A DNA stretch of 46,097 nt from Planctomycetota bacterium (GCA_045863855.1 BTVV01000044.1:1-46097); one strand, 5' to 3'; numbered from the stretch's first letter, positions 1-46,097 are shown. Notes: generated by a model from the letters alone, not told the origin. A program made the numbers and translations.

Positions 1-735
1 GCCTTCCGCGCGGAACTGGACCGCCTGCGGCGCGAGGGGCACTTCAACAACGTCCGCACCGAAGGGGATTCGAAGACCGTTTCGCAAGAGAAGATGAACC
101 TGCAGATTTGCCCGCTGCTGCATAAGAGCACGTTCTTCCGCGCGTTGCCGTTCCATCCCAAGGTGCTCGACACGATCCCGCAACTGATCGGCGATCCGGT
201 GATCCTGCATCTGGACCAGGTATTCCTGAAGCCCGCGCGGCACGGAACGGGGACCAACTGGCACCAGGACAACGCGTACTTCAAGATCGACGATCCGATG
301 CGCGGGACGGCTATGTGGATTGCGGTGCACGACGCGACGATCGCGAACGGCACCCTGAACGTGATCCCAGGCGCGTTTCGGGAACACTTCGAGCACGGCC
401 GCGATCCGGAGAGCAATCATCACATCCGCTGCTATCCGCCGGAAGAGCAGTCGGTGGCGCTGGAAGTTCCCGCCGGCGGCGCGGCCTTCTTCTGCTACGG
501 CGTCCCGCACTGCACGCGGGCCAATCAGACCGACCGGGACCGCGCCGGCGTCGCGTATCACTTCCTGCACGAATCGTGCTACACCGACGAATACCGCAAG
601 CACCACAAGCCCATCGGGACCTACCTGACCGGCCCGAAGGCGACGGGCGGAGAGAAAGAGTACGGGCTGCGAGTGGCCGGAACCTGGGAGAAGGAGTGCG
701 AACTCGCGCTGGCCAGCCAGACGGCGGCGGTATAA
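1..735 (+). CDS. Phytanoyl-CoA dioxygenase (PhyH) family Fe(II)/2OG oxygenase, 5'-truncated by window edge
   Basis: Frame open from base 1; FLKP..GT.WHQD motif, WIAVHDATIANGTL.VIPG, distal His (PHCT) and R..VAYHF. Confidence 0.9.
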   Translation, partial: AFRAELDRLRREGHFNNVRTEGDSKTVSQEKMNLQICPLLHKSTFFRALPFHPKVLDTIPQLIGDPVILHLDQVFLKPARHGTGTNWHQDNAYFKIDDPMRGTAMWIAVHDATIANGTLNVIPGAFREHFEHGRDPESNHHIRCYPPEEQSVALEVPAGGAAFFCYGVPHCTRANQTDRDRAGVAYHFLHESCYTDEYRKHHKPIGTYLTGPKATGGEKEYGLRVAGTWEKECELALASQTAAV

Positions 736-819
736 GAGCGATGCACCTCGGCCTTCACGCCGGGCGGAGCATGGCTTCGCCCGGTGTGCATTAGCCGATG
801 AATCTCACAGAGCTCACGG

Positions 820-1152
820 ATGCCCGGTCCAATGGCGTTGACGGTTGGTGATAAGGTTTGGTTCACCGCTATTCCAGAGGAGTGGAACCGTTTAAGGATT
901 ACCCTGCAACGAGATGACCTGGCTTTCATGAAATACGTTATTGCAAGGGGGCGCCCTTCGCGAGTCTACGAAGTAGACGAGAACGGCATCCCTTGGGTTG
1001 CTATGCGGATCCAAGGCCCGAAGGGCCTGGAATTCCATACTTGGGGTATCTTTGAAAAAAACCGGATGGAGCAAGGTATCCCCACGCAAATAACCAAACG
1101 CCAAATTCGGACTACCCGGTTACTTCATCTGGTCGGCCAGCTATTCGTTTAG
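820..1152 (+). CDS. Hypothetical protein, lower GC, just outside the att repeat; possible frameshift near 3' end
   Basis: 110-aa ORF; A7 run at 1055-1061; no family recognised. Confidence 0.45.
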   Translation: MPGPMALTVGDKVWFTAIPEEWNRLRITLQRDDLAFMKYVIARGRPSRVYEVDENGIPWVAMRIQGPKGLEFHTWGIFEKNRMEQGIPTQITKRQIRTTRLLHLVGQLFV

Positions 1153-1270
1153 CGGCAATTGAATGCCAATAGTAATAGCCAAATTTTTACTGAGCACTTG
1201 AGTGTCTCGACTTCCTGCGGCTACGGAGCCGAGGTTCGGCGTCCATCGATCAACTCGCTTGAGAATCGAA

Positions 1271-1325
1271 ATGGTGGGCAGGGAGGGATTTGAACCCCCG
1301 TAGACTTTCGTCGACAGATTTACAG
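1271..1325 (-). repeat. att site: duplicated 3' half of tRNA-Tyr (anticodon loop to CCA)
   Basis: 55-bp exact match to 18564-18618; the copies diverge immediately after ...GATTTACAG. Confidence 0.97.
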
Positions 1326-1381
1326 AGTGCTACGCATGGTCTAAACCTTTACGGTGTAAAGGGCAAGGATTGCCCAAAAGT

Positions 1382-1405
1382 CGATAGGTTACGCGATTAG
1401 GTTAC
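1382..1405 (+). repeat. Putative integrase arm-type site (tandem TAGGTTAC)
   Basis: CGATAGGTTACGCGATTAGGTTAC matches 18457-18480 at 23/24; both copies lie just inside the att cores. Confidence 0.75.
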
Positions 1406-1511
1406 GGATTTTGAATGGCAACAGACTCATAGATCTGTTGACGTTCCAAAGGCAACAGACTTTGGATCTGGCGACACCCCCACCCGCCCCACTTCTAAGG
1501 CCCGGAGCGAA

Positions 1512-1527
1512 GCGCAGACGTCTGCGC
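1512..1527. repeat. Palindrome GCGCAGACGTCTGCGC, copy 1
   Basis: Perfect 16-bp palindrome recurring at 7902, 8151, 15896, as a 12-bp core at 15533 and degenerate at 16352. Confidence 0.85.
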
Positions 1528-1558
1528 AAGCGGCGACCAGGAGGGCGCCGGCGTGCGA

Positions 1559-2095
1559 TTAGAGCTTGGAGCGGATCGCGGCGGCTTGGGCTTCGTAGCG
1601 CGCTTGGCGTTCCCGCTCGCCGTGCATTTCGTGGTGCAGCGCGAAGGAATCGAGGGCGTCGGCTTCGCCGGCAGAGCCGGCGCCGGCGTAGCGCTTGGCC
1701 AGGTCGTGAGCCATTCGGAGGTAGATACCGGCTTCGTGCTTTTCGTTCAGGCTGGTATGCAGGAACGCAGCCAGGCGGAGCACATGGAAGGGCCCCCGCC
1801 AGTCCCAGCCCCAGCGCTCAAGCCAAAGCAGTATCCGGATTGCGCGCCTGTAGCAGTCCAGCGCTTCGCGCCATTCTCGGCGCATGAGGTGACAAACCCC
1901 CACTGAGCCCAGCGCCACCGAAAGCGACGCAGCCCACCGAGTCTGCTGTTCGAGGCCGCGCGGGTGCAGCGCCCAAGCCTGGCGCAAGGCATCGCGGGAG
2001 GTTTCAAACGCGGGCCCCACGGCGCCGCGTTCGGCATGGCCGATCGCCTGAGCGACAAGGCCGTTTATCTCGCCGGCCTTACTCAGTGTGCGCAT
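1559..2095 (-). CDS. TPR-like helical repeat protein
   Basis: ALGSVGVCHLMRREWREALDCYRRAIRI resembles a TPR consensus; start overlaps the TMP stop region; start codon uncertain. Confidence 0.55.
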   Translation of the reverse strand: MRTLSKAGEINGLVAQAIGHAERGAVGPAFETSRDALRQAWALHPRGLEQQTRWAASLSVALGSVGVCHLMRREWREALDCYRRAIRILLWLERWGWDWRGPFHVLRLAAFLHTSLNEKHEAGIYLRMAHDLAKRYAGAGSAGEADALDSFALHHEMHGERERQARYEAQAAAIRSKL

Positions 2096-3425
2096 TGACG
2101 TTGCGCGCCCCGATCGCCGCCGTATCGGATTCAAGCGCGGCCGCGTGCCGTTCGTAAGCGTCGTTCAATCTCGAAAGGGTAGTGATCAGCTTGTAAAGCG
2201 CGACCGGACCGAAGCCACTCTCGACTACATTCTGTGCATAGTAGGCTCCGACTCCCTTCTCACCGGCCTCCTTAGCCTCTTCGCCGGCTACATCCATTGT
2301 CGCGGCCCACGCAAGGCTGGCCTGCTCTCCGGCTTCGCCTGCCTGCTCGCCAAACCCCTGCTGCGCCAAATCCGCGCGCACCGCGGCGGCCCGGCGCCGT
2401 AAATGTTCCTGGATCTGCGGATTCGTCATAGCTTCAGACAGTTCGCCCTCAAACAGGTTTCCACTCTGAGCCGCCATCAATTCGCGCGCGCGGCGCTGGG
2501 GATCCGAGCCCATAAGCACATCGAACGCGCCGCTTTGCCCCCCAAGAATCTCCTGGCGCACTCCTTTGTTGCCGCGCAACATGGCATAGCGCTCCGCCGG
2601 CGACGCCGCGTAAAAGGCATTTTCGGCCAAGTCCTTCTCCGAGAGACGCTGCCCACGCTTCGCCGCAACAGGATCCCGCTGTTCGGTGAGCTTCTGCTGC
2701 AAGCTGTTCAGCACTTCAGGACCGACGCGGGTTTCCAGCGACCCCAAGGCCAGGCCCAACGCCTCTTCGGTCGTCATGGCCCCCGACTGAGTCAAAAGGC
2801 CGATGCTCTTAAATCCGCTTTCGTCCAGCTTCCCGCCGTATTTTCCCGAGGCCTTCATAACGGCCATCGCCAAGTCCGACATATCGTCCATAGACTTATC
2901 GGGGCTCAGCTTCGCAATTTCACCCATGACCGCGCCAGCTTCGCCCGGATTCATAAAGGCGCCCGTAAAGCGCGCGGCCTGTTCGGCAATGCGGAGCTGC
3001 TGCTCAGTGGAAGCGCTGGGCGTGCGGCCGGCCACAGCGTCAAAAGCCGCTTTGCGATCCGTCATGTTCGCCAGCGGAGCGTTAAAGCTCTTGATTCCCG
3101 ACTGGATCGCCGGCGTGTCCTTCAGGCGCTGCGCAGAAGCAATAGACTTGAGCAGCTCTTCATTGAACTGCCGAGCGTCTTTGCCTATTTGGTTAAGGTA
3201 CTTGGCAACGTCCATCAGGCCGTTAACGAGCGTTGCAGGATCGATCTTAAAGAGATTCACGAACGCGCCAGATACCCCGCGCGCGTACTTCTCAACTTCG
3301 GTAAGGTTCTGTTTGTTGCGCTTGGCGCCGGCGTCCACCTTGCTTTGAGCATCAACGAGCTTTAGGTATGCGTTCACCGCGCCCTGGGTCTCCGCGTCCA
3401 CTCTGATAATCACGTCACCGGCCAT
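2079..3425 (-). CDS. Short tape-measure-like protein (448 aa)
   Basis: N-terminal VIIRVDAETQGAVNAY typical of TMPs; Ala/Gly-rich helical body; directly after a frameshifting chaperone gene; GGAGG RBS. Confidence 0.75.
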   Translation of the reverse strand: MAGDVIIRVDAETQGAVNAYLKLVDAQSKVDAGAKRNKQNLTEVEKYARGVSGAFVNLFKIDPATLVNGLMDVAKYLNQIGKDARQFNEELLKSIASAQRLKDTPAIQSGIKSFNAPLANMTDRKAAFDAVAGRTPSASTEQQLRIAEQAARFTGAFMNPGEAGAVMGEIAKLSPDKSMDDMSDLAMAVMKASGKYGGKLDESGFKSIGLLTQSGAMTTEEALGLALGSLETRVGPEVLNSLQQKLTEQRDPVAAKRGQRLSEKDLAENAFYAASPAERYAMLRGNKGVRQEILGGQSGAFDVLMGSDPQRRARELMAAQSGNLFEGELSEAMTNPQIQEHLRRRAAAVRADLAQQGFGEQAGEAGEQASLAWAATMDVAGEEAKEAGEKGVGAYYAQNVVESGFGPVALYKLITTLSRLNDAYERHAAALESDTAAIGARNVNAHTE

Positions 3426-3428
3426 GGG

Positions 3429-3635
3429 TCACCTCCCAGTGCTCACGAAGACCTTGCACAGATTCTTAAAGGCCTTTCCCGCAACCTTCCAGCGCGCGGA
3501 CTCTTCCCGCAATCGCCACACCTCTACCGCCGCGGCCTCGCCGATCGTCGGCGCGTAACCTGGATTCAAGCCGCGGATCCAGGTGGCCCACTCGCGCCGC
3601 CGGCAACCGAAGAGACCTCGGCCAACTTTTTTTTT
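3429..3635 (-). other. Programmed -1 frameshift site and gpGT-like extension
   Basis: A9G run (3626-3635); the -1 frame reads KVGRGLFGCRRREWATWIRGLNPGYAPTIGE...STGR* and stays open to TGA at 3431-3429, 3 nt before the TMP ATG. Confidence 0.8.
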
Positions 3636-4291
3636 GCAGTCTCGATTACGAAGTCCACGTCGGCCATAACCTCACAGATCCGGCGCACCAAATCCGTGGT
3701 CAGGCATTCGAGCAAGCCGGCTTCCACAACTCCAACGCGGTAATTCAGAGCCAGGCCGCGCACGGCGAGCTTGACGTACCACTCAAAAGACATGCCTTCC
3801 GTGTTCTCATCGAAGCCGAAGTAGACCTGAAAGAAGCGCTCGGTGTCCGCGAAGATCTCGCGGTATTCGGCCGGGCGACGCGCGACCAGACCCAAGCCAG
3901 GCGACCAGGACACCACCTGGGGGAGTTGCTTCAAGATCGGCACCTGCCAGGGATGCGCGCCGAGTTGAATGCCGGCGCCATCAAGCATCGATGCGCGCGC
4001 CAGGCTGCCCGGCGTGGGCAGCTCATCCTTGGCATAGCCGATCCAATAATCGGCCTTCGCGCCCACTTCCGCCGCGGAAACCTTCGTCCAGACTTGGGCG
4101 GAAGGGTCATAGCTCCAGCTCACGCCGGGCGTTTCGATCCAGCAGAGCGCGCCGGCGCCGCCGGCGTGGCTGCCCAGCGCGCGCGAAGCGACGCCTTCGC
4201 CGGGCACGAGCGGCAGGAGGCCGAGCGGCAAGAGTTGCTCGGCATTGCGCTGGCCCGGACCGGGCAAGAAGTAGCAGAATCCCTTAGCCAT
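3566..4291 (-). CDS. Tail assembly chaperone (lambda gpG-like), frame-0 product of 241 aa
   Basis: ATG at 4291 with GGAGGAG RBS; slippery GCA AAA AAA AAG near the 3' end; lies upstream of the TMP-like gene. Confidence 0.7.
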   Translation of the reverse strand: MAKGFCYFLPGPGQRNAEQLLPLGLLPLVPGEGVASRALGSHAGGAGALCWIETPGVSWSYDPSAQVWTKVSAAEVGAKADYWIGYAKDELPTPGSLARASMLDGAGIQLGAHPWQVPILKQLPQVVSWSPGLGLVARRPAEYREIFADTERFFQVYFGFDENTEGMSFEWYVKLAVRGLALNYRVGVVEAGLLECLTTDLVRRICEVMADVDFVIETAKKKLAEVSSVAGGASGPPGSAA

Positions 4292-4514
4292 GAAGCAACT
4301 CCTCCAACTCAGACCGCGCCGTATCGGCGTCGATCGGATGCAGCACGAGAAGCGAAGGGAGAACGGCAGAGAGCGGCGACGGCCGCATGACGTCTTCAAC
4401 CAGAGCCGCAAATTGATCCGGACAGCGCCGCGCCCATTCATAAACCGCGGGATCGCGGGCCTGGGTCAAGTCCAAGGACCCAGAAGACAGAGCGAATACT
4501 TCGGTATCAGGCAT
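4284..4514 (-). CDS. Hypothetical protein (76 aa)
   Basis: Overlaps both neighbours in the leftward operon; AAGGAGG RBS. Confidence 0.55.
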   Translation of the reverse strand: MPDTEVFALSSGSLDLTQARDPAVYEWARRCPDQFAALVEDVMRPSPLSAVLPSLLVLHPIDADTARSELEELLHG

Positions 4515-4725
4515 GACAAGCCTCCTTCCCTAGTCCAGCACGAACAGCACCATGGCGGCGGCGCCGAGCGCTTGGAGCTTCAGCCCGCGCGCCGTCGTGG
4601 TGCCATAAGAGAATGGCCTCTTGAAAAGCCTGCTTCACGACGGCTTGAAATTCGCGCTTAGCTTGTCCGGATTGCGGGCTCAACAGCGGCGGATAGGTGA
4701 TTTGAATACTCAGCTTGATCGGCAT
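4507..4725 (-). CDS. Hypothetical protein, possibly a truncated virion morphogenesis gene
   Basis: 72-aa ORF in the operon; N-terminal half (REFQAVVKQAFQEAILLWH) looks protein-like, C-terminal half is low complexity. Confidence 0.4.
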   Translation of the reverse strand: MPIKLSIQITYPPLLSPQSGQAKREFQAVVKQAFQEAILLWHHDGARAEAPSARRRRHGAVRAGLGKEACHA

Positions 4726-4737
4726 GGCTCGAACCTC

Positions 4738-5277
4738 TCAACGCAGCGCCGCGGCGATCTCCAAAACGGCAGAGCTGATTCGATACGCACGGGGAAAATT
4801 CGGTCCATGCGTAATCAGGTGCCGAACGTCCATAGCCAAGGCCCGAAGGGCGTTCAAGGAACACGAGCGTACATGTTCCAGATTGGCCGCCGCCTGCATG
4901 GCGGCTTGCCGCTCAACCGGCCAGTGCACAGGAAAGAGCGCGACCAGATAGAGCAGATCCGCCCGATGCGCGGCCTGCTCGGTCAAGCCGTCCAAGCTAG
5001 GAGGCGCCGGGAGTTCGGCCAAGGATCGGCGGACTTGGCCGAGCGGCCGGAATTGTCCAGCCAAAAACGAGAGCGAGGCGTGAGTTTCGGCGCCAAGCCC
5101 CTGCATCGAGTGACCCGCCGCCATGCGACGAAGATTCGCAGCAAGCGTGCGCAGGTCATCCATAACCCCGGCGCGGCATTCGCTTTCATCCCGAGCATCC
5201 AACTCCACGAGCCGCACGGATCCGGCCGTGAAACTGCCCAGAAGAGAGAGCAAGTCCTGACGATGAAGCGCGTGCAT
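4738..5277 (-). CDS. Hypothetical helical protein (179 aa)
   Basis: ATG at 5277 preceded by an AAGGAAAAA leader nearly identical to the capsid gene leader. Confidence 0.6.
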   Translation of the reverse strand: MHALHRQDLLSLLGSFTAGSVRLVELDARDESECRAGVMDDLRTLAANLRRMAAGHSMQGLGAETHASLSFLAGQFRPLGQVRRSLAELPAPPSLDGLTEQAAHRADLLYLVALFPVHWPVERQAAMQAAANLEHVRSCSLNALRALAMDVRHLITHGPNFPRAYRISSAVLEIAAALR

Positions 5278-5471
5278 GTATTTTTCCTTTCGGGCTACAG
5301 GTGCGGCCGGCGTCCCCACCGGCCGCACCCGAACCCAAGTCGGGAGGGAACAAGAGAGGTGCCTCCCTGCCGGTGTTACGGGCTGCGAACGCAGGCGCCC
5401 GTGAAGACCCCTGCGCGCGGCGCCGCGCCCCGCCACCGCCGGCTGGGCTGAGCGCTTGCCGCGACCAAGGC

Positions 5472-6752
5472 TTAGTAGGTCGTGCTCGGTACGCTCTGCA
5501 CTACGCGGTTGTAGTCGATCGCCGCAACTTCGAAGGCCCAGGCCGCGCGCAGGCTGAAGAGTTCGCGGCGGTTCAGGAACGCGATACTTTGCTCGCTGAA
5601 CATGGAAACGATTTCAAGTTCCAACGAACGGTGCTGCACGAATTGCGCCGCGAAGTTGCCGGCGTACCAAGCGCCGGTGCTGATCTCGTCCAAGTAGGTG
5701 CTGCTCAGCAAGCGCGGCCGGCGATCGGCCGGCTGGTAGGCGTAAAGCTGCTCCAGGAGCTGCGCGGCGAGCGAGGCCTGCGAGGCGGGCACCAGCGCAA
5801 GCCGGCGGAACGGATCGGCGACCAGGCGCCGGCCTTCGGAATCGAGCATGCCGTCGAGCTGCGCGAACGCGGCGTTCATGCTGTTCGCGTCGGTAAGGGC
5901 GTTGTTGGTGAGGCGCGTCCCAAGTGGCGCGCGCGAACCGGGCGCGCCGTCGGTGGCGTTGTAAAGCGGCGTCGGCACGCCGCCCGGCCTGTACACGTAG
6001 TGCGGGCCGGCATCGCTGGTCTTGGAGCCGTAGCGATCGGTTACGCGGTCCAGGATTTGGCGCTCTTCATGGTGCCGCACGTAGCGGCCCAGCGCGCGCG
6101 CCTTCGCGGCCAAGGGCGCGGCATTGGCCTTCTGTCCGGCTTCCTCCAGTTCTTCGGCTCCAATCGAAAGCGTACGGCCATCCGCAACGGCATGCGGAAT
6201 GCCGATCGTTTCTTCATCGAATTTCGCCGGCGGAAACGGCTCGCCTTCGCGTTCGCGGCGCGCCGTCGTTTCGAGCACGCGCAGGGGTACGAAGCTGACG
6301 CGTTTCTCGCCCGTGCGATCGTCGGAAATCACCTCGGCGTTGCCGATCGGCGTAACCAACTCTTGCCCGATGCAATCGAAGCCGGCCTCGTTGTAGCCGT
6401 CGAGGAACGCCGTGCGCGCGACTTCGCCAAGCAACAGACTGGCGGGGTCCACAAGAGCGTCGCGAGCGTCGGCGCCGTCCGCCAGCCGCACGGAAGCACC
6501 CACCGCGCCCTTATCGCTGGCTTCCAGAAGCGCGTGCACGTTGACCTGCTCGGGCCGGATGCGGCCTGCGCGAATCTCGGGCAGAATGCGCGCGAGCGCC
6601 GCGGGGGCGTCGGCCACCAGGGCCGCGCGCAGATCGCCGGCCGTCAGCGCGCCGCGCACGTCTGCCGTCATGCGCGGCGCATCGAGCGGACCGGATTCGT
6701 GGGGCGCGCCGATCGCGATACGGCGGGGATTCTCGACTGGAATGGGAGGCAT
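5472..6752 (-). CDS. Major capsid protein, Mu gpT-like / HK97 fold
   Basis: Segments EGEPFP.AKFDE, GRTLSI..E, A.ARALG....HEERQIL, NNALTD, LVP, LLSS.YL....AWYAGNF and the C-terminal ..AAIDY.RVV resemble Mu-type head subunits. Confidence 0.8.
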   Translation of the reverse strand: MPPIPVENPRRIAIGAPHESGPLDAPRMTADVRGALTAGDLRAALVADAPAALARILPEIRAGRIRPEQVNVHALLEASDKGAVGASVRLADGADARDALVDPASLLLGEVARTAFLDGYNEAGFDCIGQELVTPIGNAEVISDDRTGEKRVSFVPLRVLETTARREREGEPFPPAKFDEETIGIPHAVADGRTLSIGAEELEEAGQKANAAPLAAKARALGRYVRHHEERQILDRVTDRYGSKTSDAGPHYVYRPGGVPTPLYNATDGAPGSRAPLGTRLTNNALTDANSMNAAFAQLDGMLDSEGRRLVADPFRRLALVPASQASLAAQLLEQLYAYQPADRRPRLLSSTYLDEISTGAWYAGNFAAQFVQHRSLELEIVSMFSEQSIAFLNRRELFSLRAAWAFEVAAIDYNRVVQSVPSTTY

Positions 6753-6778
6753 GTTTTTTCCTTTCGCGTGGACGGTTT

Positions 6779-7012
6779 TTAGGAGGTGAATAGGGCGCGA
6801 AGCTCTGACTGCCGGCGCTGCTCAACCAACGCGCGGCGATCGGCCAGGTACGCCTTTAGCGCGTACAGCTCCCGCTCCAGATCGGCGCAGTCGGCTTCGA
6901 TTTCGGCGTTCGTAGAACCGCAACGCGCCACGGACGCCGGGAGCGTAGCAACCGCTTCGCGGATCTCCCTGGCAAGTCGTGCGCGGCGCTGAACGGGGTT
7001 TTCGGCAGGCAT
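6779..7012 (-). CDS. Small coiled-coil protein upstream of capsid (possible scaffold or size determinant)
   Basis: AAGGAGG RBS, ATG at 7012, heptad-rich 77 aa. Confidence 0.6.
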   Translation of the reverse strand: MPAENPVQRRARLAREIREAVATLPASVARCGSTNAEIEADCADLERELYALKAYLADRRALVEQRRQSELRALFTS

Positions 7013-7040
7013 GGGCTTGACCTCCTTCGTGCCCGAATAT

Positions 7041-7496
7041 CTAACCCACGCTCGAAGGCGATTGCGACTGGAACACAAGCGCGCGTGCCAGTGCTTGGCA
7101 CAGTTCCGGAGAGGCGTTCACGGCGGCCAGCGCCGCGGCCAGCGCTTCGAAACTGATAGCGCCGGCCGGCGCGTGCGGCGCTCGCAAGTCGCCGGTGCGC
7201 AGGTTGTGCTTCAGCGTGGCGACGGCGCCGGCGAGCTGCTCGGCGAGCAAGGCCGCGCGGCGCGCCTGCGCGGCAGGGAGCGCCGCGGCGACGTGCGGAA
7301 AGCGCGCGGCCAGGTGGCGCAACGCGGCCGCGTCGAGGTGAGGCAGGAGCGCGTCGAGATCCCAGGCCTGCGGCATCGCACGCGCCGGCGCGGGGAGCAG
7401 CTCAGCGCGGCGATAGGCGGTGCGGCGCGAGCAGCCCCACGCGCCTTGCAGCGCGTGAAGGCTCACTAGCACCAAGGGGACTGCCGGCGCGTGCAT
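7041..7496 (-). CDS. Putative HTH DNA-binding protein (AlpA/Xis-like N-terminus)
   Basis: LVSLHALQGAWGCSRRTAYRR..LLPAP....WDL; TGATG coupling with the upstream gene. Confidence 0.5.
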   Translation of the reverse strand: MHAPAVPLVLVSLHALQGAWGCSRRTAYRRAELLPAPARAMPQAWDLDALLPHLDAAALRHLAARFPHVAAALPAAQARRAALLAEQLAGAVATLKHNLRTGDLRAPHAPAGAISFEALAAALAAVNASPELCQALARALVFQSQSPSSVG

Positions 7497-7876
7497 CAGC
7501 CCTCGGCAAGCTGCCATCGGTGCTGACAGCCGCGGCAGCGCAACACCACGCTTCCACCGCCGCGAGCGACCACGCAGACCGCGGCGCCCCTTTCGAGCGG
7601 CAGCGTCACCCTCAAACACTTCGGGCAGGGGTGAACCTTGCCTTTAACGAACGCGGGTGGCAGTTCGCGGCCTTCCGGCCAAACATGCAGCGGCGCCGGC
7701 GACGGCGGGAGCGGTTCGCGCGGCGGGAGCAGCTCGCGGCCTTCGGGATCGCGGATCTTGCGCGCGTGCTCGGCGATCAGATCATACGGTCCGGGCCCAG
7801 CCGGGAGCGCCGCGGGCGGCGGCCGATCGGCAGGCTTACCGGCGAAGAATTCCGAGACCGCTTCTAGAATCGTCAT
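7496..7876 (-). CDS. Zinc-ribbon protein (CPKC...CRGC)
   Basis: Two CxxC pairs at the C-terminus; AGGAG RBS. Confidence 0.6.
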   Translation of the reverse strand: MTILEAVSEFFAGKPADRPPPAALPAGPGPYDLIAEHARKIRDPEGRELLPPREPLPPSPAPLHVWPEGRELPPAFVKGKVHPCPKCLRVTLPLERGAAVCVVARGGGSVVLRCRGCQHRWQLAEG

Positions 7877-7901
7877 GCTTGGGGCTCCTTGCAAGAGGAC
7901 G

Positions 7902-7917
7902 GCGCAGACGTCTGCGC
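7902..7917. repeat. Palindrome GCGCAGACGTCTGCGC, copy 2
   Basis: Exact copy upstream of the zinc-ribbon gene. Confidence 0.85.
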
Positions 7918-8127
7918 GGTGACGGCGCTCGCGCACGGCGCGGCGCTTTCGTTCGGCGGTGAAGTGGTGGGGGAGGATTTTTCGCGCGCGGTTTTTATCA
8001 GTAGGTCGCCGGGGGCGGGGCGATTGCCTACATCCGCGCGCGACGTTCGGGAGGCGACGAAGGAGCGTGAAGGGCGCATGGCATACCTCTACCGCCCTCC
8101 AGCGGTTTGGGTTGTCGAACTAAACGG

Positions 8128-9120
8128 CTACGGCGAACAATCGCCGCCCGGCGCAGACGTCTGCGCCAAGTCGGGCGCTTCGACTGGAGACACACCGGCT
8201 TCGGCCGGCGGCGGTGACCCATCGAAATCAGTAAGGCGGAGGCCTTGGCACTGGCTTTTGAGTTCCTCGTGCAGTGCGTGAATGTCTTCTTGCGCCTGGC
8301 CGCGCAAGAAGTCGGCGAGCAGGCCGACGGCGGCGGGGTTGGTGCGGGCGAGGTCCACGTTGAATTCGGCGCGGATCTGCTTGACCACGGCTTGAGCTCG
8401 CGCGGTGGCTCGTTCGTCGATGAGGTTCGCGAAGACGATGACGAGTGCGCGGAGCATTTCGAGAACCTTGTCTGCACGGATTGCGCCGGCGAGGCGGGCC
8501 TCGCGTTCGCGTTGGACGCCGAGGGCGTTCGCGCCGGCGACGATCGCGCGGATCTTCGCTTCACTCAGCGCAACCAGGAGTTCCTTGTCGCGCAGGATCC
8601 GGCTTAGTAATTCGTGCGGATCCTTTGGGAGGGCCTCGTCGCCAAAGGGGTTGGTCGGCTCGATGCCGGCGACGGCGTCCTCGGCCCAACCCACGGGCGG
8701 GCGCATTTTCTCCGAGCCTTTCGCGGCGTGCTTGCGGATGTGCTCGAAGGCGACGGCGGGCTGGACCTGCCAGGCGCCGGCGATCTTCCTCGCGGGGAGC
8801 GCGGGCGTGCAGCGCTTCTGGCCGGCGACCCAGTAGCGGAGCCACCGTTCGGTAATACCCAACTCGCCGGCAACTTCGGCGAGGGAGGCCCAGCGCAAGG
8901 CGCGCGGGTCGAAGCCCGGGCGTGCGACCAGGGCGCCGGTTGAGTCAGGCGCTTCGGGGGGCGTGTACTTTTCGCGGATCTTGCGCACCGTGACTAGGTC
9001 TCCGTGTCCGACAGACTTCCCCTCGTCGAGGCGCACTTGAATGTTCTTCAAGATGCGCAGCTCGATCGCGTCGGCAAACGCGACGATCCGCGCGCCGTCC
9101 GCTTCACCAACCCCTTGCAT
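8128..9120 (-). CDS. Terminase small subunit-like protein (lambda Nu1-type architecture)
   Basis: HTH ASLAEVAGELGITERWLRYW..G..P followed by a coiled-coil EAKIRA...REREARLAGAIRADKV segment; lies downstream of a cos-like site. Confidence 0.65.
   Translation of the reverse strand: MQGVGEADGARIVAFADAIELRILKNIQVRLDEGKSVGHGDLVTVRKIREKYTPPEAPDSTGALVARPGFDPRALRWASLAEVAGELGITERWLRYWVAGQKRCTPALPARKIAGAWQVQPAVAFEHIRKHAAKGSEKMRPPVGWAEDAVAGIEPTNPFGDEALPKDPHELLSRILRDKELLVALSEAKIRAIVAGANALGVQREREARLAGAIRADKVLEMLRALVIVFANLIDERATARAQAVVKQIRAEFNVDLARTNPAAVGLLADFLRGQAQEDIHALHEELKSQCQGLRLTDFDGSPPPAEAGVSPVEAPDLAQTSAPGGDCSP
8151..8166. repeat. Palindrome GCGCAGACGTCTGCGC, copy 3
   Basis: Exact copy (extends to 18 bp) inside the 3' end of the terS-like gene. 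Confidence 0.85.
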
Positions 9121-9339
9121 CGTGCCGGCCCTCGGTTACGACACCGGCATCACCTGGCGGCGAGAACGGGTCGGCCGCATAAAGCTCGCGAGCGCCAACT
9201 CGCGGGTCGGGGAACTGCATCACGCCCCCGGCCGGCCTTTACCTTTCCGCCTAAAAAACAAAGGCGCGGAACGTCAACGCCTGTGTACGGCCCAATTCCT
9301 CTGGTTCCGGAACCCACTTGTCACAAAGCCGGGAGCGCC

Positions 9340-9400
9340 CACGATATTTTTTGCGCTCGATGCGCGAACCGCGGGGCCGGCACCCGGCTGGGAAGTACCT
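9340..9400 (-). other. Putative cos/packaging site
   Basis: Minus strand AGGTACTTCCCAGCCGGGTGCCGGCCCCGCGG resembles the lambda cosQ (GGGTCCT)/cosN layout; ~270 bp upstream of the terS-like gene. Confidence 0.5.
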
Positions 9401-9469
9401 ACGCATACCCCCACCCCTTGGTCAAAATGACCAAGACCAACTTCACTTCTCTTAAAAACCTTTCCCCAC

Positions 9470-9646
9470 AATGCTGGCATGTAGACATATACCCTCTGTA
9501 TCAATCGCGATCCTCGCGCACGCATGCAATGAACTGTGATGCCTACAATGCCTTCACGAGCACATCGCAAAGCGCGAAGGGCACGTAACTTAGGCACTTC
9601 TCTAAGCGCGATAAAATGCCTACACTATGCCTACACATGACTACAC
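9470..9646. repeat. Iteron-like block A (ATGCCTACAC)
   Basis: Copies at 9539, 9548, 9616, 9627, 9637; inverted copy at 9479-9488; AT-richer context. Confidence 0.7.
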
Positions 9647-10174
9647 ACTCCGCTTCAAGGACTGGGGGTTCGCGTCAAATTGGCTCGTATCGAACGCCTG
9701 CAGAAACTCTATGAAGGCATTTCCGGCCAAGTCGTACCGACTCCCCGAATGCACGCGCGCGGGCCGCAGCCAGGCCAGTCGGCCTGATCGGATATGAGCG
9801 TTGAGCCGCCTACCCACAAGGTTTGGCGTCCAGTTGCCTCCAGCGAAAGCGTTCCAAAGGTCACAGATCTCAGAAGCCCTTAAGCGCTCGCCGGGTGTCG
9901 GCCAAGCACGAACCCGAAGCCGACTGGCCGGCCCAGGCGCGCGCTCCAGCCAGGTGCGCGTGCGGAGGATATGCTCTACTAGGACGCGTTCGAACGCGCG
10001 GGCCTCGTCAAAGACCTGAGCGCCCTGCTCCGCTCCCGCAACGCGGCCAGACGACTTACGCCCAAACCCGTCTAGGATGCCATGGGCAAAGGCCTGAAGA
10101 GCGCTCTGATCGGCACGCAGTATCGCGCGAGACAGAGCACGCCCGGCAATAGCAAGGTCAACTTCTAGAGCCAT
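9641..10174 (-). CDS. Hypothetical protein with a possible C-terminal winged helix; paralog of 10314-10748
   Basis: AGRALSRAILRADQSALQAFAHGIL and VGRRLNAHIRSGRL align with the neighbouring ORF. Confidence 0.65.
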   Translation of the reverse strand: MALEVDLAIAGRALSRAILRADQSALQAFAHGILDGFGRKSSGRVAGAEQGAQVFDEARAFERVLVEHILRTRTWLERAPGPASRLRVRAWPTPGERLRASEICDLWNAFAGGNWTPNLVGRRLNAHIRSGRLAWLRPARVHSGSRYDLAGNAFIEFLQAFDTSQFDANPQSLKRSV

Positions 10175-10203
10175 ACCTTAACTCCCAATACTCACCTTAA
10201 AGA

Positions 10204-10311
10204 CTGTGACATGTGTTACACGTAACAGGCCCCCTACCTAGTCGCGCGAGCGCAGGACTACAGACTCACGCGGGATGGGGCGTAGGCTGTTACGCGTCAC
10301 ATGCGTCACAG
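10204..10311. repeat. Iteron-like block B: imperfect 25-bp inverted repeat of 9-bp periodic GTNAC units
   Basis: CTGTGACATGTGTTACACGTAACAG (10204-10228) matches the reverse complement of 10287-10311 at 20/25. Confidence 0.7.
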
Positions 10312-10313
10312 AA

Positions 10314-10748
10314 TCACGCTTTCCCCCTAATCCTTACCAACCATCCACGCATCTGCCTTCCTTCTTGGCGGCCGACAACATGCCGAACCGTCTGAAGTCG
10401 AGCCGACCTCACGAGGTGCCCAAGCCTCCGACCCGCAACGGCTACACTCATGCGCTCCCCGTAAACGGCGAAGTACAGGGCTGGCAGTTCGGTGGCGGGC
10501 ACAAATACCGCCGCCACCTTCCCCACCGCTAAGGCCCGCGCGCGAGCCACAATTCGGCGCAGTAGTTCCCGAGCCTTCGAATCCGCCGCCACCTTCACGA
10601 CTGGCACCGAAGGAACGGCGAGCCCTGCGACCAGGCCCTTGGCGAACGCCAACACGACGGCACGATCGTCCGAACGGATCGCGAAGGCCAACGAGCGGCC
10701 TGCTCGATCCGGATCGAAACGCACCATACCTTGGACCTCCTTAGTCAT
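10314..10748 (-). CDS. Hypothetical protein with a possible C-terminal winged helix; paralog of 9641-10174
   Basis: AGRSLAFAIRSDDRAVVLAFAKGLV and AGRRLGHLVRSARL align with the neighbouring ORF. Confidence 0.65.
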   Translation of the reverse strand: MTKEVQGMVRFDPDRAGRSLAFAIRSDDRAVVLAFAKGLVAGLAVPSVPVVKVAADSKARELLRRIVARARALAVGKVAAVFVPATELPALYFAVYGERMSVAVAGRRLGHLVRSARLQTVRHVVGRQEGRQMRGWLVRIRGKA

Positions 10749-10760
10749 TCAGTGGCCCTT

Positions 10761-10945
10761 GCGACGGCGTGACGCCAGCGACAGCATTTCCCTATTCATC
10801 CCGTGAGAAGAATTCCCCCGGAGTCCCTCAGTCGCTAAAATCGTGTCGATGCCGTCACGCTCTTTGGAACTCCAAAACCAACCTAGCCTTACGTAGCGAC
10901 AGCATTTTCAAACCTTCCCGTCGCGTCGTGTCGCATCCCGTCTCG
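10761..10945. repeat. Iteron-like block C (GCGAC/GTCGC units; AGCGACAGCATTT twice)
   Basis: 13-bp direct repeat at 10777 and 10895; GCGAC/GTGAC triplet at 10761-10782 faces inverted GTCGC-type units at 10919-10945. Confidence 0.6.
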
Positions 10946-10951
10946 CGGGCG

Positions 10952-11299
10952 TCACGGCCGGGCCTCTGTGGTGGCGGGGGCTGTTCGCGCGGGTAAAGCT
11001 GGCGCGGAACCCGCCGCCTCCACCATCACCGCAGACCTACGCACAGGTTTTGGCGGCTTCACAACGCGCGCCGAGACCTCAAGCCACCCGGCCGCGCCGG
11101 AAGTCGCGAAAGCATCGAGGTGCGCGTCGGCTTCGTCGGCATCTCGGGTCACGACGCGGCGCCGGTCGGGCCAGGTCAGGGTGTACTCGAAGGTGACCGA
11201 CATAAAAGGCCCCCGCCGCGAAGCTTGGCGGCTGTCGGCGGGGGCTGCGTGAACAGGCCCGGCGAGCGCCGGGACTTGGAAGATCGAAGTCCTGTTCAT
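10952..11299 (-). CDS. Hypothetical protein (start may be the internal MSVTFEY ATG)
   Basis: First ORF of the leftward transcription unit. Confidence 0.45.
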   Translation of the reverse strand: MNRTSIFQVPALAGPVHAAPADSRQASRRGPFMSVTFEYTLTWPDRRRVVTRDADEADAHLDAFATSGAAGWLEVSARVVKPPKPVRRSAVMVEAAGSAPALPARTAPATTEARP

Positions 11300-11410
11300 C
11301 GCGCCGCCGCCAACGGCTTTACAGTGGCCTGATTTACTAGGTCATGACATATTTGCAACCAGAAAAAATCTGCTTGCCCATTTCGTTAGAGCCTCCATAT
11401 CTTTAACTAC

Positions 11411-12130
11411 ATGCGCGGACAACCCTTTAAACCCATTAAGCGGCCCGGGAGAAAAGACTATCAGGTCCAGTTCTTCCACCCCTTAGAAGGCAAGTTCGTG
11501 ACCCGCGGATTGGGCACACAGGATTCCCGTGAAGCCCAGCTCGCTGCCGCAGAACTTGAAAAAATCTGCCTGAACAAACATCTCCACAGCTTGAACAATT
11601 CAATCCTGGCCGCTTTTGACTTTAGAGCCGTAAGAGCCTTCTTCGGGCGATCGGCAGACATGAACTTCTCCACCTTTGCCGAGGCCATGGCGTCTATCGT
11701 AGTGCTTTCCGCCTATAGTATTCGAGTGCAGCAATCATCTTTTTTGGTTATTGAGCAGCAAATTTCTTATAAGAATCCATCAGTCGCAAAGGACATTAAG
11801 GATGAATTTCTACTTCATCTTAGGACCGCATTATCATCTATCGGAATTATGGAGCAGTGGGGTGTTTCAAAGATCTTGGAGCAGCAGGCTCCATCACTCG
11901 CCGAGACTGCATGGACGGCACTTGCTAAGGCCGAGCAATGCTGGCGCGCGCTGCAAGAGCAAGTTGTTGTTCCAGATCGTATAGCTTATTTGTGGGATGA
12001 ATTTCAAAAGAATATGAATAGCTGTCTCGTCTGCGTAGCGGACACTTTAATGATTTCCTTCATAAGTAAATTGCATGAGCAAAAAAAGAAGCCTCGCAAT
12101 ACCAAGAAATCCCCCCGCCGAGCGCCCTGA
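11411..12130 (+). CDS. Protein with an integrase-like N-terminal (arm-binding-type) domain fused to an unknown low-GC helical domain
   Basis: YQVQFFHPLEGKFVTRGLGTQD resembles YVVRFKHPLTKRTVRAVLGERD of the element's integrase; no catalytic domain. Confidence 0.65.
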   Translation: MRGQPFKPIKRPGRKDYQVQFFHPLEGKFVTRGLGTQDSREAQLAAAELEKICLNKHLHSLNNSILAAFDFRAVRAFFGRSADMNFSTFAEAMASIVVLSAYSIRVQQSSFLVIEQQISYKNPSVAKDIKDEFLLHLRTALSSIGIMEQWGVSKILEQQAPSLAETAWTALAKAEQCWRALQEQVVVPDRIAYLWDEFQKNMNSCLVCVADTLMISFISKLHEQKKKPRNTKKSPRRAP

Positions 12131-12154
12131 ACGGGCTCCGGGGGCCGGTTCAGG
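12126..12154. terminator. Hairpin between convergent genes
   Basis: CCTGAAC...GTTCAGG stem; no clear U-tract. Confidence 0.35.
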
Positions 12155-12256
12155 CATCACGGCGCGCGGCGGGGTGGCGTGTGCTCCCTCGGGCAAGCCC
12201 CACAGGCCCGGCCGGTCCAGGCCTGTTGCAGCACCGCGGGCTTGCCGTCGGCACGC

Positions 12257-12880
12257 CTATACGTCGCGCGTCCAGCCGTACGCTCGGGCGCGTTCCTGCT
12301 CCAAGAGGTACTTCAACCCGCGTTGCGCGCTTTCCAGCCCTTTGTGGACGTAGCCGGCGCGCGACAGGCCGCGCCCCACGACCAGGCGCAACACGCCGGC
12401 GCGCCGCTCCAGCTCCCGGACCTGCCAGTAGTAGGGATGCTCAGCCACATGCCAGGCGTCGTGATCCTTGCGGGCCTTCACGTGCCCCCACAGCGGCTCC
12501 TGGAAGGGGTCGCCCCATTGCCTTTGGGCGGGGCCCAAGAGGGTATGGCACCAGGCCCGGTACGCCGCCTCGGCCAGCGGCACCGCGCCCCACAGCCGCA
12601 CGATCGTGACGGGCTTGGGCGTCTCGGCGAAGTACGCCAGCGCCCCGACGGCCGCGCGTTCGTAGAGTTCCTGGACCAGGTCCTCCAGGGGCAGGAACTG
12701 GAGCCGCTGCTTTTCGGCCTCCCACGCCGCCTCGGTCGCGCGGATCCGCGCCATGCGCTCGGCGTGCCGGCGGTACTGCTCAGCCGACCAGCCTCCGCCC
12801 TTGGAACGCGGCCGGGCCTGCTGCTCGCGCAGTTCGCGCAGCTCGGGGTGCAGCCCCTCCATCGGTTCGGGCGTGCTCAT
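12257..12880 (-). CDS. Hypothetical protein (207 aa)
   Basis: ATG at 12880 coupled (TGATG) to the upstream ORF; GC3-rich coding pattern. Confidence 0.6.
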   Translation of the reverse strand: MSTPEPMEGLHPELRELREQQARPRSKGGGWSAEQYRRHAERMARIRATEAAWEAEKQRLQFLPLEDLVQELYERAAVGALAYFAETPKPVTIVRLWGAVPLAEAAYRAWCHTLLGPAQRQWGDPFQEPLWGHVKARKDHDAWHVAEHPYYWQVRELERRAGVLRLVVGRGLSRAGYVHKGLESAQRGLKYLLEQERARAYGWTRDV

Positions 12881-13413
12881 CAGGCGAGCCCCCCTTCCCG
12901 GTCGAAGAGGTCCTCGGGGCTGGCCGGCCCGCCGTCCACCGGGATCCACCGCACGCGGCAGAGGCAACAGACGCTCCCCCGTTCGGGGTGCGACGTCCAG
13001 TTGTGCTCCCGGCTGGCCGAGGCCTTGCAGTAGAACGCGCTGTCGAGCGGGATCTCGTAGAACTCCGAGCCTCGGAGCCCGCCCGGCACGGCGTCGGGCG
13101 GCGCCGGCGGCTTGGCCGGGGTGCGCTCCGGTTCGGGCGGCGTGTTGTTCTTGCGCAGCTTCTCCCGGATCCCCGGGTGCAGCTTCTCCAGATAGGGGAA
13201 CCGGTCGAGCAGGTCCTCCCACTTGCGCAGCTCGCGCTGCGCGGCCTCCCAGTCGCGCGGAACGTCCAACGGCGAGCGTGCGGGCTCGATCGCCGTGCAG
13301 AAGCGTTGCGACCAGGCCGGGCTGGGGCGCCGGCGGCGTGAAAGGTCTTTGCGGCTTTGCGTATCTTGGGGATCGTCGGGCAGGTCCTGCGGTGCGTCGG
13401 TTGGGCGGTCCAT
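12880..13413 (-). CDS. Hypothetical protein with a Cys/His cluster
   Basis: AAAGGGG RBS; FYC...H.W...VCCLC. Confidence 0.55.
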   Translation of the reverse strand: MDRPTDAPQDLPDDPQDTQSRKDLSRRRRPSPAWSQRFCTAIEPARSPLDVPRDWEAAQRELRKWEDLLDRFPYLEKLHPGIREKLRKNNTPPEPERTPAKPPAPPDAVPGGLRGSEFYEIPLDSAFYCKASASREHNWTSHPERGSVCCLCRVRWIPVDGGPASPEDLFDREGGLA

Positions 13414-13614
13414 CGAGTGCCCCTTTCTCTGTCGAAAGGGCAGCACAGCGCCGATACCATCGGCGGGCGCGCTGCCAGTCTGTCCTGGTGGCACGTCAAG
13501 GGGCGTTGGTCGGGTTCCAGCCGGCCAGCGCCCCGCTTCTTTACGGCCGCGCGGTTCCAGCGCGCGTACGGCGGTTCATGCGATAGGCAGCCTCCTTTCC
13601 CGCTTCCCGCGGCC

Positions 13615-13971
13615 TCAAGCCACCCAGCCCAACGGCACGCCGGCCGGCGCCGCCGCGGGCGGTTCAACGCCCACGTCGCCGAACAGCTCGCCCTGAGTAC
13701 CGGGCAGGGCGTAGCGCTTCAAGAGGTTTCCGGCGGCGTCGTACAGGTTCCCGTAGCGATCGCCGGCGGGGGCCTCGTCGAGCTGCCGGGCCAGCTCAGC
13801 GGCGTGCTCGGCCAGCCAGGCCAGCACGGCGCGCGGATCGTCGCCGGCGCTGAGGGTCAGGGTCAGCTCGGTATGCCGGGCGTGCCCGTCGTTCTTGTGG
13901 AAGCCGACGCGCAGGAGCTTGCCGTAGGAGAGCGGCTCGGCGGCGACGGTGACGCGGCATTCGTGGGGCAT
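13615..13971 (-). CDS. Hypothetical protein, first gene downstream of the C4/CI-like RNA
   Basis: 118-aa ORF with GGAG RBS. Confidence 0.6.
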   Translation of the reverse strand: MPHECRVTVAAEPLSYGKLLRVGFHKNDGHARHTELTLTLSAGDDPRAVLAWLAEHAAELARQLDEAPAGDRYGNLYDAAGNLLKRYALPGTQGELFGDVGVEPPAAAPAGVPLGWVA

Positions 13972-13992
13972 GGGGCGGCTCCGAAGAAAAGA

Positions 13993-14071
13993 CTTCCCTG
14001 GGGCGGGTTAGTGAGCGTCGGTCTGGCGACCGTCGCCGCGGGCCTTTCGGCTTGCGCACCCGTCAGGGAAG
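13993..14071 (-). ncRNA. Putative C4/CI-like antisense RNA (79-nt cloverleaf)
   Basis: Closing stem CUUCCCUG/CAGGGAAG, hairpins GCC-GAAA-GGC and CGGUC-GCCA-GACCG, unpaired UCACUA complementary to upstream GGCUAGUGA (14107-14115). Confidence 0.65.
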
Positions 14072-14190
14072 AACTCGAATCCGGTTTGCGTTCCGGCGCT
14101 GCGCGGTCACTAGCCACGACGCCAAGGGCACGACCTTACCACGGCGACCGCCTGAAAAATAGGGTCTTTTTGCTGGTTTTTGCGGCCCGT

Positions 14191-14223
14191 CCTGTAAGGT
14201 ATTTTTCCGCATAGGGTTACAGG
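14191..14223. promoter_or_regulatory. Inverted repeat CCTGTAA-N19-TTACAGG in a divergent promoter region
   Basis: Seen directly; the right half (ATAGGGTTAC) resembles the arm-site motif. Confidence 0.4.
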
Positions 14224-14239
14224 TTGGGAGGACGATTGC

Positions 14240-14911
14240 ATGAGCGTGGGAGAGACGGCTGTTGTTGCTATTGCGGTGAAGAAATTCCTTGGACTCATTG
14301 TTCCCAAGGAGATCGCAGACGAAGCAATCGGCATGGGCGTCGACGTAATGCGCTCGTACCGCACCAAGCTTGGGGTGGTCTTAGTGAAAGACGTGAGCGA
14401 CTATTTTGCAAAGAAAGGCATTGATCCACGGCAAGTGCCCGTGCGCTTCTTCGCGCCCTACCTCGAGCACGCCACGCTTCACGATGAACCCGACTTGCAC
14501 GAACGGTGGGTTGCGCTGCTTCGTAACGCCGCAGATCCCAATTTTAAGGAAGATGTGCGACCGGATTTTCCGTTCGTGCTCAGCCAACTTTCGGCAAAGG
14601 AGGTGAGCCTCTTGGACCATCTCCATTTCCTCACGGTTGAAGCCGCTCAAGTTGCGGCAGAACAGTGGGGCGAATGCGGCATCGGTATCGAAGAGGTATT
14701 GTCCCATTGTCGCCCTGGGACTCGCGATCTCGGTGTGCTCTACATGGATAACCTGATGCGGCTTGGCCTTGCGGCGCCAGGCGGGCACTCGTTTAAGAAC
14801 CTTGTTACGGGAATGCAAAAGGTGGGGAACATCGGACGTAGAACGCTTTCCCTAACCAGTTACGGCGCGGCTTTCGTGCGAGCATGCCACACGCCCAAGG
14901 ACGCGAGCTGA
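14240..14911 (+). CDS. Abi-alpha / DUF4393-like protein
   Basis: P..FFAPYLE.A.L.DEPDL.ERW..LL.NA, F..VLSQLS..E..LL, DNL.RLGL, LTSYG.AFV.AC. Confidence 0.75.
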   Translation: MSVGETAVVAIAVKKFLGLIVPKEIADEAIGMGVDVMRSYRTKLGVVLVKDVSDYFAKKGIDPRQVPVRFFAPYLEHATLHDEPDLHERWVALLRNAADPNFKEDVRPDFPFVLSQLSAKEVSLLDHLHFLTVEAAQVAAEQWGECGIGIEEVLSHCRPGTRDLGVLYMDNLMRLGLAAPGGHSFKNLVTGMQKVGNIGRRTLSLTSYGAAFVRACHTPKDAS

Positions 14912-14918
14912 GGCGCCT

Positions 14919-15524
14919 ATGCCGTCCTGCGTTCACGGTCAATCGGCAGGCCTGGGGCAGTTCGGGGCCTGCGGCCAGGTCTTGGCCAGCGCGTCCGTTT
15001 ACCACGTCTCGCTTCAGGCGCTCCCCATCGGCATGGTGCTGGACGGTTCTACCAGCCGACACGGCAGCTTCTTCCTCGAGCCTGTGCCGCCACAATTCGC
15101 CGGCGACGCCAAGTTCCTGCGCTATCGACGGGTGGAGCATGCCCTCGAAGCGGTTCGAACCGCGCACTTCCAAGAGCGGCCGTCACGCCAGGCTTGCCGG
15201 TTCGCGTTCACTTGCCCGAGCTGCGCTCGGACCTTTCGCGACAAGAGCCGGAAGGCCGGCCATGTGTACGAGGTGGAACCTCTGAACGCGGCTGCGGCGT
15301 GCTTCGTGGGCGACATGGAGCTACGCAACTGCTCCTTTGCCTTGACGGGCCTGAGCGCCGCGGAACGGCTCGCGCGCGGCCTGGAAGCGGACGAAGGCGT
15401 AGCGGTTTCCATCCTTGCGGTTTCGTATTGGAGCGGTGGCGCGGCGCGCGACCTGGGCGGATCCCTGCCCGTGGCCGAAGTGTTGGTCGCCGGCGCATTG
15501 ACGGTGAGCCGTGCAATAGACTGA
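14919..15524 (+). CDS. DUF2441-like / ADP-ribosyltransferase-fold protein (Arr-like)
   Basis: YH.S, E..LE.VR..HF.ERPSR..C.FAF, VYEVE, YW.G, EVLV.G. Confidence 0.55.
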   Translation: MPSCVHGQSAGLGQFGACGQVLASASVYHVSLQALPIGMVLDGSTSRHGSFFLEPVPPQFAGDAKFLRYRRVEHALEAVRTAHFQERPSRQACRFAFTCPSCARTFRDKSRKAGHVYEVEPLNAAAACFVGDMELRNCSFALTGLSAAERLARGLEADEGVAVSILAVSYWSGGAARDLGGSLPVAEVLVAGALTVSRAID

Positions 15525-15532
15525 AGGCCCCT

Positions 15533-15544
15533 GCAGACGTCTGC
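15533..15544. repeat. Palindrome core GCAGACGTCTGC, copy 4
   Basis: Starts 9 nt after the stop of the ART-like gene. Confidence 0.8.
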
Positions 15545-15591
15545 GCCGTGGCACGGCGCGGCCTGCAGCCGATTAACAAAGGAGGTCAAGC

Positions 15592-15879
15592 ATGCAGTCG
15601 AAAATCGAAAGGGCCATTCGGAAGAAACTCAAGGTAGAGTTTCAGTACGGGAGCGCCAAGCGCGAATGCAATCCTCACGTGTTGGGCATGCAGAATAAAA
15701 ACCTCATGGTCCTATGCTGGCAGACCGGAGGCAGAAGTACCAGCGGTTCGCTCCCCGACTGGCGGCTATTCAAGCTATCGGAAATCAGTAGGCTCAAGGT
15801 TCTCGAAGACAAGTTCACGCCAACCCGCTCAGGCGGCCGCACCTACAAGTGGGAAAGCGTACTCGCGAGCGTGACTTGA
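15592..15879 (+). CDS. Stand-alone WYL-domain protein
   Basis: AIRKK..VEFQY....R..NPH.LG.....VLCWQ.......WRLFKLSEI..L.VL...F; AAGGAGG RBS. Confidence 0.8.
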   Translation: MQSKIERAIRKKLKVEFQYGSAKRECNPHVLGMQNKNLMVLCWQTGGRSTSGSLPDWRLFKLSEISRLKVLEDKFTPTRSGGRTYKWESVLASVT

Positions 15880-15895
15880 CGGCCAAGCCTTCGGC

Positions 15896-15911
15896 GCGCA
15901 GACGTCTGCGC
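15896..15911. repeat. Palindrome GCGCAGACGTCTGCGC, copy 5
   Basis: Exact; overlaps the TAG of the 15911-16255 gene. Confidence 0.85.
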
Positions 15912-16255
15912 TACCGCGAGCTGAACATGGCGAGTAGTGCTTCCAACGCGCCGGCGTCCTGCGTAATGGGCAATTCGATTTCGGCGCCGCCCGGATCCTG
16001 CTCGGCCTGGTGTTCCAGATCCGTGGCCTTCACGACGGCTTGTACCTGCAGCGGTTTATCCGTATAGGTGAGCAGAATAGGCCGTATCGTGTAGCGGTTG
16101 CCCGGAAGTGGCTCCGCCAAACTTTGGGCCGCGCGGCCGTGGATCTTCAAGATCAAGGTAAAACGCGTACCTCGGGGACTCGTTAGCTGCAAGTCCTGGG
16201 TCCAGTTATCCATCGCCGGCGGCCTGGGAATCCTGAAGACGATCGACATAGCCAC
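15911..16255 (-). CDS. Hypothetical protein
   Basis: GGAGG RBS before the GTG start; 114 aa. Confidence 0.55.
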   Translation of the reverse strand: MAMSIVFRIPRPPAMDNWTQDLQLTSPRGTRFTLILKIHGRAAQSLAEPLPGNRYTIRPILLTYTDKPLQVQAVVKATDLEHQAEQDPGGAEIELPITQDAGALEALLAMFSSR

Positions 16256-16351
16256 ACCTCCGCGGTCGCCCCGAGCCCGCCTCGTGGCACCACCCGGAAC
16301 AAACCATTTTTCAGGCTGAAGGCAATAAGAAGGGGTGCACGTCGGGAACGC

Positions 16352-16367
16352 GCTCAGACGGCTGCGC
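16352..16367. repeat. Degenerate palindrome copy 6 (GCTCAGACGGCTGCGC, 14/16)
   Basis: Overlaps the toxin stop codon in the same way as copy 5. Confidence 0.6.
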
Positions 16368-16693
16368 TACGAGTCCATCCACTTCTCGAACTCAATCGCG
16401 AGCTGGCCTTCCAGCCTGCCCTTCCACTTCATAAAATCCGCTTGGCCCACGTCCTGAAGTTCTAAAATCGCGAAGCTGTCGCGTGCAAGCCCCGTCACTC
16501 TAAAGTTGGGGTGACTCATCTCAATGGGGAAGTCCCAGCTTGTACGCAGATCCGAAGCCGAAAGCGGCACCACCTTGTAATGGGGCGGGTTCGCCTCAAC
16601 CACTACCCAAGGACGGGGATCGGTGCAGTTTCGGAAGGGGATGTTGCAGAGCCAGACATCAAGATACGCGGGAAGCCTCGGGGTACGGCTCAT
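16367..16693 (-). CDS. PemK/MazF-like toxin
   Basis: DVWL.NIPF.....PRPWVVV, VVPLS, TGL.RDS. Confidence 0.7.
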   Translation of the reverse strand: MSRTPRLPAYLDVWLCNIPFRNCTDPRPWVVVEANPPHYKVVPLSASDLRTSWDFPIEMSHPNFRVTGLARDSFAILELQDVGQADFMKWKGRLEGQLAIEFEKWMDS

Positions 16694-16946
16694 AAGGGCA
16701 ATCCATATGCTTGCGGTCTTCTTCGGTAAAGACCGGCCGGCCCTTCCAGGTCTTACTGGCCTTCACGATCTGCTTCGCCAGCGCGCCCGGCAACCTGGCG
16801 GCGGCCGCTTGCGCGGACGCCTTGTCCGGATAAATTCCCGCTTGCTCCCCGCGGTGCAACACCACGTATTCCCACGGGTGCCGGACGAACAGGGCGAGCA
16901 CCATGTCGCGGTAAGCCTGCGTGTTGCGTTCCAGTTCGCTATTCAT
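16659..16946 (-). CDS. DUF5678-like protein, probable cognate antitoxin
   Basis: AY..M...L...HP.EYVVLH.GE..GIY.D...A; overlaps the toxin start. Confidence 0.55.
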   Translation of the reverse strand: MNSELERNTQAYRDMVLALFVRHPWEYVVLHRGEQAGIYPDKASAQAAAARLPGALAKQIVKASKTWKGRPVFTEEDRKHMDCPYEPYPEASRVS

Positions 16947-17052
16947 CGTGCACCCTCTATAGCATTAACGGTCAAAAGGTGTGATTTTTCAATCCAAAAC
17001 GCGGTCTAGACCGATTTTTCGCACACTTCGCCATGTGCTGCACGGTGCGGCC

Positions 17053-18360
17053 TCACCGCAGCGCCGCCGGCGTCCCGTCCACCTCGTGCGGAAGGATCGC
17101 CGCGTAGTGCTCGCGGACCATGTTCGGGCTGTTCCCCAGGTACGACGCCACCTGCTCCACACTCAGCCCCGCCCGCAATAGCAGGCTCCCGCACGTGCGC
17201 CGGCCGATCCGGCAATCGGGCGTAAAACCCAGCTTCAACCCCGCCGCCGCGAAGGCTTCGCGCAACGCCTCATTGAAGCGCCGGTCGAAGTTGAGCGGGT
17301 TCTTCCACGGCTTCACCCCGTCGGCGTGCTGGCGCTCGAGGCTCGGGAAAGCGAAGTCCGTCTCCTGCATGCGCCGGCGCAGGACCTTGCGCACGCTCGC
17401 CGGCACGTTCAACGCCGACCGCCGCGGGCCGGTCTTCAAGCCAAGGTGCTCGAACGCCGCCAGCGTCAGCCGTCCGAAGTCGTTGCTGAAGTTCTCGCGG
17501 CGTAAGGTCAGCAGCTCGTGCGGCCGCAAGCCCAGCCCCACCTGCACGCGGAAGCAATCGGCGAAGTATTCGGGCAGGTGCTGCGCGACGGCCGCGGCTT
17601 GGGTCTTCGTCAACCAGCGGATTCCGCCGCGCGCCGCACGCAGCTCGATGATCTTGGCCGAAGGCAGCAGGCCGCGGTCCAGCTTGACGTGGGAATCGTC
17701 GAGGAAGCGCAGGATGTAACCGCGAAGCTGCTGCCGGCGCCCCGCCGAAACCTTCAGGTCATGCAGCCAGGCGTGGATCTCGCGTTCGCGGCCGACCAGG
17801 TCGTCGACCAGGGCGAGCGGCCGGAAGGCCTTCACGAAGAGCGCCAGATCGTTGCAGACGTTCTTGCGGTGCGCGGGGCTGCCGCTGCGGAAATGCTCTT
17901 TCCACTCCCGAAACGCATCCTGCAACGTCGGGCTCGGGCCGCTGCGCACCTTCGCGCCCTTCCAGTGCTCCGCAATCTTGGTCAGGTCCTGGACCTTCGC
18001 ACGGAGCTGCGCGTTCTCGAGCTTCAAGGCTTCCAGCTCGGCGAGCAAACGGGCCTCGCGCGCCGGATTGCCCGCGCGCCGCTGGCCGGGTGCGCGCACG
18101 GCGCCCTTGCCGCTCACGGCCGCGCCCGGCTGCCCCCACGCATCGCGGACCACTTCGCCGGCATCGTCCGGCACGGCCGACCAGAGCGCCGGATCCATGA
18201 AGATCCGATTCAGCCACTCCAAGTTGCGCCCCGCCGCCGCGCCTTCGTCGCGCTCTCCCAGCACCGCCCGCACCGTGCGCTTGGTCAGCGGGTGCTTGAA
18301 GCGCACGACGTACTGCGCGCCTTCCAAGAGCATCCGGAGCGGCTTGCGTGTTCGACCCAT
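17053..18360 (-). CDS. int: Tyrosine recombinase / phage integrase
   Basis: GLRPHELL.L (R), LKT (K), RIGRRT (HxxR variant), LGNS and HY (catalytic Tyr); adjacent to the tRNA att site. Confidence 0.92.
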   Translation of the reverse strand: MGRTRKPLRMLLEGAQYVVRFKHPLTKRTVRAVLGERDEGAAAGRNLEWLNRIFMDPALWSAVPDDAGEVVRDAWGQPGAAVSGKGAVRAPGQRRAGNPAREARLLAELEALKLENAQLRAKVQDLTKIAEHWKGAKVRSGPSPTLQDAFREWKEHFRSGSPAHRKNVCNDLALFVKAFRPLALVDDLVGREREIHAWLHDLKVSAGRRQQLRGYILRFLDDSHVKLDRGLLPSAKIIELRAARGGIRWLTKTQAAAVAQHLPEYFADCFRVQVGLGLRPHELLTLRRENFSNDFGRLTLAAFEHLGLKTGPRRSALNVPASVRKVLRRRMQETDFAFPSLERQHADGVKPWKNPLNFDRRFNEALREAFAAAGLKLGFTPDCRIGRRTCGSLLLRAGLSVEQVASYLGNSPNMVREHYAAILPHEVDGTPAALR

Positions 18361-18456
18361 GCGAGACACCCCCCGCGTCCCGATCGCGCGCCAGAGGCCC
18401 CGGAAACGCGCGCGCGGGCTGTCCTCGGCGAGCGCCTCCCAAGTCCACGAACGGAG

Positions 18457-18480
18457 CGATAGGTTACGCGAATAGGTTAC
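18457..18480 (+). repeat. Putative integrase arm-type site (tandem TAGGTTAC)
   Basis: CGATAGGTTACGCGAATAGGTTAC; partner at 1382-1405. Confidence 0.75.
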
Positions 18481-18564
18481 AGAAAGCGCCAAACCTGCGC
18501 AAGCCGCGAACCCAAGCGGCCTCGTCATGATCCCATAAAGCCTTTCGGCTACTTGGTTTTAAGA

Positions 18565-18650
18565 TGGTGGGCAGGGAGGGATTTGAACCCCCGTAGACTT
18601 TCGTCGACAGATTTACAGTCTGTTGCCTTTGACCGCTCGGCCACCTGCCC
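18565..18650 (-). tRNA. tRNA-Tyr (GTA)
   Basis: GGGCAGG acceptor stem, ACAGA-CTGTAAA-TCTGT anticodon arm, long variable arm, GGTTCAAATCC T-loop, encoded CCA. Confidence 0.97.
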
Positions 18651-19008
18651 AGGTGGGACGCGTGGGGCTACCGGCCCCTTGGTGAGGAGTTCTGTTCATA
18701 CTCGCCGCGGCGGAAGTTTCAAGCGCGGGCGCGGGTTTTCGACGCAGGGCGGCTTCGCGTTCCAGACTTCACTGACTGTACATCCTTCCTGAGCGCCACT
18801 GGGTATCTGCGGTTGCGCCCACGGTCCGAATGGCCCTCCGCCGGGTGAGTCGGTTCGCGGCGCCAGCCACTCAAATGTGGAGTGGCGTGTCCGCAATCGA
18901 AGGGTCATCGCCTAAGGCCGAAAGGTCATGGGCGGCGGACGACAATGGAACTCGTGGAAAGGGAGGGCATGGATTAGGTTACGCGCTGGGGCGGCGGAGA
19001 GCGTACGC

Positions 19009-19440
19009 ATGGGCCAAGACCTGGTCGAACGGTTGCCGGAGCACCCCGATTTCGCGGGGTTGCTCGACGCGCTGGCTTACGACGCGGACGGGCTGGTGAC
19101 GGTGGTAGCTCAGGACGCGGCGAACGGCGAGGTGCTGATGGTGGCGCACGCCAATCGGGAGGCGCTGGAGTTAAGCGCCGCGACGGGGCAGATGCATTAC
19201 TATTCGCGTTCGCGAAAGAAGCTTTGGCGCAAAGGCGAAGTAAGCGGGCACACGCAGCGGCTGTTGCGTTTGAGCTTCGATTGCGACGGCGACGCGGTGG
19301 TGGCTCAGGTGGAGCAGGTGGCGGGCGCGTGCCACCTGGGTTATCGTTCGTGCTTCGCGAATCGGTGGGATCCGGCAGGCGGATACGTTCAGGCAGGCCG
19401 CAAGGTTTTCGATCCCCAGACAAAGTACGGACGTGCGTAA
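19009..19440 (+). CDS. hisI: Phosphoribosyl-AMP cyclohydrolase
   Basis: YYSRSRKKLWRKGEVSGH, DCDGD, ACHLGYRSCF. Confidence 0.95.
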   Translation: MGQDLVERLPEHPDFAGLLDALAYDADGLVTVVAQDAANGEVLMVAHANREALELSAATGQMHYYSRSRKKLWRKGEVSGHTQRLLRLSFDCDGDAVVAQVEQVAGACHLGYRSCFANRWDPAGGYVQAGRKVFDPQTKYGRA

Positions 19441-19452
19441 AGCGAGGGTTCG

Positions 19453-20484
19453 ATGGGATTCCCGACGGTTCGAATGCGGCGGCTGCGGCGCACGGACGGA
19501 CTGCGCCGGATGGTCCGCGAGACGACCCTGCACACCGACGATCTGATCGCTCCGCTTTTCATCGGCGAAGGCGAAGGACAGCGCAAAGAGATCGAGTCGA
19601 TGCCGGGCGTCTACCGCTTCAGCCTCGATACGGTCGTCGAGGAAGCGAAGCTTTTGCAGCGCCTGGGCATCGCGGGATTGCTGGTCTTCGGCGTGCCGAA
19701 CGCGGACGACAAGGACGCCGAGGGGACGCAGGCTTGGGCGAGCGACGGGATTGTGCAACGCGCGTTGAAGGCGCTGCGCGAGGCGTGCCCGGGGATGGTA
19801 CTGATCGCGGACGCGTGCTTCTGCGAATATACCGATCACGGGCATTGCGGAGTGCTGAACCGCAAGAAGGAAGTCCAGAACGACAAGACGCTGGAGCACC
19901 TGGAACTGGTGGCGTTGAGCCAGGCGCGTGCGGGCGCGGATATCATCGCACCGAGCGGGATGATGGACGGGATGGTCCAGGCGATTCGTACGGCGCTGGA
20001 CGAAAACGGCTATCCGGAGATCGCAATTCTTTCGTACTCGACGAAATTCAGTTCGGCGTTTTACGGTCCGTTCCGCGAAGCGGCGGAGTCGACGCCGCAG
20101 TTCGGGAACCGCAAGCAGTACCAGATGGAAAGTGGAAACGCCCGCGAAGCGATCCGCGAATCGCTGCTCGACGCCGGCGAAGGCGCGGACATGCTGATGG
20201 TGAAGCCGGCGCTGGCCTACCTGGACATCATCCGGCGCATTCGCGAGCAGAGCGACTTGCCGCTGGTGGCGTACAACGTTTCGGGCGAGTACAGCATGGT
20301 CAAAGCCGCGGCGCGGAAGGGTTGGATCGACGAGAAGGCGGCGGCGATCGAGATCCTGCACGGGATCAAGCGCGCGGGCGCGGATCTGATCATCACCTAC
20401 TGGGCGAAGGACATGGCGGGTTGGTTGAAAGACGAGCACGCGCCGCTGCCCGAGAAGGCGGCGCCCTCCAAGGACGAACACTGA
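19453..20484 (+). CDS. hemB: Porphobilinogen synthase
   Basis: [42 protein letters not shown]. Confidence 0.97.
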
Positions 20485-20515
20485 GCGCTAAGCGGCGCAT
20501 CTCAAGGAACCGAAC

Positions 20516-21022
20516 ATGAAGTGCCAATTCCCCGACTGCAACCGCCAGGCGACCGTGCACCTGACCGAATTGGCCGATTCGGGCAAGAAGGAGATTCATC
20601 TCTGCGAGCAGCACGCGGCGGAGATGGGCGTGCCGGGGCAGAAGTATTTCTCGGCGACGGATCTGCTCGCGGGGATCGCCAAGGCGCAACAAGGGACGCA
20701 GAAGGATCTGGAGAGCGGGACGAAATGCCCGCACTGCGGGATGACGCTGAGCCGGTTCCAGGCGTCGGGGCGCTTCGGCTGCGCGAGGTGCTACGAGACG
20801 TTCGAGGAAGAGATCGCACCGCTGGTGGAGCGGATTCACGACAGCGCACAGCACGTCGGCAAGGTGCCTCCGCGCGTACCGGCGAAGGCGGCGTTGACGG
20901 TGGAAGCGCGGCGGATTCAGCTCGAGCTGAACAAGACGGTGAAGCAGGAAGATTACGAGAAGGCGGCGGGGCTGCGCGACCGGTTGAAGAAGATCGAGTC
21001 GGAGCTGGCGGGTAAGAAGTAG
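20516..21022 (+). CDS. McsA-like UvrB/UvrC-motif protein
   Basis: Cys pairs, HLCEQHA, CPHCG...GRFGCARCY, HVGKVP, EDYEKAAGLRD. Confidence 0.88.
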   Translation: MKCQFPDCNRQATVHLTELADSGKKEIHLCEQHAAEMGVPGQKYFSATDLLAGIAKAQQGTQKDLESGTKCPHCGMTLSRFQASGRFGCARCYETFEEEIAPLVERIHDSAQHVGKVPPRVPAKAALTVEARRIQLELNKTVKQEDYEKAAGLRDRLKKIESELAGKK

Positions 21023-21143
21023 GCGGACGAAGGCTCCTTTCAAAATTCTACGTTAAAGTGCAGAATGCAGGGCCACGACGTAACGGCATGCTATTGAGCG
21101 CACTTCGCGCGGCGTTGATGGTTCATCACCCCTGCCTCTCTAT

Positions 21144-21863
21144 TTACCATTCGCGCTCGCAGGCTCGCGCGGCAGCAGCCAAGAGCGTGCCGATCTCGCG
21201 GACGCGGGTGTCGTTGAGGGCTCCGAGAGTTCCACCGACGGCGAGGGCGCCGACGACAACGCCGTCTCGGCGCAGCGGGGCGGCGAGGCGCTGGCGGTCG
21301 CCTTGGGGTCCGACGCAGTAGCCGTGCGCGGCGAGGCGGGCGCATTCGGCGCGGTAACGCGCCCAGGTCGCTCCGGGCGGCGCGGGCTTGCGCGAGATGG
21401 CGCGGCGCCACTGCGCGCCGCTGAGACAGAAAATCCCCCACGGCGCTTCGAAAAGCCCTTTGGTCACGTGCCCGGGTTCCTGGAGCACGAGGGAATCCGG
21501 ATGAAGCACGCGCTCGAGGCAGACGGAGCGCTTGCCGTCCCAACGGATCAGGAGGACGGTGTTGCGCACGTCGTCGCGGAGGCGTTCGAGGTACGGCCGG
21601 GCGATGCGGCGGAGCCGGCTGTCGAGGTCTTCGCCGCCCTGGAGCGCGGCGAGTTCGGGGCCGGGGCGGTAGCGCCCGGTCTCGGGGTCTTTGGCCAGCC
21701 AGCGCAGATCGGTGAGAGCGCCCAGGAGGCGCGCGACGGTGGCCGACGGGAGTTTCATGCGCCGGCCGATCTCGTTGAAGCCCAAGCCGCCGGGGCTTGC
21801 GGCGATTAGGCGTAGGAGGCTCAGGCCGCGGTCGAGCGAGCGGGGCGATTCGTGGGTACTCAC
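21144..21863 (-). CDS. IclR family transcriptional regulator
   Basis: SLDRGLSLL, HTH LP.ATVARLL..L, ARPYLERLRD. Confidence 0.9.
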   Translation of the reverse strand: MSTHESPRSLDRGLSLLRLIAASPGGLGFNEIGRRMKLPSATVARLLGALTDLRWLAKDPETGRYRPGPELAALQGGEDLDSRLRRIARPYLERLRDDVRNTVLLIRWDGKRSVCLERVLHPDSLVLQEPGHVTKGLFEAPWGIFCLSGAQWRRAISRKPAPPGATWARYRAECARLAAHGYCVGPQGDRQRLAAPLRRDGVVVGALAVGGTLGALNDTRVREIGTLLAAAARACEREW

Positions 21864-21969
21864 ACTAATGTTACTAACCTACAATATTGACGCCGTCCAG
21901 TCCCAAGCCGGGTATGATTCTGCATGGCCGCGGCCCGTACGCGCCGCCGAACGTCCAGGGAGCCTCGCG

Positions 21970-23313
21970 ATGGCCGATCCGCGCCGCCCGAACCTGCTAT
22001 TTATCTTTGCCGACCAGCTCCAGGCGTTCTGCCTGGGCCACATGGGCGACACGGCCGCTCGTACGCCGAACCTGGACGCGCTGGCCGCCGATGGCGTGGT
22101 CTTCCGCAACGCGTACAGCGATTCGCCGGTCTGCACGCCGTACCGGGGCTGTCTGATGACCGGGCGCTACCCGACGCAGACGGGGGTGCGCGGGAACGAG
22201 GACGGCCCGCGGGCGGACGAGCGCTGCCTGGCCGAGCGGATCGGCCGGCGCGGCCTGACAACGAGCTACGTCGGCAAGTGGCACCTCTACGCCACAGGCA
22301 ACGTGCCGGTCCTGCCGCAGCAGCGCTGCGGCTTTCAGCGCTTTATCGGGTATCAGGCGTACAACGATTTCCTGAACGACGTCACCTTTTTCGACGAGGA
22401 AGGGCGCGCGCGGACGTTCGAGCGGCACCGCACGGACGCGACGACGGACCTGGCGATCGAGCGGCTGCGGGAAATCCGCGACCGGCGCTGGCTGCAGATG
22501 GTCAGCTACCAGAACCCGCATTATCCGCTGCAGCCTTCGCCCGAATTCGAAGCGCTGTTCGCGAACACGGCGATCCCGAGGCGGGCCAACGTGCGCGAGC
22601 CCGAGCGCGTCTTCACGCCGACGTTCTCCCCGTTCAGCCCGCGGCCGATGGAGCGCGATCCGAATTACCACCGCTACGGAAAGAACCTCGACGCGTTCCT
22701 GCGCTGCTATTACGCGATGGTCGCGCAGCTCGACTGGCACGTCGGGCGACTGATCGCGGAACTGAAGCGGATGGGGCTGTACGACGAGACTGCGATCGTA
22801 TTCACCAGCGATCACGGTGAGATGGCGGGTAGCCACGGGTTGATGAACAAAGGCGCGGCGTGGGAGGAGTCTTCGCGCGTGCCGCTGATTGTGCGGCTGC
22901 CCGACGGACTGCGCGGACACACGGTGGAGACACCGGTCTCTGCGGGCGTTGACCTGTACGCGACGCTGCTGGAGTTGGCCGGCTGCGGCGCGGATCCGCG
23001 CGCGGCCGGGAAGAGCATCGCGGCGCTGGCACGCGATCCGGAAACACGCACGCACCGGCCGATCTTTGCGGAGTACGGGGATTGGGTCTTCGTGCGCGAC
23101 GGCGACCGGAAGCTCGTGGCGGCGCGCGAAGATCTGCGGCCACGCCAGTTCTTCGATCTGCGCAGCGATCCGTACGAGTTGAACGATCTGGTGCTCGCGC
23201 CCGAACTCGCAGGCGAGCGCGAGCGGCTGTCGGGGCTGTTGGCGGATTGGCGGCGCAGCATGGGGGTGGAAGTGGGCGGTGGATTGCAGCTAGCGAAAGC
23301 GGTTGAACTTTAA
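21970..23313 (+). CDS. Sulfatase (formylglycine-dependent)
   Basis: PNLLFIFADQ, CTPYR (CxPxR), MTGRY, GKWH, FTSDHG. Confidence 0.95.
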   Translation: MADPRRPNLLFIFADQLQAFCLGHMGDTAARTPNLDALAADGVVFRNAYSDSPVCTPYRGCLMTGRYPTQTGVRGNEDGPRADERCLAERIGRRGLTTSYVGKWHLYATGNVPVLPQQRCGFQRFIGYQAYNDFLNDVTFFDEEGRARTFERHRTDATTDLAIERLREIRDRRWLQMVSYQNPHYPLQPSPEFEALFANTAIPRRANVREPERVFTPTFSPFSPRPMERDPNYHRYGKNLDAFLRCYYAMVAQLDWHVGRLIAELKRMGLYDETAIVFTSDHGEMAGSHGLMNKGAAWEESSRVPLIVRLPDGLRGHTVETPVSAGVDLYATLLELAGCGADPRAAGKSIAALARDPETRTHRPIFAEYGDWVFVRDGDRKLVAAREDLRPRQFFDLRSDPYELNDLVLAPELAGERERLSGLLADWRRSMGVEVGGGLQLAKAVEL

Positions 23314-23534
23314 CGGCAAAGGGCAAACGGCAAGAACCAAGTATACGTCAAACTTCAAATCAATAAGCCTTTCCCACGATAAGCGACACGGGAAGTGGCG
23401 ATCGCTCGCACTTGGTCTCCTTACAGTACCTAACAAATTCTAACGCCCTCGCTTGCAATCCCATGGCGCATAGGTCTGAATAGCGGATTCGCATCCGTGC
23501 GCAGGTTCCGTTTGGTCTAACGAAAGGGCCCTCC

Positions 23535-24947
23535 ATGTCTTCGAAGGTCGTCGGTCGCAGTTCCGGTTGGGTGGCGGCTCCTGAGCCTTACACGAAAAAC
23601 AAGGGCACGTGCGGGCACAAGCGAATCTGCTTCGTGGGCGCATCTTACAAGTTCGTCCACAAGGTCCTGCGCGACATGCTGCTGGTGGGCGGTTTTCAGG
23701 ATTGCGAGTTGGTGGTCCACGACATCGATCCGGATGCGATGAACCTGGTGGCCGATCTTTTGGAGAAGATGGCGCGCCAGAAGAAGACGCGGATCCGGGT
23801 GCTGCGAACGCTGGACCGCACCGAAGCGCTGAAGGGCTGCGACGCGGTGGTGCTGAGCATCACTATCGGCGGGGACGAATCGGATGCGCGCTCGGCGGAG
23901 GTAGCGCTGAAGTACGGCATCCCCACTGGGATTGGGGACACGCTGGGGCCGGCGGCGCTGGCGCGAAACCTGCGCACGATTCCGTTCTGCGACCGGCTGA
24001 TCCGCGAGATGGAAGACTTGTGCCCTCGCGCGGCGATGCTGAATTTCACCAATCCGATGTCGGCGCTGACGGGCGCAATGGCGCGTCGGCGCAGCATTCC
24101 GGTGTACGGGCTGTGCCATTCGGCCGACGAGTTGTTCCGGTACTTCGCCAAGGTCTTCAAGTGCCGCAAGCAGGACGTCGAACTGGAGATCGGCGGGGTC
24201 AATCACCAGGCTTTCGTGACGCGGCTGTGGATCAAGGGCAAGGAACGCACGTCCGAGATCCTCGCCGAGACGGCGCGCTCGGACGCGCTGCTGGAGGACG
24301 GCCTGAACGCGCACCGCGAGACGGTGCGCTTGCAGCAGGACGTCTGCCGCGTGCTGGGCGCGTGGCCGAGCACAGGCGAGGATCACCTGGCGGAGTTCTA
24401 CCCGTTCTGGCTCAACAAGCGCCGGATGCAGCAGTTCGCGTTCCCGCAGCGGCACGAATTGAAACCCGGCCGGCCGACGCACGGGAAACGCAAGTGCCCG
24501 GAGATCATCAAGTATTGGGCGCACGGACCCGAGCCGGTGGGCGACTTGCATCTGCTGACCACCGAACACGCGCACGAGCTTTTGTGGGCGCACTTCACGG
24601 GCGAACCGTACACGCGCGTGCTGAATATTCTAAACGAGGGCGAGTACATCCGTGGGCTCTCGAAGAACGCGTGCGTCGAGGTGCTGGCGACGGTGCGCAA
24701 AGGCAAAGTGACCGCAAAGCCGGTAACGCTCCCGACGGCGGTGCATTCGCTGGTCGAGCGCTGGACGGCGATCCACGAACTGTCGATCCGCGCGGCGCTG
24801 AGTTGCGACCGGCAGCTCGCGCTGCAAGCGCTGATGCTCGACCCGCACGTGCACGACTTCTACGACATGGAGCCGATGCTCGAGGATTTCATCACTTACC
24901 TGGAGCCTTGGCTGCCGAAGAAGTGGCAGAAAGCCGCTAAAGGCTGA
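23535..24947 (+). CDS. Family 4 glycoside hydrolase (NAD+-dependent)
   Basis: GDTLGP..LARNLRTIP, NFTNP, GLCH, GVNHQ, H.AEF. Confidence 0.9.
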   Translation: MSSKVVGRSSGWVAAPEPYTKNKGTCGHKRICFVGASYKFVHKVLRDMLLVGGFQDCELVVHDIDPDAMNLVADLLEKMARQKKTRIRVLRTLDRTEALKGCDAVVLSITIGGDESDARSAEVALKYGIPTGIGDTLGPAALARNLRTIPFCDRLIREMEDLCPRAAMLNFTNPMSALTGAMARRRSIPVYGLCHSADELFRYFAKVFKCRKQDVELEIGGVNHQAFVTRLWIKGKERTSEILAETARSDALLEDGLNAHRETVRLQQDVCRVLGAWPSTGEDHLAEFYPFWLNKRRMQQFAFPQRHELKPGRPTHGKRKCPEIIKYWAHGPEPVGDLHLLTTEHAHELLWAHFTGEPYTRVLNILNEGEYIRGLSKNACVEVLATVRKGKVTAKPVTLPTAVHSLVERWTAIHELSIRAALSCDRQLALQALMLDPHVHDFYDMEPMLEDFITYLEPWLPKKWQKAAKG

Positions 24948-25045
24948 GCGTCGGCGGGCTTTTCGGCGTTGCTCCCCTCCCCGCTCCTGCGTAAGCTGCC
25001 TGCGTCTTCATGGACCCTACAGGCAGCCTTCACGGAGGTTTATCG

Positions 25046-25339
25046 ATGCGCGCACTTGTCCCGATGCTTTTTGTGGCCGCTCTGCTGGCGTTGTCGGCTC
25101 CCGGCTTGGCCGCCGAAGAAGAAGCCGCTCCCGCGGCGCCGGCCGCTGAAGAAGCCGCACCGGCAAAAGAGGAGCCCGCTGCGGCGCCGGCTCCGGCGGC
25201 CGAACCCGCACCCGCTCCGGCTCCGGCGCCCACTCCACCGCCTGCGGGAGGCATTCGCGGGCAGGCCGAGGTGATCGTGAAGCGCTATAAGGATGTGCCG
25301 GGGATCGAGAGTCCCGCCGCGCGCAAGCCGGAACGCTAA
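25046..25339 (+). CDS. Small secreted Pro/Ala/Glu-rich protein
   Basis: Signal-peptide-like N-terminus, EEAAPA repeats, GGAGG RBS. Confidence 0.65.
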   Translation: MRALVPMLFVAALLALSAPGLAAEEEAAPAAPAAEEAAPAKEEPAAAPAPAAEPAPAPAPAPTPPPAGGIRGQAEVIVKRYKDVPGIESPAARKPER

Positions 25340-25441
25340 AGCCAAACATGAGCGCTCGCGCCGTGCGCGCTTTCAATCGGTTAGGTATGGCGCGGCGTTC
25401 TCTCGTTTCACGATCTACCCTATAGCCGGTAGAGTCTTGTC

Positions 25442-27160
25442 ATGCCGCCCGCTCCGCGCCGCGTAGTTCTTGCCCTGCTGGCCGCGCTTCCGCTCATGCT
25501 TTACGTGGTCTATCCCGTCGGCGCGATGCTGGCCGACGGGCTGTCGGCGCCGGTGGCGGATTACCGCGCGCGGCGGCTGGGTTGGGATCCGGCGGCGCCG
25601 CCGTTCGCGGCCGGCGTTCGCGCGGCGTGGCACGATCCGCTGGTTGCGCGCGCGACGTGGGGCACGCTGACGCTTTCCTTTTGGACGGTGGTGCTGGGCG
25701 GCGCGTGGGGGCTGGGCTTGGCGCTGCTATGGCAGCGCCGCGCGTTTCCGGGCCGGCGCTTTTTCGCGCTGCTTGGTTACGCGCCGCTACTGATGCCGCC
25801 GCTGGTAGGGACGCTGGCCTTTTTCCGGTTACTGGGCCACAGCGGATTGGTCTGGCAATGGCTTCCTTTCGCCGGCGGCAAACCGTGGCTGGAACCATTC
25901 GGCGCGGTGCTGGTGCTGCATGTGTACTCATTCGGGCTGTACACGTACGCCTTCGCGGCGGCGGCGCTGCAGGATCTGGACCCGGCGCTCGAGGAGGCCG
26001 CGCGCGGACTGGGCGCGAGCCGGGCGCGTGCGTTCGTCGCGGCGATCTGGCCGGCGCTGCGCGGGCCGGTAGGCGCGGCGGCGCTGCTGGCCTTCATGGC
26101 CGCGGGCGCTTCGTTCAGCGGGCCGTACCTGCTCGATACCGACGGGAACTACCTCACGGTGGAAATCCTGAACTTGCAGGAGTCCGGCGACCGCGGGCTG
26201 ACGGCGGCGGTGACGGCCTGGCTGGCGCTGCTGAGTTTGCTGGCGCTGCCGGGGTTCCTGGCGTTCCGCGCGGCGGTTTCGAGCGGAGGCGCTGCGACGG
26301 CGGGACTGAAGGGCGCGGGCCGCTCGGCGCTCGTCCCGGCGCGCGGCGGCGAAGCCTGGCTGCGCTTCGCGCTTTCGCTGGCCGCGGCGGCGGTATTGCT
26401 GATTCCCCTTGGGGTGGTGGTGCTGAGCGCGATCAGCGACCGGGCAGGCTGGCACGAGCAGGGCTGGGAAGTTCATTTTTCGGCGGACGCGTTCGCGGCG
26501 CTGGATGGCCGCGATTGGAGCGCGCTGGGACGAAGCCTGGCGTACGGCGCGTGCGCGGCGGCACTGAATATCGCGGTGGCGCTGGGACTGGCGCTGGCCC
26601 TGCGGCGAGCGCCGGCGTGGTCGGCGCTGCCGGCCGAGGCGGCGGTAATGCTGGCGGTCGCGCTGCCGGGTAGCGCGGTGGCGATCGCGCTTCTAAGCGC
26701 GTTTCACGGACCGTCGTGGCTCTTCGGCGGCGCGGCACTGGGGCAATCGGCGACGCTGCTGGTGCTGGCGTACACGATCCGGAATCTTCCGCTGGCGGTG
26801 CGTCCGGTGCGGGCGGCGCTGGACGGATTGGGGGAAGACTTGGAGGCCGCCGCGCGCGGCTTGGGCGCTGAGCCCCTGCGGGCGCTGCTGCGCGTGACGG
26901 TTCCGCTGCTGCTGCCGACGCTGGCGGCGGCGGCGCTGCTGTGCTTCGTGGCCGCGGCGGGCGAGTACGTGGCGAGCGAGTTGCTTTGGAGCGTGCATAC
27001 GCAACCGGTGAGCGTACGGATCCGCGAGGTGTACCGAAGCCAGTTCCCGCGCGGGGCGGCGCTGTCGCTGGTGCTGATGCTGCTGTGCGCGGCGGCGACT
27101 GGGGCGGCGGCTTGGGCGGGAGGAAAAGGGAAATTCAAAATTCGAAATGAACAGCGATGA
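25442..27160 (+). CDS. FbpB/ThiP-type ABC transporter permease
   Basis: Two EAA loops (LEEAARGLGAS, LEAAARGLGA), many transmembrane segments. Confidence 0.9.
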   Translation: MPPAPRRVVLALLAALPLMLYVVYPVGAMLADGLSAPVADYRARRLGWDPAAPPFAAGVRAAWHDPLVARATWGTLTLSFWTVVLGGAWGLGLALLWQRRAFPGRRFFALLGYAPLLMPPLVGTLAFFRLLGHSGLVWQWLPFAGGKPWLEPFGAVLVLHVYSFGLYTYAFAAAALQDLDPALEEAARGLGASRARAFVAAIWPALRGPVGAAALLAFMAAGASFSGPYLLDTDGNYLTVEILNLQESGDRGLTAAVTAWLALLSLLALPGFLAFRAAVSSGGAATAGLKGAGRSALVPARGGEAWLRFALSLAAAAVLLIPLGVVVLSAISDRAGWHEQGWEVHFSADAFAALDGRDWSALGRSLAYGACAAALNIAVALGLALALRRAPAWSALPAEAAVMLAVALPGSAVAIALLSAFHGPSWLFGGAALGQSATLLVLAYTIRNLPLAVRPVRAALDGLGEDLEAAARGLGAEPLRALLRVTVPLLLPTLAAAALLCFVAAAGEYVASELLWSVHTQPVSVRIREVYRSQFPRGAALSLVLMLLCAAATGAAAWAGGKGKFKIRNEQR

Positions 27161-27252
27161 CCGAACGCTACCCGGGTTGCATACCGTAGCGATGGGATAA
27201 GATAACGGGTCGCTTGAAACCGTGTGGATCGTCCCGAGGAATACTGAACCGT

Positions 27253-29802
27253 ATGCCGCTAAGAAATATGGGACTCATCCTGCTTGTGTGCGCTACCTTT
27301 GCGCATGCGGAGCAGCCGATCGACCGCGGGCGGGAGGCGGTGCGGTTGGAGTTGCTGGCGGGGCGCTCGGGGCTGTGCGCGCTCAATGTGGCCGCTCATC
27401 CGGACGACGAGGACGGCGCGACGCTGGCGTGGCTGCGGCGAGTGGCGGGGGTCGAAACGCATCTGGTGCTGGCGACACGGGGCGAAGGCGGGCAGAACGA
27501 GGCCGGTCCGGAACTGGGCGCCGAACTGGCCGCGCGGCGCAGCCGCGAGACCGAAGAGGCCGCGCGCATCCTGGGCTGCAAGGTCTGGTATCTGAATTGC
27601 CCCGACTTCGGGTTCTCGAAGAGCGACGCGGAAACCCTGAAGGTCTGGGACAAAGAACGCGCGCTCGAGCGGCTGGTGCGGATTATCCGCACGGTGAAGC
27701 CGGATTTATTGTTCACGAATCACGACCCGTTGGGCACCGACCACGGACATCATCGCGCGACCGGACAGTTGCTGCTGGAAGCCTTCGACGCGGCGGCCGA
27801 TCCACAACGGTTTCCGGATCAGATTGCGAACGGCGGTTTGCAGGCTTGGGCGCCGGCCAAGCTTTACCGGCGGCTGTGGCAGCCCACCGAAGAGACGGTA
27901 ACGCTGGACGGCGGGCGGATCGATGCGGCGTTGGGGCACGCGCCGGCGGAGTTCGCGGCGTGGGCGCTGGAGCGGCACGCGACGCAAGGCATGCAACGGG
28001 ATATCCGCCCCGGCGACAAAGCGTTACGGCATTACTTGCTGCTGAAATCGCGCTTACCCAAGCCCGCTCAAGCGGAGCGTTCGCTTCTGGAGGGGCTTGA
28101 GCCGTCCGTTTACCGACCGCTGCATTTACAGCCGTTTTCGGACGAGAATTCGGACGCGACGGATACGGTCGCCGCGCTTCATGCGCAGCAGCGGGAGATC
28201 CCTGGGAGCGCCAGCTGGGCGCTGGAGCAATTGGATCCCGCGCCAACGAAATCCGTTTGGCTGCTGCGCGCCGCGTGGGAAAGCCTGAAGGTGGCAAGCG
28301 GCGAGTTGCCGCAGGAGCCCTGGCCGCAGGAGCGCCAGGCGCGTGCGCGGCGGCACTTGGAAGCGGGGCTCGCGGCGGCGCTGGGCTTGCGCTTGGATGC
28401 GCGTCCGGACGACGCGCTGATCTGCGCGGGACAGCGCGTGAAGATCAACGTGCGTGCGGTCAACGCGGGACCGTATCCGATCGCCCTGAAGAGGCTGCAA
28501 TTCAGAACCGAACCGGGCTGGAATAGCGATGCGATTCAGGTTCCCGGCGAGCCGCTTCCGGCCGGCGCAGTGTACGAGACGGAAGCGTTCGTCACGCCGG
28601 AACCGCGGGCGTATCCCAATACGCCGGCGCATCGGTTCCTGGAAGGACGCCAGGCCGCGGGGGCTCCGGTCTCGCTCTCCGCGACAGTGCAGTACGACGG
28701 GGTGGAATTCGAGACGCCCGCCGCAGGAATCGCTCTGGCTCTGGCGCCGGCTTTCGAGACGCGCATCGAGCCCGATCCGGTACTTGTCTTCGACGATCCG
28801 GACCGTCCGGATAACGCGGAGGTGACGGTGCGAGCCCGTTTGGTGGTGACTGGACACCGGCGTGAACCTTGGACGCTGTACGGCAAGCTGGCAGAAGACA
28901 AGCGACATGTTACGCAAACGGTACAGGAATCGATCCTGTCCTTCGAACGGGAAGATCAGGCGCTCTCGCGCGACTTGGGGTTCACTGTTCAGGTCAAGGA
29001 TTTTCGTACCGGGCCGTACGAAGCCGCGACGGTGCTGTGGGATGCGCAGGTCCGCTATCCGTCGCCGAGCATCCGGGTGATACGCATTCCGTTGAAGCTA
29101 CCGACGCCGCTGCATGTGGGGCTGGTCTCGACGTACGACCGGGCCACGGGCGAAGCACTGGAGCGGATGGCATCGCAGCACACGGGCCTGCGAGTATTCC
29201 CGCTCACCCCGGACGACCTGCGCGGCAGCGATTTAAACGCGCTGCACACGATCGTGCTGGATTTGCGCGCGACGCAATACCGGCCGGATGTGCTGGAGAA
29301 CCGCGAACGCTTGAAGCAGTTCATGGAACAAGGCGGGCACGTGGTCTGCCTGTATCATAAAGACTTCGATTGGAACGAGGCGGACGAGGACGCTCGCGGC
29401 CGGGGCTTTTTCCGGGGCCAGGGCGGCGGCGGCGCGATCGCGCCGTATCCGATCAGCCTCTCGTTCCGGCGCGTCACCGACGAGCACGCGGCGGTGCGCT
29501 TAATCGATCCGACGCATACGCTCTTGACCAAACCCAATAAACTGTGGGACGCCGACTGGGAGGGCTGGGTGCAGGAGCGCGGGGTCTATTTCCCGTCGAA
29601 ATGGGATTCTAAATACAAAGCGTTACTGGAAAGCCACGACGCGGGCGAGGAGCCGTTAGACGGCGGCTTGCTGATCGCTCCGGTCGGCAAAGGCAGCTTC
29701 GTGTACACGAGCTTCGTGTGGTACCGACAGCTCCGCGCGGGCGTACCGGGCGCTTACCGCATGCTGGCGAACCTGATCGCATATCCGAGGGTGAAGGAGT
29801 GA
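27253..29802 (+). CDS. PIG-L/LmbE family deacetylase, multidomain
   Basis: AHPDDE, TRGEGGQN, DFGFSK, HGHH, C-terminal WEGWVQERG and RQLRAGVPGAYR; start uncertain. Confidence 0.9.
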   Translation: MPLRNMGLILLVCATFAHAEQPIDRGREAVRLELLAGRSGLCALNVAAHPDDEDGATLAWLRRVAGVETHLVLATRGEGGQNEAGPELGAELAARRSRETEEAARILGCKVWYLNCPDFGFSKSDAETLKVWDKERALERLVRIIRTVKPDLLFTNHDPLGTDHGHHRATGQLLLEAFDAAADPQRFPDQIANGGLQAWAPAKLYRRLWQPTEETVTLDGGRIDAALGHAPAEFAAWALERHATQGMQRDIRPGDKALRHYLLLKSRLPKPAQAERSLLEGLEPSVYRPLHLQPFSDENSDATDTVAALHAQQREIPGSASWALEQLDPAPTKSVWLLRAAWESLKVASGELPQEPWPQERQARARRHLEAGLAAALGLRLDARPDDALICAGQRVKINVRAVNAGPYPIALKRLQFRTEPGWNSDAIQVPGEPLPAGAVYETEAFVTPEPRAYPNTPAHRFLEGRQAAGAPVSLSATVQYDGVEFETPAAGIALALAPAFETRIEPDPVLVFDDPDRPDNAEVTVRARLVVTGHRREPWTLYGKLAEDKRHVTQTVQESILSFEREDQALSRDLGFTVQVKDFRTGPYEAATVLWDAQVRYPSPSIRVIRIPLKLPTPLHVGLVSTYDRATGEALERMASQHTGLRVFPLTPDDLRGSDLNALHTIVLDLRATQYRPDVLENRERLKQFMEQGGHVVCLYHKDFDWNEADEDARGRGFFRGQGGGGAIAPYPISLSFRRVTDEHAAVRLIDPTHTLLTKPNKLWDADWEGWVQERGVYFPSKWDSKYKALLESHDAGEEPLDGGLLIAPVGKGSFVYTSFVWYRQLRAGVPGAYRMLANLIAYPRVKE

Positions 29803-29836
29803 GCGACGAAAAGCGGCAAATCACGAAAGGCGCTCC

Positions 29837-30196
29837 ATGACACCGGGACAACGCCGCACGCTGTGGATCTGCACGTTCGCGCTCAGCTTCATATTTTTTT
29901 ACGAGGCCTCCGGGCAGTTATTGATTCCGCGCGATTACGTCGAACGGCCGAAGCCCGGGGCCGAATTGGATGCTCATTTTCAGGAACAAATGAGCTTTGG
30001 CGCGATCTTTCTGGCGCTAGGTTCGGCCGTTTCGGTACTATTGGCCAAGCGCTCGAAAGCGCTGGGTAGCAGCGGTGCGGACGACCGCGTGCGCGGCGAG
30101 GCTCCGCATACGCTGGATTGGGCGGCGCTGGCCGCGGCGCTGGCGGTTTTGGTGGGAACCGCCTGGCGGAGTTACCTGGCGGTGCACGGGGGTTAG
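29837..30196 (+). CDS. Small membrane protein
   Basis: Three hydrophobic segments. Confidence 0.6.
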   Translation: MTPGQRRTLWICTFALSFIFFYEASGQLLIPRDYVERPKPGAELDAHFQEQMSFGAIFLALGSAVSVLLAKRSKALGSSGADDRVRGEAPHTLDWAALAAALAVLVGTAWRSYLAVHGG

Positions 30197-30199
30197 ACT

Positions 30200-31741
30200 T
30201 TACTCCTCCAACCGCTTGCGGACGATCTGCACGGCCTCCTCGATCTTGATACGTTCCTGCTTCATGCTGTCGCGCTCGCGGATGGTGACGGTGCCGTCGG
30301 CGATGGTCTGGCCGTCGACGGTGAGGCAGTAGGGCGTGCCGGCTTCGTCCTGGCGGGCGTAGCGGCGGCCAACGGCATCCTTTTCGTCGTAAAAGGCTTT
30401 GATGCCCTGGCGCAGGAATTCCTGAACGATTTCCTGGGCCTTTTCGGGCATGCCTTCCTTCTTTACGAGCGGGAAGACGGCGACTTTCATCGGCGCGAGG
30501 CGCGGATGAAGCCTGAGGAGCACGCGGCCTTCCTTGCGCGTCTCGCTGGGCGGTTCCTCGGTGTAGGCGTCGATGAGAAAAGCCAGGAGCGTGCGGTCCG
30601 CGCCGGCGGCGGGTTCGATGACGAACGGGTGGTAATGGACGTTCTTCACCGGATCGAAATAGGTGAGCTTCTTGCCGCTGGCTTTTTCGTGCGCTTTCAG
30701 GTCGTAATCGGAGCGGTGCGCGATGCCTTCCAGTTCACCCCAGCCCCAAGGATACTCGTACTCGACGTCCTTGCAGCCCTTGGCGTAGTGGGCCAGTTCG
30801 CTGGCGTCGTGGTCGCGCAGGCGCAGCTTTTCGGGGCGCATGCCGAGGCGTTCGTACCAATTCTTGCGTTCCTGGCACCAATATTCGAACCAGCCCATGT
30901 CATCGCGTTCGCCAGGCGTGGCGTGTTCGGGCGGCGGAACGAAGAATTCCATCTCCATCTGTTCGAACTCGCAGGAACGGAAGATGAAGTGCTCGACGGT
31001 GATTTCGTTGCGGAAGCTCTTACCTTGCTGTGCGATGCCGAAGGGCGGCTTCATGCGCGCGGAGGCCTGTACGTTGAGGAAATTGACGAACATGGCCTGC
31101 GCGGTTTCGGGTCGCAGGTAGACGGCGCTTTCGCCGATGGCTTCGGCGATAACGGTGCGGAGTTCTTCGCCCTGGAGGCTCTTACCTTCGAGGCGCTGGG
31201 CGATGCCGTCAATGGGATCGAGGCTGCCCATGCTGCTGCGGAACATCAGGTTGAAGCGGCGTATGTCGGTGTGGTTGGGGCTGCCGCAGTTGGGGCAGAC
31301 GATCCCGAGTTTGCCGACGGCGCCCTTGCGTTCTTCCTTCTTGCCCGATTTGTGGTCGATGACCACCTTATAGGTCACTTCGATGCCGACATCGGCGGTG
31401 GGCCATTTGTCGGCCCGGCCGCGCTCTTTGCAGTCTTTACAGTCCACCAGCGGGTCGGAGAATCCAGCAAGGTGCCCCGATGCGCGCCAGACGTTGGGAT
31501 GCATCATGATGCTGGCGTCGATGCCGACGATGTCGTCGCGCTGGAGGACCATGGCGCGCCACCATTCCTGCTTGACGTTACGCTTCAATTCGACGCCGAG
31601 GGGACCGTAGTCGTAGCAGCTTTTAAGGCCGCCGTAGATTTCGCTGGACTGAAAGACGAAGCCGCGGCGCTTGCAGAGGCTGACGATCTTCTCCATGATC
31701 TCTTCGCCGGGTGCGGCAGCCTTGTCTTTGGGCTTGCTCAT
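30200..31741 (-). CDS. glyQS: Glycine--tRNA ligase (homodimeric type)
   Basis: CKRRGF..SSEIYGG, DYGPLG, LRPETAQ, FRNEI, ELEGIA.R, VIEP, RRY.RQDE.GTP. Confidence 0.97.
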   Translation of the reverse strand: MSKPKDKAAAPGEEIMEKIVSLCKRRGFVFQSSEIYGGLKSCYDYGPLGVELKRNVKQEWWRAMVLQRDDIVGIDASIMMHPNVWRASGHLAGFSDPLVDCKDCKERGRADKWPTADVGIEVTYKVVIDHKSGKKEERKGAVGKLGIVCPNCGSPNHTDIRRFNLMFRSSMGSLDPIDGIAQRLEGKSLQGEELRTVIAEAIGESAVYLRPETAQAMFVNFLNVQASARMKPPFGIAQQGKSFRNEITVEHFIFRSCEFEQMEMEFFVPPPEHATPGERDDMGWFEYWCQERKNWYERLGMRPEKLRLRDHDASELAHYAKGCKDVEYEYPWGWGELEGIAHRSDYDLKAHEKASGKKLTYFDPVKNVHYHPFVIEPAAGADRTLLAFLIDAYTEEPPSETRKEGRVLLRLHPRLAPMKVAVFPLVKKEGMPEKAQEIVQEFLRQGIKAFYDEKDAVGRRYARQDEAGTPYCLTVDGQTIADGTVTIRERDSMKQERIKIEEAVQIVRKRLEE

Positions 31742-31886
31742 ACTCTCGAACTCCCGTTATGCTGACTCTCGAATCGGCCGCATTCTTAAGATTTATTTAT
31801 CGGCCAAAAGCCGCGGAAAATGAAACGGCGAACGAAGGATAGTACCTTGGACGAATCTTCAAACAACGGCAGAACAGGGAGCGCCC

Positions 31887-32621
31887 ATGAAACCTACCCC
31901 ACCCTTTCAGGTAATCGCTCACCGCGGCGACAAAGCGCACGCGCCGGAGAACACGATCCCGGCCTTCGAAGCCGGCCTGGCCTGCGGCGCCGGGGGCCTG
32001 GAACTGGACGTGCGCTTGACGCGCGACGGCGTGGCGGTGGTGCACCATGACGCGGACTTCAAGCGCAGCGCCGGCGATTCGCGGGCGGTAGCCGATACGA
32101 CCTTCTCCGAATGCCAGGCGCTGGACGTGGGCACACGATTTTCGGAAGCCTTCGCGGAGACGCGCGTGCCCACGCTGCAGGAAGTGCTGGAGCGCTTTTT
32201 GCCTCGGGCGCCGATCGATATCGAACTGAAAGCTCCGGACACGCCGGCTGCGGCGGCAGCACTGTTGCGCGACTTCCCAGACGCGGTTCGCGCGAACGCG
32301 ACCGTAACGAGTTTCGAGTTGGACCTGCTTACCGAAATGCGGTCGCTGGACGGCGCGGTCAAGCTGGGCTGGCTGACAACGAAGGAGGTCCGCGCGCCGT
32401 GGGCGGAACTCGAACGACTGGGCGCTCGAACGTGGGCCGCGCATGGGCCGACGCTTACAGCCGAGGCCTGCGCCGAGGCGCATGCGCGCGGGTATGACGT
32501 GCGCTGCTGGGCGATTCACGATCTGGATGCGGCGCGGAGGATCGTGGCGCTGGGCGCGGACGGCTGCACATACGACGATCCGGCTGAGTTATTGCGCGCG
32601 CTAAGGACCATTCACCGCTGA
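31887..32621 (+). CDS. Glycerophosphodiester phosphodiesterase family protein
   Basis: AHRG....PENTI.AF, ELDV.LTRDG..VVHHD, IELK. Confidence 0.92.
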   Translation: MKPTPPFQVIAHRGDKAHAPENTIPAFEAGLACGAGGLELDVRLTRDGVAVVHHDADFKRSAGDSRAVADTTFSECQALDVGTRFSEAFAETRVPTLQEVLERFLPRAPIDIELKAPDTPAAAAALLRDFPDAVRANATVTSFELDLLTEMRSLDGAVKLGWLTTKEVRAPWAELERLGARTWAAHGPTLTAEACAEAHARGYDVRCWAIHDLDAARRIVALGADGCTYDDPAELLRALRTIHR

Positions 32622-32644
32622 GTCGCGGCTTTCGGGTAAGCGCG

Positions 32645-33574
32645 CTATTCGAGGTTCTGGACCTGCTCGCGGATTTTTTCGATGGCTTGCTTCATTTCCA
32701 CGACGGCGTGCGTGACGGCTTCGTCGTTGGCCTTGGAGCCGATGGTGTTCACTTCGCGGTTCAGTTCCTGGGTGAGGAAGTCGAGCTTCTTGCCGAGTTC
32801 GCCGCCGGCTTCGAGGGCGGCGTTCATCTGCTTGAGGTGGCTTTCGAGGCGGGCGAGTTCCTCGCTGACGTCCATGCGGTCGGCGAGCATCACGATTTCG
32901 CGCTCGAGGGTGGCTTTGCCGAGTTCGAGGGAGTTCCCGGTTTCGGCGAGTAGCTTCTGGACGCGTTCGCGCAGGCGTTCGAGCGCGGCGCGCTGGGCGG
33001 CGGGCGCGAGTTCGAGGAGCGCGGCGCGGTGCTTGGCGATGACGGCCAGTTGCGCGCGGATATCGGCGGCCATGGCCAAGCCTTCGGCGCGGCGCATGCC
33101 GTCGAAGGCATTCAGCGCGGCGGAGAGGCCGCGTTCAAGGCGCTCCCAGGCGCCTTCGAGGTCTTCTTCGGCCTCGGTGCGTATGACGGAGCCGGGTAGG
33201 CTCAGGAGTGTATCGAGCGGCGGCGCGGATTTTCGCTTCAGGACCTTGGAGAGCGTCTTGAACTGGTCGGCGTATCGGCGCACGGTTTCGACGTCGATCG
33301 AATAGCCGCTCTGGCCCTTGGCCGCGTCGTCAAGGTAGATGCCGACGTCTACGCTTCCGCGACGGACGCCGCGCTGCGCCATGACGGCTTTGACTTTTTC
33401 TTCAAGCGCGCCGAGGCGCGGGGGAAGTTTAAGGCCGAGTTTAAGGAAGCGCCCGTTGACCGAACGGATCTCGACGACGCAACGTCCCGCGCCGGACTCG
33501 TCGACCGCACGGCCGTAGCCGGTCATGGAGCGGACGGGTTCGGCCGGAGAGGCGGCTTCGGTTTTGCGTGACAT
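32645..33574 (-). CDS. YicC/YloC family endoribonuclease
   Basis: SMTGYG, EIRSVNGR, GKKLDFL.QELNREVNTIGSK, IREQVQNLE. Confidence 0.95.
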   Translation of the reverse strand: MSRKTEAASPAEPVRSMTGYGRAVDESGAGRCVVEIRSVNGRFLKLGLKLPPRLGALEEKVKAVMAQRGVRRGSVDVGIYLDDAAKGQSGYSIDVETVRRYADQFKTLSKVLKRKSAPPLDTLLSLPGSVIRTEAEEDLEGAWERLERGLSAALNAFDGMRRAEGLAMAADIRAQLAVIAKHRAALLELAPAAQRAALERLRERVQKLLAETGNSLELGKATLEREIVMLADRMDVSEELARLESHLKQMNAALEAGGELGKKLDFLTQELNREVNTIGSKANDEAVTHAVVEMKQAIEKIREQVQNLE

Positions 33575-33602
33575 GCAGGGTTACGTTCCGCGGCGCGCCG
33601 GG

Positions 33603-34175
33603 CTACTCGGTCTTGGCCGCTTCGGTCTTCGCGGCTTCCGACTTGGCGGCCTCTGTCTTGGCGGCTTCGGTCTTAGCTTCTTCGGTTTTCGCGGCTTCGG
33701 TCTTGGCTTCGCCGGTCTTTTCGGTCTCGGTCTTGGCTTCGGTCTTAGTCGATTCGGCCGCGCCGGTCTTGGCTTCGGCGGGGATGTCCACGGTCTTCAC
33801 CACGCCCGCGCCGGGTTCGATGTGAATGTCGTTGGGGCTGACGCCGACGGGCAGTTCGATGTCGCCGGCGCCGGTAGCGGCATCGGGCGATTCCATGGCG
33901 GGGGTGGTTTCGGAGGCTTTAAAGAGTTCGTCGTCGTTCACCAAGCTGCCGCCCGTGGAGAGGAGGCCCAGGGTGATGGCAAGCATGAACCAGATCACGG
34001 CAAGCCAGACCGTGGCGCGGCGGATGGGGTTGGTGACGCCTTCGACGCCCGCGGCCTTGGTGCCGCCAAGGCCGGCCAGCCCGCCGCCCTTGCCTTCCTG
34101 CAGGAGAATGAGGAAGGTCATAAGCACCGCAACGATGAGAAATGCGGCTTTGAGGATCCAGGCCAGAATTTCCAT
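33603..34175 (-). CDS. secG: Preprotein translocase subunit SecG with a repetitive C-terminal tail
   Basis: LILLQEGKGGGL, two TM helices, downstream of tpiA. Confidence 0.9.
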   Translation of the reverse strand: MEILAWILKAAFLIVAVLMTFLILLQEGKGGGLAGLGGTKAAGVEGVTNPIRRATVWLAVIWFMLAITLGLLSTGGSLVNDDELFKASETTPAMESPDAATGAGDIELPVGVSPNDIHIEPGAGVVKTVDIPAEAKTGAAESTKTEAKTETEKTGEAKTEAAKTEEAKTEAAKTEAAKSEAAKTEAAKTE

Positions 34176-34207
34176 GACGAACGGCTCCGCTCTGTGTCTC
34201 AGGCGCG

Positions 34208-34969
34208 TTACGCGCCGGCTTTAACGATGGCGGCGAAGTCCTCGACCTTGAGGCTTGCCCCACCGATCAGCCCGCCGTCGATATCCGGCTGGCTGAACAG
34301 TTCCTTGGCGTTGTTCGGCTTTACCGAGCCGCCGTATTGTATCCGCATGGCCGCTGCGGCGTCAGGCCCAAATTGCTGGGCTACCATTCCGCGGATGAAG
34401 GCATGGACTTCCTGGGCTTGGGCGGGCGAGGCGGTGAGTCCGGTGCCGATGGCCCAGACGGGCTCGTAGGCGACGGTGACCTTGGCCATCTGCGCGGCGG
34501 TGAAGCCGTTAAAGGCGGCGCGGACCTGATGCCCGACGACATCCTTGGTGATGTTCTGCTGGCGCTGTTCGAGAGTCTCGCCGACGCAGACGATGGCTTC
34601 GAGTCCTTCGGCGAGCACACCCTTTAGGCGCGCATGGACGCCGGCATCGGTCTCGCCGAAGAACTGGCGGCGTTCGCTGTGGCCGAGAATGACGGTCGTC
34701 ACGCCCAGGGCTTTGAGCATGGGCGCTGAGACTTCGCCGGTGAAGGCACCCTGGATTTCGCCGTGGCAGTTCTGCGCGCCGAGCTTCACGGAGGTGCCGC
34801 GAACGGCGTCGCCGACGGCCGCCAAGCAAACGTAGGGCGGACAGAGCGCCACATCGCAAGCGGCAAATCCTGCGAGCGCTTTGACGACGCCTTGGGCCAG
34901 TTTGGCGGCCTCGGCAGGCGTGGTGTGCATCTTCCAGTTCCCGGCTACGTACGGTTTTCGTTCGGCCAT
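34208..34969 (-). CDS. tpiA: Triosephosphate isomerase
   Basis: GNWKM, GHSERR, AYEPVWAIGTG, YGGSV, GGASL. Confidence 0.98.
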   Translation of the reverse strand: MAERKPYVAGNWKMHTTPAEAAKLAQGVVKALAGFAACDVALCPPYVCLAAVGDAVRGTSVKLGAQNCHGEIQGAFTGEVSAPMLKALGVTTVILGHSERRQFFGETDAGVHARLKGVLAEGLEAIVCVGETLEQRQQNITKDVVGHQVRAAFNGFTAAQMAKVTVAYEPVWAIGTGLTASPAQAQEVHAFIRGMVAQQFGPDAAAAMRIQYGGSVKPNNAKELFSQPDIDGGLIGGASLKVEDFAAIVKAGA

Positions 34970-35097
34970 GGGTGATGCCCTCACTAATTAACGGTCCAGC
35001 GGTTTGGCTTGCAAACGGCGCGCGTGCCCAACCCCCGCGCCGCGATCGTCTTTGCCGTCCCGTTCTGCACAGTACGGCTCGAAACGGGCTACCTTAT

Positions 35098-36273
35098 TTA
35101 CTTCGCTTGCATGTGATCCGAAAGCGAGGCGTGCTCCTTGGGGCTTGGAACGCGGGCGACGGCCGGGTAACTGCCCAGCACCTCTACATGGCGCGATTGC
35201 GATTCGACCTCGCGCAGCGCGCCCTGCAGCTTGGGATCGGTCGCATGCCCCTGCATGTCAATGTAGAAGACGTAATCCCAGGCGCGGCGGCGGCTGGGGC
35301 GCGATTCGATGCGCGTCAGGTTGATACCGTGGTTCTGGAACGGAAGGAGCAGGCGCATCAGTGCGCCGGGCTCGTCGAGGATCGAGACGACAACGCTAGT
35401 CTTGTCGTGCCCGGTGGGCTCGGCCATGCGTTCGCCGACGATACAGAATCGCGTGATGTTCTCGGCTTGGTCTTCGATGTTTTCGACCTGCACGGGAACT
35501 TTGTAGATCTCGGCGGCAAGGCTTCCGGCGATGGCGCCGGCGTGCTTTTCGCGGCTGGCCCGTTCGGCGGCTTCGGCGGTGCTGCCGACTTCCTTCCGTT
35601 CCACGTCGCCGAGGTGTCCGGCGAGCCAATTGCGGCACTGCGCGAAGGCTTGCGGGTGGCTGTACAGGATGCGAATGTCTTTCGAGGCCGATTGCGAAAG
35701 CAGGTGGTGGTGGATCGGCAGGAAGACTTCGCTGCAGATCTTCAAGCGCGTCTCGCCGAGCATGTCAATGGATTGGTTGACGCCGCCTTCGGTGGAATTC
35801 TCGATAGGGATAACGCCGTAATCGGCGCGCCCGCGGCTGACGGCCATGAATACGTCGCGCATGTCGCGCTGCGCCGTGTAGCGGACGCTGGCTCCAAACT
35901 TGGTCCGCGCGGCAAGGTGCGTGAAGCTGCCGGGCTGCCCGAAATAGGCCACTCGGATAGGGTGCTCGAGCGCGATGGTGGCGCTCATGATCTCACGGTA
36001 GATCGACTGGAAGGCGGTGTCGGGGAGCGGTCCGCGGTTGAGCTTGGCAACGCGCTGGTAGACCTGCTTCTCGCGGCTGGGCGCGTAGGGCTTCACGCCG
36101 TCCTGCGCTTTGCGTTTGCCGATGGATGACGCGATGCCCGCGCGCTCGTTGATAAGCGCGACGATCTGGCCATCGAGGGCATCGATCTTGGCGCGCAACG
36201 CATCGAGGTCGCGCTCCAGTCCGGGCGCGGACGGGGCCGATTTACGGCGGGTTTTGGCGGGTGTGCGTGACAT
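35098..36273 (-). CDS. pheA: Chorismate mutase / prephenate dehydratase
   Basis: LRAKIDALD, PIENSTEG, SHPQA..QC, N.TRF, ACT domain LTRIESRP. Confidence 0.95.
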   Translation of the reverse strand: MSRTPAKTRRKSAPSAPGLERDLDALRAKIDALDGQIVALINERAGIASSIGKRKAQDGVKPYAPSREKQVYQRVAKLNRGPLPDTAFQSIYREIMSATIALEHPIRVAYFGQPGSFTHLAARTKFGASVRYTAQRDMRDVFMAVSRGRADYGVIPIENSTEGGVNQSIDMLGETRLKICSEVFLPIHHHLLSQSASKDIRILYSHPQAFAQCRNWLAGHLGDVERKEVGSTAEAAERASREKHAGAIAGSLAAEIYKVPVQVENIEDQAENITRFCIVGERMAEPTGHDKTSVVVSILDEPGALMRLLLPFQNHGINLTRIESRPSRRRAWDYVFYIDMQGHATDPKLQGALREVESQSRHVEVLGSYPAVARVPSPKEHASLSDHMQAK

Positions 36274-36276
36274 GGA

Positions 36277-36750
36277 TCAGCTTTCGAAGGTGATCTCGAG
36301 GATCTTGAGGCGCAGCTTGCCCTTGGGCACCGGGACATCGACTTTGTCGCCGACCTTGCGGGTCAGGAGCGCCTGTCCCAGCGGGCTGGTGGTGAGGATT
36401 TTGTTGGCGTACATGTCGGCTTCGCCGTCGCCCACGAGGGTAAAGACTTCTTCTTCCTTGTCGTCAAGGTTGTAAACCTTGACCGTGGCGCCGAAAACGA
36501 CGGTCTCGCTGCCGGCGAACTTCGCCGGGTCAATGATGGTTGCGCTGCCGACACGGCTTTGAATATCCTGAATGCGGCTGTTGCATAGGGCGAGGTCCTC
36601 GCGCGCGGCGTGGTACTCGGCGTTTTCGCGCAGGTCGCCTTTCTCACGTGCGATTTCGACGCGCTTAGCCAGTTCGATGGCGCGCTTCTCGAGCCCGTTC
36701 AGCTCGTTCATCAGGTTCTCGAAGCCCTTGTTCGTCATCGGCGTAGACAT
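36277..36750 (-). CDS. greA: Transcription elongation factor GreA
   Basis: GDLRENAEYHAARE, SPLGQAL. Confidence 0.95.
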   Translation of the reverse strand: MSTPMTNKGFENLMNELNGLEKRAIELAKRVEIAREKGDLRENAEYHAAREDLALCNSRIQDIQSRVGSATIIDPAKFAGSETVVFGATVKVYNLDDKEEEVFTLVGDGEADMYANKILTTSPLGQALLTRKVGDKVDVPVPKGKLRLKILEITFES

Positions 36751-36793
36751 CGCATCCCACTCCTTATCCCGTGCGCGCGGCGGCGCAGGCGCG

Positions 36794-37993
36794 TTACTTC
36801 AACAGATTCCGCAACCGGTCCAGGCCTTTGTCGATCAGTTCGACGCTCGTCGCATACGACAACCGCACGTGTTTGGGCGAACCGAAGGCTTCTCCCGGCA
36901 CTACCGCTACTTTGGCTTGTTCGAGGGCGATATTGGTAAAATCCATCGCGCTCTTGACTTCAACGCCGCCGATCTTGCGCCCGAAGACGCCGCTGACGTT
37001 GGCGAAGGCGTAGAACGCGCCGAGCGGCTCCAGCATCGAGACACCGGGAAGCTCGTTGATCCGCTTAATCATGTGCTTGCGCCGTTCGTCGAATGCTTCG
37101 CACATATGCATGATCGCTTCGTCGGACATGCGCAGGTTTTTAAGAGCCTCGCACGCGCCGGCCTGACTGAAGGCGGCGGGATCGGATGTTGCGTGGCTCT
37201 GGAGTTTCTTCACGGCGTTCATGATCGGCTTTGGTCCGGCGGCGTAGCCGATGCGCCAGCCCGTCATGGCGTAGGTCTTAGAGACGCCGTTGACGGTAAT
37301 AACCAGTTCTTCGAGAAGCTTCTTGCTGAGGCTGCCGAGGCTGAGCGGCGAAATGTCTCCGTAGATCAGGCGTTCGTAGATTTCGTCGCTGATGGTGACG
37401 AGGTTGTGCTTCTCGATGACCTTCGCGAGCGCTCGAATCTCGTCGGGCGTGTAGACGGCGCCGGTGGGATTCGAAGGGCTGTTGAAGAAGAAGAGGCGCG
37501 TCTTGGGCGTGATGGCGCGCTCAAGCTGCTCGGGTGAAATTTTGAAGCCTGTCTCTTCGCCGGTTTCGATGATGACCGGTTTGCCGCCGGCAAGACGGAC
37601 TTGTTCGAGGTAACTGACCCAGTAGGGCGCAGGGATGATGGCTTCGTCGCCCTCGTCGACCAGAACCTGGACGATATTGTAGAGGCTGTGCTTGGCTCCA
37701 CAGCTCACGACAATCTGCTCGGCGGCGTAGGCAAGTTCGTTCTCGCGCTTCAGTTTGGCGACAATGGCTTCCTTGAGTTCGTTTGCGCGCTTGGCGCCGT
37801 AGTGGGTGTCGCCACCGGACATCGCGGCGATGCCGGCCTGGACGATGTGCTGCGGCGTCGTGAAATCGGGCTCCCCAGCGCCGAAGCCGACGACGTCGAT
37901 CCCCTGGGCCTGCATGGCCTTGGCCTTAGCATCCACGGCGAGGGTCGCCGACGGCTGGACTTGCTGGATGCGGCGAGCGAACGGAATCGGCAT
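36794..37993 (-). CDS. PLP-dependent class I aminotransferase (aspartate aminotransferase-like)
   Basis: GAGEPDF, NSPSNPTG, SDEIY, SKTYAMTGWRIG. Confidence 0.95.
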   Translation of the reverse strand: MPIPFARRIQQVQPSATLAVDAKAKAMQAQGIDVVGFGAGEPDFTTPQHIVQAGIAAMSGGDTHYGAKRANELKEAIVAKLKRENELAYAAEQIVVSCGAKHSLYNIVQVLVDEGDEAIIPAPYWVSYLEQVRLAGGKPVIIETGEETGFKISPEQLERAITPKTRLFFFNSPSNPTGAVYTPDEIRALAKVIEKHNLVTISDEIYERLIYGDISPLSLGSLSKKLLEELVITVNGVSKTYAMTGWRIGYAAGPKPIMNAVKKLQSHATSDPAAFSQAGACEALKNLRMSDEAIMHMCEAFDERRKHMIKRINELPGVSMLEPLGAFYAFANVSGVFGRKIGGVEVKSAMDFTNIALEQAKVAVVPGEAFGSPKHVRLSYATSVELIDKGLDRLRNLLK

Positions 37994-38054
37994 GTCACGC
38001 TCCTTCAACGGCTTAGGCCATGCGCGGAACGCTTCGTGCGTTCCGTATGGCAAC

Positions 38055-38087
38055 AAAAAAAACAGGCCCGCGGGTCACGCGGTCCTG
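38055..38087 (-). terminator. Rho-independent terminator
   Basis: Minus strand CAGGACCGCG-TGAC-CCGCGGGCCTG followed by T8. Confidence 0.7.
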
Positions 38088-38181
38088 AACCGGGGCATCA
38101 CTATAAAAGGTGAGGATTGGGAATCAAGCGCGGGGAATGGCCAAGCAGCCTCGAGAATAAGGGTGCTGGCCGGTATGGTTT

Positions 38182-38964
38182 TCAATCCAGCCGGAAGGCG
38201 CGAGCGGCAGCTTCGGCGGTGTACGCGGCTTGCCAAGCCGGTTCAGGGCCATATTCGATCGCACGTTGCGAGAAACGATAGGCGGCGGCGGGCCCGTATA
38301 GCGCTTCCACGGCATCGCAGAGGTCGGCGACGGCCAAGCGAATGGATGCGTCACGGTCGATGCTCTCGGCGACCGCCAGTCCGTACACGCGGCCGGATTC
38401 CCATCCGTAGCGCGCCAGGGCGTCTATCAATCCACGCAAGCGCGGGTCGGCGTGCACGCGGGCATGGATCAGGTAACCCGCTTCGAGGCGCAAGGGTGCA
38501 CCTCTGCCGCCGTGGCCGTATTCGGGGTAGATCGCGGGGATGAGGGCGCACCTGAGCAGGTGGATGTCGTTCTCTTGAGCGAAGTAGTTGGGGTGCGCGC
38601 CGACGGCTTCCCACGTGCCTTCTTGCTGCTCGGAAACGAACTGCGCAAGCGTGCCGCTCGCCGGGATGACCAGCATCGATCCCAGCAGAAGCAGGAGCGA
38701 GAAACGGCCGTGGCATATGACAATGCCCATCGCCACCACCAGCCCCGCGGCGCAACCGGCCAAGCCCGGAACATGCGGTTCGAAGTAACCGGGGACGAAC
38801 GAAGCGCCGGTGAAGGTGACGAACATCAGGAGCACCACGCCGAGACCGAAAAATAGCGACCCTAACGTACGTGCGGCCGGCCCCAAGCGCTCGCGGAAAG
38901 TCCCCCGTGCGGGCACCGCAGACACGGCCGGATAAGTATGGATCGGAGCGGCTTTGGAGGTCAT
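38182..38964 (-). CDS. Hypothetical membrane protein
   Basis: Three N-terminal TM segments, soluble C-terminus. Confidence 0.65.
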   Translation of the reverse strand: MTSKAAPIHTYPAVSAVPARGTFRERLGPAARTLGSLFFGLGVVLLMFVTFTGASFVPGYFEPHVPGLAGCAAGLVVAMGIVICHGRFSLLLLLGSMLVIPASGTLAQFVSEQQEGTWEAVGAHPNYFAQENDIHLLRCALIPAIYPEYGHGGRGAPLRLEAGYLIHARVHADPRLRGLIDALARYGWESGRVYGLAVAESIDRDASIRLAVADLCDAVEALYGPAAAYRFSQRAIEYGPEPAWQAAYTAEAAARAFRLD

Positions 38965-39122
38965 TCCTCAGTCCCGTCGTTCCCCTTCCGACGTATAGAG
39001 CTTTCGCGGCGTGACCTTTTGCCAATTCGATTGTTCGGCGCAGCCCCGGACGATTCGAACGCTCACAACCAAACCGATGGCCCGGCACTCCGTAGCACTT
39101 GCAGGACCGGAGCGGAACGCCC

Positions 39123-40463
39123 ATGGGCTTGCAGGAAGATCTGGAGCGGTACGGATGGCTGCGCTGGCTGGGCCGTGAATTCGTGCGCGCCAATCCGTTG
39201 TACGTGATCAGCGCGGCCTTCATCGCGTACGGGGTGCTGGAACTGCATGGGCGGATCGACCCGCAAATCGGTCAGGCGCCGGGCATCGTGTTGGCGCTGG
39301 GCGTCCTGCATATCTACGAATGGGCGCTCCTGGGTGCCGCGGCGGTGGTCCTGCGCAGCCGGCGCGGCGGGCAGGCGGGTCGCGATTGCCACGGCCTGAC
39401 GCTGGTCGCGGCGCTGTTTCTGGCCGGGTCGTTCCTGGCGCTGGACGATTTGATCTCGCTTTGGCCGCATCGCGGAGTGAGCCTGACTGCAGGAGCACTG
39501 GCACTGGCGTGGGTGAAGCTGGAATTGTACGGGCGCATACCGGGGCTGCGGCTGCCTGCGGCGGTGCGCTACACCGCTTTGTTGCTGTTGAGCGCGCATG
39601 CCCTGGCTTCGCTGTTGGGCGCGGCGACGGTCGAATGGCAGTGGGAGGCCGCGACCGCGCAGCAGCTCGCGTGGCTGGCGGGCTGGCTCTCTTGCGTGGC
39701 GTTGCCGGCCCTGTTGGTGTACGCGCGACCCCCGGCGCAGGACCTGCTGAAGCTCGATCCCGATCGCGGCGAGCGACCGGATCTGCTGGCGATGCCCATC
39801 GCCGGCGCGTGGCTGGTAGGGGTTTGCGCGGCAGGCGGCATACTGCGGTTGCTGGCAGCGGATTGGATCTTCGACCGCCCGTTCGACGCCGCACGGCTGC
39901 TTCCGGCGCTCACGATATTGGCGGGGGTGATCCTGCTGCGGCGCTGGCAGCTCGAACTGCCGTGGACGCGGTTCGCGCTGGGGTGCGCGGCGTTTCCGGC
40001 GCTGGCCGTGCACTGGGCCTGGCACGCGCGCTCGCCGTGGGTGGAGAGTTACACGATTTATCCGGGCCTGGAGACAACGGTACAGTTCACCTTCGCGGCG
40101 GCGCTGGTGTATCTCCTGCTGGCATGGGTTACAGGAAAGCGCGCGTATCTGCTAGGCCTCAGCGGTCCGCTGGGTGCGCCGGTTTGGTCGCTACTGGAGC
40201 GTTTGCGCGAGACGTTGCCGCACTTTCGGGCGCTGCTCAGCAGCCTGCTGGGCTTCGCGACGCTGCTCGCGGCGATCTTAGTGAGCTTGTACCGAGACCG
40301 GTTGCTGCGCGGGCTGGAACCGCCTCCCCTGCCCCCTACACCGCCGCGACAGCCCGAGCATCGGCCACCCGCTGGTCCGCCCCAAGCGCTGCGCTCGCTC
40401 GCCGAACCCGGCGGTTTCGAGGCCGACGTATCGATCTCGATGCGGAAGCTGGAGCACGAGTAG
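39123..40463 (+). CDS. Polytopic membrane protein of unknown function
   Basis: Many hydrophobic segments; NPLYVISA N-terminal motif. Confidence 0.75.
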   Translation: MGLQEDLERYGWLRWLGREFVRANPLYVISAAFIAYGVLELHGRIDPQIGQAPGIVLALGVLHIYEWALLGAAAVVLRSRRGGQAGRDCHGLTLVAALFLAGSFLALDDLISLWPHRGVSLTAGALALAWVKLELYGRIPGLRLPAAVRYTALLLLSAHALASLLGAATVEWQWEAATAQQLAWLAGWLSCVALPALLVYARPPAQDLLKLDPDRGERPDLLAMPIAGAWLVGVCAAGGILRLLAADWIFDRPFDAARLLPALTILAGVILLRRWQLELPWTRFALGCAAFPALAVHWAWHARSPWVESYTIYPGLETTVQFTFAAALVYLLLAWVTGKRAYLLGLSGPLGAPVWSLLERLRETLPHFRALLSSLLGFATLLAAILVSLYRDRLLRGLEPPPLPPTPPRQPEHRPPAGPPQALRSLAEPGGFEADVSISMRKLEHE

Positions 40464-40493
40464 CGACCGAACCGCGCCGACGTTGATGCAAGG

Positions 40494-41930
40494 CTACGCG
40501 TTGAGCTTCTTCGCGGCTTCGCCGATCAAGTTCCAGGCTTGGCGAACGTGGGAAAGAGTCGTGCGCAGGTTGCCGATGGCCAGCCGGAGTACGTAGCGGT
40601 TGCGGAGCTTGGTGTGGCTTAAAAAAACCGGACCGGCGGCGTTGACGGTATCGAGGAGGCTGGCATTAAAGCGGTCTTGCGCTTCGGGTGGTCCGGACGG
40701 GACGGCACGAAAGCAGACGGTGCTGAAGGGGCTGGGCGCGCAGACCTCGAAGCCGGAATCGGCCTCCACCCAGGACCGGAATTCACGCGCCCACTGAACG
40801 TGCTGTCGGATGCGCGCGCGCAATCCTTCGACGCCGAAGGCCCGAATCACAAACCAGAGTTTAAGCGCGCGGAAGCGCCGGCCTAACTGCACCCCGTACT
40901 CGTTGAGGTTGGTGACGCCGGTTTCAGCGCTGCGGAGGTATTCGGGCGTGAGCGCGAAGGCCGCTTTGAGAACGCCGGACTTGCGCGTGAGGAGAACAGA
41001 GCAATCGACGGGCGTAAAGAGCCACTTGTGCGGATTGGTGACGACGGAATCGGCGAGTTCCAGACCGTCCAGAAGCGCGCGGAACTCGGGGCAGATCGCG
41101 GCGCTTCCGGCGTAGGCGGCGTCGATGTGGTACCAGAGCTTTTCGCGCCGGGCGATATTGCCCAAAGCGCGCAGCGGATCGACGCTGGTGGTGCTGGTGG
41201 TTCCGGCGGTAGCGACGAGCGCGATGGGAAGCTTTCCGGCGGCGCGATCGGCGGCAAGGGCTCGTTCGAGCGCGGGGACGTCGAGACGGAAATCGGCGTC
41301 GCAAGGGATGCGGCGGAGATGATCCAGACCCAGGCCAAGCGCAATGGCGGCTTTATCGACGCTGCTGTGGGCCTGGTCGCTGCTGTAGACGGTCAGGGGC
41401 GGCAGGCCGGCGAGGCCGCGGGTGCGCACGTCCAGTCCAGCGGCTTCGCGCGCAGCGGCGAGAGCCAACATGGTGCTGATGGAAGCGGTATCGTTGAGGT
41501 GGCCTTGGAAATCGGAGGGCAGTGAAAGCATCTGGCGAAGCCAATCGCAGACGCGTTCTTCCAGTTCGGTCGCGGCAGGGCTGGTGCGCCAGAGCATGGC
41601 ATTGACGTTGAGTCCGGCGGCGAGCCATTCGCCCAGAATGCCGGGGCCCGAACCGGTGATCGAGAAGTAGGCCATAAAGCCGGGATGGTTCCAGTGCGTG
41701 AGGTTGGGTTCGATAATGCGGGCGTAATCGGCCAGCAGCGCTTCGGCCGGCTCAGCATGTTCGGGCGGAACGGCCGGCAACTGGGCGGACACGTCACCGG
41801 GTTTGCAGGCGCTGAGCACCGGGTACTGCGGGACGTGCTGGAGGTAGTCGGCCACCAGATCGGCGGTGCGATGCGCGGCGTCGCGAAAGTTGGAATTGGG
41901 CCAGTCGCCGAGGGGTTCGGAGGGGGGCAT
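40494..41930 (-). CDS. Group II PLP-dependent (aromatic amino acid-type) decarboxylase
   Basis: HWNHP.FMAYF, SPAATELE, HIDAAYAG, NPHKWL, GRRFRALKLWF. Confidence 0.95.
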   Translation of the reverse strand: MPPSEPLGDWPNSNFRDAAHRTADLVADYLQHVPQYPVLSACKPGDVSAQLPAVPPEHAEPAEALLADYARIIEPNLTHWNHPGFMAYFSITGSGPGILGEWLAAGLNVNAMLWRTSPAATELEERVCDWLRQMLSLPSDFQGHLNDTASISTMLALAAAREAAGLDVRTRGLAGLPPLTVYSSDQAHSSVDKAAIALGLGLDHLRRIPCDADFRLDVPALERALAADRAAGKLPIALVATAGTTSTTSVDPLRALGNIARREKLWYHIDAAYAGSAAICPEFRALLDGLELADSVVTNPHKWLFTPVDCSVLLTRKSGVLKAAFALTPEYLRSAETGVTNLNEYGVQLGRRFRALKLWFVIRAFGVEGLRARIRQHVQWAREFRSWVEADSGFEVCAPSPFSTVCFRAVPSGPPEAQDRFNASLLDTVNAAGPVFLSHTKLRNRYVLRLAIGNLRTTLSHVRQAWNLIGEAAKKLNA

Positions 41931-42268
41931 TGCAAATCTCCACAAAGGACGGCAGCAAGGTAACCGGTCGGCACCGTCTTCGTAAAGACGAATGGACTAT
42001 GCACAAGTTAGTCGATGAAAATGAGCACGTAAGCCGCAAGTTTGCTCTATAGAGAATGCAGAATCAGTCGTTGTTCTAAAAACATCTGCACAATGAGTTG
42101 CCAAAATTGTAGAACCCGGATTAGGCTGACTGGAACAAGCCTGTGGGGTAGTCCGATTCGGTCACACTTCGTTCTTTTAAACTCATGTCGTAGCCGGTAA
42201 GCCCCAGCACCCCCCTAGGGTTGGACCGGCAGGACCGAGGGCCATCCGCCCTCGGAGGAGACCGCGCA

Positions 42269-45001
42269 GTGGAACCGCAATCTTCGAAGATCGCCGACCG
42301 CGTCAAAGAACTGGAAGCCCGCCTCGACCACGAGCTTCGCAACAACGAACAGCTCTGGCGCGAGAAAGAGAAATTGCTGAAGCAGATCAAGTCCGGCGTT
42401 CCCGCCGAAGGCGGCGGTGCGGATGTGGAGCGTTTGCAGGAAGAGAAGGCGCGGCTCGAAGAAGTCCTAAAAGAGCGCGAACATACGCAACAGGTATTCG
42501 AAGCGCGCCTAAAGACGATGCAGGCCAAGCTGGATCTTGCGCAGCAGGCCGGCGCGGAAGTCAAGGATCTGAAAGCCAAACTTCAGGAGCAGACCTTCCG
42601 CGTCGAACAGCTCAACCAGGAGCTGGACGAAGACCGCAAAAACCTGGCGCAGTTGCAACAGGAACGCAATGCGCTGGCGGCACAGGTGGAAGCCCACGAT
42701 CTCGAAACGGAGACGCTGCGCGCCGAGCACACGCAGATGCGGGAGGCGCTCTCAGCCCGTCCGGAGCAAGCGAACGCCGAAGCGGCGCAGAGCGCAGCCG
42801 AAGAACTCGCAGCCGCCGAACGCGGAAGGCGCAAGGAACTGGAGCGGCAACTGGCCGCTCTGCAAACCGAATTGGACGCGGCGAAGGGCCACGAAGCCGC
42901 TCGCGCGGACCTGGAAGCGCAGCTTGAGCGCTACGCGGCCGAACTGGACACCGAGCGGCAATCGCGCGTCGAAGAGAGCGCTCGGCAGCAGCAAGCTCTG
43001 ACGGAAACCCAGCACCTCAAGCAGGCCGAATTGGGCCAACTTCAGTCAAAGCTCTCTGCGGCGCAAGCGGAACTCGAAAAGCTGCGCGAAGCGGCGGCTC
43101 AATCGCCCGCGCTAAAGGCGGAACTCGCGGCGGCTCAGGAGGCCTTGGCGGCTGCGAGGGCCGAACGCGAACAAGCCCGAGCGGAATCTGCGCAAGCACT
43201 GGGTGCCGGAAGCGCTCAACAGGCCGCACTAGCCGCGCGAGTGGCCGAATTGGAAGCACAGGCGGCCGCGCAAGCGGAAGATTTCCGAAAGGAAGCCGCC
43301 GAAGCACGGGCGGCCTTGCACGCCGAGAGCGCCAAGGCCGTCGCGGAAATCGATGCACTGCGGTCGGAACTGGCGAAGACAAAGGAGCAGGCGGCGGCTC
43401 TGTACTCGAAGCTGGAGACCGCCGGCACGGCGGCAGCGGAGCAGGACGCGTTGCGCGCGGAGCTTCAAGCCGCTCAAGCGCAAGGCCGGTCGGCCGCCGA
43501 GCAGGTAGTGGCGCTGAAGCAGGAACTCACGGCTTCGAAGGAATTGCTCGAAGAACTCAAGGCCAAGCACGCCACTGCGGAAAATGCGACACACCAAATG
43601 GAAGCGGCCCTTGCCGGCCTGGGTTCGGAGCTTAAAGAGGCGCAAGGCGAGGCCGCGGAAGCTCGCGAAGCGCTTGAGTCGGCGAGCGGCGCTCAAGCGG
43701 CGCGCATCAAAGAATTAGAAGACGAGCTTCATACCGCGCACGACAACGCCGACGAATTACAACGTGCCTGCGAGCGGCTGGAGACGCGGCTGGCGGAGAT
43801 CGAAGAACAGCACGACGCGCTGACGGCGGAGCAGGAAAAGGCCGCGCAGGAGCGCGCGGAATTGACCGAAGCACGCGCGGCGGCTGCGGAATTGCTGAAG
43901 ACAGAGCGCGTCACACGCAAGGCCGCTGAAGCAAAGGCCGAGGAGCGGGAAGCGCAAGCCCAAGCGGCAGAGACCCGCGCGGCGAAGGCCGAAGCGGTAG
44001 CTCAATCCGTTCAAGAGCGCATAGCAGAGTTGGAAGCGGTTGTTCGATCGGCGAATGGGCGCGTAGCCGAGCATGAAACACGGGCCAAGGCAGCGGAAGC
44101 GCGCGCAGCGGAGCTAGAAGCGCAGGCTCGACAGACGAATGCGCGTATGTCGGAGTTGGAAGCGCAATTGAAGGCAGCGAGCGCACAGATTCAGGATGCT
44201 TCCGCCCTGCAAGCAGAGGCGGCGGAACTTCGCTCGCAACGCAAAGCGGCGGAGGAGGCGCGGCAGAATCTGGAATCGAGAGCAGCCGAGTTGGCCAAGG
44301 AGTCGGAAGGCCTGAAGGCCGAATTGAAGGCGGCGGCGGAAGCGCGAGAGCACATTACCCACGAACGCGACGAATTGCGGCAGGCCAGCGAGGCGCGGCA
44401 AAAGGAACTGACCGAGACGACCACGCGCTTCGAGGTTGCGAAGAAGGAACGCGAAGCTTTGGATGCCGCGCGGGAAGCGATGACCGCTCAACTGAAAGAC
44501 CTGGAGTCGCAAGTCGCCTCGGCGCAGGAGCGCGTGACGGAAGCGCTGAAGGACCGCGAAGATCTGGAGGCGCGCGCCAAAGCGACGCAAGCAGAGGTGG
44601 CTCAGGCGCAACAGCGGCTGGACGAACTCGAGGCGGCCAAGGCGGCCTCGGAAGCGAAGCTGGAAGCGATCTGCCAGAAGTTGACCGAGACGCTCGCGCC
44701 GATCGTGCCGAATTTAAAGGCGGTACTGACGACGCTGGAAGAGAATGCGGATACGGCGCAAGCGCGCGTGCAGGAGCTGATCGAGTCGCTCTCGCAGAAG
44801 GGCGGGATCTTTTCGAGGCGCAAAACCCCGGGTCCGGAAGACGTCAAGCCGATCGAAGACGCCGTGCTGGAATTGCAAGAGCGCATTCGTCGCGAAGCGA
44901 TGCAGATCTCGAAGGAGCTGTCGGTGGCGATTTACGGCGAGGATTCGGGCGCGGCCGAAGAAGAAAAAGATCAGACCCCGAAAGCGGGAGCGGCGGATTA
45001 A
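42269..45001 (+). CDS. Long coiled-coil protein (~910 aa)
   Basis: GGAGGAG RBS before GTG; almost entirely A/E/Q/L/K/R heptads; no ATPase motifs. Confidence 0.8.
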   Translation: MEPQSSKIADRVKELEARLDHELRNNEQLWREKEKLLKQIKSGVPAEGGGADVERLQEEKARLEEVLKEREHTQQVFEARLKTMQAKLDLAQQAGAEVKDLKAKLQEQTFRVEQLNQELDEDRKNLAQLQQERNALAAQVEAHDLETETLRAEHTQMREALSARPEQANAEAAQSAAEELAAAERGRRKELERQLAALQTELDAAKGHEAARADLEAQLERYAAELDTERQSRVEESARQQQALTETQHLKQAELGQLQSKLSAAQAELEKLREAAAQSPALKAELAAAQEALAAARAEREQARAESAQALGAGSAQQAALAARVAELEAQAAAQAEDFRKEAAEARAALHAESAKAVAEIDALRSELAKTKEQAAALYSKLETAGTAAAEQDALRAELQAAQAQGRSAAEQVVALKQELTASKELLEELKAKHATAENATHQMEAALAGLGSELKEAQGEAAEAREALESASGAQAARIKELEDELHTAHDNADELQRACERLETRLAEIEEQHDALTAEQEKAAQERAELTEARAAAAELLKTERVTRKAAEAKAEEREAQAQAAETRAAKAEAVAQSVQERIAELEAVVRSANGRVAEHETRAKAAEARAAELEAQARQTNARMSELEAQLKAASAQIQDASALQAEAAELRSQRKAAEEARQNLESRAAELAKESEGLKAELKAAAEAREHITHERDELRQASEARQKELTETTTRFEVAKKEREALDAAREAMTAQLKDLESQVASAQERVTEALKDREDLEARAKATQAEVAQAQQRLDELEAAKAASEAKLEAICQKLTETLAPIVPNLKAVLTTLEENADTAQARVQELIESLSQKGGIFSRRKTPGPEDVKPIEDAVLELQERIRREAMQISKELSVAIYGEDSGAAEEEKDQTPKAGAAD

Positions 45002-45082
45002 CGGTCAAAGCACCAAATCCTATCCAATCGGTAACGCCCCTCGATCATTTCACTCGCTTAGGCTCGAGTTTGCCGGTCCACC

Positions 45083-46096
45083 CTAAAGCTTAATCCCCCG
45101 CGTGTGCTTCGCGATGCCGTCAGGGTTGTAGGCCAATCCCAAGCCGGGCGCGTCGGGGATTTTCAAGTGGCCTTGCGCATCTAATTTTATAGGTTCGGAC
45201 AGTAAATCTTCGATGTAAGGCGCGGGCGTGATGTACTCTACCCAGCGCGCGGTGTTGGCGGCGGCCACCAATTGCAGATCTGCGGCAAGTCCGACGGCGG
45301 TATTCCAACCGTGCGGCACGAGCATAATGCCGTGATCGTCGGCGCACTGGCCGATGCGATGTTCTTCGGTCAGACCGCCCACTTTGGTCACGTCGGGTTG
45401 AATGTAATCGACGGCACGGCGTTCCAGCCAAGGCAAGAACGCCTGGCGGCGGGTGAGGACTTCGCCGGCGGCGATGGGCAACGGCGCGTGTTCGGTGAGC
45501 TTGATGTAGCCTTCTAGGTCGTCCGGACGCAGCGCTTCTTCGAACCAAGTGACTTCGTATTCAGCCAGCATGCGCGCCGTTCGTATCGCCCACTTGTAGC
45601 CGTGCGGCCAGAAGGCGTCGCTGCCGCCGGCGTCGATCATCAGTTCCACCTCGGGACCGATGGTTTCGCGCGCGGTTTTGACGATCGTCTCGTCCAGCGC
45701 ATGGCTCTCGCGGCCAAAGGGCCCCCACCCCAGCTTGAACGCGCGAAAACCGCGCGCCAGCCCCGCTTGGAGCCGCTCGCGGACGACTTCAGGATCGGCC
45801 ATCAAGAGCGAGCCGTACGGCTTGATCGATTCGCGGCGGCGGCCGCCCAACAAACGGCTGACGGGCTGGCCGGTGACCTTGCCGAAGATGTCCCAAAGGG
45901 CCAGATCGATGCCCGAAATAGCATGCGTGAGCGAACCGCCACGGCCCTGCCAAAAAGTTTGCTGATGGAGGTTTTCGCTGACGGCGGCCGGATCGAGCGC
46001 GGAGGCACCGACAAGCATCGGGCGCAGCACCTTGAGCGCAGCGGCAACGAGGTCGCCGGAAGTGTATACGCTGCCGAGGCCGGTTACCCCGTCGTC
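45083..46096 (-). CDS. Mandelate racemase / muconate lactonizing enzyme family protein, 5'-truncated
   Basis: AISGIDLALWDI.GK, LMIDA, WFEE, GE, QPD..K.GG, PHGW. Confidence 0.92.
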   Translation of the reverse strand, partial: DDGVTGLGSVYTSGDLVAAALKVLRPMLVGASALDPAAVSENLHQQTFWQGRGGSLTHAISGIDLALWDIFGKVTGQPVSRLLGGRRRESIKPYGSLLMADPEVVRERLQAGLARGFRAFKLGWGPFGRESHALDETIVKTARETIGPEVELMIDAGGSDAFWPHGYKWAIRTARMLAEYEVTWFEEALRPDDLEGYIKLTEHAPLPIAAGEVLTRRQAFLPWLERRAVDYIQPDVTKVGGLTEEHRIGQCADDHGIMLVPHGWNTAVGLAADLQLVAAANTARWVEYITPAPYIEDLLSEPIKLDAQGHLKIPDAPGLGLAYNPDGIAKHTRGIKL

Positions 46097-46097
46097 C

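Follow-up and report, generated by a model that had tools for sequence, protein, structure and literature searches.

A probable C4/CI-class small RNA with a covarying leader box in a prophage-like element of Planctomycetota

Small RNAs of the C4/CI type are the textbook example of phage immunity provided by an RNA in place of a repressor protein. In P4, termination between the promoter and cI requires only CI RNA and seqA, and this would set a precedent for an upstream site being enough for control; the P4 alpha protein is of the D5-type primase-helicase/Prim-Pol helicase type. In the portion of PMC4825925 that deals with P4, CI RNA is described as arising by processing of its own operon's leader and as causing premature termination via seqA (upstream) and seqC (downstream); its authors liken the STnc1160/IsrK pair of the Salmonella prophage Gifsy-1 to P4 seqA/CI. 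C4 of P1 and P7 is described, in the sections of PMC5320573 devoted to it, as an RNase P-processed RNA of ~77 nt whose loops set specificity, with 4 nt separating P1 from P7, the b' loop occluding the ribosome-binding site and a' conferring specificity. A statement in PMC8546580 has c4 RNA repressing Ant synthesis, and a table in PMC2864571 reports C4 from Proteobacteria and phages and lists c4-a1b1 with no Rfam accession. The c4-2 family is introduced as a likely distant homologue of an earlier-described RNA in the part of Weinberg et al. 2017 that presents it (PMC5737381).

The stretch of DNA analyzed here (the window, 46,097 nt) carries a 17.3-kb prophage-like insert in a tRNA-Tyr gene, bounded by a perfect 55-bp direct repeat. 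At 14071-13993 on its minus strand lies a cloverleaf RNA which, with a probability that we put at about 60%, is a C4/CI-class small RNA related to c4-2 that sits in the leader of the element's leftward operon and regulates that operon. The original prediction had recognized the layout of P4 CI and P1 C4 at this place. That observation and the core of its interpretation hold. We recovered the upstream half of a seqA/CI arrangement, in the order promoter-like region, box, RNA and operon; no seqC or a2b2 target was detected, and only a single recognition segment was found.

Read on the minus strand from 14071 to 13993, the 79-nt RNA is CUUCCCUG-A-CGGGU-GCG-CAA-GCC-GAAA-GGC-C-CGC-GGCG-A-CGGUC-GCCA-GACCG-A-CGCU-CACUA-ACCCG-CCC-CAGGGAAG. 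An 8-bp closing stem, CUUCCCUG/CAGGGAAG, pairs 14071-14064 with 14000-13993 and is followed by the 5-bp stem 2 (CGGGU/ACCCG), by hairpin 1 (GCC-GAAA-GGC) with its GAAA tetraloop, and by hairpin 2 (CGGUC-GCCA-GACCG within GCG/CGC) with its GCCA loop. The recognition strand, UCACUA, is unpaired at RNA positions 58-63, between hairpin 2 and stem 2. The unconstrained minimum free energy (MFE) structure of 13993-14071 reproduced the predicted fold identically, with all of its stems and hairpins and UCACUA at the minus-strand coordinates claimed for them. Its energy is -41.7 kcal/mol, against -26.7 +/- 3.3 for shuffled sequences (z -4.60), and none of 200 shuffles was equally stable. A U-rich tail 3' of the closing stem was seen by eye in only about three of the nine loci described below.

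An Infernal scan of 13800-14300 against Rfam with E-value reporting gave c4-2 (RF02944, clan CL00128) as its sole match. The alignment spans all of the model (positions 1-79 of 79), lies at minus-strand positions 13991-14071 and scores 29.8 bits (E 2.9e-4 in 501 nt), under the gathering score of 41; at gathering thresholds, tRNA-Tyr was the sole Rfam match in the whole window. At overlapping matches cmscan retains the best family per clan, and c4-2 is the member of CL00128 that was reported (C4 itself is RF01695). We take the likeness to c4-2 to be real yet sub-threshold because a c4-2 search of the whole genome found the same place and 14 control genomes gave no match. A second genomic copy, on contig C46, has the same fold and scored 30.6 bits. 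Across the ten loci scanned, c4-2 was reported at E<=5 in only four (29.8 bits in the window, 30.6, 23.8 and 23.8), the other six had no match at that level, and none reached 41 bits. The architecture of c4-2 is present here (two nested stems around a GNRA-capped hairpin and a further hairpin, with unpaired bases preceding the 3' strands), and a fold of this type was recovered independently in nine loci. Rfam scans of the window and the ten loci found no IsrK or other clan match upstream of the RNA.

These loci came from searches of increasing breadth. BLAST of the region against 61 relatives returned only a 70%-identical stretch, on contig C46 of the source genome. A covariance model built from two copies (R1) matched 5 of 20 genomes of the order, and with one built from six sequences (R2) there were matches in 7 of the 62 class genomes, every one of them in a single GTDB family, f1: the source genome and 6 of 16 other family members, with 0 of 45 in other families. 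On an even sample of the phylum, R2 matched 3 of 151 genomes (the source genome and two members of f1) and 0 of 148 outside that family; the large R2 searches used stricter filters and many genomes are incomplete, so that absence here means not found among those searched. Eight homologues were found in all, giving nine loci, three of them in the source genome (contigs C44, C46 and C22).

All nine loci fold individually into the same shape. Alignment with MAFFT and folding with RNAalifold predicted 23 pairs, of which 17 are compensatory, meaning that at least one sequence is altered on both sides with the pair kept, in an alignment that was not model-fitted. In a model-fitted alignment of six sequences, 92% of 162 cells are paired and 17 of 27 pairs are altered on both sides; slid registers gave at most five such pairs, and 0 of 500 shuffles reached any of five measures, a count that is no probability since this alignment leans to structure and its sequences are related. 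Covariation, named in the original prediction as a check, is therefore strong in the stems, and it extends to UCACUA and its upstream box in all nine loci. It is the eight homologous loci that lift both the fold and the upstream match above chance.

Other searches added no locus. An exact-pattern scan with the hairpin-1 core GCGNAAGCCGAAAGGCNCGC gave 6 viral and 106 genome loci, and nearly all of these 112 are chance or coding, including a conserved Fimbriimonadales coding stretch that was counted as such. The only c4-like match of that scan, L008 (IMGVR_UViG_3300034100_000018, 21452-24471), holds at 1487-1562 (+) a c4-2-like cloverleaf of 23.8 bits, with the hairpin-1 sequence of the window RNA and a 7-nt loop in hairpin 2; it was dropped as a further locus, its upstream complements lying within chance. 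An integrase-guided hunt for more elements, by two single-protein scans and one alignment scan of viral_contigs, yielded no locus. DNA contigs of four sequencing runs contained near-identical pieces of the element in other samples, with joints whose sides, shorter than 30 letters, were too short to interpret; none of this bears on the RNA. As a loose check on the assignment to Planctomycetota, PSD1 (PF07587) has two strong matches in the source genome and none in the 14 control genomes.

The sequence GGCUAGUGA lies at 14115-14107, 35 nt before the first base of the RNA and on the same transcript, and is complementary at 8 of 9 positions to UCACUAACC, as had been claimed. Within it, CTAGTGA (14107-14113) forms the 7-nt apical loop CUAGUGA (14113-14107) of a leader hairpin at 14095-14123 on the minus strand, identified from folds and covariation. 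Local folds of the nine loci place the box in or across an apical loop, of 7 nt in C46, C22, G002, G007 and G014 and of 4-9 nt in the others, and the consensus leader hairpin closes its 7-nt loop with a 5-bp stem, four of whose five pairs are compensatory. A box in an apical loop makes the contact a loop-to-strand 'kissing' helix.

In 9/9 loci the six unpaired bases after hairpin 2 complement the leader apical loop 32-50 nt upstream, and no two loci have the same box sequence. The box/strand pairs of the first six loci are UAGUGA/UCACUA, UGUGAA/UUCACA, GGUAGGC/GCCUACC, CUUGAA/UUCAAG, UUGAACCC/GGGUUCAA and GGCUCGAAU/AUUCGAGCC. Three later-found loci served as a test of the idea and all fit: CUCAUC/GAUGAG, UGGUAAUC/GAUUACCA and CCUGAA/UUCAGG. 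When leader loop positions 2-7 are set in a fixed register against six bases at RNA positions 57-66, 52 of 54 cells are standard pairs, with 18 pair types over the six columns. Reassigning partners among the loci gave a mean of 29.5 and a maximum of 46 pairs, and none of 5000 permutations reached 52. The longest perfect complement in -70..-20 measures 6-9 nt in all nine cognate pairs; 10 of 72 non-cognate pairs have a perfect complement of at least 6 nt there.

The window and C46 have identical box flanks (TCGTGGCT and ACCGCGC) and differ at four of six box positions, with the RNA changed to match. Each of the three copies in the source genome pairs at 6/6 positions with its own leader and at 1-5 of 6 with the leaders of the others. 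Because the sequence differs in all nine loci, including three in one genome, the loop/strand helix behaves as a specificity code. No second covarying recognition segment was found among the nine loci. The loop of hairpin 2 is conserved (GCCA, GCCC or GCAC), and inspection revealed no partner that changes with it; a candidate second pair, between the GCCA loop and a UGGC beside the box, fits the four GCCA loci, fails the four GCCC loci and was rejected.

Upstream of the leader hairpin lies a putative promoter-like region (14133-14162, minus), consisting of CTATTTTTC at 14162-14154 and then TGG-TAAGGT at 14141-14133, an extended -10-like motif. The CTATTTTTC block is exact in four of nine loci (window, C46, C22 and G004) and has T-rich variants in G002 and G014, and by eye the alignment shows TA-rich -10-like hexamers at similar spacing after it. 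A simple scan of the minus strand over 13800-14400 called no sigma-70-type promoter and no terminator. Several loci also have conserved blocks 90-140 nt upstream of the RNA, GCGGAAAAAT within an inverted repeat and GAAACAAA, found at 14165-14225 (-) in the window and in the upstream regions of L118, L129 and L122; these may be regulator or UP-type promoter sites.

The operon behind the RNA begins with an ORF of 118 aa (13615-13971, minus; GC3 0.91), taken from the ORF list and GC3 profile, which has GGAG 7 nt before an ATG that lies 21 nt after the last base of the RNA. A search of 5.8 billion clusters found no relatives of this ORF; PHROG and PADLOC gave no match and Pfam nothing significant, with one weak match below the cut-off. 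The next coding stretch, 12257-13494 (minus), comprises the ORFs 12880-13494 and 12257-13222 in different frames, again with the GC3 profile as a guide, and has no Pfam or PADLOC match. Two of its segments, 13599-13354 and 13295-12890, have their homologue in the gene that follows the RNA in the C22 copy, the third in the genome. By blastn, the second gene of the operon is 77% identical to L130 over 253 nt and 69% over 413 nt. Homology between 12880-13667 (-) of the window and L130:10605-11818 is split over two frames with ~490 nt of the middle missing, and this split could be a deletion/frameshift or an assembly error. The C22 homologue of the second gene (341 aa) has no relatives in the 5.8-billion-cluster search and no significant Pfam, PHROG or PADLOC match.

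Further along, an ORF of 239 aa at 11411-12130 (+), with no Pfam or PADLOC match, runs against the gene row in a low-GC stretch where the minus-strand GC3 signal collapses; it looks like an inserted foreign gene. Because this opposing ORF breaks the minus-strand row, the RNA-led operon is secure only for 13971-12257, and the transcript may stop at ~12257, short of the capsid genes. The first ORFs behind the RNA are mutually unrelated among the loci. As they are unrelated and without relatives, the promoter-hairpin-RNA unit appears as a conserved cassette placed before variable early genes.

From this arrangement we propose the following mechanism. The transcript would start at the promoter-like region at ~14162-14133, and the short leader hairpin would form first, presenting CUAGUGA in its apical loop as the target box. 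The cloverleaf would form ~35 nt later, with UCACUA as its recognition element, and, to judge from known relatives, would be cut out or terminated as a stable RNA of ~80 nt. This RNA would then pair in trans with the leader hairpin whenever the same promoter makes a new transcript, and the pairing would lower expression of the genes behind the RNA, as P4 CI does with seqA. The operon would stay shut in the lysogen, and likewise in any superinfecting element that has this specificity. Repression might run through premature termination or processing, or through lost translation of the first ORF, whose start lies 21 nt past the RNA.

The covariation fits trans action and a purely intramolecular contact alike, and the most serious competitor, which we consider unlikely on balance, is a leader that works in cis only: hairpin loop and cloverleaf strand would kiss within one transcript to set leader folding, processing or first-ORF translation, with no free trans RNA and no immunity function. 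Such a contact would be kinetically favored, as the partners lie 32-50 nt apart on one transcript in 9/9 loci, and no second, downstream or distant target was found. The first listed ORF also starts at most 25 nt from the RNA end in three of nine loci (window, G007 and C22), with a TTG there in G002, and with an ORF this close leader folding could affect its ribosome binding. A leader confined to cis sits poorly with the rate at which box and partner have diverged, much faster than their flanks in the comparison of the window with C46 (four of six positions), and with the three codes in one genome, a pattern expected under selection against trans cross-talk; the closest known relatives, P1 C4 and P4 CI, also act in trans. 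On sequence grounds, then, the matched fast divergence of addresses and the presence of three of them in one genome favor trans action, and fall short of proof.

Where in the transcript the RNA would act bears on a second competitor, a translational repressor of the P1 type whose true target is a downstream ribosome-binding site, that of an icd/ant-like gene, and for which the box upstream would, like a1/b1, serve only as a decoy or for autoregulation. Searches for a downstream target of the seqC or a2/b2 kind showed no gain of cognate over non-cognate loops in +1..+60, +1..+200 or +200..+400, and cognate matches of at least 8 nt were not enriched over non-cognate ones within 10 kb downstream. 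For the purine-rich SD-like runs behind the RNA in some loci, the 3' strand of stem 2, being rich in pyrimidines, is a possible partner, and P1/P7 offer a precedent in the division of labor between b' at the ribosome-binding site and a' for specificity, as set out in the C4 sections of PMC5320573. We nevertheless regard this arrangement as improbable here, given that cognate loops did no better than non-cognate ones just downstream, that a single segment covaries while the conserved hairpin-2 loop has no partner found for it, and that no domain of the Ant, KilA or Bro type was seen in the element ORFs scanned with Pfam (scans for repressor and Ant domains covered 26 element ORFs, plus 16 ORFs of the window).

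The one distant candidate, GCTAGTGAGC at 7470-7461 on the minus strand, is an 8-nt perfect match to GCUCACUA. The suspicion that this match is due to chance was borne out by counts, by alignment and by the cognate test: CTAGTGA occurs twice in the window where 1.15 occurrences are expected, and 33 of 100 shuffles give at least two. The site and the leader have CCCTTGG in common just before both boxes, and the site was considered as a homologue of the leader; this was rejected on local alignment of the leader with the element, 30 of 60 shuffles scoring at least as high. With no downstream target detected, the gene-touching half of the P4/P1 scheme is either missing here or different.

That there is no functional RNA at all, and that we are looking at a chance GC-rich fold, a degenerate tRNA or a coding stretch, is hardly credible: the region is 70% G+C, long ORFs span it (13863-14117, and 13357-14214 on the other strand) and the Rfam score is under threshold, yet no shuffle of 200 folds as well, the stems are compensatory at 17 of 23 pairs over nine loci, ARAGORN and Rfam call a tRNA only at 18565-18650 (tRNA-Tyr), substitutions preserve pairs rather than codons, and the 81-nt unit recurs behind different genes.

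The element around the proposed C4/CI-class RNA has the features of an integrated phage-like unit. Its left att repeat (55 bp, 1271-1325) is perfectly repeated at 18564-18618, the right att copy, which is the 3' part of the tRNA-Tyr gene at 18565-18650 (the whole spanning 18564-18650, minus; ARAGORN, and Rfam at 63.2 bits). Close within either end of the element, a 27-nt repeat (1382-1408 and 18457-18483) carries tandem AGGTTAC units and likely provides arm-type integrase sites. A tyrosine integrase (17053-18528; phrog_1, 6e-19) is encoded on the minus strand, the same as the RNA, and is 39% identical to the integrase upstream of the G005 RNA; an integrase is found upstream of the RNA on the same strand in five of nine loci (window, C46, G004, G005 and G007). 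The minus-strand ORF row behind the RNA matches almost nothing in Pfam or PHROGs. The ESM Atlas identified the major capsid protein in it, 7.2 kb behind the RNA (5472-6752, minus), with a feature score of 0.97, 193 features in common with Phage_capsid_4 clusters and TM values of 0.69/0.75; Pfam and PHROGs gave no match to this ORF. A weaker ESM Atlas lead points to a tape-measure protein at 2079-3425.

Behind the RNA of related loci we found a DnaB-like helicase, HTH_17 proteins and a small terminase (C46), a protease-capsid fusion (G007), a D5-type primase-helicase with D5_N/DUF5906/Pox_D5 matches (C22) and a Prim-Pol/AAA_25 protein (G002). On the other side of the RNA in the window, and facing away from it, the plus-strand block 14240-15879 encodes Abi_alpha (14240-14911; PF14337 at 3.5e-20, PADLOC PDC-S47), a phrog_5663 protein and a 95-aa WYL-domain fragment flanked by copies of a palindrome; the block is probably anti-phage defense cargo of the element. 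Two small overlapping ORFs at 16367-16946 (-) may form a toxin-antitoxin pair: one of 95 aa, which shares 55% identity with an ORF (L117:6609-7013) next to tRNA-Arg on contig C46, itself a weak match to DUF1902, and one of 108 aa with a weak MazF/PemK-like match (E 0.014).

The palindrome, GCGCAGACGTCTGCGC, is perfect over 16 bp, and the 6.9-Mb genome contains it just five times. The 17.3-kb element accounts for four of these copies, at 1512-1527, 7902-7917, 8151-8166 and 15896-15911, with a near-copy at 15531-15546. In the C22 element, 254 nt separate the fifth copy (G000:C22:42790-42805) from the c4-like RNA downstream of it; this element shares with the window the gene behind the RNA. The palindrome may serve an element-encoded DNA-binding protein as operator, or it may form small hairpins where genes end, and its near-confinement to the element suggests control at the protein level as well. 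This tempers the original prediction that the element shows no classical CI-type repressor: no Pfam HTH or CI-type domain was seen in the scanned ORFs, which agrees with the claim, but most of these ORFs match nothing and the palindrome hints at a regulator.

If the main reading is right, the C4/CI design extends to small prophage-like elements from a bacterial family that has been little studied, in RNAs that current Rfam thresholds miss. The covariance model R2 would annotate such RNAs and so mark the regulatory start of phage genomes that are otherwise unannotatable. The recognition helix comes in nine natural 'compensatory mutants', of which one genome holds three, and these amount to a ready set of orthogonal RNA/target pairs; the locus also offers a clean test of whether upstream-leader pairing alone controls an operon. 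A more specific idea, which we put forward only tentatively, is that these RNAs form a distinct, lineage-restricted branch of the C4 clan, a 'kissing lock' that reads only the 7-nt loop of its own leader, without a ribosome-binding-site or downstream target, and whose addresses have diversified. Were this so, a 6-9-nt address diversity would let several prophages or satellites coexist in one PVC-type genome without cross-talk, the decision would be taken co-transcriptionally and wholly upstream of the regulated genes, and this would be the first RNA-based phage immunity described in Planctomycetota.

Compared with c4-2, the RNA shares its length class (79 model positions), its phage-type surroundings and its order of parts: closing stem, bulge, second stem, GAAA hairpin 1, hairpin 2, unpaired strand and 3' strands. 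Apart from the sub-threshold score, a difference lies in hairpin 2, which in the model is a short stem with a 9-nt loop and in the window is long with a 4-nt loop. P1/P7 C4 (RF01695) is likewise a cloverleaf-like RNA of ~77-80 nt with a tetraloop hairpin and a complementary copy upstream on its transcript, and there too a few changed bases give a new specificity, according to the C4 sections of PMC5320573. The immI layout of P1/P7 runs a1 b1, c4, a2 b2, icd, ant. Our locus departs from it in having one covarying segment where P1/P7 have two (a' and b'), in placing that segment in a multiloop strand and not in hairpin loops, and in showing neither a target overlapping a ribosome-binding site nor an antirepressor gene.

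IsrK/STnc1160 resembles the locus in that an upstream leader element complements a processed downstream RNA from one promoter, as the Gifsy-1 passages of PMC4825925 describe it. IsrK itself differs as a terminated 77-nt sRNA that activates orf45-anrP translation, and the leader hairpin here is short and has no terminator tail.

P4 runs from the PLE promoter through seqA, the CI RNA (seqB) and seqC to the alpha (replication) operon. Here, no seqC-like downstream site was detected in +1..+400 or in 10 kb, the upstream target is the apical loop of a hairpin without a terminator-like U tail, and the host is a PVC-type bacterium where that of P4 is an enterobacterium. In both, the RNA lies in an untranslated leader, a single internal segment complements an upstream site, and ORFs follow on the same strand; both are small integrase-bearing elements in a tRNA gene, and in related loci the RNA stands ahead of replication genes, as in P4. 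Together these comparisons place the RNA as a divergent, lineage-restricted member of the C4/CI class that falls under current Rfam thresholds, and not as a new kind of system.
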